Below, one piece after another: positions 1-64,000 of a stretch of 64,000 bases of DNA. Position 1 is the first letter of the stretch. Each line of letters opens with the position of its first letter. Origin of the DNA: Tubulanus polymorphus (lineage: Eukaryota > Animalia > Nemertea); contig NC_134031.1 of the NCBI RefSeq assembly GCF_964204645.1, positions 7,688,001-7,752,000 of the forward strand, written 5' to 3'. Position numbers and translations under genes: made by a program. The notes beneath the pieces were generated by a model that was not told the DNA's origin, did no database searches, and was given only the letters and a program-made list of their open reading frames with translations.

Positions 1-615
1 AAGACTCCTCTGTGATTGGCTTAGCCGCAGAGTTCAGCAGGTATTCAAGTGAACCCGCGGTATAATCTACCGTTTTACTTCCGGGTTTTGTTTTAAGATC
101 TAAAATTGTATTTCAAGATCGATTTCTGTGAAAGCTTTAGTTGATTTGGTTTTTGGGAGGAATACTTTGATTAGCACTACAGAAAATATCATTGACCATT
201 GTGCAAAGTCCTGGAAAAATAGCTTTTTCTCCAATCGGAAAAATAACCTTGATATGCTAATTAGCCATGTGCTCAAACTACAAATTCAATCAAATTTTAT
301 TCAGCAAAAAATATCAAATCCAATTCAATTTTACTTTATTGAACAAATTAAAACATCACATCCAATTCAATTTTGTTTTATTGAGCATATTTCAGAAAAT
401 TTGAAATATTTGAAAATATTTAATCTGAAGTATTTGTTCCTGCCAGATCCAGTCGCTGTCTGTACTACGATTGTATTATACGATTATATTGTGTAAATTA
501 TTAGGTATTGAGCTGGAAGTGTATTTTGTTTAATTCAACCCACAGAATGCATCATCATTTGCCATTTTATGAAAAGCTGACAGGCTGGCCATAGTGCCCC
601 TTGGGGCTCTTGTTA
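1..615 (+). mobile_element. 3' part of a non-autonomous Helitron/Helentron-like repeat
   Basis: 1-240 aligns by eye with 2595-2835. It ends in the hairpin GCCCCTTGGGGC plus TCTTGTT; a similar end occurs at ~53910-53930. Confidence 0.5.
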
Positions 616-928
616 CATAGAATAGCTCGAATTTCATAGTATGTTTCTGCTGTTAAAATTAAGCTACAGTCGACAAAAGGTAGAATCTATTTTAGTAACT
701 TAGCGCGCATCCGGTAGATCAGACCACAGCGTCATCCGCTCATGGACGGATGTGGAAACACGATTCGAGTCGCTTGAAAATGGCTTATCTTGCTACCGTT
801 AGAATTATGTGTTTTTGTATCGACTGCACGATTCGACTTTAAACGCAACTCCTGAAAAAGAAATCGAAGCGATTGCAGACGATGTATAAGTCAACGTTCA
901 ACGTTCTCATGCCATGCCACAGTCAAAG

Positions 929-1330
929 GAATACCTGCCGATTTTATTGTTGATCGTTTTCGATACTTTTCTGATAATAAAACTGCGAAAAATCCAGGCT
1001 AAACGGGACGAAGATTTCACCTTGCACGGCGGTAAGGATAAGAATCGATATATCGATATGAAAGCGACTAAAATGGCGTTATCGCTCGTAGTTTTCATGC
1101 TTTTTAAAAGGCCCAGCTCTATCTCGACGATATATAATGCCATGCGAACTTGGTTTGAGAATTGTCCCCCTTTACCGGCCGATTATTGGTATTTCGGCAT
1201 AATTGTCAGTGCAATTTTTCCGCTGTTGAATTCGTCGTCATCATATTTTTTCTTGTACCGCATTGTCAACGGTATGTTTAGGGAGGTGGCTCTGAAACTC
1301 ATACGAACCGTTGTTAACGAAATGCGATGA
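929..1330 (+). pseudogene. Fragment of a rhodopsin-like (class A) peptide GPCR, TM5-TM7 plus helix 8; no N-terminal part found
   Basis: ORF 914..1330 has TM5-like YLPILLLIVFDTFLIIKLRK, TM6-like KATKMALSLVVF and TM7/H8-like LLNSSSSYFFLY...FR. This recalls invertebrate FMRFamide-receptor-like GPCRs, but TM6/TM7 look degenerate. Confidence 0.6.
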
Positions 1331-2449
1331 TCAAATAAATGTCGGACTCGCTTCTAGTTATCATCAGATAAGTCGTCAGATTTTTAAGTTGTTTCTATTT
1401 TCGAGTCCCGATTTACGTTTCCAACATAATTTGCATGCGTAATTTGTCATTTGGATTAGCCCTCAATGAAATGATTGTCCCACCGACGCATGACACGTTT
1501 CATGGCAAGTTTCACTGTATTTCAGTTGATTTCGTAAGCTAAGCAGACATCGGATTAGCAACTGATTAGATCAGTTGCTAGTGAGGCAAGTACATGTCGC
1601 ACACGTCGAAAATCAGGCCACATTGCCGTAGCGCGCCAGTATCGAGATTCACAGCGCGCCCATCCTTTTATACATCATTGCTACAGAACAATTCCTTAAG
1701 AATCAATTGTAATATATATTCGTCGATGCTCAGGCCTTTGTTCATTGCATATAGTTTTTCAAGAAAAAGAGCTCAGGGGAAAAAAATATGGAAATATTTT
1801 TCCATTAGAGGCATTTAAAGAAAACATTTTCATTATTCAAGTATTGTCCACACAAATTTTGGACTGCAGAAAACAATTAGGAAGGAGCGAAAATTATGAT
1901 GAATTGAATTTAAATGATAGGAGAAATAAAGAAAGCTAATTTCAAAGAATCACTTCATCAAAAATGGAAATAACTATAAAAAATAACTTTTTGGAAAAAT
2001 TGTGACATAAAGCCCTGTGGGAATGTGGGAATAGTTGAAATTCATGTTTCGCCGGATTTTGGGGGATCCGGAATTAGTGGGGCTCCAGAATTACGGGGAT
2101 CCATATTCCTAGAAAAGGGCAAACTCATGTAGGCCCTAATACATCAAGTAAAAGAAGCTGTCTTCAGGAACTCGTGTTGGTGTCAACAGGAAACTGAAGA
2201 GTGCTTTTACAGCAATTTCGAACTGATTTCGAGCTCGTGATTCTATGCGTGAATACTGAATACCATCATTCATCAGGTGAATCTCATTTCCCTGTTGGAC
2301 TATGCCGAGACTGCCGGCGTCGCGCAACTGCAGGTGATGACGTCGTGTCTCATTTTTCCAAGCACCAAAACATCACCCTACTACCATGATTATTTCTAAT
2401 TTGAAATTCACGGGTTTTTTTTGTGTCGAAAATTGGGTCCTTTAAACTG

Positions 2450-2862
2450 ATAGATTTTACAGTGACACTAGCTTCGGTTCTGTATATGTATACTTTTGAA
2501 TAACTTCCTAATAATTGCATAATAGCCAGACCCATTTGACAAATAATTAGGTCCTTGTGGATTAGAATTAGTGTCAAGAAGCCAATCGGAGAGGGAAGTC
2601 TCCTCTATGATTGGGTTAGCTGTTGATATCATCAGGTGTTCACGTGAAACTTTGATATTGTCTATTGTTTTACTTCTGGATTTATTTTGCGATTAGAAAA
2701 AAATTTCATATTCGGTTTCCATGAAATCTTCTGTTGATTCATTGCGGGAGGACATTCATTTGCACCACGGAAAATCTATCTTTGACGATTGCATAAGGTG
2801 AGGTTTAGTAAAATAGCTTTTTCTCAAACGCGAATACCAACAGGCTGGCTGGCTTTTGTTTT
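2450..2862 (+). repeat. Diverged second copy of the dispersed repeat at 1-600
   Basis: Shared blocks TCCTCT(G/A)TGATTGG, TTTTACTTC, AAAATAGCTTTTTCTC and CAGGCTGGC occur in the same order. Confidence 0.6.
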
Positions 2863-5800
2863 TAGAATCATGCTTTAGGCTTTAAATTGAATTCAATCTA
2901 TTTTTCATAGGAAAGCGTGATTTAAAGATTTTAGGTAAACATGATTGGAAATTGAAATTGAAAACTGAATCCGCCTGCCCTTTTTTATAATAGACAAATT
3001 CCGTCATTATAAATCAGACCATGTCCCTCCCCCCCCCCCCCCACAAATGAGAAACGAGGTGTTTTTGGCCTTAGATCTATTAACAGGGACCTTGGGATAA
3101 TGATTTCCTGGTTGTTGAGGGAAATGAAGCTCATTCAATCACCATTCATTAATTACAGTATTCTATAGTTCAAGTGGATCATGAATCATTATTCCTTTCT
3201 ACAACAGGATTATTGATTAGTTAAGAGTAATGAAATTACTAACGCATACTGTATTCTCCAGGGCAACTGTACTCCTTTATCGTAAATGTGTTATCTATAG
3301 ACAAAATGAAGATGATTTTTTTTCAATGCTTTTTATCAACGATGTTGATTTGTATGACTGATGCAGTATGCATTATTTGACAGCTGCTCAATTCTGCTTG
3401 GTGATAATGCTGCAAACCATCCGATTTCAAGTTAGGAAATATTTTCATTTATAGGTCGTCAATAATTAATCACTAAAGCCCATCAATGAATCCCTGTTAT
3501 AATCATCAAGAGAAATGTACCCAGCATCAAAAATTCATAATCTTCATCGTCAGATTTTGTTTTTAAGGCAGACATGATTATAAATTATCGGACAGCGTGG
3601 GACCGGCACGATCAACATAAAGGCGCGTTCACACTAGATTATTTAAACTAAATTCGGCCCGTTCCAATTTGAAACAGACCAAGCATTCACATTTGTAAAA
3701 AAAATGCACTCCAAATTGTTCCGTTCAATTTCAGACCGGCCCAAGTTGAGCCGACCTGAAAGACCTGTGTATGTGGACAGAAACTGGTTCCAGGTCTGTT
3801 CAAAATCGTACTCTGAAGTATGAAATATGCATGTCACAAATTCGTCATCAAGCTGATATGGTTGTCAGGTATCATATAATTTCCGTATTGCTTAGAAATT
3901 AATGCATAGGCTAGCGGATTGTTAAATTCTGCGTGTGTTTATCACGAAGTACATGTATCCGTTTTGATTGTTTTGAAAATGTCCAAGAATTTATCATAGT
4001 TTGATGTGTCCATGTATACGATGAGCTGCAATCATCAAAAATTCTTGAATAAAAACAGCCAGGGCGTCATTAATCAATAATTTAGACATAAATTACGGGG
4101 TAAATACTTATGGTGACATCTTGCAGGGCAATTCAATACTATCTGCAGCCAATTTAGCAACACGTGTGTGAACGCATACTCCTGTTTGGTCCAAATTCGG
4201 AACAGACCTATTTTGACTTAGACTGGTCTAACAAGTGGTAGCGTGAACGCTTTGTTAAATAAACAAAATCTGACGATGAACATTATGAATTTGTTCACCC
4301 TGTCCCTATGCTGTCCAACTGAATAACACAGGTTTTACTGATCTACCCTCAATTATTTAGAAGAATATAGATACATCCTTGGATGCCTGGCAAACCGGAA
4401 ACTTCGATTTTAGAAAATAGGTTTGCACAGTCTGCCCCTTGCTGGTGATATAGCCTTGATCAGGTGGAGACCATTAGGCCCGGATCAGACCCGATTCATA
4501 TTTGGTCCATGCCTAATCCTCTAAAACGATTTCAAAAGCCTAATTAAAGGCCCGTAAATCATTTTCTCGATGCTAAACGATGCCGAGACGAAGTGAGGCA
4601 GTCACATTCAGAACCAGTTAGCATTCATATGCATTTATTTTACCCATGCTAAGAATGGGTTGGCCCATACCAGCATTAGTTCTCCCATATTTGAAAACTG
4701 GTGATAGATATAAGATTAACACCGTTTTAAGTATAGGTCAAGCTTAGTTATGAGCTTAACATTCGCATGATGAAAATGAAGTTGGGTGCAGTATTGTTAT
4801 TAGTTAGTACTATATGGGATATATTGTTTTGATATTTGTATTAGGGTATATATCACTTAAATATGCTGGTGTGAGTGTTGAGCAGGTGGAATTTCAAAGA
4901 CCGCGGATCTCAAAGAATACGGGCTGTTAACATGGTTAACGGCTCTTAACGGTAAACAAGAGGCCTATAATTTTGGCCCAATATTACCGCCATCAAAATC
5001 ATGTTGCCATGGCAATGAGTAAACCCATAAAATACATCGTCCCTGTTGTTTCTGATATTGCGTAGGGCCATGTGTGTGTATGTATCCTTTGTGTTGATTA
5101 CCAACTTGAGGAGAGAAGATAACAATGTCACCAATACTTAAATTTGGTTTGCACTCACAATAATGAATTTGCTCTCAATTTCTTTCATTTTTTCTCCAAC
5201 ACAACTGAAGTGCTTGGGTACTGTTACGTTGATAACAGATTCATAGACCAGTAGCGGGCCCGATCCCAAGTTCACCACAGTTAATATGATTATAATCTAC
5301 TATATATAGAGATTGAAATGAAATTTATTTTATAAAACAATGTTTCAGACTCCTTTTAGATAGGCCATTTCATTTTGTATATGAATATATTTTATTATCA
5401 AATGGCTACGCCTGGGACTTTTGGGCTTCGTACGACCCCCTTTTCATAACTAAGTTTGATGAGTTATCATTAAATTTTTTTTTTCTTTTCTGAATCAGTA
5501 TTAAGCAAAAGAAATGTTTTTACATCTAAAAATCGTTCAAACTGCTCGAAAAATACGTTTAAGAATTCAAAGCCCTAATTAAATGAGAAGTAAAATAAAT
5601 TACTGAATTAATTTTTAAAATGTGATCATAAATGCAAACCTTGCCTGCAACCATTTATCTTCAGTAATTGATAAAAAGTATATAAAAGAAGAATGTACAA
5701 ATATTGAAAGCATCAATACTATCCGTAGTTATATATACATAACTGTTATAAATGATGGGTGAGGACGAATACCATTTATGATAATTTACTATCAGTTAAT

Positions 5801-7414
5801 AGTTGTTAAATGAAGTTCCTTCAAGCATATTTGGCCTGGACCTGGCCCGACCAAAAATGTTGAACCAGGCCCGAGCCTAATTTGGCTCGAGACCGATCCA
5901 TGCCAATGTTGTAGCCAAGGCCAAATCGTCTCTGTGTGATTGTGGCTATAGCCTTTGCTGTAGGCTATCTCGCGATTGTTTTTCTCCCCATCCAATCTCG
6001 GTTATCAGTAGTAAATCTTGGAGAGTAGAATTTGGAGCGGTGGCAATCCTTTTTAGGATCAATAAACGCCCATTGGCAGGAATGATAATGCTTAAAAGGA
6101 GCACTATCATTGTGAAAGGTAATCCTTGGCACAATCGTTGGAAGGAGGCGGGGTAATCTTCAGTTGTATACGTAATCCTAAGCAGGAGGTAATCCTGGGT
6201 AGGAGCCATCATAGTCATGCTCGGCAGGATGAGTAATCGATGGCAGGAGCCGTGTTTTCCTTGACAGAAGTTGCGATCTTTCAAATGTAGATTGTTTTCC
6301 GGGTGTGTATCATCAAAGGTCACAGGATTAAGTAAGATTTATGTTTCTGCCGTAATAGATTACATCGTTTGATAGAGAATCATCAAAAGTCAAGCATTAA
6401 TGAACTCGTAAATATCAGTACGTAGTAATGTTTGCAGATAAAAGATGAAGATCGTTGTGAATAAGGCAAAGCATGGATGCTACATGATCGGTGACAAAAT
6501 AAATGCTTACCATTGTAGTATTTCTGATTTTCAGAATCTTGCAGACCTTTGTATTGATGCATGATACAAATTGATGAGACTTCATGGAAAAAGTAGTTTT
6601 TATAACTATTTTACAAATTTGTAGTCAGTGCGAAACGTTTGGTTAATGAGGGTGGTAGGTTGTCATGATTTAGGCGAATTTGCGAGAATAATGAGGGTGG
6701 TAGGTCGTCATGATTTACACGAATTTCATGGGCTCAAACCCAACACCTGAGCCAGCCACCAAATGGATAGCAAACAACAGCTGAGGCCTCCTCAATAATG
6801 GTGAATGTTCTTAACGAAATCTGAACGGCTAATTTTGCCATCCAAGCAATTATGCATAGGACCTTACTTTTATGAAGCCAACAATTATTAGTTTGAACCA
6901 AATCAGTAATTGCGATATTCCAACATCGACAGCGGATGCTTGTTATTTTAAAAAGACAGTAGACTGCCTAACTCGGTTTTATTTGGACTGTAATGTTTCT
7001 CCCGACTTGACGGAATACCAACTCAATAGTTGAACGAATACTGACTCAATAGATAAGGGAATTAAAAGATTTATACGTTAGGGATCAGAAAATTTGTAAT
7101 GTAATTTCACTGACGTAGCTGTACATAAGTTGCTATGGTGGGGTGCCTTCCTTTGTTCATTATTCCATTCTCCAATTTCTCATGTTACCTCTCCCCCAAT
7201 ATTTACTTGACTTGACGTTGTGATCAGTGTGCTGGCCAAAAAAGCGCACAGATCATACTTCAACCGATCCGACTCCTAGCTACCAAACTGCTTCTGGGTT
7301 TATTTTGCTAGCTCGTTTTGTTGTGTTCAGTAGCGGATGAACCGAGTCATCGAAGCGTGAAAACTCTAATCGGTTTCGGTAGTCAGCACCATTTATTACT
7401 GCGTACACTATATC

Positions 7415-7897
7415 TCATTGGTTGTACCCAGGGATCGGTATGACATACGTTATATCTGTAACCACTGGCCAATCGTTCGGAGTAGAATCATCAACTGCTC
7501 GCACTTGTATTGGAACGTTCGAAATATCGCTATTTGCAGCCGCGTAGGCCGCTCGATGCGCCCCGTCGCGGATGAAATATACCCGATCTCGCACTCGTGT
7601 CACTTTAATCGGATCGGATTTTTCGTAGTCCGTCGTCCACTGTTTAATGTTGGCGTAAAAGATGTCCTCGCTATGTTCGACGTAACCGATTGCACGAGTC
7701 TCCATCCTGATGTAATGGCTGTATTCGGTACCCGGTGGTCGTTGCTCGAGATTACTCTGCAGAACGGCGCGGGCAAATCGGTAGTGCGGCGTGTAGCGTA
7801 TGGGAACAATCAGGGGCGAAACGCAATATCGTCCAACCTGTTCCGGCAGCCTCTCCCAGAAACGGAAGTAGATTTCATCAATATTCAGGCTCAACAT
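7415..7897 (-). CDS. Exon 2 of a small ParB/sulfiredoxin-fold-like protein (160 aa from this exon)
   Basis: Acceptor CTTCTATTTTCAG|ATG. The open frame contains PIKV...YFIRDGAHRAA...VPIQV, matching the ParB N-terminal/Srx pattern PIxV...YxIxDGxHRxxA...VPV. TGA at 7415; AATAAA at 7397-7392. Confidence 0.75.
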   Translation of the reverse strand: MLSLNIDEIYFRFWERLPEQVGRYCVSPLIVPIRYTPHYRFARAVLQSNLEQRPPGTEYSHYIRMETRAIGYVEHSEDIFYANIKQWTTDYEKSDPIKVTRVRDRVYFIRDGAHRAAYAAANSDISNVPIQVRAVDDSTPNDWPVVTDITYVIPIPGYNQ

Positions 7898-7993
7898 CTG
7901 AAAATAGAAGAATAGCGATTCATTTTCAAACACATTATTTTCGACGTCTCCAGACTGTTTTGAACACTAGTTATTCACCAGATGGTGTATTAC

Positions 7994-8026
7994 CCTGAGG
8001 TTGTTAATGGTAGCGTGGTTACACAT
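7994..8026 (-). CDS. Exon 1 of ParB/Srx-fold-like gene (MCNHATINNLR); may instead be 5' UTR
   Basis: ATG at 8026 opens 33 nt ending AGG|GTAATA, in frame with exon 2. A TATA-like TTATAAG lies at 8061-8055. Confidence 0.55.
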
Positions 8027-8054
8027 CTTGAAATAAAGCGCCACTATGGCTGCC

Positions 8055-8061
8055 CTTATAA
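8055..8061 (-). promoter_or_regulatory. Candidate TATA box of the ParB-like gene
   Basis: TTATAAG followed by GGC, about 30 nt upstream of the exon 1 ATG. Confidence 0.4.
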
Positions 8062-11000
8062 CTACTAATAGTTGTGCAAAACTTGGTCACACCAAGGCAA
8101 ACTTTGGTTATCTGAGTTAGTTGACCAGTTGCGAATGTGAAGCCGAATGTCAGTTAGTCCGAACTAGCCCGAAATAGTCGTTGAGCACGGTCGCTTGAGT
8201 TCAAACCTTGTTCCAAGATGGCTAGATCTTTCATATGTGTTAAAATCAGTGCATGTGAATGCTTACTGGTTCTGGATGTGACTTGTTTATATGTGCATGT
8301 GCTCTCTAATTAGGCCTGGGTCAAATTCGGTCCAAGCCAATATCACCCCAGCCAATTCATTTTGAGTGATCACTGCCTATTCGAAGGTCACGCTAATGTT
8401 GTAAAGGTCATGCTAATGTTGTAGGAGGTCTGTTGCTTCATTTGGACAGGATAAATGTTTTTTTTCCATAGTAGGCCCTCCCCTCCACTCAAAAATTCAT
8501 TCACTTATATTTGTGACATATATTTGTGAATGTCTCTCAATAGGTCTGAAGCCTAAAAATCATGATTCGGAAATACAGAGTAGGCGTATACTTTTATTTG
8601 CAGCCTGCCTTATTTAAAGAAAATTTAGTACGGTGGAAACTTGTTTTATTGACCTTGGATATAACGATAACAACCCTAGAATATTGTCCAAAATAGGAAA
8701 ATCTTCAATAATTTTTTATTGGATATAGGCTAATGAACTATCATTGGTAATAACGCACAGATTTTCTGCCGGCCCCCTGAAGTTTGTATTAACAAGGTCC
8801 CACTTATAAAAAGATGTCACCCTGATCATGATTTCTATATTCAAATGTCCATAAGTCACACGAACTATTATGACACATGTTTTTACAATTGACTAGTGAA
8901 ATGTTCATCTATTGATAATATTTACTATCTTACTAGATGAAATACTTAATATGACGTTGAATTACTGAGTATGAGGCTAATATGTTTTTTATTCATAATC
9001 AACATGTTGGATTTAGTCAATACGTATTCACAGAAGTGCTGGTGATTAATTTGTGTCTTTGAACGATGTCATTTAATGTTTGGTCAGTCATCACATGTCA
9101 ATAAACTGTGCTCATGATTTTGTATATAAAGATGATGTGAACTCATCATTCTTATTCTGGGTTATGGTAAAGGGTGTACATACACGTCATTGAATGAATG
9201 ACATCCTTTACTTTTTGAGTGGGTGTTAGTTTCCTAGCCAGCCTACCTCAATAACACCCACCCCAATAAGTCACTGGTTGAAAGGTTGTTTGAATGAATT
9301 GCAACCGAATTTCCCAGTTATGTACTTCAATTTGAATAAGAAATTCTGTAAATTCGACCGCCGATCACACAACTGTATCTGTACTTCGATTTTGCGATTT
9401 TAAAATATAACCTCCTTTTTCACCCCCAGCAGATATGTTGGGTTTGTAAGGGACACTCAAAATCTACCAATCACATAGATAACATGGTCAATCCCTTTTT
9501 TAAGATCAAATAACACCCACCTGTTACACATATGCTGAGCCTTGCTTCCAATGTTTTGATGCAACTATAGCTGTGAGTTGTTGGTCTGCACAGACTTCTC
9601 TCTGGATGGAAATTTATTTTTCTGTACCATTCCCTTTCTGTGCTTTACTGTCTCTTCTATGACCTGATAGAATTTCCTCGTATATTATTCAATCATATAT
9701 TTACTTTTTTTTGTTCCGCACACGTGTTAATCAATTCGAGCTTCAGCTGTACATAGAGCCATCTGTTTGCTAAAGCCCGGTGCACACTAGGCATTGCAAC
9801 CAACGGTTAGATTTTCTATCGTCGGCAACTTTTGTTTAAATCGCTGACATAACAATCGCTATCTGGTTGCCCGTGCCCATATAACTACTATTGTGGCTGA
9901 ATCGCGGTAGGAAAAGTTGTGCCACTTCACTTCAAGGGGATGCCATTTTGTGAATGGCGGTATGATTTTTATCTTGACGCTGTTTTACATGAGATTTGAA
10001 GGGACTTGTTGCTAGTCAGTGCGCACACAAGGCAACTGAAGGAAATTTACTGCCGATTGTGTTGCCAAATATCTAGCATTCTAAATACTGAGCAATCTTG
10101 TCACCAGAAGCTATTTGTCTATACACTAGGTGATAGAAAATTTGTCACTGTCGACGAAATTCGCCGACTAATCGTCATAACATCGCTTATTGTGTGGTGG
10201 GCACCACACGCAAGCTAAAAAATACATATGCAATGCATGCTGCCTCAAATTTGGCCGGTATGCAGGTGATTTTTCCCAGTGCATTTTGCCATTTTGCCGA
10301 AGATTCTACATGTTCTATGATTCTCGAAGCTGCGCCGCACATCACGCTGCTTTCATTGCCAATGCCCAAAACTGATGATTGCAATTATTATCAATTTTGG
10401 AAAAGAAAGCTGCTGATTTATTACATGAGTATTACTCTCTTAACTGTTGCATGTGGGATTACTAGGATTAATTAAATCATAATTTTTTCTCATTGCAAGA
10501 CCCACAATCTGAATTTTGTGATGGAGAATTGTGATAAGGATGATGCAAAGTTGCTTGTAAATGATGCAGATATGCAGTAAATAAGGAAACAGGGGGTTTC
10601 ATAAAGAAATTGGAAATGGAAGTACAGATCTAGTTTCATGATCGGCAGTCGAATTTACGGCAATTTTGTGATTAAATCAAAGTACATAATTGGAAATTGT
10701 AGTTTATTCATTTTAACTGGATGCTGGATATATATAACATAAGATTTTGTCACTCGCTGGTTAATCACGTCGAAGAGAATCACCGATCCTGACCGGAGGG
10801 CACAACGTTGTTTACTTTTTATAATTCATTCTGGTCCAACGAGCTGATCTGCCCAGTATCCAAGCAACGGCTTAGAAAAACAGCAGTAACTGCCAGTTTG
10901 GATCGTTTATATCGGCTATAAATCTTTGAGGTCATATACGGTAGCAATGAAACATTGAATCGGTACTGTATTCAATGATTGATCAGGTTGAGTTTGAATT

Positions 11001-11073
11001 TGAGGTGGATCTGATATGAGCCGCAGAATATTCACAACAAAAAGTCGATATTTAGATTAATCAAAGGTATTTA

Positions 11074-11355
11074 TAGCTGCGATCACACAGAGATGATTTG
11101 GCACGGGCCAAATTGACAGCATTGACCAAACCCGAGTCAAATTTGCCCGTGCCTAATTAGAGAGAGCGCTCGCACACAAACCACTCACTCGATACTAAAC
11201 AAAGCAAAGTGAGTCATCCGGAACCTGCTGCAATTCAAATGCAATCATTTGTCCTGTGCTAGAATTTGAAATTTGGCTCAGGCGTGGCCCGACATTTTTG
11301 GTTGGGCCAAACATGCTCAGGCCCATCTGCCAAAAACACTTGTGTGATCGCAGTT
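11074..11355. mobile_element. MITE of a family also seen near 3620-4250, 5840-5950, 8220-8380 and 41362-41700
   Basis: TIR AGCTGCGATCACAC / GTGTGATCGCAGTT with internal GGCCC/GGGCC and CAAATT repeats. Confidence 0.65.
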
Positions 11356-12249
11356 AAAATTCCTTTTCGGGTATACAGCCAAAACTGGTTTTCCATGAAT
11401 CGCATCATTCGCATGTAACCGTAATATCTATTCAAAGAAAACTTATGCGTAACCTAAAGTTCATGTATGACAAAACGAATAATTATCAAGGGTGTTGAGA
11501 AATGATACCTTTGCCACAGATCGAGTTGGAACACTGAAATAGATCTTACTTTAACGGAATACTTGCCGTACAGAATACATGATACAATAAGTATATAAAT
11601 ACCATCACATATACTGTAAATGTTACTGGATAACAGCTGACGGCATTGACACTATTCACCTCCGATCCTCGGCAATCCTGATCAGATTTCAGCCATTGAA
11701 ATTGAATCGGTTACAATATCATATCACGACTTTGATCGACAGTCTGGTATATATTTGATTGAGCTGTTATTCGGCTCTTCGATGTCTCTCGCCTTGGCCA
11801 GGAAAGTTTACATTCGTTATGTCAATCCCTGATGAATGAGTAGTCGATCCATTTTACGTTTATGTTAACCCTTTATATAGCAATTCATTTATCTGTTTGG
11901 TATCGAACAATGTGTCTATATTTATCCTTTAAGTTAACATTGACTCTCTCTATATATATGTATCGTGTAATTTACCTTTGCCATTCACTTAGTCATCTCC
12001 TCTGCAACGTCGTAACTGTCTTCGGTCTAGTCAGGGAGGTGGGAGTCAATTTCCTATTGATCTAGTTTGTTCCTCGGCAGCCAAGATACATTTTAAATGG
12101 TAACGGTCTGAAACATTTATCGTCGGTGTATCTATTTATTATCTGACGAAAAGTTATGTAAGAAGATGAAATTACATACATTTTTAGTTTATAAGGTTTT
12201 AATGAATACTTATGTTTTTGTATATTTTAGGCCTTCGTGTAATGGTCCG

Positions 12250-12470
12250 ATGGAAGGGACATGTATGGAGTTGGCACTCGAAGGAGAACGCCTCTGTAAA
12301 TCTGGTGATTGTCGGTCGGGCGTCCAGTTTTTCGAGGCAGCCGTCGAAGTCGGAACCGATGATCTCAAGACATTAAGTGCCATCTATAGTCAATTAGGAA
12401 ACGCATATTTCTATCTACAAGAGTACATAAAAGCATTGGAATACCATAAGCATGATCTAAACTTAGCGCG
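12250..12470 (+). CDS. GPSM2: GPSM2/LGN/Pins homolog, first coding exon seen (exon starts 12231); TPR
   Basis: MEGTCMELALEGERLCKSGDCRSGVQFFEAAVEVGTDDLKTLSAIYSQLGNAYFYL; TTTTAG acceptor and GTAAGT donor (phase 2). Confidence 0.95.
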
Positions 12471-13029
12471 GTAAGTATTATATTGAAGTTGATAATGTCA
12501 GCCATCATATGCGTCGTCTAATCCCAATGCGGTGTCTCCATATAGTTATCAAGGGCAGATTTAAGGGGGTAGACCAGGTTGACTACTCCCCCCCTTCTGG
12601 AATTTTTTTTGCAAACGAAATTTTAAAAGAACAAAAAATGTATCCTAATGGGCGTGATGAGGGCCAGAAAAGCTCCCGTTTTATCTAAATAAGTGCCTAC
12701 TCCAGTTTAATGGCCCACCCCATTAAAAGAATCCTAGATCCTCCATTGTTTATGCCCTAGTTTGTTGTGTAGTTGAAATTTTCTAATGAAAGATGACAGC
12801 ACCTGTCGTGCAGTTGTAAAATCTTGAAGGCCACTGGACACTATCTTGATTTAAGTAGGATTACAGGTGGATGGCGATTGGCCTGGTTTTCATTATGGTT
12901 CAGTTTATTTATCACGCGCCCATACATCTAGATCTCTGTATAGCCGAATGATCAGTGTACACCGTTTCTTTAGTGCACACTTTCCCGATCTCATCAAGTC
13001 AGCCAGCAGCAGCAGCGTTATGGAAGTAA

Positions 13030-13445
13030 AGCCTGTTGCGCACAGGGGACGTTTTCGATTTGCTCGTGTTGAATGAAAAAGTTGTTCGCTGTTGAAAGGT
13101 TTTGCTCGGGGTTGCCCAACATCAAACATGTTTATAAAATTGCTCAGCGATCGCTCAGAGTTGCCGTGTGTGTGGCAGCTGGAGACACCAAGCAACAAGC
13201 AACTCATCAACTAGCCAATGAGTGAGCTAAGGATTATCATGTGATACTTCCAAATACGGCGAGTTCCGAGGCGGTAGCGCGGCCATCTTGACAAGTCACA
13301 TGATATAGATTATTGCCGGGATAGATAATCACCTCTCAGTCTCATTGGCACACTGGAGACACCTAGCGATTGATTGCTCAAGAATCACTTGTAGAACCAA
13401 TCACAGCAACCAGCGACTAAAAAATTGCCCTGTGTGCCCCAGGCT
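13030..13445. mobile_element. Harbinger-like MITE (related fragment at ~23243-23420)
   Basis: AGCCTG..GCGCACAGGG and CCCTGTGTGCCCCAGGCT ends, TAA flanks. Confidence 0.6.
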
Positions 13446-16400
13446 TAAGGATGCACCTCACTGCAGGAAGACACATTCAGAGCTGCCAAGTGTTCCTGAT
13501 TTTTCAGTACATTTTGTATTTTGTCACTATTTCATCTCAAGAAATACTTATTCGATTCATTTGATGTGATCAGGAATGGCTTACTTGCCATTTTTCTACA
13601 TATTTCACAGTGGCCCTATAAAGCCTAACTCGCATCACATAAGATTTGATTGGATTGTGTGTGATTCTGCCTTAAGAGAATGCTCATTAGTTGAATCTCA
13701 AGTCCCTGTCCACTACTACACTTCATCTTGAACTAACTGATGTCATGCAAAATGTAGGTCCCCTCTTTTTGATTACGACCTTAAGTTCCGTCTTTCCGTA
13801 CATTCAGGCAGGCCAGCCTTATCCGCTAGCCTTGAAAATAGAATATGTCTTATGTGATCCGACATGATCAATCTTAATTCTCATGTCACAACGATTCCTT
13901 AAATCGACAATGGGATCTCTAAAGTAGGTCATGTTGTAATTACGTTTAAACAGCTGGGCTTGGTTTTATATACTGGTATAACCTTTAACCCGGGGGGGGG
14001 GGGTGGGGGGGCTAACTTAATTGAAAATGAATTGAGTTAGCCACGGGTTAAAGGTAATACCAGTTTATAAAACTGGCCCCTGAGTATCGGGTCATCTCTC
14101 ACTTGGTCTTAAATGACCCAATGTCAGCAATCCCGTACTTATAGGAACGTCTTCGTCTACGTTGTTGATATCACTCCCGGCGTTATAGGGTGTGAAAGTG
14201 TCGGTGCTGAAAAGGTCAAATTTATAACCGACAAAAAATTCATCGGCAGACAAATCTTGATCAATACTGGCAGATGTATGGACGTAACGACGATGCAGTA
14301 TCTAGCCGAGATCGATACGCTGTTTTCATGGTAACCAATTTTATTTGTTTCCGATATCGATCATCGTCAACCTTTTCTTAATGAGATAGTATCATATTCT
14401 TATAAAGTATCATCTGAACGTTAGTTAGTACTCGTCTGACCTGTTTGAGAGATATCTCGCCGCGGTACAGCGGTGCTGCGACAACATAGGTTTTTTGTAT
14501 ATATCGTTGTGGCTGTCAATTCATATGCGTCTCGAAATGTCGGTTGACGATTCGGATTTCGATGTGATATTTTTGTATGACATCTGTAACCATTTCATGT
14601 ACAGCACAAATCGTGACGATGATGATGATGAAGATGATGACAGGTTTGATTGAGGTTGAACATCAAATATGCAGCATATATTTAAATTGCAGGCATATAT
14701 TCAAATTTCTTTTTATGCCAATTCATGCGAAACAGAGATTGATCACATTGAAGATAATTTGGAATCTCTGTAATTATGTTGTTTAGTAGCTAGCAATTTT
14801 TTTTCTTCAAATTTGTGTCTTCTACTAAGAGTGAAATTTGTAAATGCATGCGTTCACGGTAAACTAGTAGTATCATCGCACCTTGTTACCTTTGTGGGTC
14901 AAGTGGTATTTCATGAAATATCTATATGATATGTGAATTCCTTGTAAGAGAGAAGGCCAAGGGGCAATGAATCTTGAAATCATAGAGTAAAGTAAGGATG
15001 AGCTCAAGATGTTACCCTATGGTAAGGATGACCCCTCTAACATCTCTGCCAATGATATCTAGGAATAGTTTAATGGCAAACATTTTGATCAACTTGTGGT
15101 TTACTTTATCCTAAGCGAGCAGCCATCTTTATTTTTGTAGCAGGAGGTCTTATCTACAAGCCAGTTGAGGCGAGTTTAAGTATAACACCAGGAAATTCAA
15201 TCCCCAGTTGATAACAGTTTAAACCGGTCTTAAAACGAGTCTTTGGGGATAATTCCTGAGTTAACTTTATAAGTCAAGTCTTGAATAATGTAACAGATAG
15301 GAAGTGGTCAGCTTTATCGAATTCTATCTATGCAATTGACATTCATCTCTGCATGCCTGCCCTTCATACGTAGATGGATGTAAAAAATCATGGATGGAGC
15401 CTAACTTATCATCTTCATTTTTAAGTCTGGGTCTGCCTTTATTAGGGTTTTCTGACTTTCGTCGAAAACCCTCTTGAAATTCTGTTGATTATTATTATTA
15501 TATATTTTCCGCCGATTTCGTCAAATAAAATTCATCTTCATTCAGATTCGGCAACTGACAGCTTCGAAACGAAATGTATAAATTGATACTGTAATAATCG
15601 TCTCTCTGAACCAACAGATTGTCTGAATGTACTTTCCATCCTATTTGAAACTTGAAATTACTTATTAGGTTACTGTAAATAAAGAATTGAATTGAATTGT
15701 TAGACAACAAGCACCGGCGAAATAACAGTTTGTGACGTCATTTAGTAAGTAGATAAAGGAGGGCTCCGAGAATTTCCAAATCACGGGGGACTATACTGGG
15801 GTTAGACCATTCAACCAAAAAGAGGATTGCTCCGATAATATCCAAATCATCTCATTTTATTTTTTCCATCGAATACCCGGTAATTAATTTATCCTTTCGA
15901 TCACATGCATCCAGAAAACCCGTTATCGCTGCTTTGCAGCTATATTTATTCTAGTAGCTGTGCATTGCTTTATAACCAATCCATAGTCACTTAGTGTATC
16001 ACATGATTCAGCAAAATGTTGATTCCGACATTCACCATTAGATTATTTGTTAAGATTTTATCCTGTGAAATACTGGTTTTATTTTGTTAGATGGATACAG
16101 AAATGTGAAACGTATTATTCATCGACTATTGGGTTTGAATGTATTTTCTCTCATATATTAATGTAATGTTATTGAAATTCCTTTGTGCATAGGCATCTCT
16201 GACCTCACCGGAAACTATTCCGCCATGGCATGCTGCACCTGTATGGATTACCTCTATTAAGCATAAAGCGTGTGTGATCTGTGGATCTTTCATTCTAATA
16301 AATCATCGGCCACATGAGAAAATCTTTTTTTAGATGACGTTGACGGCGATCATTAAGATACCGGATATAGTGAATGATGGAAGATGGTATAGAGCATGAT

Positions 16401-16570
16401 GGCAGAAGACCTGGTTTATTGATTTTTCTGCTATTCTGTTCTATATCGTGAATAATCCGCTGCTGCTGCTGCTACATGATATCAGTCGATGTCTGGTTAA
16501 GTGCGGCTTCCATTGTCACCGATCATAATTTTTGTTCTTTATTTTTTTAATGTTTTTTCAATAATTTCAG

Positions 16571-16706
16571 AACATTGGGCGATAAGCTAGGCGAAGCGAA
16601 AGCTAGCGGTAACCTTGGCAACACATTTAAAGTTCTTGGTAAATTCGACGAGGCTATAGCGTGCTGTCAAAGACATTTGGACATCTCAAGGGAATTATCA
16701 GATCGG
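16571..16706 (+). CDS. GPSM2: GPSM2 homolog exon, TPR
   Basis: TLGDKLGEAKASGNLGNTFKVLGKFDEAIACCQRHLDISRELSDR; TTTCAG/GTAAGT, phases match neighbours. Confidence 0.95.
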
Positions 16707-17280
16707 GTAAGTTGATATTGGATGTCTTGCCCAAATTCTTTATCATTTACCCACTTGTCCATAATCAGTTTCATAATAACTTTTATAGGCATCTTAGTCC
16801 CATTTCTTGTATCAATGTTTTCTCTATGGTACTGAGCCCCTCATTTAACACTTGGTCTAAGCAGTTGCTAAAGCCCTTACTGTTTTAGATAGATTTACCA
16901 GTGTTTACTATTGCAAACCATTGCACAGTCGCCCGCAGGAGCTGCTGAAGCCCAAAGCTGGTTTAAACAGCCACATAGGATCAACTTTAGAGGAGCAGAG
17001 GATATATTGGACAAAAAGTTGATCGATTTGGTTCAGAACAATTCATTTCATTGTGGTTCTCCGGATATTTGCTGTCCAGAATTCCTTAGGGATAATATAT
17101 TGAGTTGCTTTACCACGAAGCAGGCACAGGTGGAACAAATCAATTCAAGGTATTTCCCGTTAGCTGTTTCCTCAACACGGCTGTGGAGGGTCCTGGATGG
17201 GCACGATCATGTTTTTTTGTAACATAGCAATTTTGTCCCCACCTTTAGCTGCTTTGAGAACTTGGGTTCACTTCATGTAT

Positions 17281-18007
17281 CAGGGATGAGAATTCCCTGC
17301 GGATCCGGGGTTTCCCGCGGATTTCCATATTGAAAAATATCAATTTTCCAAATAGTCCAAAATTGATGTAAAAGTATGGGGGGGGTGATGATCTCACTCA
17401 ATTGGCCCGGCGCGATCGGTAATCAGGTGAACCGTAAAAGCGTTCAGTGCCTGTTTTACTTATGGTTGCGTAAAAGTATCGCATTTCAATGCATATTCAT
17501 TGCAACACTGATTTTGTATCTACATTTGTACTACGATGAGTGTGTATGTATTTTATCGATCGGTTGCAGACACGCGCGTGCGGCAGCGGTAGTAATGTAT
17601 ATAGGCCTACTTACTGCTGCCGCGCGTGTGTGGCGAACGCCTTCAGATATTATACACTACTGGGAGATGATTTTTAGTGAGCATTCATCGGCGCATTTTA
17701 TCTGCAATAATTCAGGGCTCGACCCGTAATTCATGAGATGCTGAATGTCATCGAATGAGGATGTACCACATTGGAACTAGCCATTACCTTCCAAAATATA
17801 ATAGTCGTTCATGGGTTCAAGATCGCTCTAAGTGCTCGGAAAACGCTTTTAATTTCTAAAATTTTCTTGGGGTGGACCCCCAAACCCCTCGAAATCGCTT
17901 CGCACCTTTGGCGCTCGCGAGTGCTGACGGCTACACTGTCAGCTGGTTTCGCGTGTGTAACTCAAGAAAAAAAACCGCGGATTTTATGGTCGGCATTCTC
18001 ATTTCTG
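17281..18007. mobile_element. Non-autonomous DNA transposon (hAT-like CAG...CTG ends) with 6-bp TSD
   Basis: Termini CAGGGATGAGAAT and ATTCTCATTTCTG; ATGTAT on both flanks. Confidence 0.7.
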
Positions 18008-18039
18008 ATGTATGTACAGGTGACTATATTCCTTCTTCG

Positions 18040-18190
18040 CCATGGAACCAAAACTGAAGAACCAATCGATGAGTTAATTGAACTATTGCAGTAAAGACCA
18101 TACCTGTACGATCCAACCATTCTAGATCATGTCAATGCTACTGAGATAACCACCAGCATTTGGCTGGCTATCACTGAAAAAAATGGGACT
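18040..18190 (+). pseudogene. MADF/Myb-SANT-like fragment, probably from a PIF/Harbinger transposon
   Basis: Reads ELIELLQ*RPYLYDPT..H.N......W..I with one in-frame stop. Confidence 0.55.
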
Positions 18191-18339
18191 CAAAAACAAA
18201 ATGTGGCGAGGACAGACATTTCTGCCATGTGGTGTGATGAATGATAGAATTTAAAACAGGCTTGACCGACCAGTGACCAAAACATACATCTACCACCGCA
18301 TGTGTGCCCACCTTGTGGAAAACAGCTTTACTATCCTAA

Positions 18340-18620
18340 GATAAATGTTTCATGCTGCATGCAGGATGATGAACGAAGAGAAATCATCCAGGCGCTTAGC
18401 CCAGGGTGATGAGCATCATCCTTAGACCTGAAGGATACTTATTTCAAGGTGGTTTGCAGAAGTACTTCAGGATGAAGAAGAAAGGTTCCCTGTACCAGTT
18501 GTATGCCCTTCCATGAAGGTGTGCCCGTGCACTCACTTGGGATGATCATCGGGTATTTTTTCAAGAAAGAATATAAAGAGGTGGTAGACTTGGTTTGAGA
18601 TTTAGAGCCTTAGGGTTGCC
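18340..18620 (+). pseudogene. Decayed DIRS reverse transcriptase relic in a GPSM2 intron
   Basis: Manual translation EIIQALSPG**ASSLDLKDTYFKV and KYFRMKKKGSLYQLYALP parallels DVIQGLRPGQWAASLDLKDAYFQV and RFLRIKWKGRQFQFRSLP in the element at the window end. Confidence 0.75.
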
Positions 18621-20046
18621 ATATGTCATATCATTAGCAGAGCCTTGCATCATTTGAGGAGGTTATGGCAATACTGAATAGTCCTCGGTTGATCCCCTTT
18701 TTCTGCTAGAGGTGCTTGAGTACATGAAACCTGATAACTATTCTATAGGAATGTTCACAAAAGTGCACTGTGTCCCTCAATACAGATGGGAGGTCACCTA
18801 GAGAGGTTTCAAATGTCCATGTTTTCACTTTGGAAAACTATAAACCACTGAAAAAGGCTGGCAGTTAGGAAGATTTAGCTCACCTGAAACATCAAGGCAC
18901 CTGTAGATCTGCTATCAAATTAGTACAAGAAACGTAAATCAAGTCAAATTTTTCAGTCTGTTGTATGTTGGAGTAATTGTATAGCGATAATTGTATATGT
19001 AGCTATTAATATCACAGCTAGCTCACAATCGCTACGTGACCAACCCGCTCATAGCCGCTCCTGCAAAGCAGCTAACGGTAAAATGTTGGATCAATTTTTT
19101 TCCACCCACCTCCATGTCCGCCTCCGCTTCCGCCAGCGTCTTGTGCAAAACTAGCCTTATGGAATTCACCACCACTCCAAGGACTCGACCACAAAATCAA
19201 TGGGTTTGCATGGCGGTCATGTCATGCCATAACCTATACATGTATAGATAAATATAATTTTGAAAATCCCATTACTAATTTGCCGATTAACACAGATCCA
19301 TAGGTGAAGTATTTGAACGAAAAAGACTTTGTTCTTTTCGATGACGTCCCAATTAATATTTACCCTGACTTATTTATACTCAAGTTGTGATCAATACATC
19401 GGAGTCGATGTTATGTGTTTCATGTGCATTAATCAATTTTTTTTGGTCGATTTCGGATACGGTACACATTTTTCAATATCTGAGCGTGCGTCTGTCACTA
19501 GGGTTACGCGATGTACTCCTCGCCACAACAACAAGCACAGTGCTTTGGGATGGTGGCATTGATTTTACTTTCAGCCCCCACTTGAAATTACGGTCTACAA
19601 AATCCATTAGTTACTATTTGAAAAGTCTTCAAAACATCTCATCATTGAAAAATACTCTATATGAATCTCACCTGTCCAATAACTGGCTGATTCATGTTTT
19701 ATTCTTTCAAACCAATTAAAATCGTGCCACATGAAACAAATTCATAATTCTGGCTATCCACCTAAACAGTTTATATTTTGGAAGGATTATTTATTGTCTA
19801 ACTGATGGCTGAATTTTTGATGACAGGTCAAAATGTTCTTTAATCAAAGGTTTGAATGTTTCTAAGATTAGGGGCGGATGGGTCTCTGAAAGTCCCTGAA
19901 AATTTCAAAATGCAACGTGCTAAATTTGACTCAAACCTGATCTGTGCCAAATCGTCTCTATGTGGGCTTTACATTGTGGATTCACCCCTGCAAATAGTAT
20001 CAAAATAAGTTCATTATTTTTATAAAGATTTTCTTATATATTGTAG

Positions 20047-20189
20047 GTTGGGGAGGCACGTGCATTATACAACCTTGGCAATGTGTACCATGCGAAAGGA
20101 AAACATGCTGGTCGTAGTGGACATCAAGATCCTGGTGAATTTCCTCAGGAGGTCAAAGACTGTCTACAAAGAGCTACTGAATTCTATGA
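20047..20189 (+). CDS. GPSM2: GPSM2 homolog exon, TPR
   Basis: VGEARALYNLGNVYHAKGKHAGRSGHQDPGEFPQEVKDCLQRATEFY; TGTAG/GTGAGT. Confidence 0.95.
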
Positions 20190-20774
20190 GTGAGTAAAGC
20201 TCGATATCGGATGATGCTGCAAAATAAATTGTATGTTCTAAAGGAATTCTAATGAAATTTAAATTTTTTAATGATTAAATTGATTACATTTTGCTCTTGC
20301 AACAGAGATAAGTCAATAAGTCAGGTCTAATGAACAAATGCTAACTTAAATATGTTACCTACATTCACTTTCGTCATCCACCAGACCAGCCCTTCATCCA
20401 TAGACGGAATCGAGTTATTTTCAGTGTTTAACATGCTATGAAGGATTTTCTTTATATTTGGTTTATGAATGTGATCTTGTGGCCTTTTTGTGCCAAAAAG
20501 GTCATTTTAAGTCTGAATTAATGGGCATGTAGCTCCTTCAAGGCTTGTTATTATATTGAAATTTGGGATGCGTATTCTTTTGTTATATTAAAATTTGAGA
20601 TGCATATATTTTGAAGGATCTCAAACCTATTACACAGGTTTTTCGATCAGTTGATTGTTTTGCAATCAGTGGCCGGCATAGTATCATCAGTCATGTTCAT
20701 AGATAAAGAATGGCTTTGAGGAAAGTAACGACAGGTTTTAAGTCGTATTGTCTGTATAAAATAATTGTTACCAC

Positions 20775-21297
20775 TGTGTTCATGGTATCACACCTGCATA
20801 CAGCTTGGTATTATGACAACTTGAACTTTTACCCCTCAGCCGGTAGTCCCAAAGGGTATTGGGATTGCCTTTGTTCATCTATCTGTCTGACTGTATGTCC
20901 AGTAAGAGCTTGTTTTTGCTCAACGGTCTACACTTTTCAACCAATTTTCTAATAACTTGGTAGGCAGATTAAAGATGGGAAGAAGAATGAGGATGTGCCC
21001 TAATCTTGTTGGCTAGGTCATCAAAGATAGCCACCAGAGCCATATGAGCCATATTTGAGGGAAATATTTTGGACCTTGTTTCCAATTTTACAGTCTACAG
21101 TTTTGGATCATTTCCTCATTACTTGTTATCCAGATTATGGATGGGAGGAGGATGAGCCTTATTGTCTAGAACTTAATGCGTTGTCGAAGATGATTGTAGA
21201 CTGAGGAGCTAAAGAAGCTTTTAATGTTGTTGAGAGGCATTGAATATCCAAGTTGTCAGAATACCAAGCAATATGCAGGTGTGATACCATGAACACA
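20775..21297. mobile_element. Foldback element with ~45-bp inverted repeats
   Basis: TGTGTTCATGGTATCACACCTGCATA (20775-20800) is inverted at 21272-21297, and the match extends imperfectly inwards. Confidence 0.7.
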
Positions 21298-21489
21298 TCT
21301 AACACCTGTAAAAGGATCTTAAAATCCATTATTTAAGTGATCGATAACCTATGTAGTTTTGTTTTGATATTTTATTTGTCATTCACTGTATTTCATTATT
21401 TTTGTTGTACTACTCCATTTCTTGAAAATTGGTATCAGATGTTTTTTCTACTCACCGTTCATTGATACCGTATTAATCCTATTTTGCAG

Positions 21490-21613
21490 AGCCAATTTGA
21501 GAATTGTTCGGGAACTGCAGGATCGTGCCGCTCAAGGTCGCGCTTGTGGTAACCTCGGCAACACGCATTATTTATTAGGAAATTTCAAACAGGCCATTAC
21601 TTACCACGAAGAG
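21490..21613 (+). CDS. GPSM2: GPSM2 homolog exon, TPR
   Basis: ANLRIVRELQDRAAQGRACGNLGNTHYLLGNFKQAITYHEE; TTGCAG/GTACAT. Confidence 0.95.
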
Positions 21614-22112
21614 GTACATTAGAAAGCAAATCTTTCTATATTTACAAAATAAAAAACACAAGTGGTAATAAGTAGGTGATTTAGTTTTGAGCAAGGCCTC
21701 AAGCCGCTATTTAGATTGTTAACATGCTGATGTATCAGATATTGTTTTTGAGTTGTGCCTATCATGATTGCGCCTATCATGATAGCTCAAAACGTTCCTT
21801 CAACACTTTTTATAACCACCGAAAAGAATAATCTGTTTCCCAGAAGAGCATAATCGAAAAGGCCTCAGTTATTGTGCTTATGAGGGCATGGTTTAACTTT
21901 CCAACTAATCGTAAACTAAAATCAGGAAGAAATGAGATTGATTCAGGAGTTGAAATGATTTTGTGAAACTGGATCCTAGACCTAAAAAAAGATTAAATTT
22001 GAGCCAATTAGAAAAATTTATTTCAAATGCATTGATGTTTCTTAATATTACACCAGTAGTTGAGGCTGATTTGATAAAGATTCCGAGATAACGTTTGTTT
22101 CTTTTTTTTCAG

Positions 22113-22228
22113 CGATTATCCATAGCGAAGGAGTTCGGTGACAAATCAGCGGAGAGGAGAGCGTACAGTAACCTAGGAAACGCACATATATTCTTGGGCG
22201 AATTCGACCAAGCTGCAGAACACTATAA
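22113..22228 (+). CDS. GPSM2: GPSM2 homolog exon, TPR
   Basis: RLSIAKEFGDKSAERRAYSNLGNAHIFLGEFDQAAEHY; TTTCAG/GTAGGT. Confidence 0.95.
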
Positions 22229-23598
22229 GTAGGTTGATTGATAAATGAATGGCATTAATCACACAGTGCTATAAATCAGGCTATAAATCAGGTCCAGTTC
22301 ATTGATTTGTGAATGATTGAATTCAAGTTTTAGGAATGTTATGTCGAAGTTGTAGACCCTTTCAGAAAGTTGCTGTTATAGATACTTATACAGTATATAT
22401 CTGCCCATACATACATACATATGGGTTCGAATCCTGGTGGTGACAGAGTTTCTTCGTCGAAGGTTCTTGTCTGCGTGGCACTCAGTGGGTTGAGGATATT
22501 TAAAAAAAACTATTGAACCAGAAGTGCATTTAATTAGGGATCATTCAATTAGTACGTACGCGTGAATTTGCTGATTTTTAACCCCCTACCATAGGCAAAC
22601 TATCCCCTCCCCCATGTGCCTACGCTATAGTAGTATATTAGTAACGACCTCTAATGCAAATGTAAGCATGTGTGGATGAAACATTCTATGTCTCTTTCTG
22701 TGACTTCGACATATGAGACTTGTAAATGCAAGCAATTTATGATTCTTTACACTTGTCTTTGTGAATAAGTGATGAAAAATTTATAGGATGAGCAGAAAAA
22801 TGAAACCCGGCTTATGAGTTACAATGATTCAATGACAACGTTCGTACTGCATATGGAGTACAGTGCATACAGCTGTTCATAACCCTAACCCATACTCCTT
22901 ACATACACAACCATACATATTTTGAATAGAATTTTCAAACCTCCTGCCCAATGCGTACGTACTAATTTAATGGTCCCATAGAACAAACTGATAACATTTT
23001 GGTATACTCGGTTCATAAGCTATGGAAACTCGTTCATGTGAGGTAAGTCAATGCGAGGATTTAGATTTTTGGTTGAGTAGATTGGTAAGATGGTGGGTAT
23101 TTACTACATCTTTCTATATTTCAATACGTTGCTGTCTTGGTTTACTCTCTCAGAATACCTCTCCTCGAATGGAGCTTCGCAAATGGAGCCAGTCAGTTGA
23201 GAAACCAGGCTAAACAAATGCCATTTTATGGAAGCCTACATTAAAGCCTGGCGCACATAGGCAACGTTTTCTAGCAATTCCCGAGCAAACGCCCAATTTG
23301 CTCAGTGTCGAATGAAAAAATTGCTCCTCTGTGGCAACGGGAGACAGAAATCGTTGTCGAAAGGATTTACTCCAATATCAAACATGTTTGATATGGGGGA
23401 ATGGAAAATTGCTCATCGCTCATTGATCATTTAGGTCACTATTTGCGTTGTTTTCATATTGTTATAAAAGCACGCGTGAATGAAAAAGTTGCGCGGTAAC
23501 ATCTTTTAGGTAAAAGTTATAGATATCAGCTTGGAGTAATCATTTGAAATGATTACCCCAAGATATCACCATCGATTGATCGTATATTTCCATTTCAG

Positions 23599-23863
23599 GA
23601 AAACGTTGCAAATCGCGAAACAATTAACGGACAAGGCTTTAGAAGCGCAAGCTTGCTATAGTTTAGGTAACACATACACATTGTTACGTGACTATGAAAC
23701 GGCTATCGAATATCATTCCCGCCATTTGCTTATCGCTCAAGAGCTCAAGGACCGTGTCGGCGAGGGTCGTGCGTGTTGGAGCCTCGGCAATGCCCACACT
23801 GCGCTCGGTAACCACGAGAAAGCGTTGTATTACGCCAATCGTCACCTGGAAATATCCGAAGAG
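23599..23863 (+). CDS. GPSM2: GPSM2 homolog exon, TPR
   Basis: KTLQIAKQLTDKALEAQACYSLGNTYTLL...GEGRACWSLGNAHTALGNHEKALYYANRHLEISEE; TTTCAG/GTGAGT. Confidence 0.95.
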
Positions 23864-24526
23864 GTGAGTTTAGTGGTAGATGGAATTATTCGCATCAAAT
23901 ACCTTAGAAATATAGATTTCAATTGGGTTTTGAATATGATTGTTAAAAAAAGATTATACGCCCTGTTTCGCTCCCCGAATACAACCGTTGAAATCTTTCT
24001 TTTCATTCTTTTGCTAATAATGATGCCCTTGTATTTATCGATCACTAACTACCTTGTAGATAAGGACTAGAAATTATTTAGAACATTTCGCAAAAAAGAA
24101 AACCGTTTGGTATCTTGTGCCAACATTCCAACAGTGGGAAATGACAGTGCTTTATCTAGTGCTTCATCTCTTCTGCTTGTTTGTCTCAACTTAAGTCACA
24201 TTTTTCTCTAAAATTCCAGTCATCTGCGCTTTGTAGCTCAGACAGCTCTTCAACGTGTGGCGCTAAACATTCATACATGATAATGATACATGTACACGGT
24301 ACATGTACATGCTTGTAGTAATGTCTAATTGTGTGTAGATACAACTTAAACTAAGATCCAGAAACCAGAATATCTTTAATTTCTGATTAGTTTTGATTTT
24401 TTGAATTGGATGCCCTGAAGAGCAGCTGGTTCTGACTCTTAGTCACCAAATTCATCAAGCTCTTCTTCAGTTCCATCTGCTTTTTCCTGGGCTTTTGTTT
24501 TGGGCAGAATTAATCAACCAGTTTTT

Positions 24527-25753
24527 TTAGCCCACTTGGGACTTTAGTCCCAGCGGGCTATTGCGTTCACTTTTCGTCCGTCGTCCGTCCGTAGATGGAA
24601 TCCAGTTATTTTGGGAAGTTTTGAAGACGCTTCAATGTAATGTCTTGATATTTGGGTTACACATGTATCTACCCTAGACACATCATCAGCCCAAAAACTG
24701 GCCCTGTCAGAATCAAGATGGCCGACTGGCAGCCATTGTTGTTCACCAAAATCAGCACCTTTTACACATTTTTGAGGGAAATTTTGAAGACGCTTTGATC
24801 AATTTCCTTGATCTTTCGTTTATATTTGATACCCGAAGACCCATCAGCTTCAGAAAAATTGGGTCGATCGGACTCAAGTTGCCCATCCTATGACCTTTTT
24901 AGTGCCCAAAAATGTCAATTTTGGCCAGAATTCTGGGTCCTGTAGCTTCCTACTGGTTTGCCATTTCTCATTGCAATTTGTGATGGGTATTCTTTGGAAA
25001 GGGATGTTTTATACCTGAGACAGGTATTCTTGATCAGCCAATTATGACGCAATTGGCGGCCATCTTGGTGTCATCAGTACTCATTCGTAAGTGGGAAAAA
25101 GTTTTTCCACATTATATTGATACCTAAGTATATTGTGTTACTACAATCAATTGGAAAGTTGTAGTTCATGATGTATTCTATGATTTTGAGTTTCAAGGTC
25201 ATTGGTTATTGTATATGGCCACCAGGGGGCGTTAAATAATACAATAACTTAGTATTTCTATATTATATTTGTACCTATTCATATTTTGTAACCACAATCG
25301 ATTGCAAAGTTGTAGCTCATGACATCGTCTATGATTGTGGTAAGTTTTGAGGACATTATTTATTCTATATGGTCACCAGGGGGCGTTGAATAGTAGAATA
25401 ACTTAGTATTTCCTTATTAGATTGGTACCTAGGCATATTTGTTTCCATGATCAATTGCAAAGTTGTAGTTCATGACATTTTCCATGATTCTGGTGAGTTT
25501 CAAGGTCATTGGGTTTAGCATATGGTCACCAGGGGGCATTGATTAGTAACGCAACTGAGTATTTCCATATTAGATTGGTAACGAGGCATATTTTGTTATC
25601 GCAATAAATTACAAGGTCATTGGTGGGTTTCAAGGTCATTTGTTCAAGGTTTTTGTATATGGTCACCAGGGGGCGTTGAATATTGGAATTTTTGGATTGT
25701 TGTGCATTTGAAACCACTTCCCAAGTGGGCATGTTGTCCCTGGACCCCTAGTT
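24527..25753 (+). mobile_element. Helentron-associated HINE/DINE-1-like element with internal tandem array
   Basis: T-rich insertion site, subterminal IR GCCCACTTGGGA/TCCCAAGTGGGC, (CCGT)n microsatellite, about four ~153-bp units each with TGG(C/T)CACCAGGGGGC, and end GGACCCCTAGTT. Confidence 0.85.
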
Positions 25754-27087
25754 TTTCATATAGATAATTTTGGTGAGAACAAAGTTATCCAACAGGCTTG
25801 GAGGCCAGTTTTTATAAGTTGAGACTTATAATAATGATAATAAAAATCTAATGAAATTTCTATAGTGCCTGTTCCATATACAAAAGGCTTTGGACTCTTT
25901 TTGTCTGCTAAGCACGCTAAGAAATTGCGATTTACACCAAGTCCTGATTCTGGAACTGGACCCTGTTGCTTTGTAGATGACAGAGGTTAAAACTTTTCTT
26001 CAGTTTTGAAGTAGATTTTAATTACATTAATCGTAGAAATACTTCATGAGGACTCCATGCTTCCAGATGGCATGCCTGACATTAGAACATTACATTGAGT
26101 AATTAATTTTCATTTAACGTCTGTAGGATTGATTTTTTGGGTTCATATCAGCACAATATCCCTTGGTCTCATTTTGAAAATGCTGTCTGTTAGATCCTCG
26201 CTTGCCATAAGTGGAATCCTCAATCCTGGCATTGATTACGGAGTCCTCATTAAGTACACATCGTTGACTGAGAAATTTCAATTTGATGAAATCTAGTGGT
26301 AAAATACTGTTTTTTCCTTCCCTCACACTTTATGTGTCTAAATAAACTACCTGGTCTGTGTGTTGCGTTGCGTATATCCTGTGGTGAGTACTTCTTGATT
26401 TAAAAGTTACTTATAATTCGATTCTTTGAGCACTTTTCATTCATTCATTTATTTTTTTTAAATGTTGTGTCATATTTAGTAGGAAGCTTTTTTGTGTCCT
26501 CGCCGTTCGAATTTTCCAGATGAATTTTCAAATGTTTGATCATGTCATTATATCTCATGAGCCCCATGTCTTGTACTGTAGTTTGCGGTACATGTTTATA
26601 TGATTTAACTATCGACACAATACTATATAGCTCAATAATTCTGATAGAACTAATGATAGTATGAGAAGATTTTATAAATCCAGATGACTGTTGATTAGAT
26701 TTCAGTACTTCTTCAAATTGCCTGACTGATTTTAGCTTAGCGATCAAATGAAAAGAAAATACAAAAACAATTCCGATATTTGTCTGAAGAGACATTTGCT
26801 TGATCAATATAGCATGTCTCTTGGAATGTACCCTCCCCTCAACTTTCCCTAGAAATGCCTGATGTTTACCTGACCAGGGTAGCATATAATTCAGAGAATA
26901 TCTGGGGAGTTGTAGCATCAATTCAGATGCCACTTGCCCAGTCCTGTCTTAAGTCCAGAAGTTGTCTTGAATAATAAGTTGCAATAAAACTTTTGCAGGT
27001 GTCATTATATACTTTCATGTATAAGCCTGCTAGGGACTTATTAGGGCTATTGCCTTCACTTTTTGTCACTTCTCTGAATAGCTGAGT

Positions 27088-27421
27088 AACGTGGTGTTTC
27101 CATATATATTGGTACCTAAACATATTTTTTTGCCACTATCAATGGTAAAAGTCTTACTCATTGATGTACTCTATGACTGCGGTAAGTTTCAAGATCATCA
27201 GTTTCTGTATATGTTCACCAGGGGGTGTTGAATAGTGGAGTACCATGGTATTTCCAATTCTGTAACCACAATCACAGAATTGTAGTTCACACGACATACC
27301 CCATGATTGTGCTGAGTTTCAAGGTCATTGATTACTGCGTTTGCTCACCAGAGGGTGTATCAAAATTGTCAGATTGTCAAGCATGTAGGCACCAAATAGG
27401 CATGTGTCCGTGGACCCCTAG
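27088..27421 (+). mobile_element. 5'-truncated, older copy of the HINE-like family
   Basis: Two diverged ~150-bp units ending GGCATGTGTCCGTGGACCCCTAG. Confidence 0.7.
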
Positions 27422-28198
27422 ATACCCCTACCTGAAAAACGCTTGCCATTGCTCCTTTGTTGAGTGCATTTTTCAGCTCCTGTGCAGAATGTGCTAATTC
27501 TGTGCTAAATATGTACAAGTTTTGCTCAGCACGAAATCAGCATGGCATATTCACTCGTGTGAGGGCGACTCAATGGTTTATACCGTTAAGGATGGAATAC
27601 CAGGGTTTTATACAGCCTGTGCCATAAAAAAAATTAGACCAAACCTTAGCTGTTCCTGGTTGCATTCATAACAATTTGAGGATACTATTAATGAAACCAG
27701 GGACAACTTAAGTTCAGTATCTTTTTTTTTGTGGGACAGATCTCCTCGTGTACCATAGATGCAGCTGGGTACGGTGTGGAAACAGGGTTTAAAAAATGGC
27801 CTGAATGGATGGGCCTTTTATCAAACTAAGCACACTATTTCACAACTATCAAACAATAATGGTGGTAGAGGTTGTATAATAAGGTGAAGTAGGCTTACCA
27901 TGAAGGTTTAGGTAGTTGGATGGTAAGTTTTACTCTTTCAATAGTTATTGAATCATTGTCAAGCCTATTGCGTTATCCAAAACCGAACCCAAAAGACAAA
28001 TTTTCTGGGAAATTTCCTCAACTTTCTCTAGATGCATGAACTTTCTATATGTATGTATATATATATAGATCTGTGTTTCAAGTAAACTGTGCCACTTTTT
28101 GGAATTTTGGCAGTATTTTTTATCCATTCCGTTCGTGCTTTTCATCGATGTTGAAAGAATTTTTGTACAAAATTTATTTTTTCAGGTGAACCTTTTTT

Positions 28199-29324
28199 TT
28201 AGCCCACTTGGGACTTAAGTCCCAGCGGGCTATTGCGTTCACTTTTCGTCCGTCCTTCCGTAGACCGTCCGTCCGTCCGTCCGTCCGTAGACGGAATCCA
28301 GTTATTTTGGGATGTTTTGAAGACGCTTCAAGGTAATGTCTTGATATTTGGGTTACACATGTATCTACCCTAGACACATCTTCAGCCCAAAAACTGGCCC
28401 TGTCAGATTCAAGATGGCCGACTGGCAGCCATTGTTGTTCGCCAAAATCAGCACTTTTTACACATTTTTGAACTTTTTGAGGGAAATTTTGAAGACGCTT
28501 TGATCAATTACCTTGATCTTTCGGATATATGTGAATTCCCCCAGGGCCCATCAGCATAACAAAAATTGGGTCGATCGGACTCAAGATGGCCGTCCTATGA
28601 CCTTTTTAGTGCCCAAAAATATTAATTTTGGCCAAAATTAGTCCTTTAGCTTCCTACTGGTTTATCATTTCTCATTGCAATTTGTGATGGGTATTCTTTG
28701 GAATGGGATGTTTTATACCAGAGACAGGTAGTTTTCATCAGCCAATTATGACGCAATTGGCGGCCATCTTGGTGTCAGCAGTACTCATTCATAAGTGGGA
28801 AAAAGTTTTTCCACATTATATTGATACCTAAGCGTAATTTGTTACCACAATCATTTAGAAAGTTGTAGCTCATAACGTGTTCTATGATTGTGGTGAGTTT
28901 CAAGGTCATTAGTTGTTGTATATGGCCACCAGGGGGCGTTGAATAATGCAATATCTTAGTATTTCTATATTATATTCGTATCAATGCATATTTTGTAACC
29001 ACAATCAATTGCAAAGTTGTAGCTCATGACATCATCTATGATTGTGGCAAGTTTTAAGGCCATTAGTTTTTCCATATGGTCACCAGGGGGCGTTGAATAG
29101 TAGAATAACTTAGTATTTCCATATTAAAGTGGTAACGAGGCATATTTTGTTATCACAATCAATTACAAAATCGTAGCTGTTGACATGTTCTATGATTGTG
29201 GTGAGTTTCAAGGTCATTGGATTTTGTATATGGTCACCAGGGGACGTTGAATATTGAAATTGTTAGATTGTTGAGCATTTGGAACCACTTCCCAAGTGGG
29301 CATGGTGTCCCTGGACCCCTAGTT
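28199..29324 (+). mobile_element. Second full HINE-like element of the same family
   Basis: Highly similar to 24527-25753, with the same termini, a longer (CCGT)n tract and about three internal units. Confidence 0.85.
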
Positions 29325-29650
29325 TCATTTTGGTTCAACCGATAATGACTAACTGAATATTATTATGATAATTTACTATTGCCCTGTTTGACTATTGTCA
29401 ACTGTCCTGTTTAACTTCTTCGTATTTCAACCTGATCTTGGTACTGATGCATTCTAACCTTCCTTGAATCTTTCCTTCGTTTGAAGCGGGAGGTGGGAGA
29501 GAATCTTTCTGGTGTGAATAAGCATAAACATGTTCTGGCATATCGTATTTAACTGCGAGGTATTCCCAGCATATTGGTTTGTAAAATGATGGAGGACCTG
29601 AAAAGTATGGGCCAACAGTGAAAAATGTACCAAGAAACTATGTGCTTTAA

Positions 29651-30110
29651 AGCTAGGCATACATCGACAAAGCGACTGGAGACAACTAGTTGCTAGTGAG
29701 GGAGTGCGTGGCTCATACCAATAGTTACATGTTGTCAGTCACTACTCATGCCGGTCGCTAGGTCCATAGCGCACACATCGATAGCAACTGAGATGTGTTA
29801 TCTAGCAAATATTCTTGAAAGCATCTCGAGTCACATGACAAATTGCTTTGTTTTAGTCAGTTGTTACCATGTGTTTTTGATTATGGAGCGCCCACATCGA
29901 AGGAAATGACAATAACTGAGTACAACTAGTTGCTCAAAAGTAGAACATTGGCAACTGGCTGGAACTGGAGATAGATGGACGCTAACCAGTCGTAAGCTAG
30001 CTCACATGGACACTTTGAGCAACTGATTGTATCCAGCCAGTTGCTCTCATAGGCTGAAAACTGCCCGGCAACTAGTTGTCTCCAATCGCAATGCCGATGT
30101 AGGCTAGGCT
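29651..30110. mobile_element. PIF/Harbinger-type MITE
   Basis: ~45-bp imperfect TIR containing GGAGACAACTAGTTGC, with TAA on both sides. Confidence 0.75.
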
Positions 30111-30728
30111 TAAGGGTTGTCTGAAGGTATCTTAAATGATACAAGATCAAAGCATATTTACAAATAGAGATTAAATCAACATGTTTGTTGCTGCAAGTAT
30201 GTCTATCCTTGAAAAAACCCAATTGTCACTTAAAGCCTAATTCTTTTTTTCAAGTGAGTGTGTTAATCATGTTTTGTCTCTGTACTACCAGATCTCTCAG
30301 GAATTGTATCTGTGATCTCCTGGCGAACTGCGTTACACTAGGTATGACAAGCTATCTTGTCACCAGTAGTGTTCATGTTGCTTGTTGATTCAACATTCAG
30401 TGAGACTTAGACTCTGTATAACTCGAATTTCCTCTGACCATCTGATTTCGTCTGAAGTGCGGGATTTCTGGATTCTAATATCTGAGTTTCAATACTAATC
30501 TTATCGATTTAGAGATCATTTTAGAACTGAGCAAGACGATATACCAAGTTTGACGGATACGTGATATGCAGAGTCTAATGAAAATGTTCTCAAGGGACAT
30601 TTTCTTGAAGACATGAATACCGTCCTCTGTTTTTGTATGGAACTTTCGAATCCAATAGATTGTTGTACACATCATTTTCAATAATGAATGATATCTTGAT
30701 ATTTTTATAAATGTATTTATTTTTACAG

Positions 30729-30823
30729 ATTGGTGACCAGACGGGGCAAGCTACTGCCCAGATGAATCTGGCTGATCTAAAAACAGTACTTGGAATAAAT
30801 AGCGATGTTACTGATAGTTTTAG
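30729..30823 (+). CDS. GPSM2: GPSM2 homolog exon, end of TPR region
   Basis: IGDQTGQATAQMNLADLKTVLG; TTACAG/GTAGGC, phase 0 to phase 2. Confidence 0.9.
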
Positions 30824-31764
30824 GTAGGCATCAACCCTGGAAAGTTTAGGCATTTATTTCAGTTGATCAGGTGCGTGCTTTGAAATATAGACATTGATGG
30901 TTCTTCGAAAAAGGCCATTAACCGTCAATGCTTTTTGGGCAAATTCTTTAATCTATATTATGATCCAATGATGACTACAAATTATATAGCATTTTCTGTT
31001 TTCCTGTTCTGAAATCTGGTTGGTAAATTCTAAGGAATATATATAAAGTCAATGTTGAAGTATCGGGCCTTAAAATCGCTGAACTTTTAGTATACATTGT
31101 AGTTGGAGTAGAGGTAGTAAAGCATCGCCCTACAGCTAATTACCTGTTAGAGCTATGCACCTATGTATCGCTGGTCAGGGAGGCTGAAACAGCAGTGTAT
31201 CCATTACAGCCATGATCCATTGCATCCATTGATCAGGTGATGAGGGTGCTGGAAATAATGGTTGATTTATTCCTGCAGGCACAGGCATGTTCTCTCTTGG
31301 TTGCAGGACTCTCTAATGGGATGGGACTCTCAGAGACCACATAAGTTTAAAACCCTGTGGTTTCCACAGGTATTTCATGAGTATGATTATAATTCAATTT
31401 TCAGTTTATTACTACATGTCCCCTGATTGATGATTGAGTTTCAAATTTTTCATTGGACGAGCCCTCATTCCACAGATCTGATGCACGGCGAGTTAGCTTG
31501 GCACCTGAGGAAGAAAAATGCTAAGACGGACCGGCAACAAGCCACATGGTGGATCCCTGATTGCCGCAGTAGCATTGCCAGTTCGGAGGCTTTGTGATAG
31601 GAGTGTTTTTACATATGGGTTTCACCGTAAAATTGTGTCGTTTTCCCCTAGCATTTGGGACAACTTGCTTGAAGCGCGTGCAAGAAATGAACGGGTCGAG
31701 GGGTGTCTAAATATATTTCAAGTTGACAATTAGATTTTATCGTGTCATTATTGATATATCGTAG

Positions 31765-31882
31765 TTTGAACACTGCTGATCGAAGTAGCATGTCATCATC
31801 CATCACCGAAACGGACGATGCCAAATTACAAAGACGAAGAAGTATGGAAAACTTAGAACTGATGAAACTCACGCCAGACAAG
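31765..31882 (+). CDS. GPSM2: GPSM2 homolog exon, linker with conserved phosphoserine motif
   Basis: RRRSMENLELMKLTPDK matches the LGN linker RRHSMENMELMKLTP; CGTAG/GTATTA. Confidence 0.9.
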
Positions 31883-32921
31883 GTATTATTGGTTACCATT
31901 ATATAGGAATGAAATATCAAAACTTCTTTTCATGAAGAAATTTTCTATGTACAATTGTTTATTGAAAGTACCCCCCCCCCCCATCATTCTAAGGGTAAAA
32001 TTCAATGTCACTGCGGAGATTTAACTGAAGATTTCTTAAACATTGTCATACTCAAGCTCTGAGATATCTTCCTGGCCAAATACATATGGGGACCTGATTA
32101 CATATCCTCACCTTTGAATGCAATTATTCACCATCATCATTTTCTTCTGTGGGTGAGCTACTGGGCAATCGACCCTTTATCTTTTTTATTCATATTGGAA
32201 AAAAGCTTATTTTGTGTAATTTAATGGCACCAGTTTCATATAAAATTTTCCTCAAAATGGGCAACTGACAACCGTTTTTGTTCAGGGGTTATGGGGATGT
32301 AAAATATGTGGAAAAGGTTTTTTGCCGCAATTGTTTTTATTCATGCATAGATTATGCAAATAAGCCCTTGATGGGAAAATCAAGAGCCTCCAAACTGTTA
32401 GATTCACCCCAAATTTCCACAGCATAGTGACAATGATTTCTGATTCAACAGACTTTAGATGCATTATGGAAAATACAAATATCTCCTCAACTGCACATTT
32501 TCTGGGCTCAGTTTCAAAATTTTACTTTTTGAATTGTGATACGATATTTAAGAAAACTCTGGTGTCTTTGCCAATTTGATATTCATCGACAAAATATTTT
32601 TCTGACTACAAAATCAAGGATCAATAAATCAAGATGAATTGAAGCTAGTTGATTCGCTAATTGTAGACTGTTCTGTTGCATTCCGAGAAATTGGGGGTAA
32701 GCAGCAGCCTTGATAAGGTCTATGTCCATTTTAATCGATTTTGACTCAACTCTGTGGAGTCCAAGAATAGATAAAAACTCACATTTTTGTTATCTTGAAA
32801 ATCGAAGCAAAATAAAGATTTTAATAGTTGCGTCTATTATCGTATTTTGGCTGTACCTGGATACTCTTCCTAAACTCATTCATAAATGTATCTTTCAATA
32901 AGCAATGCTCCTTTTTTAAAG

Positions 32922-33086
32922 CTTTTAGATGACCGACAGAATGTAACGAATGGAGCCCGTCCTAAACTCAAAGCCCGGATGCAGAAAGCGGCGTCTGTTG
33001 CCGGACCGGATATAGACGGACCTAAGGTAAACAAAAGTCAGTTTATCCGAGCAGCGACAGTATCAGTGACTGATGTCAAACAAAGG
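32922..33086 (+). CDS. GPSM2: GPSM2 homolog linker exon; alternative donors after 33026 or 33086
   Basis: LLDDRQNVTNGARPKLKARMQKAASVAGPDIDGPK(VNK...KQR). In frame only via the AAG acceptor ending 32921; both donors are phase 0. Confidence 0.65.
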
Positions 33087-33387
33087 GTAAGCTGGCCATA
33101 TGTGCAGTGAACGATGAAATCTTGAAATTCTCCCCACCACATTCATTGCATGATGCAACTTTTTAAAAGGTTTCTTGTCTTTTCTGTCCTCTAAACATCT
33201 TTCGTCGCTTATTGTCAGTGAATCTATCAGTGACCACTTTCGTGTCATGGTGGGTCTGCAGTTTGTCTTCGGTGTTGAACTCGGCAAGTTCAGTAGTCGA
33301 CCTAAACTTCCATTGGTTTAGTTAGTTTCAAGGCCCTTGACATCATCGAGTGCTGGACACAACGCAGTAAAATTGAGATTGTGACAC

Positions 33388-34179
33388 CAGGGGTGTCACT
33401 AGAATTTTTTTAAGGGGGATTAGAATTAATACTAGTGGAACTGTATGCCATTCTTTGCAACATATCCGCCAATTGTCGAAGGCAAACAAGCATTTCTGAA
33501 TCCTTGAAATTGCTCGAATGTTCTTAACCCTTTCAGTGCGTCTACACCGCAGTGCGGTGTATGAATCAGTGATGGATTTTGCTAGTACACCGCACTGCAG
33601 TGTATTGATTTAATTAGTAATTACTAATTATCTCTATTGAAAGTAGGCAGCACCTGTCAAACATAGTGAAATATTAGTAACTAACGATATACCGCGCCAG
33701 GGTGTAGACGCACTATAGTGGTATTCCCGTTATTCAAAACACTAGGGTGGAATTTTTAAGAATTTTCAAATAATCTTCAGCACTATAGGGTATTAATTAG
33801 CCAGCACTGAAAGGGTTAAATAGTCTTAATTTTTGAAATTCGAATCTTAAGGGGGAATTTTTTTTACCGCTTAACCTAATAGACCGCATAATAGTATGTC
33901 GACGTTCCACTTGTTTCTCCGCATAACGTCCTCCAACGTCCGCTGTACTATAGCGCCACCTATGTAGTTTGAGGGGGTCAAAGGTCAAACTTTTGACCAA
34001 AAATCGACCAAATCTATACAGCAATAGAAAGCCTGTATAATTATCTTCAAAATAACCAATGGTTGGTATGCATCATGTTCAGTAGTTTTTCAAAATGTGA
34101 AAAAAACAATATTTGGAACTAAAAAAAGGCAGAAATTGTAGATCGTCTGCACCCCTGAACCCCCTCTGGTGACACCATG
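33388..34179. mobile_element. hAT-like MITE hosting the piggyBac-like MITE
   Basis: Ends CAGGGGTGTCACTAGA and TCTGGTGACACCATG. Confidence 0.55.
33528..33815. mobile_element. piggyBac-like MITE
   Basis: TTAA|CCCTTTCAGTGC...GCACTGAAAGGG|TTAA. Related copies lie at ~48910-49185 (inverted) and ~46633-47130 (interrupted). Confidence 0.85.
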
Positions 34180-36363
34180 GAAACTTCAATGTCTGTCAAA
34201 AAACCTCAAATTTATTCCAATCATTAAAAGTTTAGAAAAAGTCAACTTAAGGGCATTGCTAAAAAACAATAATAAAAAACATACCACATGAACAATGAGA
34301 GCACAAACATTTATTGCTGCCACCACACAGAAAATAAGGGATCATGTAATGAGAAAAAATTCACAACATTCAACACTTCATTATAAACAAATAATCTCCT
34401 GAGATAGCTTCTGACCCCCCTTATCTAAAGGAATTTCCAACTCCTTAAATGATATCAACAAAAATACCATATGAAGGGGACTGTATCTTCTATTCTATAC
34501 CTTGAAGCAAAATGGTAATACAGATATAGTCAAAAGTGCAGATGTTCAGATGGTCATTTCCATTCAACGGGGGTTTGAATCGCACTATTTCCCGCAGAAA
34601 AATTCCATTCTATATTTCTATCCACGATTTGGGTTTAGGAGCACTGTCAGAGTTTCACCATTTCACCTGCTCCGGGTACTGGGTAGACCCCAGGCACCGA
34701 ACCAGGACTGGTCTCGTCACATCAGACACCCGGCACTTGTATCCGAGATCCCAATCCTGATTCCCGGTCCCTGTCATCAGTCAGGGGTAGTATCGGCGAG
34801 TGCCGGATAATCTAAATTCTCTGATTCGGATCCTCTCTTTCGAATGTACAAATTTAAATTCCACAAGTTGAAATTTATGAAGTAGTCATAGTTTTCATTC
34901 AAAAGCTTGAAAATCTGTCTTTCCCATAGTCTGAGTTTTTGTTAGTCGTGGAAATTCTTGCTATCCAAAACATGGATTTACTGTACAGTTTCCTTAGTGA
35001 TAATGGAATAACAGTCCCCCAACAAGATCAAACCAAAAAATCCATAAGATCCAGTTAAAAGACCAAACCCAACTTGAAAAAACTACTGGGTACATGAAAC
35101 AATTATGATACAGATTACCACAAAAAAGGATATACAACTCCAGAAAAACAGGATAAAAGATGGGCTGAAATTTGCAAAGTGTTTTGTGGCTAGATTCATG
35201 ATGTTTCTCATTGAATATAGTCTTTCTTCAATTGATTTGTCATGATACTATAAATTCAAAACGAGTAAGATCGAAGAAAGATTCATAGCTTTTATTGATA
35301 AGCACCAAATAAATGACATTTTGATAAGATGCTATTCGGAAAGGGCATAAATGATAAGACTGGTACCCAAGTCTATAGACTGTCTCTATTATACACCCCA
35401 TGTCAAAGGGCAATATATTGTAAATGAATTAGCTGGTTTTGATTTGAATTTTGTCAATCGTTTCGTTTTATTTTTCCGCAACTATCTTATGGTCTTTCTC
35501 TGGCAAAAAAGCATTGCTCTATGTTCTTCCCTGCACATTGTCCAGCTTTTCCTTTGCATATTGTGTTTTGAGTTGTTCGTAAGCCGATTCTTCTTCGATA
35601 TGAAATGACCTGTTTTGTTGCAGTTGTGCGAAAATGTTTGCTGATTTTGCATGCAAATGTTTTCCTCTCGTACATTGATGACTGAAGTGCCATCTCGAAT
35701 GCGAAACACGAACTATCGTATACTACTGTAGTGACACAGCCGAGAGATCCAGCATAATCCCAATAAAAAATCTGTTCATATGAATAAATTCAACATTACT
35801 TTTATTCATACGTGATTTACTTCGAAATTGATAATCAATGAATTATCATACCCATGCTTATTCACTGAGGTTTGTTCTGAATAAGGAGTTTATTGACACC
35901 TTTTTGGAAAATTCAATGAATCTATTTTTTAAATTTTCATTTACATACACCGTGAACGATCCAGTAATCGTGAATCATTTGCCGTGCATTGGTTGGAATA
36001 ATTATAATTTATATAGTGGAGGGTGTTCGGTGGAAATTAATGAGGTCATGCACCTGGGAATCTGAAATAAAACCATATATAGATAGATACCATATACACT
36101 GTGCATACTAAGTACACATATGCCAATTGTTAATGAGGTATCTATGGCTGACTCATTGTAGTAGTTATGAAATTGCTTTTTTCACCTCGTTCACGTTATG
36201 CAGAAAATACATATGAACTAATCATTTAAGTATATCGAATTTCATTAAAAAGTAATCATGCGAGTGATACATTTTTGATAATTTTTCTGCATTGCTTGTT
36301 CTTGGTTCATGTGAAGTGAGAATTTCGTGAATAATTGAAGTGATATACTTATGTGCTGTGCAG

Positions 36364-36496
36364 GTACTCAGCGCGGAGTCCGATGAAGACAATTTCATGG
36401 AGATGATCGCAAAATTTCAAAGCCGTCGTATGGAGGATCAACGTTGCTCATTCCGACTGTTACAGAGTGCCAGTCGTCAGGATTCGACAGAAAAAG
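36364..36496 (+). CDS. GPSM2: GPSM2 homolog exon, GoLoco 1
   Basis: DEDNFMEMIAKFQSRRMEDQRC; TGCAG/GTTAGT (phase 1). Confidence 0.92.
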
Positions 36497-36571
36497 GTTA
36501 GTAGATTTTTTAAACATAATTACTCTTTCACATTTTGCCCGTATGAAGACTTAAGTAAACTAAGTAACTTA

Positions 36572-37151
36572 AGCCTAACTTAAGTCATAAATCCAACCCG
36601 ATTGTCAGATTTTAAGGCATTGGCAACCAGTCGCCAATTTTTCAGTCGGGGAATTTTTGCGACATGAGCGTACTAAGATCATAACGACTGATCAGTCGTA
36701 AGCACAATTGAATATACTTACGTAGATTCATCTATCCAGGAAGGTAATGAATTCAAAATCATTTTAACGACTTAACTCTGAAAGTGACGTCACTATCGTG
36801 ATCCAGACGGTAGTGACTGTTGAAGTCGAAAGGCTTGATATAAGTCTCTACCTATCGTATTCAGAGTAAAGTGTAAAAATGATTTTGATTTAGGCACAAT
36901 CATTAGGATCGTACATGTTCAAATTCATACCACAATCGGAGCTAATCTTTTGTGACCTGAGTGAACTTACGACCGATCGTAAGATCATAACCAATGAACA
37001 GCGACATCGCACGGACTAGAGCATCCGATTCAAAATTATCGTGCATCTCAAGTGACCTGAGTGAAGCTGATATCAGTCAGACAAATGAGTCTTGGCCAAG
37101 GCGGCGACTTGAACTCGCGACATAGGATTGGATCTTCGTGCGAGTTAGGCT
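36572..37151. mobile_element. Harbinger-like MITE carrying a nested ~140-bp foldback (about 36752-36890)
   Basis: AGCCTAACT...AGTTAGGCT ends in TTA/TAA context; inner IR TCAAAATCATTTT...AAAATGATTTTGA. Confidence 0.65.
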
Positions 37152-37371
37152 TAAGTGACGGCAAACTGTACCTGCTAAAATAATTATCATAAAGACATTC
37201 TCAGGTGTCAAGGAAAAAAAATTGCATGTACCGGTAGATAGATTTTAATATTGTGTTCTCATTGACAAAAAGATGAAAAGAATCAGAATCTATAATGTGT
37301 GGGGGCCATGTTTAATTTTTTTTTTCTCAATACAGTTGTTGTATTGCATTTTATATGAAATTGTATTGCAG

Positions 37372-37559
37372 CCAATAAACAGACTGAAGATTTCCTCGAC
37401 ATGGTCGCAGGGATACAAGGTTCACGAATGAACGATCAACGGGCTGAATTACCATTGTTCCCTGGTCTCCACGCCAGTGACGCTGTCAGGGAACTACTGC
37501 GTGAAAAGAAAGATAGCCACCCGGACGATGCGTTTTTTGAAATGTTAATGCGATGTCAG
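37372..37559 (+). CDS. GPSM2: GPSM2 homolog exon, GoLoco 2 and first half of GoLoco 3
   Basis: TEDFLDMVAGIQGSRMNDQR...PDDAFFEMLMRCQ; TTGCAG/GTAAGA. Confidence 0.93.
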
Positions 37560-40500
37560 GTAAGAAGACAATTTCATGTATCGAGAATTTCAAGTTCACT
37601 AAAATCAATCAATTAAAGTCGAGTGGAAGTTAACTTGCGGCCACTTGCAAAGTGATCAGTTGCAACAGGTCACAAATGGCCGCGCACAGGTCAACTGCGA
37701 CCAGGAGAGACGTTTATGTCGCATCGCAGATAGTGGAATGTGTGGGTCTCATTGTGGCTGGCAGTTGCTAGGGCGCATAGATGGACGGGTCGTTGTTTAC
37801 TGGCGGAGAATTACGTCACAACTAGTCAAAAGCAGTTGCAAGGTCACCCTACACTACATGTATATTATCATAAATGTAGTTACAACAGCTGACTCGAGTC
37901 ATCATGTTTATTGAAATGTTTTTCAATATAATGTCTCTTCTTTTACGAAATAGCGTCTCGATAAACGGTGTTTATCAGTCACTAAACAGGCCAGAAAATG
38001 CTACTCTTTTGTGTGTGACTAGCAAATACTAGATCACACAGATCCCAGTTTCAGGACAAGCGCTGAAATAGATTGAAGCTTCATTATTGAAATGGAAGAG
38101 AGAACTAACGATGAAGCGGTCTGGTTTCTGAATGATCAAATGTAATCCTGCTTGTACACATACAGTGAATCTATATCATTGATAGCGGTAACTCAATGGT
38201 TACTGTATGCACATTCGTGATTGTCTGCATCCTGATAGGTATCTATCTGTCTGAACTGGTACCGTGGCTATCACGTTTGTCGAAAAAGATTGTGTGGTCC
38301 AATAAACATTTATAAAAATTTCACTATATATGTTGCATTAACGACCTATAAGGTTACATCACAAATCTAGTACAACATACACTCACTGTGTAGCTCAAGT
38401 GGTAAAGCGGTAACAGTCAGATGAGAAATTTGGCTCTCGCATAGGGAATCCATTTTTCTAGAAACCTTTGTGTTTCTTTTTACTACATGTACTTAGTTTT
38501 GACAACCTCTGCTATCCGATCTGAGTTCTTTTCGGCGAAGGACCCAATCTCCACAGGAACATGTTCTCCAGGAGGTTACCCACGTTATCAGAGATAAAAT
38601 AGTGTTTATATATTCCAAAATGCCCTACTAAATTCACGGGCAAGGAATTGAAAATGTTCTAATTCCAAGCTCACAAAAAAGGTGTTTTCTGCGGGTATCT
38701 CATTAGTAATTAAACGAGGATGAGAGTGAGGGCGGCGGGAGGTAGGATAAGACTGGCAATCATATTGAGCGTACGGTTATCTGAGACAGATGTAATTACA
38801 TAGTGATTACTATTGATAGATTATTACTAATCAATCAAGTGTTCGTCGGATGGAAGAAAGTCGGCAACTGGCGAGGATAGATTGATAGATTCTATTACAT
38901 CGATTCTTGAGTGTTTTATTGACATTTATCTCTGAACCTCTCTTAAGTCTATCTGCAAGAATAGCTACGACAGACAAGGATTTCAAATGATGAGAAATTT
39001 TGTCTTATTGAAATTATCTATTCTTAATGTCCCTTCCACTTGTAGAATTAACTGCCTAGTCGTCTTAATATCTGGTCCATCAAAACTTGGCGAATTGTCT
39101 TCGAAATGAAGTTTCATTCGAATTTTATCATAACTTTTACTAGCAAAATACCATCCCACAGGACAGGTAGAAATCGCTGAAATACCAACAGAAGGGAGTA
39201 GCTGCATTGCTTCTTTGCCACAGAACTGACCATTTGTGATGTTAACAACTGTTCATCTTGTTATCGTAATTGTTTCGGTGTGCATGCAGTGATGTACAAA
39301 ATGCTTGAAAAATTTTAGTTCCTTAGAACATTCTACACATATTCTCGGTGATGTATGCCAAATTTGATGAACATAAAACATTCTTCCTCACAGTTTATTA
39401 TTGCAGTATGATATGTTTAGGTTATGTTCATAAATCTGGTACTTCAGTGAATGCGTAACCAACAGTGTTGTGAATGGCAGCATGTTCTTGCCGTTGGATA
39501 AATAGCCGCACGGATTGAATTCTGCAATCACAGGACAGGGCTTAGTACTACGATTCGGACAATAAACTCAATAAGGAATCATCGCTTCCAAGTAACAGAC
39601 CCATGAATGCAGAAAACCTGTTATCGTTGCTTTGCAGCCATATTTATCATTTTCTTATTGTGGTGAGATAGACAGTTCAACGGTCAAAGGCAATGAGGAT
39701 TTGATCTGGATGGTTGATATTTGATGAAAGTCTACGACGTGCAGATGCAGTCTGCTTCTCGAGACATGTGTCACCATCCTAAATTCAATAATTCGCCAAA
39801 CTATGCATATCTTTTTGTCAGACTTAACGTTTGATGCTCTTCAGACGATGTACGCGTGGATTCGTACGTCCTTTCAAGTTGAAGATGCGAATGAGTAGAA
39901 GTAGCGGTATTCGCTATTGCCCGGTGTAAAGTATTGATTTGAATTCCGATGATGATTATTGATTTATATTATCCACGCGTACGTATTAGATCATGCCAAT
40001 ATACACAAATAGTCGAGGGCCATGACCTGATCTAAATCACTGCAATTCTCGGCCCAAAAAGCCCGATCTGGCATGTAGCGTCCCTAGAATATTGCGTAGT
40101 TAGCGAAATACGAGACATTGTTAATCACAGCTGTTGGAATGATCCACTCTAAATGTCATCAAATTTATTTATTCAATGCACACTGGTATAACAGATGTAA
40201 AAATTTTAAAATCACTTCAATATGACAACTGACAATGGGGACGATAAATTTGATGTTACTGCAAATTTTTTAAAAATTCATCTCCGTAAAAAAAGACTGT
40301 AAATAGCGTGAAATAAACATGAAACAGATACAATTTTTGTGACTGCGCATCTTCTGAAACAAGAAACAATTCATGGAAATAATGTTTCGATTGCTACGCG
40401 CACTATTTCAGAGGAGGTTAACAAGCAAAACCACCAGTCAGGGAGCTGAACCCGTTTGTCTTACATTTCATGTTAATTTTTGGCACCATTTATTTTCCGT

Positions 40501-43500
40501 TGCGAGGGTATCTGGGCTCTTCAAACTTTTTATGAAATCCATTTGCGACCTCAACACAATGGGGCATTGATCTCTGATTTTTCATGTAGCTTCATTGTGT
40601 ATTATGGATAAATACCATTTGTAAGCAACATATGGTCACTCCACTTTATTGACCATTTTAATATTTGATGATAGCATTTGAAGCTTTACAGCGAGTACTC
40701 TTTCAGTAAATTACTTATATGTTGCAGTTTCCAGGTCTTATTCCCCATGTGGTAGAATTTCACTATCAATATGTAACTACTCTATTCCCCATTAGACCAG
40801 GATTTTCGAGTAGTTTCAACGATACCCCGGCTAGATATCAATCGGTTCGACTTATTTCCGATATCTGAGCGCAATTTCAATGCGATTTTGTTACTGAAAC
40901 CACTTGTTTTTTGTCTCCATCATCGGGGTCGCCTACAACTCTAGATTACAAGCGACCATCGGCGATCAGTTGCTAGTAGAAGCAATGCTGTGGTTTCGGT
41001 TTTTCGGTTTTTGTTACTATTTTATTACGAGAAATACTGATTTGATTCATTTGATGCACACAGAAATATGAGAGATGTTACTGAGGATCTTACTGTTGAT
41101 TACTGATGAATTTGCTACTTGATTGCACTTTTCAGAGGTTGGCAGCCGTGATTATTGGAACAATGAAACGGCTTGATTTTAGCAAAAAATTTCAATTGAC
41201 GTAAAAAATTAAAGAATACCCATTGCAGCAATTTCCAATTATCAAGTTATATTTAAGAAAACTGAAAAAATTGATATTCAAAAACAGCATTCACGAGATT
41301 TGAACCTGTAGCACGGATCGCGTGATGGCAGTACAGCCACAATTTGGTGTTCACAATCACTATAGCTGTGATCACACGGGGATGATTTGGTCCGCGCCAA
41401 ATTGGCGCTGATCAGACCCTGAGTCAAGTTTGGCCAAATTAGTAAGCGTGTTCACACGTAGGATACTTAATAATGTTCAAACTAAGCGAAAGGAGTCATT
41501 TCTGGAGCCAGTTACAATTCACATGCAATAATTTTACCAATGCTAAAATTCCATTTGGGCCTGCTGATCTGACGTTTTTGGTCAGGCCAAATGTGGCCTT
41601 CCAAACAAGGCACAGGCATATTTCATTGCGTATGTTCTGGGCATAATTTGGCTTAGGCCAAACAGGCACAGGCTCATTTGATACCCATGTGAATGGTTGT
41701 TCTGGGCCCAATATGGCATGAGCCAACACAAGGGGCTACCTCAGCCGAGCTTAAGTCTGTCCTTGACTTTGTGAAAATGATTCTCCTAGTTGCCAGGTGT
41801 GGGTGATTTTTCTAGAACGTATTTAAAACTCTGTTCTCTTGAGGCAATTTGTTTGGCTTCAACTGTAGCACAATTCAAAGTTAGATCTTGACTTGTTCAG
41901 TTTATGTGTGAATATTCTCCATTCGTGGTTAAAATCATTATGAAACAAGAAAGTAACAATATTGTCAGTTTGATTTTGTTTTCCATGCAGTTCCATGCAG
42001 TATCCAATAGTGGATGGCTCTCAGAATATCAATAGCGGACTTGGTTGACACTAGCTAAGAACATATCTATCATAGCTTTATTTCGGGTAACTGCATTTTC
42101 ACAGTTTTCAGGCGCCATGTTTTGGGCACCCGTCGGATCCAAATTGCAGATATTTTTCTCAATATTTTTTTTCAATTTATTTCTTTTAATTTCATCCATA
42201 ACTCTGGATTGGATTAAGATTAAATAAAAGAAATATCATCAAAAAGATCAGTTGAAAATTACCTTCTTCGTGATAACGCATTATATATTATATATATATA
42301 TATTAGAATGTACATGTATTTTACATAAAGAATGCACTCTGGTTAGATCTTTGCAGATTATCACTGAAACCTTGCTTCCCTCAGTAGCCTTACTGGTATC
42401 CGATTACCTAAGTCATTGAATATCACCAGGGCAATTTGGTCTTCTTCAGGGGTTGGTAAACTTTGTTTCTGTTCCAAGTGAACTGTCTAGAATCTAATAT
42501 CGGCGGGTTCATGAGGGAATTAAGAAATCTGAAAAACTATTTCCTTGCGACTCGTCCATGATGCCACCTTGCTGTTTGATTCCGGTAGTAGAGGCTGCAT
42601 AGTTTTGCACTGAAACAATGATAGTCAAACAGTTCATACCCGGTTACATATATTCATACATAATTTAGAAAGTGATACTTGCGTAATTGTTCTCGCTTAC
42701 TGTAATCTTTAGACTTCAAGCTACAATTTTTTTCGTTTCCAGCAAATTATGGTAGTATATGATGATCTAGGCTATTTTATTACCGGGCGCGAAAAAAGAT
42801 ATGAAAGTGAATATTCTAGTGGAATTAGCCACCATTGAAGTCGGGTAGCGGAGCAATTTTCTCTTGTAATTGAAAGATGTTTGGCCGTTTGTTTTTTTTT
42901 TTCGTCGTGTGAAAGATGTCAGCGACTGCGTCAGATTTAGAAAAGCATCTCTAAACACATCACCGTGTCGATTGGCAATAATTCGTCACCTAGCAACAGA
43001 ACTGGCAGCAGGCGGCTGCAGCGTCGTCGGATGGATGTGTGTTATCAAGCTAATGCGTATAATTCAAACTAAAAAGCGAAAATGTTGCCATATGCATTAT
43101 GTGAAATTCTTGGAATTTCTCCGTTGGGTGACTATGCAATTCATTCACCAGGACAGTAAAACTTTTTAGTTGCATACATATTTGATGATAAGGGGCTCTT
43201 GAAAGAATTTTTTTATCTGTTCAACTGAATGTGACAAATGCCCACACTATATTGATCTTAACAAGTGGACTCATTTCTGAATTAACTTGTCTACGACACT
43301 ATTTTGTCACATTTTTCACGATGTGATTATTGTAACTGATTTTCTTTATTGGTTTTTCTTTTTCTATCTCGATTACATATAATCGTCATTTTCTTAATAC
43401 ATAGATAAATGTTTTGTTAGACTTGATAGAATCTGATAGTTGAAAAATCCATCTGCCTCTTCAACAGTTGCTTGCTGGTTGAACGATCTAAAATCGATCA

Positions 43501-43971
43501 ATTTTATGTCGATTGTATTGTATTCAATCTTACTTCTCACTAAGCTGACAAACCATGTTTTTTTTTCTTATAAACCTAGCCCAGTTGAAAATGTCTCTAG
43601 GTCAAAATTCGTTTTTCAAACAAAAATCAATCGGAGTGACGGAGGGAGAATGAGGGGATAGGGAGAGAGGAGTGTGTGGCGTGTGTAAGAGAGGGAGAGA
43701 GAATCTGTGACACGAAGGCAAGAGGATAACATGAACAACGCATATACACGCTTGCACTCACTGAGTGTACAGTAAAGCTATCGGTGACACTGTTGTCAGC
43801 TGCGAAATCGGTCTATTCTAATCGTTATAGAAATAACCGCGAATGTCAAGGAATATGGATGCAAATGAGGTATGTAATACTTACTGACGGGCGGTCATGA
43901 TAACGATGTAGTAGTCGGTCGGTATATCATAGATTTATGAAAGACTGGATGTGAGATGTTTTTCATAGGCG

Positions 43972-44003
<32 letters not shown>

Positions 44004-46733
44004 GAAAGGGATAGAGAGAATGAGATGAAGAAGAGTGGGACGGAGGAATATGGAGGGAGAGGACAAGAGAAAGTGGGATGGAATTGATTGAAAGGGGAGA
44101 GAGTGAAAGTACATGAGAGATGGTTTGAGGGTGGAAACGGATAGCGAATCAATCTCGAATTTACCATTGATGATGAGCCGTAATTTGTAAATAGGAGATT
44201 TCTTGTTTGGTACGTTTCATTTGTGCCATGATGGATGGAGTCGACATCCTGAGAGTATATATAGTTCAGTCTCAGCCTGTGTGTTCAAATTTGAGTAAAT
44301 TTTTCATCGGCGGAAAACGTTTTCTTGATTCCATAGGATTTTAATTTCATCCACTATACAATAGGTTTAATCTTTCGAATATACATGTAGATTTTAACAC
44401 ACATGATATGCTTTTCTGAAAAAAGGTAGTGAAGAGTGGAGTCGAGTGAAGACGTCCTCATTTTTCTTCGCCATCTTTTGATCGTTGAAGATCGAGAAAT
44501 TACCGAAGTATGCGTGTTTCTATGCATTCTGTCTTATATTCTGCAACACCATGCGACATAATTCAGGTTTTATCTGTTGCTGTGATTTGATGTAATTATT
44601 TCAGCTTTATCTTAGATTGCATGCGTTACTAAAGCAGGTAGTTTGTCATCGATTGACTGGCACTCTACTGCAGCCTTGGAGTTGTCGCGTTCTACTGCGG
44701 GTTGTATTGGCTCAGGCTCTCGAGAAACGATGATAATAATAATAGTAATGATAATAGTCATGGTTCACTGCTCATCTGAATTTAAGCCCAGTTGATCTAT
44801 CTCCGTGAATTTGATGAAGTGGTATGGCTTTATTCAGCATTGGATGGTCAGATAAGATATCTGATGATTATAAATCAAAAATCTGAAAATCGCTAGAAAT
44901 AGGTTGAAGTGAAGCACTATTCTGCATCTGCCATACCCCTCAACACAGTGGCCACTACGTACTACTGGGGCCAGTTGCTCAAAAGTTGGTTAGAGATAAC
45001 CGATGGATAAATACCATAGTAATGTCACCACGTCAACTATCTATCCATTAACTCTTACCAACTTTGAAGGCCCCTGATTTTCAGTATTTGTTGATATTAT
45101 GTCCTGAGAAATACTGATTAGGTCCTACAGTGATCTACAGTCTGTCCGCCATTTTCCCAGAATGATAATTCTAGTGTCATTTGATCTAAGAACTTCAAAT
45201 TCAGTGATTTCGTATATATAACAAAATATCTTTTTTTGCCAAATCACGCTTTCTTTGCCAAATTACATATTTGTGCTTGTTATCGAAGTCCAAGTGGGAA
45301 ATCTTCAATTGTCTTCATGTTTAGTGAGTATATGAATTCTCAAAGACTCTTCTTCCGATATGAACTAGGGCAATGAGATAATTTTTGGCCATCTTCAATG
45401 ACCTGTAGTTCAAACATATTGGATTGAAATTTGCTGAGGACTTATCAAAACACGGGATATCGGACTCATTTTTGGAATAGGCCGTTTTTAGCGCAATTAG
45501 CAGCCATCATGGTCATTTCTTCAAAATTGTTGGTGGAAGTCAATATCGTGTAAGCTGCTACATGGTTTTACCAATTTGCCCTTGACATTATACATTTGAT
45601 TGTATTCCCCTTAGAAATTTTGGTCAAAAACCGGTTCAAGCTTCACCTAGCTGCATAAACTGTTTGCATCGTCTATCGTACTACTGTTTGTGGGGACCTT
45701 CATGTCTTCTCAGTTTTCTTGTTTGAATTGCTTGATACACATGTAAGGAAAATGTAAATGTCTTGTCCTTGACTACTGATTCATATAAACTTAATATTCT
45801 CTTTCATATTCCAAAATGTTACTGAAAACATTTCACTTTGGCTGCTAAACACATAGAGTTGAGCTTGGCAGCCCTAGAGATATAAAAGACAAGACCAGCT
45901 GAAAATTATTGTTTCAAAGTATGAATTCATTCTATGGAATGGAAGATATTGTGGGTTGATACAATTAGCTGATGTACAACGATTGATGTAACACGATGTT
46001 GTCCATATGATCTAAAACCCCACATTAAGAATAAAAAGAGTCCACAATGTTTCCTTGAACTAATGAATCATTCTGACTACATCCTAATAATCGTCTTCGG
46101 GAATACTTCCTAATACTCACCTTCAGTATTACTGAAGATGATCACTATTAGGATATAGTCGAAATATTGAATAAATCATTAGTAGCTCAAGGAACAATTT
46201 CCACTCTATTTATCCTCAGTGTGAGATTTTGTGTTAGCTGCTATATGGTTTTGTTAAATGGCTAACGGAATTTGATTGATTTTACCTTAAATACTCTTAA
46301 AGTTTTGCTCGGATCGAAAATTGAATAGTCGAAGAAAAAACAGCACGCAGGAGTATGAAACTTTTTGTTCTCTAAGAATTCATTTCTAATTTCTGGGAAA
46401 GATTTTGTTGCATTTCAGTATACTTTACTGTAGTCATGCTCATTGAAATCGGTAATCATTACATGTACACCTGTACGTATTCCCAGAAACCAGTGTGTGT
46501 TTCATCAGATTTTTTTAGCTCCTAAAACAAAGCATCTACTATGACTTAGTGTCATTTTAGGGTTCAACTGCATTGATCTGGGAGATGATTTGAAATTCTC
46601 TCCCCGGTGTATTGTATATTGGGCACACGGCTACAGTGCATCTACACCACGGTGCGGTGTATCGTTAGTTACTAGAAATTCAACAGTTGCAAGGTGCATC
46701 ATCGATTTATACACAACTATGCAGTGTAGACTG

Positions 46734-47092
46734 CAGGGGCAGATGCAGGGACCACTGTCGAGGGTAGCACAACTTATAAAAAGGGCATTTTTAAATAAAA
46801 ACGGCATTTTTAGATTAAAAAGGGCATTCTGAAATTTTGAAAATCTGCTTTTTAGCTGCAATTTCCAAGCAATTAAAGTCCTGACACGAAGTGCTTTCTA
46901 GCAAATTAACTGCAGATGTAGTTTCCAGGTAATAAAGACAAAATCATGAAGAATTATGTGCTCTTTGTTTGAAATTATATACCTCGTCTTGTAAAACAGT
47001 GCCCTTTTCTACTTTGGGCATGAAAAAGAAGGGCATGAGATTTTCGCAACGGTAGCATGTGCCTACGGTGCTACCGTCATAATCCGCGCCTG
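46734..47092. mobile_element. hAT-like MITE nested in a piggyBac-like MITE copy
   Basis: CAGGGGCAGAT...ATCCGCGCCTG with near-duplicate flanks GACTG/GGCTG; the host repeat resumes afterwards. Confidence 0.6.
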
Positions 47093-47946
47093 GGCTGGGG
47101 TGTAGACAGGAATACTGTAGACAGTCTGAAAGAGAAAAATTGAATCATTTGATGGCAGGAACATCATACACAAAGCTGCTTTGTTACCATTTTGCCAGAA
47201 GTGAAATCCATTCAGAACTTGCAAAATCTACCTGTTACTGGTCAGGATTCGACAATTCATTGAGTGATTTAAATCTCGTACCTTTTCCTTGAACTGAAAT
47301 CACTAAAACCAACTTCTGCATTTAATTGATTTTGCTCAGTCAAAATTTGATTGAAGAGTGATCTCAGCTCATTTCATGTTTAGTTTCTAAAGCTAATCTA
47401 TGAGATATAGATGGGTCTTAGGTTTCAGGCCAATTTTAGACCGAAAGAATGAATGACTTCACAACTAGCCCATGTGCCTATAAATGGAGTGCAAAATTAT
47501 TCAGGTTTCTCAGATGGTTTCTGTTGTTGGGATGTTTTGATATTCCCCCTACGATGAATTATAACATCAAGATATCAGACAGTGACTAGCGATTGAGGGG
47601 CCGAAATATTCAGCCGTCAACCGATGGGGATGCAGTGACTTGGCAACTGGACAGAAATTCACCGATTCTAAGAATCGAGCATGTGGAACTATATCCGAAG
47701 CATTGGTACACGATCGTTTTTCGACCGACAGCTTAACCACTCGGTCACTGTTCCCTGTCAATTCCTGATTCTTTGAGCATGGATCTTTGACATGTCAAGG
47801 TTTTTTGATTAGAGGAATTGGCAGTCGTCTTTGTTTAGTAAGAGTCCTCATTCGTAGATAGAAAGGGGATTTTTGAGGAAGATATCAACACCTTGCACTT
47901 GAAGTCTTTATATTTAATGATTGTTTGCGTCTATCTACTAATCTAA

Positions 47947-48495
47947 GCAAATTTGGTAACCACAATCAATTGACATGCTCTATGATTGTGGTGAGATTCA
48001 AGGCAATTGATTTCTGGATATGTGAGTGAGCGGTGTAGGCGAGTGGTTAGAGCGTTCGACTGTGGGCAGAGGTCATAGGTTCGAACCCCGTACATAACCG
48101 TAGTGTGCCCGCGCAAGACATCCTCATAGATGACTCTTGAGCGCCAGCAGCTTGTCATTTCTCCTCAGGAGAGATCACTGATAAATAGTTAGAGTTATAG
48201 GCTGGGAGTAATAATACCGATTTGATGAAAAGCACCATTGAACATTGTATCACAGTGAAAAGGGCGCTATAGAAAGTAAATTACTATTACTATTACTTTG
48301 ATATATTCTCCAGGGGGCGTTTGATAGCTGGATGACATGGTATTTCCATATATATCGGTACCTATGCATATTTTGTAACCACAATCAATTGCGAAGTTGT
48401 TGCTCATGACATGTTTAAATTAATTTTCAAGGCCATTGGGTTGGTTTCTTCATCAAAATTGTTAGATTTCCAAGTGGGCATATTCCTCCCTAGAC
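47947..48495 (+). mobile_element. Diverged HINE-like fragment interrupted by a SINE
   Basis: Unit motifs GTAACCACAATCAATTG and CCAGGGGGCGTT and the terminal TTCCAAGTGGGCAT flank the SINE. Confidence 0.7.
48028..48296 (+). mobile_element. tRNA-derived SINE
   Basis: A-box-like GTAGGCGAGTGGTTAGAGCG, B-box GGTTCGAACCC (48078-48088), and 3' tail GCGCTATAGAAA...(TTACTA)n. Confidence 0.8.
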
Positions 48496-49949
48496 TGCCT
48501 ATTTATATTGTGGCCTTGTGCGCAGCATGTACGGCCAGTTATATTCTCTGGCCAGCTGATAATCTCGGATGTTGATTTCGATTGGTAAAACAATATAGTT
48601 GGAAATAATGATTAGTTTCAGAGGTACGGTATATTTTATTACATAGGTTTGCTTAACACATATGAAAAAGAGATAGAATTTCACGCATTTGCCACTGATC
48701 GATAAGAGATGTGCTCTAAAAACTGGAAACGCGTTTGCAGCTGAATGACTCATAATATAATACAATGTGCTTATTCGCTGAACCTCAAACTCAATGCTTT
48801 AGATACGGTAGAATAATTCAGAGTTAAACGATCCCCATAATTCGCAGGTGTTGTGTCAAGTGGAGTGTAAGAATGACAGAAACAAAAAAAAATTCATTCA
48901 AGCCTTTAACCCCTTTCATTGCTGACTAAATACCCGAAAGTGCTGGAGATTGAAAAGTAAATCTTTTAAGATTCCACCCCAGTGTGTTGAATAACAGGCA
49001 AACCACTACAGTGTATCTACACCATGGTACAGTGTATCATTAGTTCACTATGTTTGATAGGAGCTGCCATCTTTCAATATCGATAAAAACTAATTACTTA
49101 TAACATCAATGCACCGTGAAGCAGTGTACTAGTTGCCCATCACCGATTTATACACTGCATTGCGGTGTAGACATGCTTAAGGGTTGAATTTGTGAGAAAA
49201 AAATATGTTATTACTTAAAAATCATTGATAATGGTAAAATATGATGTCATGCGTTATTTCACGAAATCGTGATAATGTATGATTCTAGTATTTGACAAAA
49301 GATCTTCACTGGGCAGTTGTCAAAACTACTGATAAATATTTGTTGCTACGATTTTATACATAGCTATATCGGTGATATTATACATAGCTCTATCATTTCA
49401 TATTTTATGTCATAGTATGCTGGACAATCCAAATACTATCGGTGTTGGGCTGGCAGCCAGTGTGTCTTATAATTGCCATTCAATCGCTCTCATCTGGACG
49501 TTCAACGTCATAATTAAATCAACATTTATATAAGTTGTTTACAACATCTGAGCTTGGAACTTGTATTGTTAACCTTAGTTTTAGGAAGATTATCTTGTCT
49601 TTATCACTGTTTATTATCGTCAATTATTAATAGTCATTATGTTTTTAAAGGGGTCTGAACATTCATATTGATGTGCAACCTACTCAGCTCTTTCAGGCTC
49701 CTATCATCGATTTCCTGTAGTCTTCATGTATATTTTATGATGTAAATTTTCTTTGATACGAGATGAATTATATTGATTAGGTATTACTCTATTACCAAAA
49801 TATCAATTTGAAAAAATTCGAGGGATATATCATTGATTACGGCAAAGCCAGGTTCATAGACTGGATGATTAGCTAACCTCTGGTACATTTACCTAGTCTG
49901 ACCTGGCTATTTCTTTTGATGCACTGTGCCCCAGGAATATTATTGACAT

Positions 49950-50273
49950 CAGGGTGACCACGATTCTGGGGAACACAGGGAATTCGATAAAATGTGGTAA
50001 ATATCTGGGGAAAAAACAGGGAAATGGTGTAAATTTTTCACACAGATTATGTTCTTCATCTCTGTCACCAGAACACTACAACTTAAAAATCTTCCATTTC
50101 ATGTGGTTAAGCCTTAATTTCTGTAAAAATATTTCAGCTGAATGTCGAAATATTTACTGGGCTAGCTTACTACTGGATCTGTCAAGATAACCACTCTCTG
50201 GTGTTTCCTACTGCAGTTCAGAACACAGGGGAAATCCAGGGACTTAGCAAGTGGACTGATTGTGGTCACCCTG
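49950..50273. mobile_element. hAT-like MITE
   Basis: TIR CAGGGTGACCACGAT / ATTGTGGTCACCCTG. Confidence 0.65.
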
Positions 50274-52024
50274 ATTGAGTCGAATGAGCATGTTGTTTTA
50301 TTTTCCCATAAACAATGCGACTACCTTACATGTGGTATTCAAAAATAGTTTAAAAGATCTTCATTGTAGATATTGTTATAATTGTGGTATGATCGTAAAT
50401 GGCATTGTGAAGTTTTGAATAAGTATAATGTCTGAGTACAATGAAATAGAAAATCTCTCCGTCGTTATTACTAATGAGAGAGGGAGAGAGTCAAAGCAAG
50501 TCGAGATAATTAATTTTCATAAAATCAATTGTATGATTGGATTGGATGTGTGGTATATCTAAATGGGTTTGTCGTATAGCCATCTGTTCAAACTGTGTTA
50601 ACCACGGTGGTGCGTTACAACTCACTCGATCAATGCCTAGTGCCTGGGGCTACAAAGCTTTGTTATAGCCCAGCTTGTTAGCTACCCAGTTGCACACGGG
50701 TCCGGTTACTGGAGTTCGAAAATGGACCAAATTGGCCATGACTGGTCTTAGATCCGAGTCATTCATGATTTGCAACTGCGCCTAGAGGCTGGTTTTCAGA
50801 CACGACCAAGTAACACGTTCGTTATCAACCAATCATCTTAATAATGAGTACCGCCAACTGCTGTGGCGGTCAAAGCGTTATGAATGTAGATACTGCTGAA
50901 TAGATTTTATCATTGCCTGGAAGTGCAAATAAATATACATAATCAATAATAATCTGCTCCCTATTAGATTAAACTTTTCATGCAGATGATACCACTGCCC
51001 CTTTTCTTTTTATCCCCAAATAGCTCACCTTATTTTTTATCAATGATATTTTTTTGACACTGTAAAAGTCCTTACAATAATGGTTATATGCATTGATACC
51101 TAGTATCAAAAGTATATGTATGCTAGTATACGTAAAGGGGTTCTCTATGTCATCAATATCAGCGTTCAGATTAATAACAGTTACAATTATGAATTTTGGC
51201 GTTTATTTTGAAATCAAACATATTTCATAACTCTTTTCATATTTTTCATAAATTTTGATAATTATTTTTTAGAGGACGTGCATCATCAATATATCAGGGC
51301 TAGACTGGTTGCCGGTCAATTCAATTATCAACATATTCAAATACAAAATAACTCTATTGTTCCTTGATAGTATATGATTTATACTGTATAATTTATTGTT
51401 AAAAATATTAAGCAATATATGAGTTATTTTTCAAGGCATCAATAAACTTTCAAGTTAGTTTTCTTGTTCTCATTGTGTTTGAAATTGAAAATGCCTTGGT
51501 GTAATACGTCTTGTCTTATTACTCCAAGTAAAATACATATGTATGGTGTGTATAGCCTATTGTGCATGCACAGACTTCCATTGGTCATATTCATCACTGG
51601 CAACTTCACTGGTGTTTCAACCATTTTAAAACCTAGTGCACAACAAAAAGTGTTGCAATGATTCAGTTCGCCTGCTGTCGCACTAGGGTAAACATGTTTT
51701 GGAGCAAAACGAAGTTCAGTCACAAAACTAGCCAGAAAAGCATTGTTTCTGGTTTGTCTTGCTGTGCGCACTAGACACAATCTGGAACTTTCAGTTTGCA
51801 TACGTGAATATTAATCCGACCGAATTTGAAGATCAGTTCTGTACATGAAGAAAGTTACAGTATCCAAAAGCATTTTTGAAGCCACGTTTTGGTTTGATGG
51901 CTCCGAGAATCACCATTCGGAGCCATCCATTTCCCTGGTATCGTCTAAGAATGACGAATGCGAAAACTTTGCATTTGGGTTATATCATCGAATACTTATG
52001 CGTTTGATTTGCATTTCGTTACAG

Positions 52025-52225
52025 GCAACCCGACTCGAGGACCAGCGTAGCAATATCCAACCGGAAACGTCGACGGCCGTCATCAAGCAAGCGCCGACCG
52101 TCCCCGACGAGGATTTCTTTAGTTTGATACAGCGCGTACAATCGAGCCGATTAGAAGAACAACGAACTGAAATGCCGCCGCCGTTAAAGCCTATCAAAAA
52201 GAAAAACAGTAAAAAGAAGAAGTAG
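52025..52225 (+). CDS. GPSM2: GPSM2 homolog last coding exon, rest of GoLoco 3 and GoLoco 4
   Basis: ATRLEDQR...PTVPDEDFFSLIQRVQSSRLEEQR...KKKK*; TTACAG acceptor. Summed exon lengths give 1845 nt with the short linker exon, divisible by 3. Confidence 0.93.
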   Translation, partial: ATRLEDQRSNIQPETSTAVIKQAPTVPDEDFFSLIQRVQSSRLEEQRTEMPPPLKPIKKKNSKKKK

Positions 52226-55200
52226 ATGCGACCGCCGTCGTCGCTCCTTGTGACAATCCGGACATATGCAAAAGAGTATTTCATTCATCTTCAAATCGAT
52301 CTGCTATATGTACGTATGTAGCAATCACTACACGCGATTGCAAGAGCTAACCGAGAATCCATCTATGGACGATGATACAACAGAAATGATAATCGTTGAT
52401 TGATACCGGTGTTCGGGTTTACGTATTAGTGTCGGGCGATATTGCTTAGATCTTGGTTTTCCACGTGATAGCAGCCGGAGAGACGCAGACATATTCGAAT
52501 ATCTTGTCGTTAGAATTTGCCAACTCGTTACTATGGCAATCGTTTCTATCTGCGGTGGTGGAACCGCCGAGTTCAAAAGAATTTTCGTGCGCGCACGCGA
52601 AATCATCTTAATCATCTAGCGAATATTAGATATGGCGTAGCGCCGTGTTATCTACGGCGCTTTTTCAAATTTCATCGAAACGTAGTCTTAAGTAATAATC
52701 GACGCGATATAATTGCTTATTAAATCCTAATACACACACGCATGCCATACAGCTGGCAGCCATTTTTACTAAATAATGCTTGGGCGTTATGAATTCGCCT
52801 TTTACGTGATGAATTGATGGAAATTTCCCATCGAAAGCGGCGACGTTCTGATGGCACTCAAAAGACTTTCGCTGTGATCTTCACCGCGAAACGACACGTA
52901 TAAAGGCAACTTGCCACTCTTAGCGAACCCCGGGGGGATTTTCAGACGATGCCGTATTTGAAAATGAAATTCATCGAGGGCTGGTAGATGCAGCAGTCAG
53001 AAGCGGTAACATTTCGAATGAGAGGAGGGCCGAGCGGGGTTATTATGTGATACTGGCATTCATATCCATATGTTTGTTGCTCATTCCTATGATGACGCTG
53101 GGATTTAGTTGAAAATAAACTTGAATTGTATACACGCATAGATTTTAATTCGCATTGGTGATTGGGAAAAGAATTAATGTCCCATACCAATGGACGTATT
53201 TCCTAAGCTATGGTTTTAGATTTAGCCATTTGGTTACGGGGCACCGGTACACCAGCTATCATACCAAATGATCTGACAATCGCATGGTTACGATTGTAAA
53301 TTGTTCATTTTTTTATCAAGGCAGTTGGCATTCATGATGACTGACTGGTGGCCATATTTTTTGTAAAATGGGCATTCTGGGGTATCGGTGACCCTAATTT
53401 GCGAACTATCTTTTGAAGAAGAAATTAGTTTTTTGCAGCTGGTCCGATTGATTTTATCACAATTTCTCAAAATTTGTTGTGGATATCTCATAAGGTCTTA
53501 GCTGGATTGTTCAGGACTGTTCAATACCATAGAATTACTAGCATAATTGAAAAATTAAGTTTATGATTAAATCTTGAATTCTATCTTTCCTCAAAACAGG
53601 TTTTCTCACAGAAAATAAATATACCGGTAGTCCCTATATCAAGTTTATTTTCCTATGGATACACATATATCCATTCCTTCATTCCTGTATGGAGTGTTCA
53701 ACAAGTGTTGGTAGAATGTCTGGATATCTATATTTACTTTTGACACATCTGCACCCAAAATTTGGGCCAATCAAGGGTACCTATTGCAATACAAATGGAA
53801 TAAATTTAAGTGCTATGGTTTCCAGATAAAAGGCTGTTTCATTTTTTTTTGTCGACATCAATATAACCCACAAATTGTGTTATTTCCTGAATACTACACG
53901 CTGGACGTAGTGCCACCTTGGGCTCTTGTTGGAGTTTACCTAGGACATTCACTAGTTATAGAAAGTTTGAATATAATTTTGATTATATTTTATTATATAA
54001 CCGAGCATCTCAATTAATGGAATAAGATATTGTCGAAATAGATCTGAATGTTAAGCTGGTGCCTCGTACCCGAATGATTTTTTTGAATGGCTAAATATTT
54101 CATCCCTTTCTAGAATTGAAATAGCCAGACAAGGTATGATTCTACTTAGAACCTCTGAAGTAAAGTTTTGTTAAAACACCTCTGGAATGAGAGAAATGAT
54201 CTTTTCGGTTTGAATACAAACTGTAGTTATACTGTCTTCCGATAGACAAATCAACATCCGAATCGTCTCAGTTTTGCGTCGTACTTCCATTACTGATCAC
54301 CGACGACGATGCGTCTTTGCCGTGTGCCGCTGTAGTATCTGTGTATATTAAACTTCGTAAAACATGAATATCGTTACGGAAAACTTCGTTTCGTGTTGTA
54401 GTCAATCGTGCTGTCGATGATTATCCGGGTACTTTTTTTGCGACACCGGGTACTTATTGTATGTGATGATAGATCAGCTTTCTGGGTAATGTCTGCCTTA
54501 ATAAAAGAGATAAACGGGTAAATTGTCAAATACTGTCGCAGACCCTGGTAGCATGAAGTATATGATCAAAGTTCACCACCATGTGGTGTTTAAATTATTG
54601 TGGTTAAGCTATTTTGCTGTTTTTGCTATATTTGAATGCTAACAAAAGTTTCAATATTTAAAATATTGGGTACCTCCCAGATCCGAAGTGGTATATGTGG
54701 GGCTAAAATTTCATTACTTATCAAAATTAATGTATTGACCGTAAGATAGTTCTCATTAGCAACTACCTGTGCTAAGAAGTTGTTCGACACGTTCACTGCC
54801 ACTGTTTCTTCCCTGTTGCTACTACCAGTTATCACGTAGTTGACAAGAGATCGACTACATAACCAGTCATTCAAAATCGAACAATGAGCATTGAGAATGA
54901 AACCAGAATTTGTTCACATCGCCAGCCAATCAGGAACTGTGTCATTCCGATTACCAGAATGCGTGTATCAAACAAATGAATATAAAGGATCAGCTACGGG
55001 ATAACTTGCAGCGGCAATGATGGCAGAACCAGAACTACGAGATATCTCGGTAGTTGGCAGCGAACTTGTTAAATAATTATTTGAGTTTTAGCGAAAAGTT
55101 ACATATTTATATTTACATATACCCGGGTTTCACTAGCAGTATTTGTCAAGTAAGAATCAATCATCTGTGAAACTTAAGCATTTGTATTTTCATCAAAAGT

Positions 55201-55893
55201 GTAAATTGATGTTAAAGTGTAAAGAGCCGTGTTTAAATTTCTCATAGATGGCAATCCTTGAGGAATGTCCACCAAAAATCCTGCAGCCTCAACTACTACG
55301 ATGAATCATCCCCAAATTCTTTCATCACCAATCTTCTTATGGTCGAAATAAATCAGTCTAGCTTCATTGACTGGGTATGTATGCTTAACTTTTGTTTTTG
55401 CAGTTACTTTCTGTAGTTCAGTGACATTTCTGTAATTACTATAAAAATTATCAATAATAGTATGATCGGTTACCATCAGGTGGGGATTCATCCCCCTAGG
55501 AATAACGTCGACAACCTGTCTATGAAACCAGCTGCAGATCATGAATACTTCACAGAGGAAATGTTTTACTCTAGGAATACATGTATTCAGATCGGCGTTT
55601 TTTGTCTGTCCTTATTGAAAATTATGTAAAATTATTGATAGATGTAGCAACTTGTTGAAAATGGAAAATCAAACTTTGTGAAACATTAGCAACACTCTGA
55701 GACAACTTTTTGGAATCTAATCGAGTATGTATATGTTCAAACTTGTCTAAAAATCTCCGTGGTCAATGTTAAGTTATGTGAGGTGTATAATTCATCCTCT
55801 AATTTTCATCATAACTCTGAATTCACTAATTCTCGATACAGCTGAACTACCTGTTTGTTATCATATATTGCATTTAGTTGACTAGTGGTCTAA

Positions 55894-56198
55894 AGCCGGG
55901 CGTAGGTCGACCTTGTGACGCGACGCGACGCGAAGTGGGGGCGTAAGTCGGTTGCGACGCGATTTCCAGCAACTGTGTGCAACTAGTTGCTCCCAGTCAC
56001 AAGAGCGCGTAGGTCGGTTGCGACGGTCACGTCGTGTCGCAGAAAGTAGAACATGTGCGACTCATTGCGACTGGCGTCGCTGGCAGTCACAACCCGTCGC
56101 AAGGTAGCGTAGGTCGGCGTGTCGTTGTGACGCGATTGTCGCTGGCGGTGGCAGTGAGTCGCGTCGCAGTGAGTCGCAAGGCCGAACTACGCCCGGCT
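55894..56198. mobile_element. PIF/Harbinger-type MITE, GC-rich
   Basis: TAA|AGCCGGGCGTAGGTCG...CGAACTACGCCCGGCT|TAA with internal GCGAC/GTCGC repeats. Confidence 0.85.
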
Positions 56199-57255
56199 TA
56201 AGGTTTTAAAACATGCCTACTGTAAATAAAAATAATAAATAGTTTGTACAGCCATCCATTTATTATTATAATTATGTTTATCTTTATTTTGATCGAAATA
56301 TTATTATCATTTACTACGGAACTACTATATTGTTATTAATATAACGGTAGGCCTATTGTATAGAATATCTACCGGTATAAAGCATTTCTATTTATTATTA
56401 TCATTGAAAAATCATTGTGATGCGAGCCTTCTATATAACTTGTACGATATGAATATGGTTATTATTATCATTATCAAAATTATCTTTAGTGCCAGCAATA
56501 AAAAGTGATACATACAATTAATTGACAAGCGCTTGTGTTTCTATATTTCTCTAAAGGATAATGTCATACATGATACCCATACAATATAAAAAACATTTTG
56601 TCATGAGGGCAAAAAAGGCATAATTGTTGCTTAAATCTCAGGATTTTGTCCTTGGCCCAGTTCCACAGTTGTGAGTTAACTCATTAAAATCAATTCATTT
56701 TCAACTCTAGTCAAATTTAACTCAGAACTGCGGAACTGGATCCAGGGACCAGTTCCACAGTTGTGAGTTAGAGTTAACTCCGAGTTAAAATCAGTTCATT
56801 TTCAGATTTAACTCTAGGGTTAAATGTAACTCGGAACTTTGGAACGTAATGTTAACGAGTTATTCTGGTTTTCAACTATTGCCACCTATCTGTTAATTCA
56901 TAGCTGATTCTCCATTTGTTGTTCACATCAGCGCTTGGCTCTCCTTCATCCTCACGTTTTACGGACACAACAGGTTTATGTAACATCTCAACTGGCTGGA
57001 CTCGCTGTATGTGCAACATTCAGATTTTCGTCAGTGGCCTAGTTCTCGTACTTGTTTTGAAGAGTTTGTTCAGCATTAACACCACAAACTACCAGAATTA
57101 CCGTAAGTGAATGTTTTTAAAAAAATTGTAAGGGGTTAATTAACTGGTACAGCGCTAATCAGATGACAACAACAATGTGGTGAAATTGCCCTCCGCCTAT
57201 CTGTTTTTGGTTTTCTCAGTTTTAGGCTGCTCAAACCAATTTATGTGATTCAAAC

Positions 57256-57537
57256 CAGGGGGGATCTAGGGGTAAATCTGAGGGTCTTCTCAGAATTCTA
57301 GGGGCATACCTAAAAGAAAAGGGCACTGATAACACTCCCAGCGCAGCTAACACTGCTTCAGCGCAAAGCCGGGGTCTGAGGCCCCCCTCCAAGACAATTT
57401 TGAGATTCTAGCACTGATTTGAAGCCATTTCCTGCATTTGAATCATGAAATTGTTTTGCGAGCAAAATTTTTTGAGGGCATTTAAATATTTTGAGGGTCT
57501 TCCAGAAGACCTATAAGACCCCCTAGATCCGCACCTG
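57256..57537. mobile_element. hAT-like MITE with 5-bp TSD
   Basis: CAAAC|CAGGGGGGATCTAGGGG...CCCCTAGATCCGCACCTG|CAAAC. Confidence 0.75.
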
Positions 57538-58353
57538 CAAACAAAATGTGATGATTTAGATATTCGGTTCAGTCAGATGAAGACTTCTCTCAATGTTTGT
57601 ATACGTCACCATATTCCTCGAGTCAGTTTATTTTAGCATACCGCTCCTCAAGGCTTGGTCAGTTTACTCAAATCGTTGGGTTAGACAAAACTACTATGCC
57701 ACTTTGATCGGGTCACAAACTGGTTTAAACAAATGACAACTTAGAGTAAACCTAATTACTGTCTTCGGTTTGGCTTTATACATGTGCCTCTAGATCCGTG
57801 TATCCTTGACCAACTAACTCGGAGCCAATAGCCGGTGTTGTGAGAACCACAGAGCGTCATGAGTGGGTGCAATACAGTGCAAAGGACCATCGATAAAGGC
57901 ATGTACAGCCAAATGGTCGTTTGATGTTACCTTTCCTCCCAAAATACACATGAAGCTTATCGTCCATAGAGTTAAGTACGCTACATGAACATTTTTGCTG
58001 GATGCCCCTCCATTAGGTTTATATACTTCATGGATGGTGGTCACTAACTTGTTTTGAATGTCTGGAGCTCAGATCTAGTTTAGACTGATTAAGGTAGATC
58101 TATTAAACATCAACATTACATATCGTGGTTCCCTTTTTTCATTTCAAATAAAACATGTTCATGTTCACATGAAATGCGTGTGCCATTTGGGAAAGAATAA
58201 AAAGGATATAACATCAAACATCACTGATGAATAAGTGTTTTATTATTGAAAAATTGCATTACAAGGTACACCTGCCTTCACTAGAATATTATGAAGACTA
58301 CAAAATGCATGATAAAACAATTTAAAATAGTCAGGGATAAATATAATTTAACT

Positions 58354-58508
58354 TTAGTCATCACTCATGAGTTCTCTAGCTATGGCTGTAGGCTCATCAT
58401 CATCATCATCATTGTCATCATCGACCTCATCCTCGGAATCAGATTCGGGTAATCCTAACGTCTTACGTCGTTTGATCTCCAGAGGTGTCAATGCCTTTCT
58501 TTTTTGCA
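58354..58508 (-). CDS. GTF3C5: GTF3C5-like last coding exon, acidic C-terminus
   Basis: TTTTCAG acceptor, phase 1 matching the upstream exon. VQKRK...ESDSEDEVDDDNDDDDDE...*; AATAAA at ~58244-58239. Confidence 0.75.
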
Positions 58509-58795
58509 CTGAAAAATAGAAGAGTGAACAGTTTCTAATCAGAAGAATGCCCGACACACTTTTCATTTGCCACCAGCTCCATGATATAAACTAGCAAAAA
58601 GTAATAAGAGACATTGATGTGTAAGATTATACAGGTAAAGGCTAAAAAGAATTGATACCTTGTTTCTTATTTCTGCTGAGTTAAATTAGCCACCTATATA
58701 CTCTGTACATTACTTTTTTCAAATCACGATCAAGCTAAACATAACAAACCTGGCAGCTATAGAAATGAACCGATTACAAATTTTATTGCAGTTTA

Positions 58796-58852
58796 CAAAA
58801 TGACCCAGCCGTTTAGGAGAAACAAAATGACCCAGCCGATTAGGAGAAACAA
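58796..58852. repeat. 27-bp tandem duplication
   Basis: ACAAAATGACCCAGCCG(T/A)TTAGGAGAA occurs twice. Confidence 0.85.
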
Positions 58853-59696
58853 GGTGTCATTTTTTACCTAATTGATGTAGAGGATTTGGTTATTTCAAAA
58901 TATTTAGAAACACTTTTCTTTTATTTCAATAACATAATTCTGGGGACATTTCTTAAGTTATACCAACAACGTTTTGAAAATTAGTGACTGTCCTTGTTGA
59001 AGAGAATACACTGGATAAATCATTATCTGTGTGAGATGTATCCTACAGTGCTAACAAGTCTTAAATTATCAACATCTGGTTCCACAGTTCACGGTTAAGA
59101 TTTGAAATTAGCTGAACTTAAAGAGTCAATTTACCATGTGGGTTCAAGATTATAAGTTGAAACTAGATTAGATTTTCCTAAAAAAAACCTTAATCTATCC
59201 ATGAACAAGGAAGAACTGACTACACTTAGTCAGTAACCAGACTGCAGGGATCTAAGAAAAAAAATCAAATTTTTCAAATTGGATTTCAAATTTCAATAGC
59301 CCCCCATAAAATCCACTAGCCCTATCAAATTTTGCTGAATTTATAATAAATGAAGAAAAATTCAAATAAACTCTTAAAATGCTATCAACACCAGTTTTAT
59401 TTTTTATTCATTGAACTTTTAACTACTACAATTCGACACTATTTTGGGAAATTATTATTTCGAAAATGTTTCACTCGGATGTTCTTCACTTTTCAGTTGT
59501 CATGGTATTATTATAATCGATCAAAATGACATCAAAGCGATCTACTTGAACGGGAAATGACACATACAGGTTTTAAATACCGGTAGCCTGATGGACTAGT
59601 GACATCTAAAATTTACTAGCCAGATCAAAATTCTACTAGCCTCAGGCAATCGGGCTAACGCTTAGATCGAACCCTGGGTGATGAAGTGTCACAATC

Positions 59697-59755
59697 AGGG
59701 GCCAGTTGCTCAAAAGTTGGTATAGGGTAACCAACTTTTGAGCAAGTGGCCCCAG
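59697..59755. repeat. Minimal hairpin MITE (GGGGCCAGTT family; relatives near 13955-14082, 44966-45076 and 56654-56846)
   Basis: GGGGCCAGTTGCTCAAAAGTTGGT...ACCAACTTTTGAGCAAGTGGCCCC. Confidence 0.7.
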
Positions 59756-59906
59756 ATATTTTAACACACCACATACCAGTATCTATTGGTATAAGCCCTA
59801 TTTCGATTATAAAAGCTTACTATAATAATAACTATCAATAACTAGATGAGACTTCAATTGTTAAGGACAGACTGGAGTATGCAAAGAATGCAGAAAACGA
59901 ATATAC

Positions 59907-60075
59907 CTATTCCTTTCTTCTTGAGGGGATGTTGTTTGATAGTGACATTGTACATACTCCCCGGATCATTATCAGACGTCGGGAGCAAGTGTTCGACGAT
60001 ATCGTACATGATCCTACGAGCTTTCTCATGTGTGTCGGGTAATAACCAACCCTCTCGTTCGTGGCATTCCTTTTC
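59907..60075 (-). CDS. GTF3C5: GTF3C5-like exon
   Basis: EKECHEREGWLLPDTHEKARRIM resembles TFIIIC63 CTERDGWC; CTCAG acceptor and GTATAT donor. Confidence 0.85.
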
Positions 60076-60526
60076 CTGAGAACAGAAATTCACAAAATCA
60101 AGATCAATCTAATTCGTCTTATTTCATGATTCGTAAAATTTAACCAAAGTGCCAAAGAAATGAGGGCTGAGCTGCCAGAGGCATTGATGGTTGCCAATAC
60201 TGTATTCCTATTAGATTCCACAAATAACCGATATATGGTATCACTGTATCTTTGTCTTTTATTTTGTGTGGAGAAAACAGTGCTTTCAATGATCCAGCGT
60301 TGAAAGGGTTAGCCATCTTGAATCTGATCAGGCCAGTTTTTAGGATGCAAGACATGTTATTTAGAATGAATTCAACGTGTCAAGTGAATAGAGATACTTT
60401 TTGACGATTGAATTATACAATGAAAATATCTTATAAAATCATCAGAAAGCAATGGCTGCCATGGTAATCTGAGACCCACTTTTTACAAACCGGTTGCACT
60501 AAATGGGTTAAACGATATATACTCAC

Positions 60527-60643
60527 CTTGCCATCATTGCCATGAAGCATTTCTTGTATTTCCTCAACTTCGATGTCACAAATTTGATAAAATGTCTGTC
60601 TACACGGAGGCACAATATCCGTTGTGAATCTGAATGAGCTCAT
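60527..60643 (-). CDS. GTF3C5: GTF3C5-like (TFIIIC63/tau95) exon
   Basis: PPCRQTFYQICDIEVEEIQEMLHGNDG resembles PPYRQMFYQLCDLNVEELQKIIHRNDG; TTTCAG acceptor and GTGAGT donor. Confidence 0.88.
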
Positions 60644-60867
60644 CTGAAATATTACAATTTTTGGAACTAAAATTTGTATTTCCGAGTAGTACTTACCCTT
60701 TCCTATGGTTTTTGCCAATATTTTCTAAATTTGGATTTATCGCCAATGGTTTTTCTATACGACCCGGCCCTGCAGTATTGCATTTAGCCACCGGCGAAAT
60801 CCGCCATCTTTTTACGTCATAGCAGACCAAAAAAAACAGCTATGCAGGGCAGGTGGGCGGGATTCCC

Positions 60868-60965
60868 ACCATAGGAAAGGGTAAGTACTACTCGGAAATA
60901 CAAATTTTAGTTCCAAAAATTGTAATATTTCCGTCGAGTACTGTACCCTTTCCTATGGTTTTTGC
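60868..60965. repeat. DIRS internal complementary region (ICR)
   Basis: 60868-60930 is the exact reverse complement of 60647-60709 (63 bp). 60928-60965 is a variant of the terminal repeat expected to match the left end. Confidence 0.9.
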
Positions 60966-61169
60966 TAGACTAGCCTAGCACAAGGATGGTGGGAAAGGTA
61001 GATAGAAAAACCACCGCTCAAACGCAAGGTAAGAGGGAAAAAGAGAGCACTTACCCAAGCACGGAATGGAGCACTGTAGCACAGGATAGACCGGTTGGCC
61101 ACAGTGAGTCCGTCCAGCTCAGGGGCCCCCCCAGAATTTTGCGAAATTAATACTTGCAGATATAAGCCC

Positions 61170-63834
61170 AAACTATGTACCCATCGGGCCACTGTGTCCC
61201 GCGAAATATCCCCCTTTAGGTGATCCAGCAGCGGAATAAATAACCGCTCCCGTGAACCCCTCCGTGAAGCAGAGCGATCTAAATAGAAACACAACGCCCG
61301 CACAGGACATAAAGTCCTGTCCGGGATGCCCGGTTCCACTCGATGTTTTAGGGCTTCAATTCGCCATTGACGCCCAACCGAGCCTGGTCGTTGGTTCTTT
61401 GCCAAAAATTCCAAAGCAGGCCGCAGCGAAACAAATTCATTCGCTGGCCCAAAGACAATATGACCTTGTCGGACTGAAAGCGCATGAATCTCAGAGCGAC
61501 GGGCCGAGCAAGCCAAGAACAGCAAAAATACAGTCTTTTTTGACAAATTTGCAAATGACGCTGCCGAAAGAGGTTCAAATGGAGCCTCCATTAACTTCTT
61601 CAAAATTACAGACAGATCCCATGGTGGAACTGTCCTTGTTACCGAGGCCGGGAAATAGAAAAACCTGCAACCAGCTGGGATATCCGATGATCCCCTGCTA
61701 CATTTGGCCATCCAGAAGCACGCAATGTATGAGAAATCGCGGAGCGGTAACCTTTAATAGTTATGACCTGCAAACCTTTTACTACAAATAGGTGCAGTAA
61801 AAAATCTGCCAATTGAGCTACAGAGGGTGAGCATGGATCAATTTCCCCTGCAGCACACCAATCCGCAAAATGACTCCATTTGGCATCGTAAACGGTACTT
61901 GTTGATGGCCGCTTAGATCCTGCAATAAAGGAGGCAGCCTGTTCTGAAAAGCCTGAAGCTGACAAGGATCGCTGGACAATGGCCAGGCGAGCAGATTTAA
62001 CCACTGGCTGTTTGGATGATGCCGAAAGTTCCCCCGAGACAGAAGCGATGGGAAATTCGGAGGAATCCTGGGGTTGTCGCACAGCAGGTTGAGAAGTGGT
62101 AGGAACCATTTCTGAGCCGGCCAACATGGTGCTACCAGAACTATGTTGCAATTGACTGATCTCTCTATTTGATCCAGTAAGCGCGGCAGGACTGGTGTGG
62201 GCGGGAACGCATACGCATGCATCCCCGACCAGTCCAGAGAGAAGGCATCGACCCCCCACGCTTCCGCGTCTGGAAACGGGGACACAAACAGAGGACACCT
62301 CCGATTGCACCGGGTGGCAAACAGATCCAGCAGCGGATTGCCAAAAATGCCCCGAACCCGATCGGCTACTTCTTGGTGGAGAACCCATTCTGTCGCAATA
62401 GCCTGACCTCGACGAGACAGAGCATCGGCCATCACGTTCCTTTTCCCTGCTAAATGTGCCACAGTCAGGGACACGCCCTTTGTCTGGCACCAAAGAAGAA
62501 TTTTGGCCGACAGACCTGTGAGGGTTTCTGAGTGAGTGCCCCCTTGGTTCTGAAGGTAAGCCCTCACTGTTGAATTGTCTGTGGCTAACCAAACGTGGTG
62601 GCCCTCCACTCTCCTGTGAAAGAACTTCAGGGCCTTCCACACGGCCAGCATTTCTAGGAAATTTATGTGGTTGGTGGCCTCGTAGCGAGACCATCTCCCG
62701 GCTTTGACTCGGTTCTCCAGATGTGCCCCCCATCCTTGGTGACTGGCATCCGTGAATACACGAACTGGAGCCTCTAACGGGGCTAGTGACACCCCGAGCC
62801 GAAGATTCGTAGTTGCCGCCCACCACTGAAGATCCGGACTTAGATCGGTTGGAGGTACGGGAATCAAGGCCTCCCAGTTGCCCTTCGACTGAGACCAGAA
62901 GCCCTTCCAATATGGTTGCAAGCGCCTGCTTTTGAGGCGGCCTAAGGGCACCACCAGACCCATGGAGCTGATAGAGCCTAGAAGCCGTGACCAGTAACGA
63001 GCTGTTCTCGGGGTTGTGGACACTCCCGCTACAGCTTCTTGAAGTTTGGCTACTCGAACCATAGACGGAAAGACTTTGCCGATTCGGGGATCGAAGTCCA
63101 TGCCGAGATAAGTGAACTGTTGGGCCGGCGTCAACTGAGATTTTTCCCTGTTTACGCGGAACCCTAGCTGATGGACTAGGTCCAAGACTGAGGCCATTGC
63201 CTCCCGACATTCCTGAGCCGAATTCGCGACTATTAACCAGTCGTCGAGGTAAACGAACAGTCGAACACCCCTTGACTGAAGTACCTTCTGAACTGACTTG
63301 ACCAACTTGGTGAAAACCCACGGGGCCGTACTGAGGCCAAATGGAAGAGACCTGAATTGGAACTGGCGGCCTTTCCACTTTATCCTGAGAAATCGCCGAG
63401 ATTTTGGGTGAATTGGAACCTGAAAGTAAGCATCTTTCAGGTCCAATGAAGCCGCCCATTGACCCGGACGGAGCCCTTGAATCACGTCCTTGGGCTTGGT
63501 CATCCGGAACCTTGGAATGTCTAGGTGCCAATTGAGGGATGACAGACCTATCACTGTCCGTTGACCCCCTGTGGCCTTTGGTACCATGAATATTCGAGAA
63601 AACCAGCCGGGAGAAGTTTCGTTGCAAACTGGTTCTATCGCTCCCTTCTCTGCCAGTTCCTTGAGAGCCGGAGAGATTAAGGCCTCCTGACCTGGTTTTG
63701 GCCGCATGTCGGGAGGTGACCTCATCAGGCGCGGTCGCCTTAGGAAACGGAGACGGTAGCCACGAGAGACGACCCGGGAGGGCCAACCGTCTCCAAAGAG
63801 GTCGGACCAGTGGGTTGCTGCCTGCTGCAGACAA
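61170..63834 (-). pseudogene. DIRS tyrosine recombinase ORF, frameshifted and C-terminally truncated
   Basis: YDAKWSHFADWC...TIKGYRSAI in ORF 61639..63834, continuing in another frame as PPWDL...ARRSEIHAL...LCPVRAL...ISRDTVARWV. No HxxR or catalytic Tyr segment is recognisable afterwards. Confidence 0.85.
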
Positions 63835-63989
63835 CCTCCCACTTGTCCCAAGAATTCATTTCGAGTTTTTCCGAAAGGAAGAGCCCCTTTTTGGAGCCTT
63901 CCCCTTGCCTCGATACGAACCGGAACTGTTACGACCGGACGAGGCTTGACACGATTGTTGAAGTTGCGCGCTAGTTCTCCAACCGGCAT
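61818..63989 (-). CDS. DIRS pol: reverse transcriptase, RNase H and DAM-methyltransferase-like domain
   Basis: LDLKDAYFQV, LPFGLSTAP and YLDD (RT); FTDAS, HINFLE, TDN and NVMADALSR (RNase H); DLFA...DAFSLDW...YAFPP (methyltransferase-like). True start uncertain. Confidence 0.93.
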   Translation of the reverse strand: MPVGELARNFNNRVKPRPVVTVPVRIEARGRLQKGALPFGKTRNEFLGQVGGCLQQAATHWSDLFGDGWPSRVVSRGYRLRFLRRPRLMRSPPDMRPKPGQEALISPALKELAEKGAIEPVCNETSPGWFSRIFMVPKATGGQRTVIGLSSLNWHLDIPRFRMTKPKDVIQGLRPGQWAASLDLKDAYFQVPIHPKSRRFLRIKWKGRQFQFRSLPFGLSTAPWVFTKLVKSVQKVLQSRGVRLFVYLDDWLIVANSAQECREAMASVLDLVHQLGFRVNREKSQLTPAQQFTYLGMDFDPRIGKVFPSMVRVAKLQEAVAGVSTTPRTARYWSRLLGSISSMGLVVPLGRLKSRRLQPYWKGFWSQSKGNWEALIPVPPTDLSPDLQWWAATTNLRLGVSLAPLEAPVRVFTDASHQGWGAHLENRVKAGRWSRYEATNHINFLEMLAVWKALKFFHRRVEGHHVWLATDNSTVRAYLQNQGGTHSETLTGLSAKILLWCQTKGVSLTVAHLAGKRNVMADALSRRGQAIATEWVLHQEVADRVRGIFGNPLLDLFATRCNRRCPLFVSPFPDAEAWGVDAFSLDWSGMHAYAFPPTPVLPRLLDQIERSVNCNIVLVAPCWPAQKWFLPLLNLLCDNPRIPPNFPSLLSRGNFRHHPNSQWLNLLAWPLSSDPCQLQAFQNRLPPLLQDLSGHQQVPFTMPNGVILRIGVLQGKLIHAHPL

Positions 63990-64000
63990 CCGAAGCCGCC

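What the first reader, a model, noticed from the sequence alone, without database searches (positions are those of the whole stretch)
7392..8061. Complete two-exon ParB/sulfiredoxin-fold-like gene of non-animal type: candidate domesticated horizontal transfer
Seen: on the - strand, a TATA-like box (8061-8055), a 33-nt in-frame first exon, a 96-nt GT-AG intron (7993-7898), an uninterrupted 160-codon exon and AATAAA about 18 nt after the stop, all within ~670 bp. The protein has PIKV...YFIRDGAHRAAYAA...VPIQV. Known: this is the ParB N-terminal/Srx signature. Animal sulfiredoxin has FGGCHR with a catalytic Cys, whereas DGxHR versions occur in prokaryotic and viral ParB-like nucleotide-binding proteins and in SerK/SbnI serine kinases. 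Inference: a Cys-less stand-alone ParB-like enzyme gained from a microbe or large virus, now with eukaryotic expression signals, lying antisense to GPSM2 upstream or in its 5' intron. It sits among host MITEs on a clearly animal contig, which argues against simple contamination.
Basis: partly seen in the sequence, partly recalled or inferred. Interest (0 to 1): 0.85.

Follow-up and report, generated by a model that had tools for sequence, protein, structure and literature searches.

The report
Bacterial-type ParB/Srx-fold gene in a worm
An animal (ribbon-worm) chromosome carries one intact, transcribed and spliced gene for a small protein whose only relatives are rare bacterial proteins of the ParB/sulfiredoxin fold, so it is very likely a gene captured from bacteria; what it does is unknown.

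Summary
The 160-codon ORF (window 7415-7897, minus strand) is real and single-copy in the 268-Mb genome. Assembled contigs of public runs confirm the acceptor at 7898/7897. The donor they join to it lies at 9521/9520, so the intron is 1,623 nt and GT-AG on the ORF's strand. Exon 1 is non-coding. The contigs run past the proposed AATAAA.

Pfam, NCBIfam, PHROGs and PADLOC find nothing. An exhaustive HMMER search finds about 20 small relatives at no more than 43% identity. Every one whose genomic context could be read lies on a bacterial contig, in a mobile-element or toxin-antitoxin island or a polysaccharide gene cluster. The family occurs in 3 of 401 Planctomycetota genomes. A fish "hit" is a repeat artefact.

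The family profile matches the DGxHR core of the serine kinase SbnI. A confident AlphaFold model (pLDDT 87) returns only ParB/Srx-fold proteins as top matches, with weak scores. The worm protein keeps 28 of 29 family-conserved positions, and its base composition matches host exons.

Horizontal transfer and the ParB/Srx fold are supported. It is not a sulfiredoxin, not a ParB clamp, and not a proven SerK/SbnI. Translation, function and date of transfer are untested. Interest is moderate.

The parts
7415..7897 (-). Coding sequence: 160 codons plus TGA, entirely within exon 2. The ATG is the first base of the exon.
   Evidence: ORF listed. Single copy in the genome. Homology to the bacterial family down to E 1e-19. 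Covered by contigs of X2, X3 and X4.
7898..9520 (-). 1,623-nt GT-AG intron in the 5' untranslated region. It contains a host high-copy dispersed repeat at about 9330-9400.
   Evidence: The X2 contig joins 7897 to 9521; the join is absent from genome run X1. Splice-site sequences read. The repeat has 933 first-look candidates in the genome.
9521..9648 (-). Exon 1, minimal extent, non-coding. It holds two upstream ATGs, at 9630 and 9531. The second opens a 5-codon uORF that overlaps the main ATG after splicing.
   Evidence: X2 contig record 9; sequence. The transcription start is not determined.
7097..7414 (-). 3' untranslated region, minimal extent. Transcript contigs run through the AATAAA at 7397-7392.
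   Evidence: X2 contig reaches 7194; X3 and X4 contigs cover 7097-7404. The poly(A) site is not determined.
7553..7567 (-). Codons 111-115, D-G-A-H-R: the ParB/Srx signature at the start of the core helix.
   Evidence: Aligned to DGVHR of SbnI. G112 is invariant; H114 and R115 are at least 90% conserved in the family.
7778..7792 (-). Codons 36-40, T-P-H-Y-R: the family-specific conserved motif after the second strand. The active-site role is my inference.
   Evidence: T36, P37 and H38 are at least 90% conserved.
7994..8061 (-). The sequence is present but its use is not supported.
   Evidence: No 7994/7897 junction in any contig. X3 and X4 contigs run unspliced to 8004. Contigs show presence, not absence.

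Best explanation
This is a single-copy animal gene of bacterial origin. It encodes a 160-residue stand-alone domain of the ParB/sulfiredoxin fold. The protein belongs to a small, unannotated family that is otherwise seen, wherever context could be read, in bacteria, on mobile or variable islands and in polysaccharide gene clusters.

Shown: the gene lies on a chromosome-scale contig, head-to-head with GPSM2. It is transcribed from its own strand. It has acquired a 1.6-kb spliceosomal intron in its 5' UTR, and its base composition matches host exons.

Inferred mechanism: like the other small enzymes of this fold (sulfiredoxin, the serine kinases SerK and SbnI), it binds a nucleoside di- or triphosphate at the N-terminus of the DGAHR helix. 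It then transfers or hydrolyses a phosphate. The family-specific residues T36-P37-H38, R40, Y59, Y62, E66 and H75 would form the substrate side of the pocket. With no HTH or dimerisation domain it is unlikely to be a DNA clamp.

My odds: real, expressed host gene 0.9; bacterial origin 0.8; ParB/Srx fold 0.85; nucleotide-dependent phosphotransfer or NTPase activity about 0.35-0.4.
For: Reality and residence:
- One copy in G000, on contig C7 of 21.6 Mb.
- The GPSM2 first coding exon lies at about 12.24 kb on the + strand.
- X1 contigs are continuous from host flank into the gene. Sample S2 carries its own variants at 7319 and at 7652. By my codon count the 7652 change is synonymous, GCC to GCG at codon 82.
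- The upstream flank is single-copy, and the intron holds a host repeat.

Expression: there is a GT-AG junction on the ORF's strand, and X2 coverage is confined to the gene.

Origin:
- 21 true relatives at no more than 43% identity.
- Bacterial contexts: an EPS cluster; PIN/HipA toxin-antitoxin genes, an integrase and a relaxase; integrases and a transposase; a ParA-like gene; a high-GC contig next to a long bacterial-style ORF, not annotated by any tool.
- A Pirellulaceae MAG carries a copy, and the family is in 3 of 401 Planctomycetota genomes.
- One of those Planctomycetota copies sits among glycosyltransferase genes.

Fold.

Constraint: 28 of 29 columns that are at least 70% conserved in the other members are kept, against 44% overall identity to the family consensus.

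Composition: ORF GC 0.50, GC3 0.54 and CpG o/e 1.5. Host actin, HSP70 and GPSM2 exons show the same range.
Against: - No Pfam, NCBIfam, PHROGs or PADLOC model matches, and PF02195 finds nothing in the genome.
- Structural scores are weak: best Foldseek E 0.06 and best VIA-align Z 5.2. The fold call rests on consistency, not on strength.
- The kinds of runs X2-X4 are not on record. I infer they are RNA.
- Two upstream ATGs and a weak start context (C at -3, T at +4) make translation uncertain.
- No orthologue exists for a dN/dS test.
- The worm protein sits on a long, unresolved branch, so no donor can be named.
- Bacterial contexts are heterogeneous and give no conserved partner.
- No biochemical evidence exists for any member.
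Confidence: 0.65

Rival explanations
1. Transferred gene that is now a neutral relic. The transcript would be a non-coding by-product, for instance of a bidirectional GPSM2 promoter, and the ORF would be intact only because the transfer is recent or by luck.
For: Two uORFs, one overlapping the main ATG, and a weak start context. There are no orthologues or paralogues to show selection. A same-species run that may be RNA, from 2015, holds next to none of the sequence's words.
Against: The 160-codon frame is open. 28 of 29 family-conserved positions are kept although identity to any relative is at most 43%. Composition fully matches host exons, which argues for long residence, and a neutral ORF would not stay open over long residence. 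The one coding variant seen is synonymous by my count (n = 1, little weight).
Confidence: 0.18
2. The protein is a ParB-like nuclease or toxin-type effector, as in Osa and phage or plasmid 'ParB-like nuclease' proteins. It would act on DNA, not as a small-molecule or protein phosphotransferase.
For: Several bacterial relatives sit in toxin-antitoxin, integrase or plasmid islands. One relative is fused to a mannose-binding B_lectin module, an architecture reminiscent of lectin-like bacteriocins; that resemblance is from my own knowledge. Osa and ParB-like nuclease proteins are among the structural matches.
Against: The best sequence-level match is to the kinase SbnI. Two contexts are glycan-biosynthesis clusters. 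No adjacent immunity-like partner is conserved. The worm protein has no evident signal peptide by eye.
Confidence: 0.2
3. Contamination or misassembly: a bacterial fragment wrongly placed in the animal assembly.
For: All relatives with readable context are bacterial. Local GC (0.50) is higher than the flanks (0.37).
Against: A contig of run X1 is continuous from host flank through the gene. A second sample carries the gene with its own variants. There is a GT-AG intron holding a host repeat with 933 candidate copies. The GC rise equals that of host exons.
Confidence: 0.02
4. Ancient eukaryotic gene inherited vertically and lost almost everywhere, or a gene delivered by a virus (phage or giant virus) instead of a bacterium.
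For: The Atlas feature search lists phage-dominated clusters first, and structural neighbours include a 336-aa phage protein (TM by query 0.62-0.66). Several relatives come from short contigs of unknown organism.
Against: No true eukaryotic relative among 1.84 billion cluster representatives, which stand for about 15 billion proteins; the fish hit fails the family profile. No match in IMG/VR, GenBank phages or plasmids. The contexts that could be read are cellular bacterial ones.
Confidence: 0.08

Closest known systems
SbnI / SerK free L-serine kinases (PDB 5uje, 5ujd, 6nr6; 5x0b, 5x0g)
   Same: ParB/Srx core: strand PIxV, hairpin, D-G-x-H-R at the helix start, then a strand with PV/PI. SbnI is the best profile-to-sequence match (E 0.0022). 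Structural Z is 4.5 and 4.0. Both are small-molecule enzymes found in biosynthetic clusters; that last point is from my own knowledge.
   Different: Those enzymes have about 240-255 residues with an extra C-terminal domain (target lengths; the domain reading is from my own knowledge). This protein has 160 residues and one domain. The match covers only about 50 residues. The family has TPHYR where the kinases are reported to use a catalytic Glu (own knowledge), and it has a roughly 25-residue helical insertion.
Sulfiredoxin (animal and plant Srx; PDB 1yzs, 6ky4, 7lj1)
   Same: Top structural matches: Z 5.2 and 5.1 with 83-87 residues aligned; Foldseek ranks 1-9 are mostly Srx. It is a small stand-alone domain, and the -HR of the motif is kept.
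   Different: No Cys at the FGGCHR position (this protein reads R-D-G-A-H-R), so it cannot perform Srx chemistry. Sequence identity is 13-17%. The Pfam ParB_N model, which I recall also covers Srx, does not match.
ParB / Noc / KorB CTP-dependent DNA clamps
   Same: Same N-terminal fold. Noc, ParB and KorB are among the top hits.
   Different: No GERRxRA-type arginine box, no HTH DNA-binding domain and no C-terminal dimerisation domain. It is 160 residues against the roughly 180-220-residue C-terminally truncated chains matched.
Osa and phage/plasmid 'ParB-like nuclease' stand-alone proteins
   Same: Small ParB/Srx-fold accessory proteins of mobile elements. Structural matches at Z 3.4 and in BFVD.
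   Different: No detectable sequence relationship. No match in phage or plasmid collections.
Other bacterial genes captured by this worm's genome (CapA-type, WlbA/WlbB-type), noted by this scan
   Same: Same genome and same pattern: a bacterial-type ORF with a gained intron among animal genes (other agents' notes, unchecked here).
   Different: Unrelated proteins. Those have named families and multiple copies; this one is single-copy and belongs to an unannotated family.

Membership tests
ParB/Srx-fold superfamily | Core fold of strands and helices, with the nucleotide-binding helix preceded by a hairpin | tested here: met
   AlphaFold model has pLDDT 87.4 and pTM 0.84. The top 32 Foldseek PDB rows and top 10 VIA-align rows are all of this fold, though weak (best E 0.06, best Z 5.2). 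BFVD and Atlas agree.
ParB/Srx-fold superfamily | (D/G)GxHR-type motif at the helix N-terminus, followed by a strand with a conserved P-I/V | tested here: met
   D111-G-A-H-R115, then V-P-I-Q-V. It aligns to DGVHR...VPVQ of SbnI. G112, H114 and R115 are conserved in the family.
Pfam PF02195 ParB_N | Score above the family's gathering threshold | tested here: not met
   No PF02195 hit for this protein or for any of 23 family members, even at E 1-10. No hit in the genome's six frames.
Sulfiredoxin | Catalytic Cys in FGGCHR | tested here: not met
   The equivalent residue is Ala113. The only Cys is C25.
ParB/Noc/KorB CTPase clamps | Arginine-rich GERRxRA box plus an HTH DNA-binding domain | tested here: not met
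   The motif reads DGAHRAAYA. The protein ends about 25 residues after the core, with no HTH in the model or in Pfam.
SerK/SbnI serine kinases | Two-domain architecture of about 240-255 residues, with a C-terminal domain completing the active site | tested here: not met
   The protein has 160 residues and a single domain. The profile match covers only the 50-residue core.
SerK/SbnI serine kinases | Catalytic acidic residue in the N-terminal loop, and kinase activity | not testable with these tools
   The family has TPHYR in the comparable loop. Equivalence and activity need a structure with ligand and an assay.
Horizontally acquired animal gene | Physically integrated in host chromosome | tested here: met
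   21.6-Mb contig. Contigs are continuous into host flanks. The gene is present in two samples. A host repeat lies in the intron, and GPSM2 lies about 2.6 kb from exon 1.
Horizontally acquired animal gene | Relatives confined to the donor domain, with no vertical pattern | tested here: met
   There are 21 relatives. Every context that could be read is bacterial. The fish hit is an artefact. The family is in 3 of 401 Planctomycetota genomes. Caveat: several relatives come from short contigs of unknown organism.
Horizontally acquired animal gene | Eukaryotic expression (spliced transcript) | tested here: met
   A GT-AG junction 9521/7897 on the ORF's strand in an X2 contig, absent from the genome run. 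The kind of run is not on record; RNA is my inference.
Horizontally acquired animal gene | Purifying selection in the host lineage (orthologues, dN/dS) | not testable with these tools
   No other nemertean genome could be searched. The only indirect evidence is that 28 of 29 conserved positions are retained.

The most novel reading that the evidence does not exclude
The worm makes and uses this protein as a working enzyme of a so-far uncharacterised ParB/Srx family, a nucleotide-dependent kinase-like modifier of a small molecule or glycan. It would be part of a wider toolkit of captured bacterial sugar and capsule genes in this genome (the scan also notes CapA-type and WlbA/WlbB-type genes), perhaps serving mucus or surface chemistry. 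Two bacterial relatives sit in polysaccharide clusters.
Probability: 0.1. Interest if true: 0.8.

Novelty: new member of a known kind. Interest (0 to 1): 0.5.

Why it matters
Animals are known to have one ParB/Srx-fold enzyme, sulfiredoxin (my own knowledge). This would be a second, unrelated and bacterial-type one. It has hallmarks of long residence: a gained intron and host-like composition. It also flags a small protein family with sharp conserved motifs (LYFRFW, TPHYR, HS..F..NI..W, DGAHRAAFA) that no library annotates, and whose chemistry is unknown in bacteria too. The worm copy is easy to test: 160 residues, one coding exon. Together with the other bacterial-type genes noted in this genome, it adds to the case that this ribbon worm has taken up several bacterial genes.

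Tried and rejected
- Pfam, NCBIfam, PHROGs and PADLOC on the protein and on 23 family members gave nothing meaningful.
- phmmer of the single protein against PDB sequences gave nothing.
- The single-sequence AlphaFold model was useless (pLDDT 37). Only the model built with the family alignment was used.
- The Lates calcarifer 1,894-aa 'hit' was rejected. It is a repeat protein with seven weak stretches, and the family profile does not match it.
- A compositional signature of foreignness was rejected. The ORF's GC, GC3 and CpG o/e fall inside the range of host exons.
- A duplicated promoter or leader was rejected. The 17-nt repeat at 8051-8067 and 9874-9890, plus a shared ATGTGTAAC, has no extended similarity around it.
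- Transposon membership was rejected. The protein and its upstream flank are single-copy, and there are no flanking terminal repeats.
- A donor clade could not be named; the tree leaves the worm protein on a long unresolved branch.
- Pattern scans of GTDB genomes and IMG/VR with the closest subgroup found nothing. Two scans failed for lack of a conserved stretch.
- tblastn against plasmids and phages found nothing.
- Rfam on 5000-12000 found nothing.
- Literature searches found no description of this gene or family.
Full report
**What is in the sequence.**
- On the minus strand there is an open frame from 7933 to 7415. Its first ATG is at 7897 and gives 160 codons.
Only the exon-2 ORF (window:7418-7897:-) was sent to search tools.
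The one read-laying run used 5,601 letters (window 5200-10800) and stayed clear of the GPSM2 coding exons.

**Transcript evidence.** Four public runs of the same organism hold the stretch.
- X1 (219 Mb of contigs, sample S1) behaves like the genome run. Its contigs are continuous from host flank (5200) through the gene to 8034.
- X2 (sample S2) has zero depth in the flanks. It carries one 832-nt contig covering 7194-7897 and then 9521-9648. The skipped 7898-9520 reads CT..AC on the + strand, which is GT..AG on the ORF's strand. X1 lacks this join.
- I therefore read X2 as RNA. Its kind is not on record, so this is an inference.
- The resulting gene has a non-coding first exon (at least 9521-9648), a 1,623-nt intron, and a second exon that begins exactly with the ATG.
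- The donor (CAG|GTGGGT) and the acceptor (pyrimidine tract then CAG) fit the consensus.
Its donor at 7994/7993 is not seen in any contig. X3 and X4 contigs run unspliced through 7801-8004, which could be pre-mRNA or an alternative start. Contigs cannot prove absence.
- Contigs continue past the AATAAA to 7194 and 7097, so that signal is at least not the only 3' end.
- Exon 1 has two upstream ATGs, at 9630 and 9531. The second gives a 5-codon uORF that overlaps the main ATG after splicing. The main ATG has C at -3 and T at +4. Translation is therefore not assured.
- Sample S2 differs from the assembly at 7319 (3' UTR) and at 7652. By my own codon count the 7652 change is GCC to GCG in codon 82, which is synonymous.

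**Host residence.**
- The gene is single-copy in the 268-Mb, 77-contig assembly, at C7:7,695,415-7,695,897 on a 21.6-Mb contig.
- The first coding exon of a GPSM2/LGN-type gene starts at about 12,240 on the + strand. The identification is by eye, from the TPR and GoLoco sequences. The two genes are head-to-head, unless an upstream GPSM2 5' exon makes this gene nested. This was not resolved.
- The intron contains a dispersed host repeat at about 9330-9400, with 933 first-look candidates and a depth of 12,434 in X1.
- The 156 nt upstream of the ORF are single-copy, and nothing marks a transposon.
- The ORF's GC (0.50), GC3 (0.54) and CpG o/e (1.51) stand out from the flanks (GC 0.37, CpG 0.5-0.9). 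They fall inside the range of host actin, HSP70 and GPSM2 exons (GC3 0.44-0.67, CpG 0.83-1.81).
- So there is no foreign compositional signature. The gene looks fully adapted to the host.
- Earlier agents of this scan name the animal as the ribbon worm Tubulanus polymorphus. I did not verify this.

**Relatives.**
- Curated libraries give nothing.
- An exhaustive phmmer search covered 1.84 billion cluster representatives, which stand for about 15 billion proteins. It gave 22 proteins at E up to 1e-3, and the best after self is 43% identical.
- One of these, a 1,894-aa fish protein, is a false positive. It is a tandem-repeat protein scored over seven weak stretches, and it does not match the family profile.
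- The others have 130-253 residues, plus one 467-residue fusion to a B_lectin module.
- They share sharp motifs: LYFRFW, TPHYRFA, Y..Y..E, HS..F..NI..W and PI.V....Y.I.DGAHRAAFA.A.
- Wherever context could be read it is bacterial:
  - an exopolysaccharide cluster with Wza/Wzc/Wzx/Wzy-type genes, glycosyltransferases and methyltransferases;
  - an island with PIN and HipA toxin-antitoxin genes, an integrase and a TrwC relaxase;
  - integrase or transposase neighbourhoods;
  - a ParA-like and AcrVA2-like neighbourhood;
  - a 68%-GC contig on which the gene follows a long bacterial-style ORF that no tool annotated;
  - a contig with a thiol-activated cytolysin and an nSTAND NTPase.
- In species-representative genomes, a Pirellulaceae MAG carries a broken copy.
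- The family profile hits 3 of 401 Planctomycetota genomes. In one of them the domain ends a 298-aa protein that sits between GT8 and GT1-type glycosyltransferases and an FkbM methyltransferase.
- There is no match in IMG/VR, GenBank phages or PLSDB plasmids.
- In a maximum-likelihood tree the worm protein sits on a long branch (1.28) at an unresolved node. No donor can be named.
- The family is thus a rare, patchy bacterial accessory gene with a single animal member. Transfer from a bacterium into the worm lineage is the economical reading.

**Fold.**
- A profile of 23 members searched against all PDB sequences puts three SbnI chains first, the best at E 0.0022. They align over PI.V....Y.v.DG.HR...A...PV.
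- With that alignment AlphaFold gives a confident model: mean pLDDT 87.4 and pTM 0.84. Its elements are three N-terminal strands, three helices, a hairpin (97-111), the DGAHR helix (113-126) and a strand (130-134).
- The first 32 Foldseek rows against the PDB are all ParB/Srx-fold proteins: sulfiredoxin, Noc, SerK, ParB, KorB, PadC and SbnI. E-values are only 0.06-0.8, over about 66 columns.
- An independent all-against-all VIA-align search finds only 20 chains at Z of 2 or more. The top ten are all of this fold. Examples are Srx at Z 5.2 (87 residues, rmsd 3.1), KorB 5.0, SbnI 4.5, SerK 4.0, Osa 3.4 and Spo0J 3.1.
- The viral library and the ESM Atlas agree. The Atlas adds two closer whole-domain neighbours (TM by query 0.62-0.67): a 336-aa phage protein cluster and a 394-aa bacterial cluster carrying a class-I methyltransferase domain.
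- Each score is weak, but their unanimity and the motif-level sequence match make the fold assignment sound.
- Membership in narrower families fails:
  - the Pfam ParB_N model does not match;
  - there is no sulfiredoxin Cys;
  - there is no ParB arginine box or HTH domain;
  - there is no second domain as in SerK and SbnI.

**Constraint.** Leaving the worm protein out, 29 alignment columns are at least 70% conserved among 20 non-redundant members. The worm protein has the consensus residue at 28 of them, and the exception is F to Y. Its overall identity to the consensus is 44%. This fits continued constraint. It cannot separate divergence in bacteria from divergence in the worm.

**How it probably works.**
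- Shown: the fold, the motif and the single-domain architecture.
- Inferred: in this fold the helix that starts with (D/G)GxHR holds the nucleotide phosphates. Small stand-alone or two-domain members are phosphotransfer enzymes (Srx, SerK, SbnI) or nucleases. This rests on my own knowledge of those families.
- I therefore favour nucleotide binding at D111-R115. A phosphate would be transferred or hydrolysed with the help of the family-specific T36-P37-H38, R40, Y59, Y62, E66 and H75.
- The two polysaccharide-cluster contexts and the methyltransferase-fused structural neighbour lean towards a small-molecule or glycan substrate.
- The mobile-island contexts and the lectin fusion keep a nuclease or toxin-like role alive.
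- My odds are about 0.35-0.4 for phosphotransfer or NTPase, 0.2 for nuclease or toxin-like, 0.18 for no present function, and the rest for other roles.

**Verdict.**
The ORF, acceptor and motifs are right. The first exon, intron length and poly(A) use are not.
A viral route and 'domestication' in the functional sense remain unshown.
- The scan has noted other bacterial-type genes in this genome (unchecked). This is one more case of a known phenomenon, involving a protein family that nobody has described.

Noticed in passing
window 9330-9400 (inside the 5' UTR intron): Very high-copy dispersed repeat. It has 933 first-look candidates in the genome at about 89-95% identity and a depth of 12,434 in run X1. 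It is also abundant in runs X2-X4, so copies are probably transcribed somewhere.
   Followed up: partly
window 5894-6328: This segment is single-copy apart from its first 60 nt or so. Contigs of X3 (depth 60) and X4 (15.6) cover it strongly, but X2 does not cover it at all. It holds a 125-aa ORF (5946-6323, minus strand) with no Pfam match. It may be an unannotated exon or a non-coding RNA downstream of the ParB-like gene.
   Followed up: partly
window 8005-8093: Contigs of the genome run X1 break and fork here: there are two alternative short contigs over 8005-8062 and 8005-8093.
   Followed up: no
window 60965-63989, minus strand: GC-rich (0.49-0.55) retroelement. It has a 723-aa reverse-transcriptase/RNase H-like ORF (with a YLDD motif) and a 248-aa ORF that looks like a tyrosine recombinase, so it appears DIRS-like. 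Judged by eye only.
   Followed up: no
window 914-1330, plus strand: ORF with a weak match to 7TM GPCR families (Srw at E 1.4e-4, 7tm_1 at E 0.005). It is probably the last exon of a chemoreceptor-type GPCR gene.
   Followed up: partly
L014 2723-4126 (protein P0020): A bacterial family member of 467 aa fuses the ParB/Srx-like domain to a mannose-binding B_lectin module and repeated C-terminal segments. It lies on a contig with ParA-like and AcrVA2-like genes.
   Followed up: partly
L033 6373-10983 (genome G015, Planctomycetota) and L007 4116-17983: In two unrelated bacteria the family's gene lies inside glycan-biosynthesis clusters with glycosyltransferases and methyltransferases (FkbM-type in L033; Methyltransf_13/23-type in L007). 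The G015 match is weak (E 2e-5).
   Followed up: partly
L027 6001-6392 = G001:C18:103767-104170 (Pirellulaceae MAG JAWKTL010000018.1): The only family copy found by pattern scan in species-representative genomes matches in two separate pieces (model positions 7-32 and 79-156). It looks degraded.
   Followed up: partly
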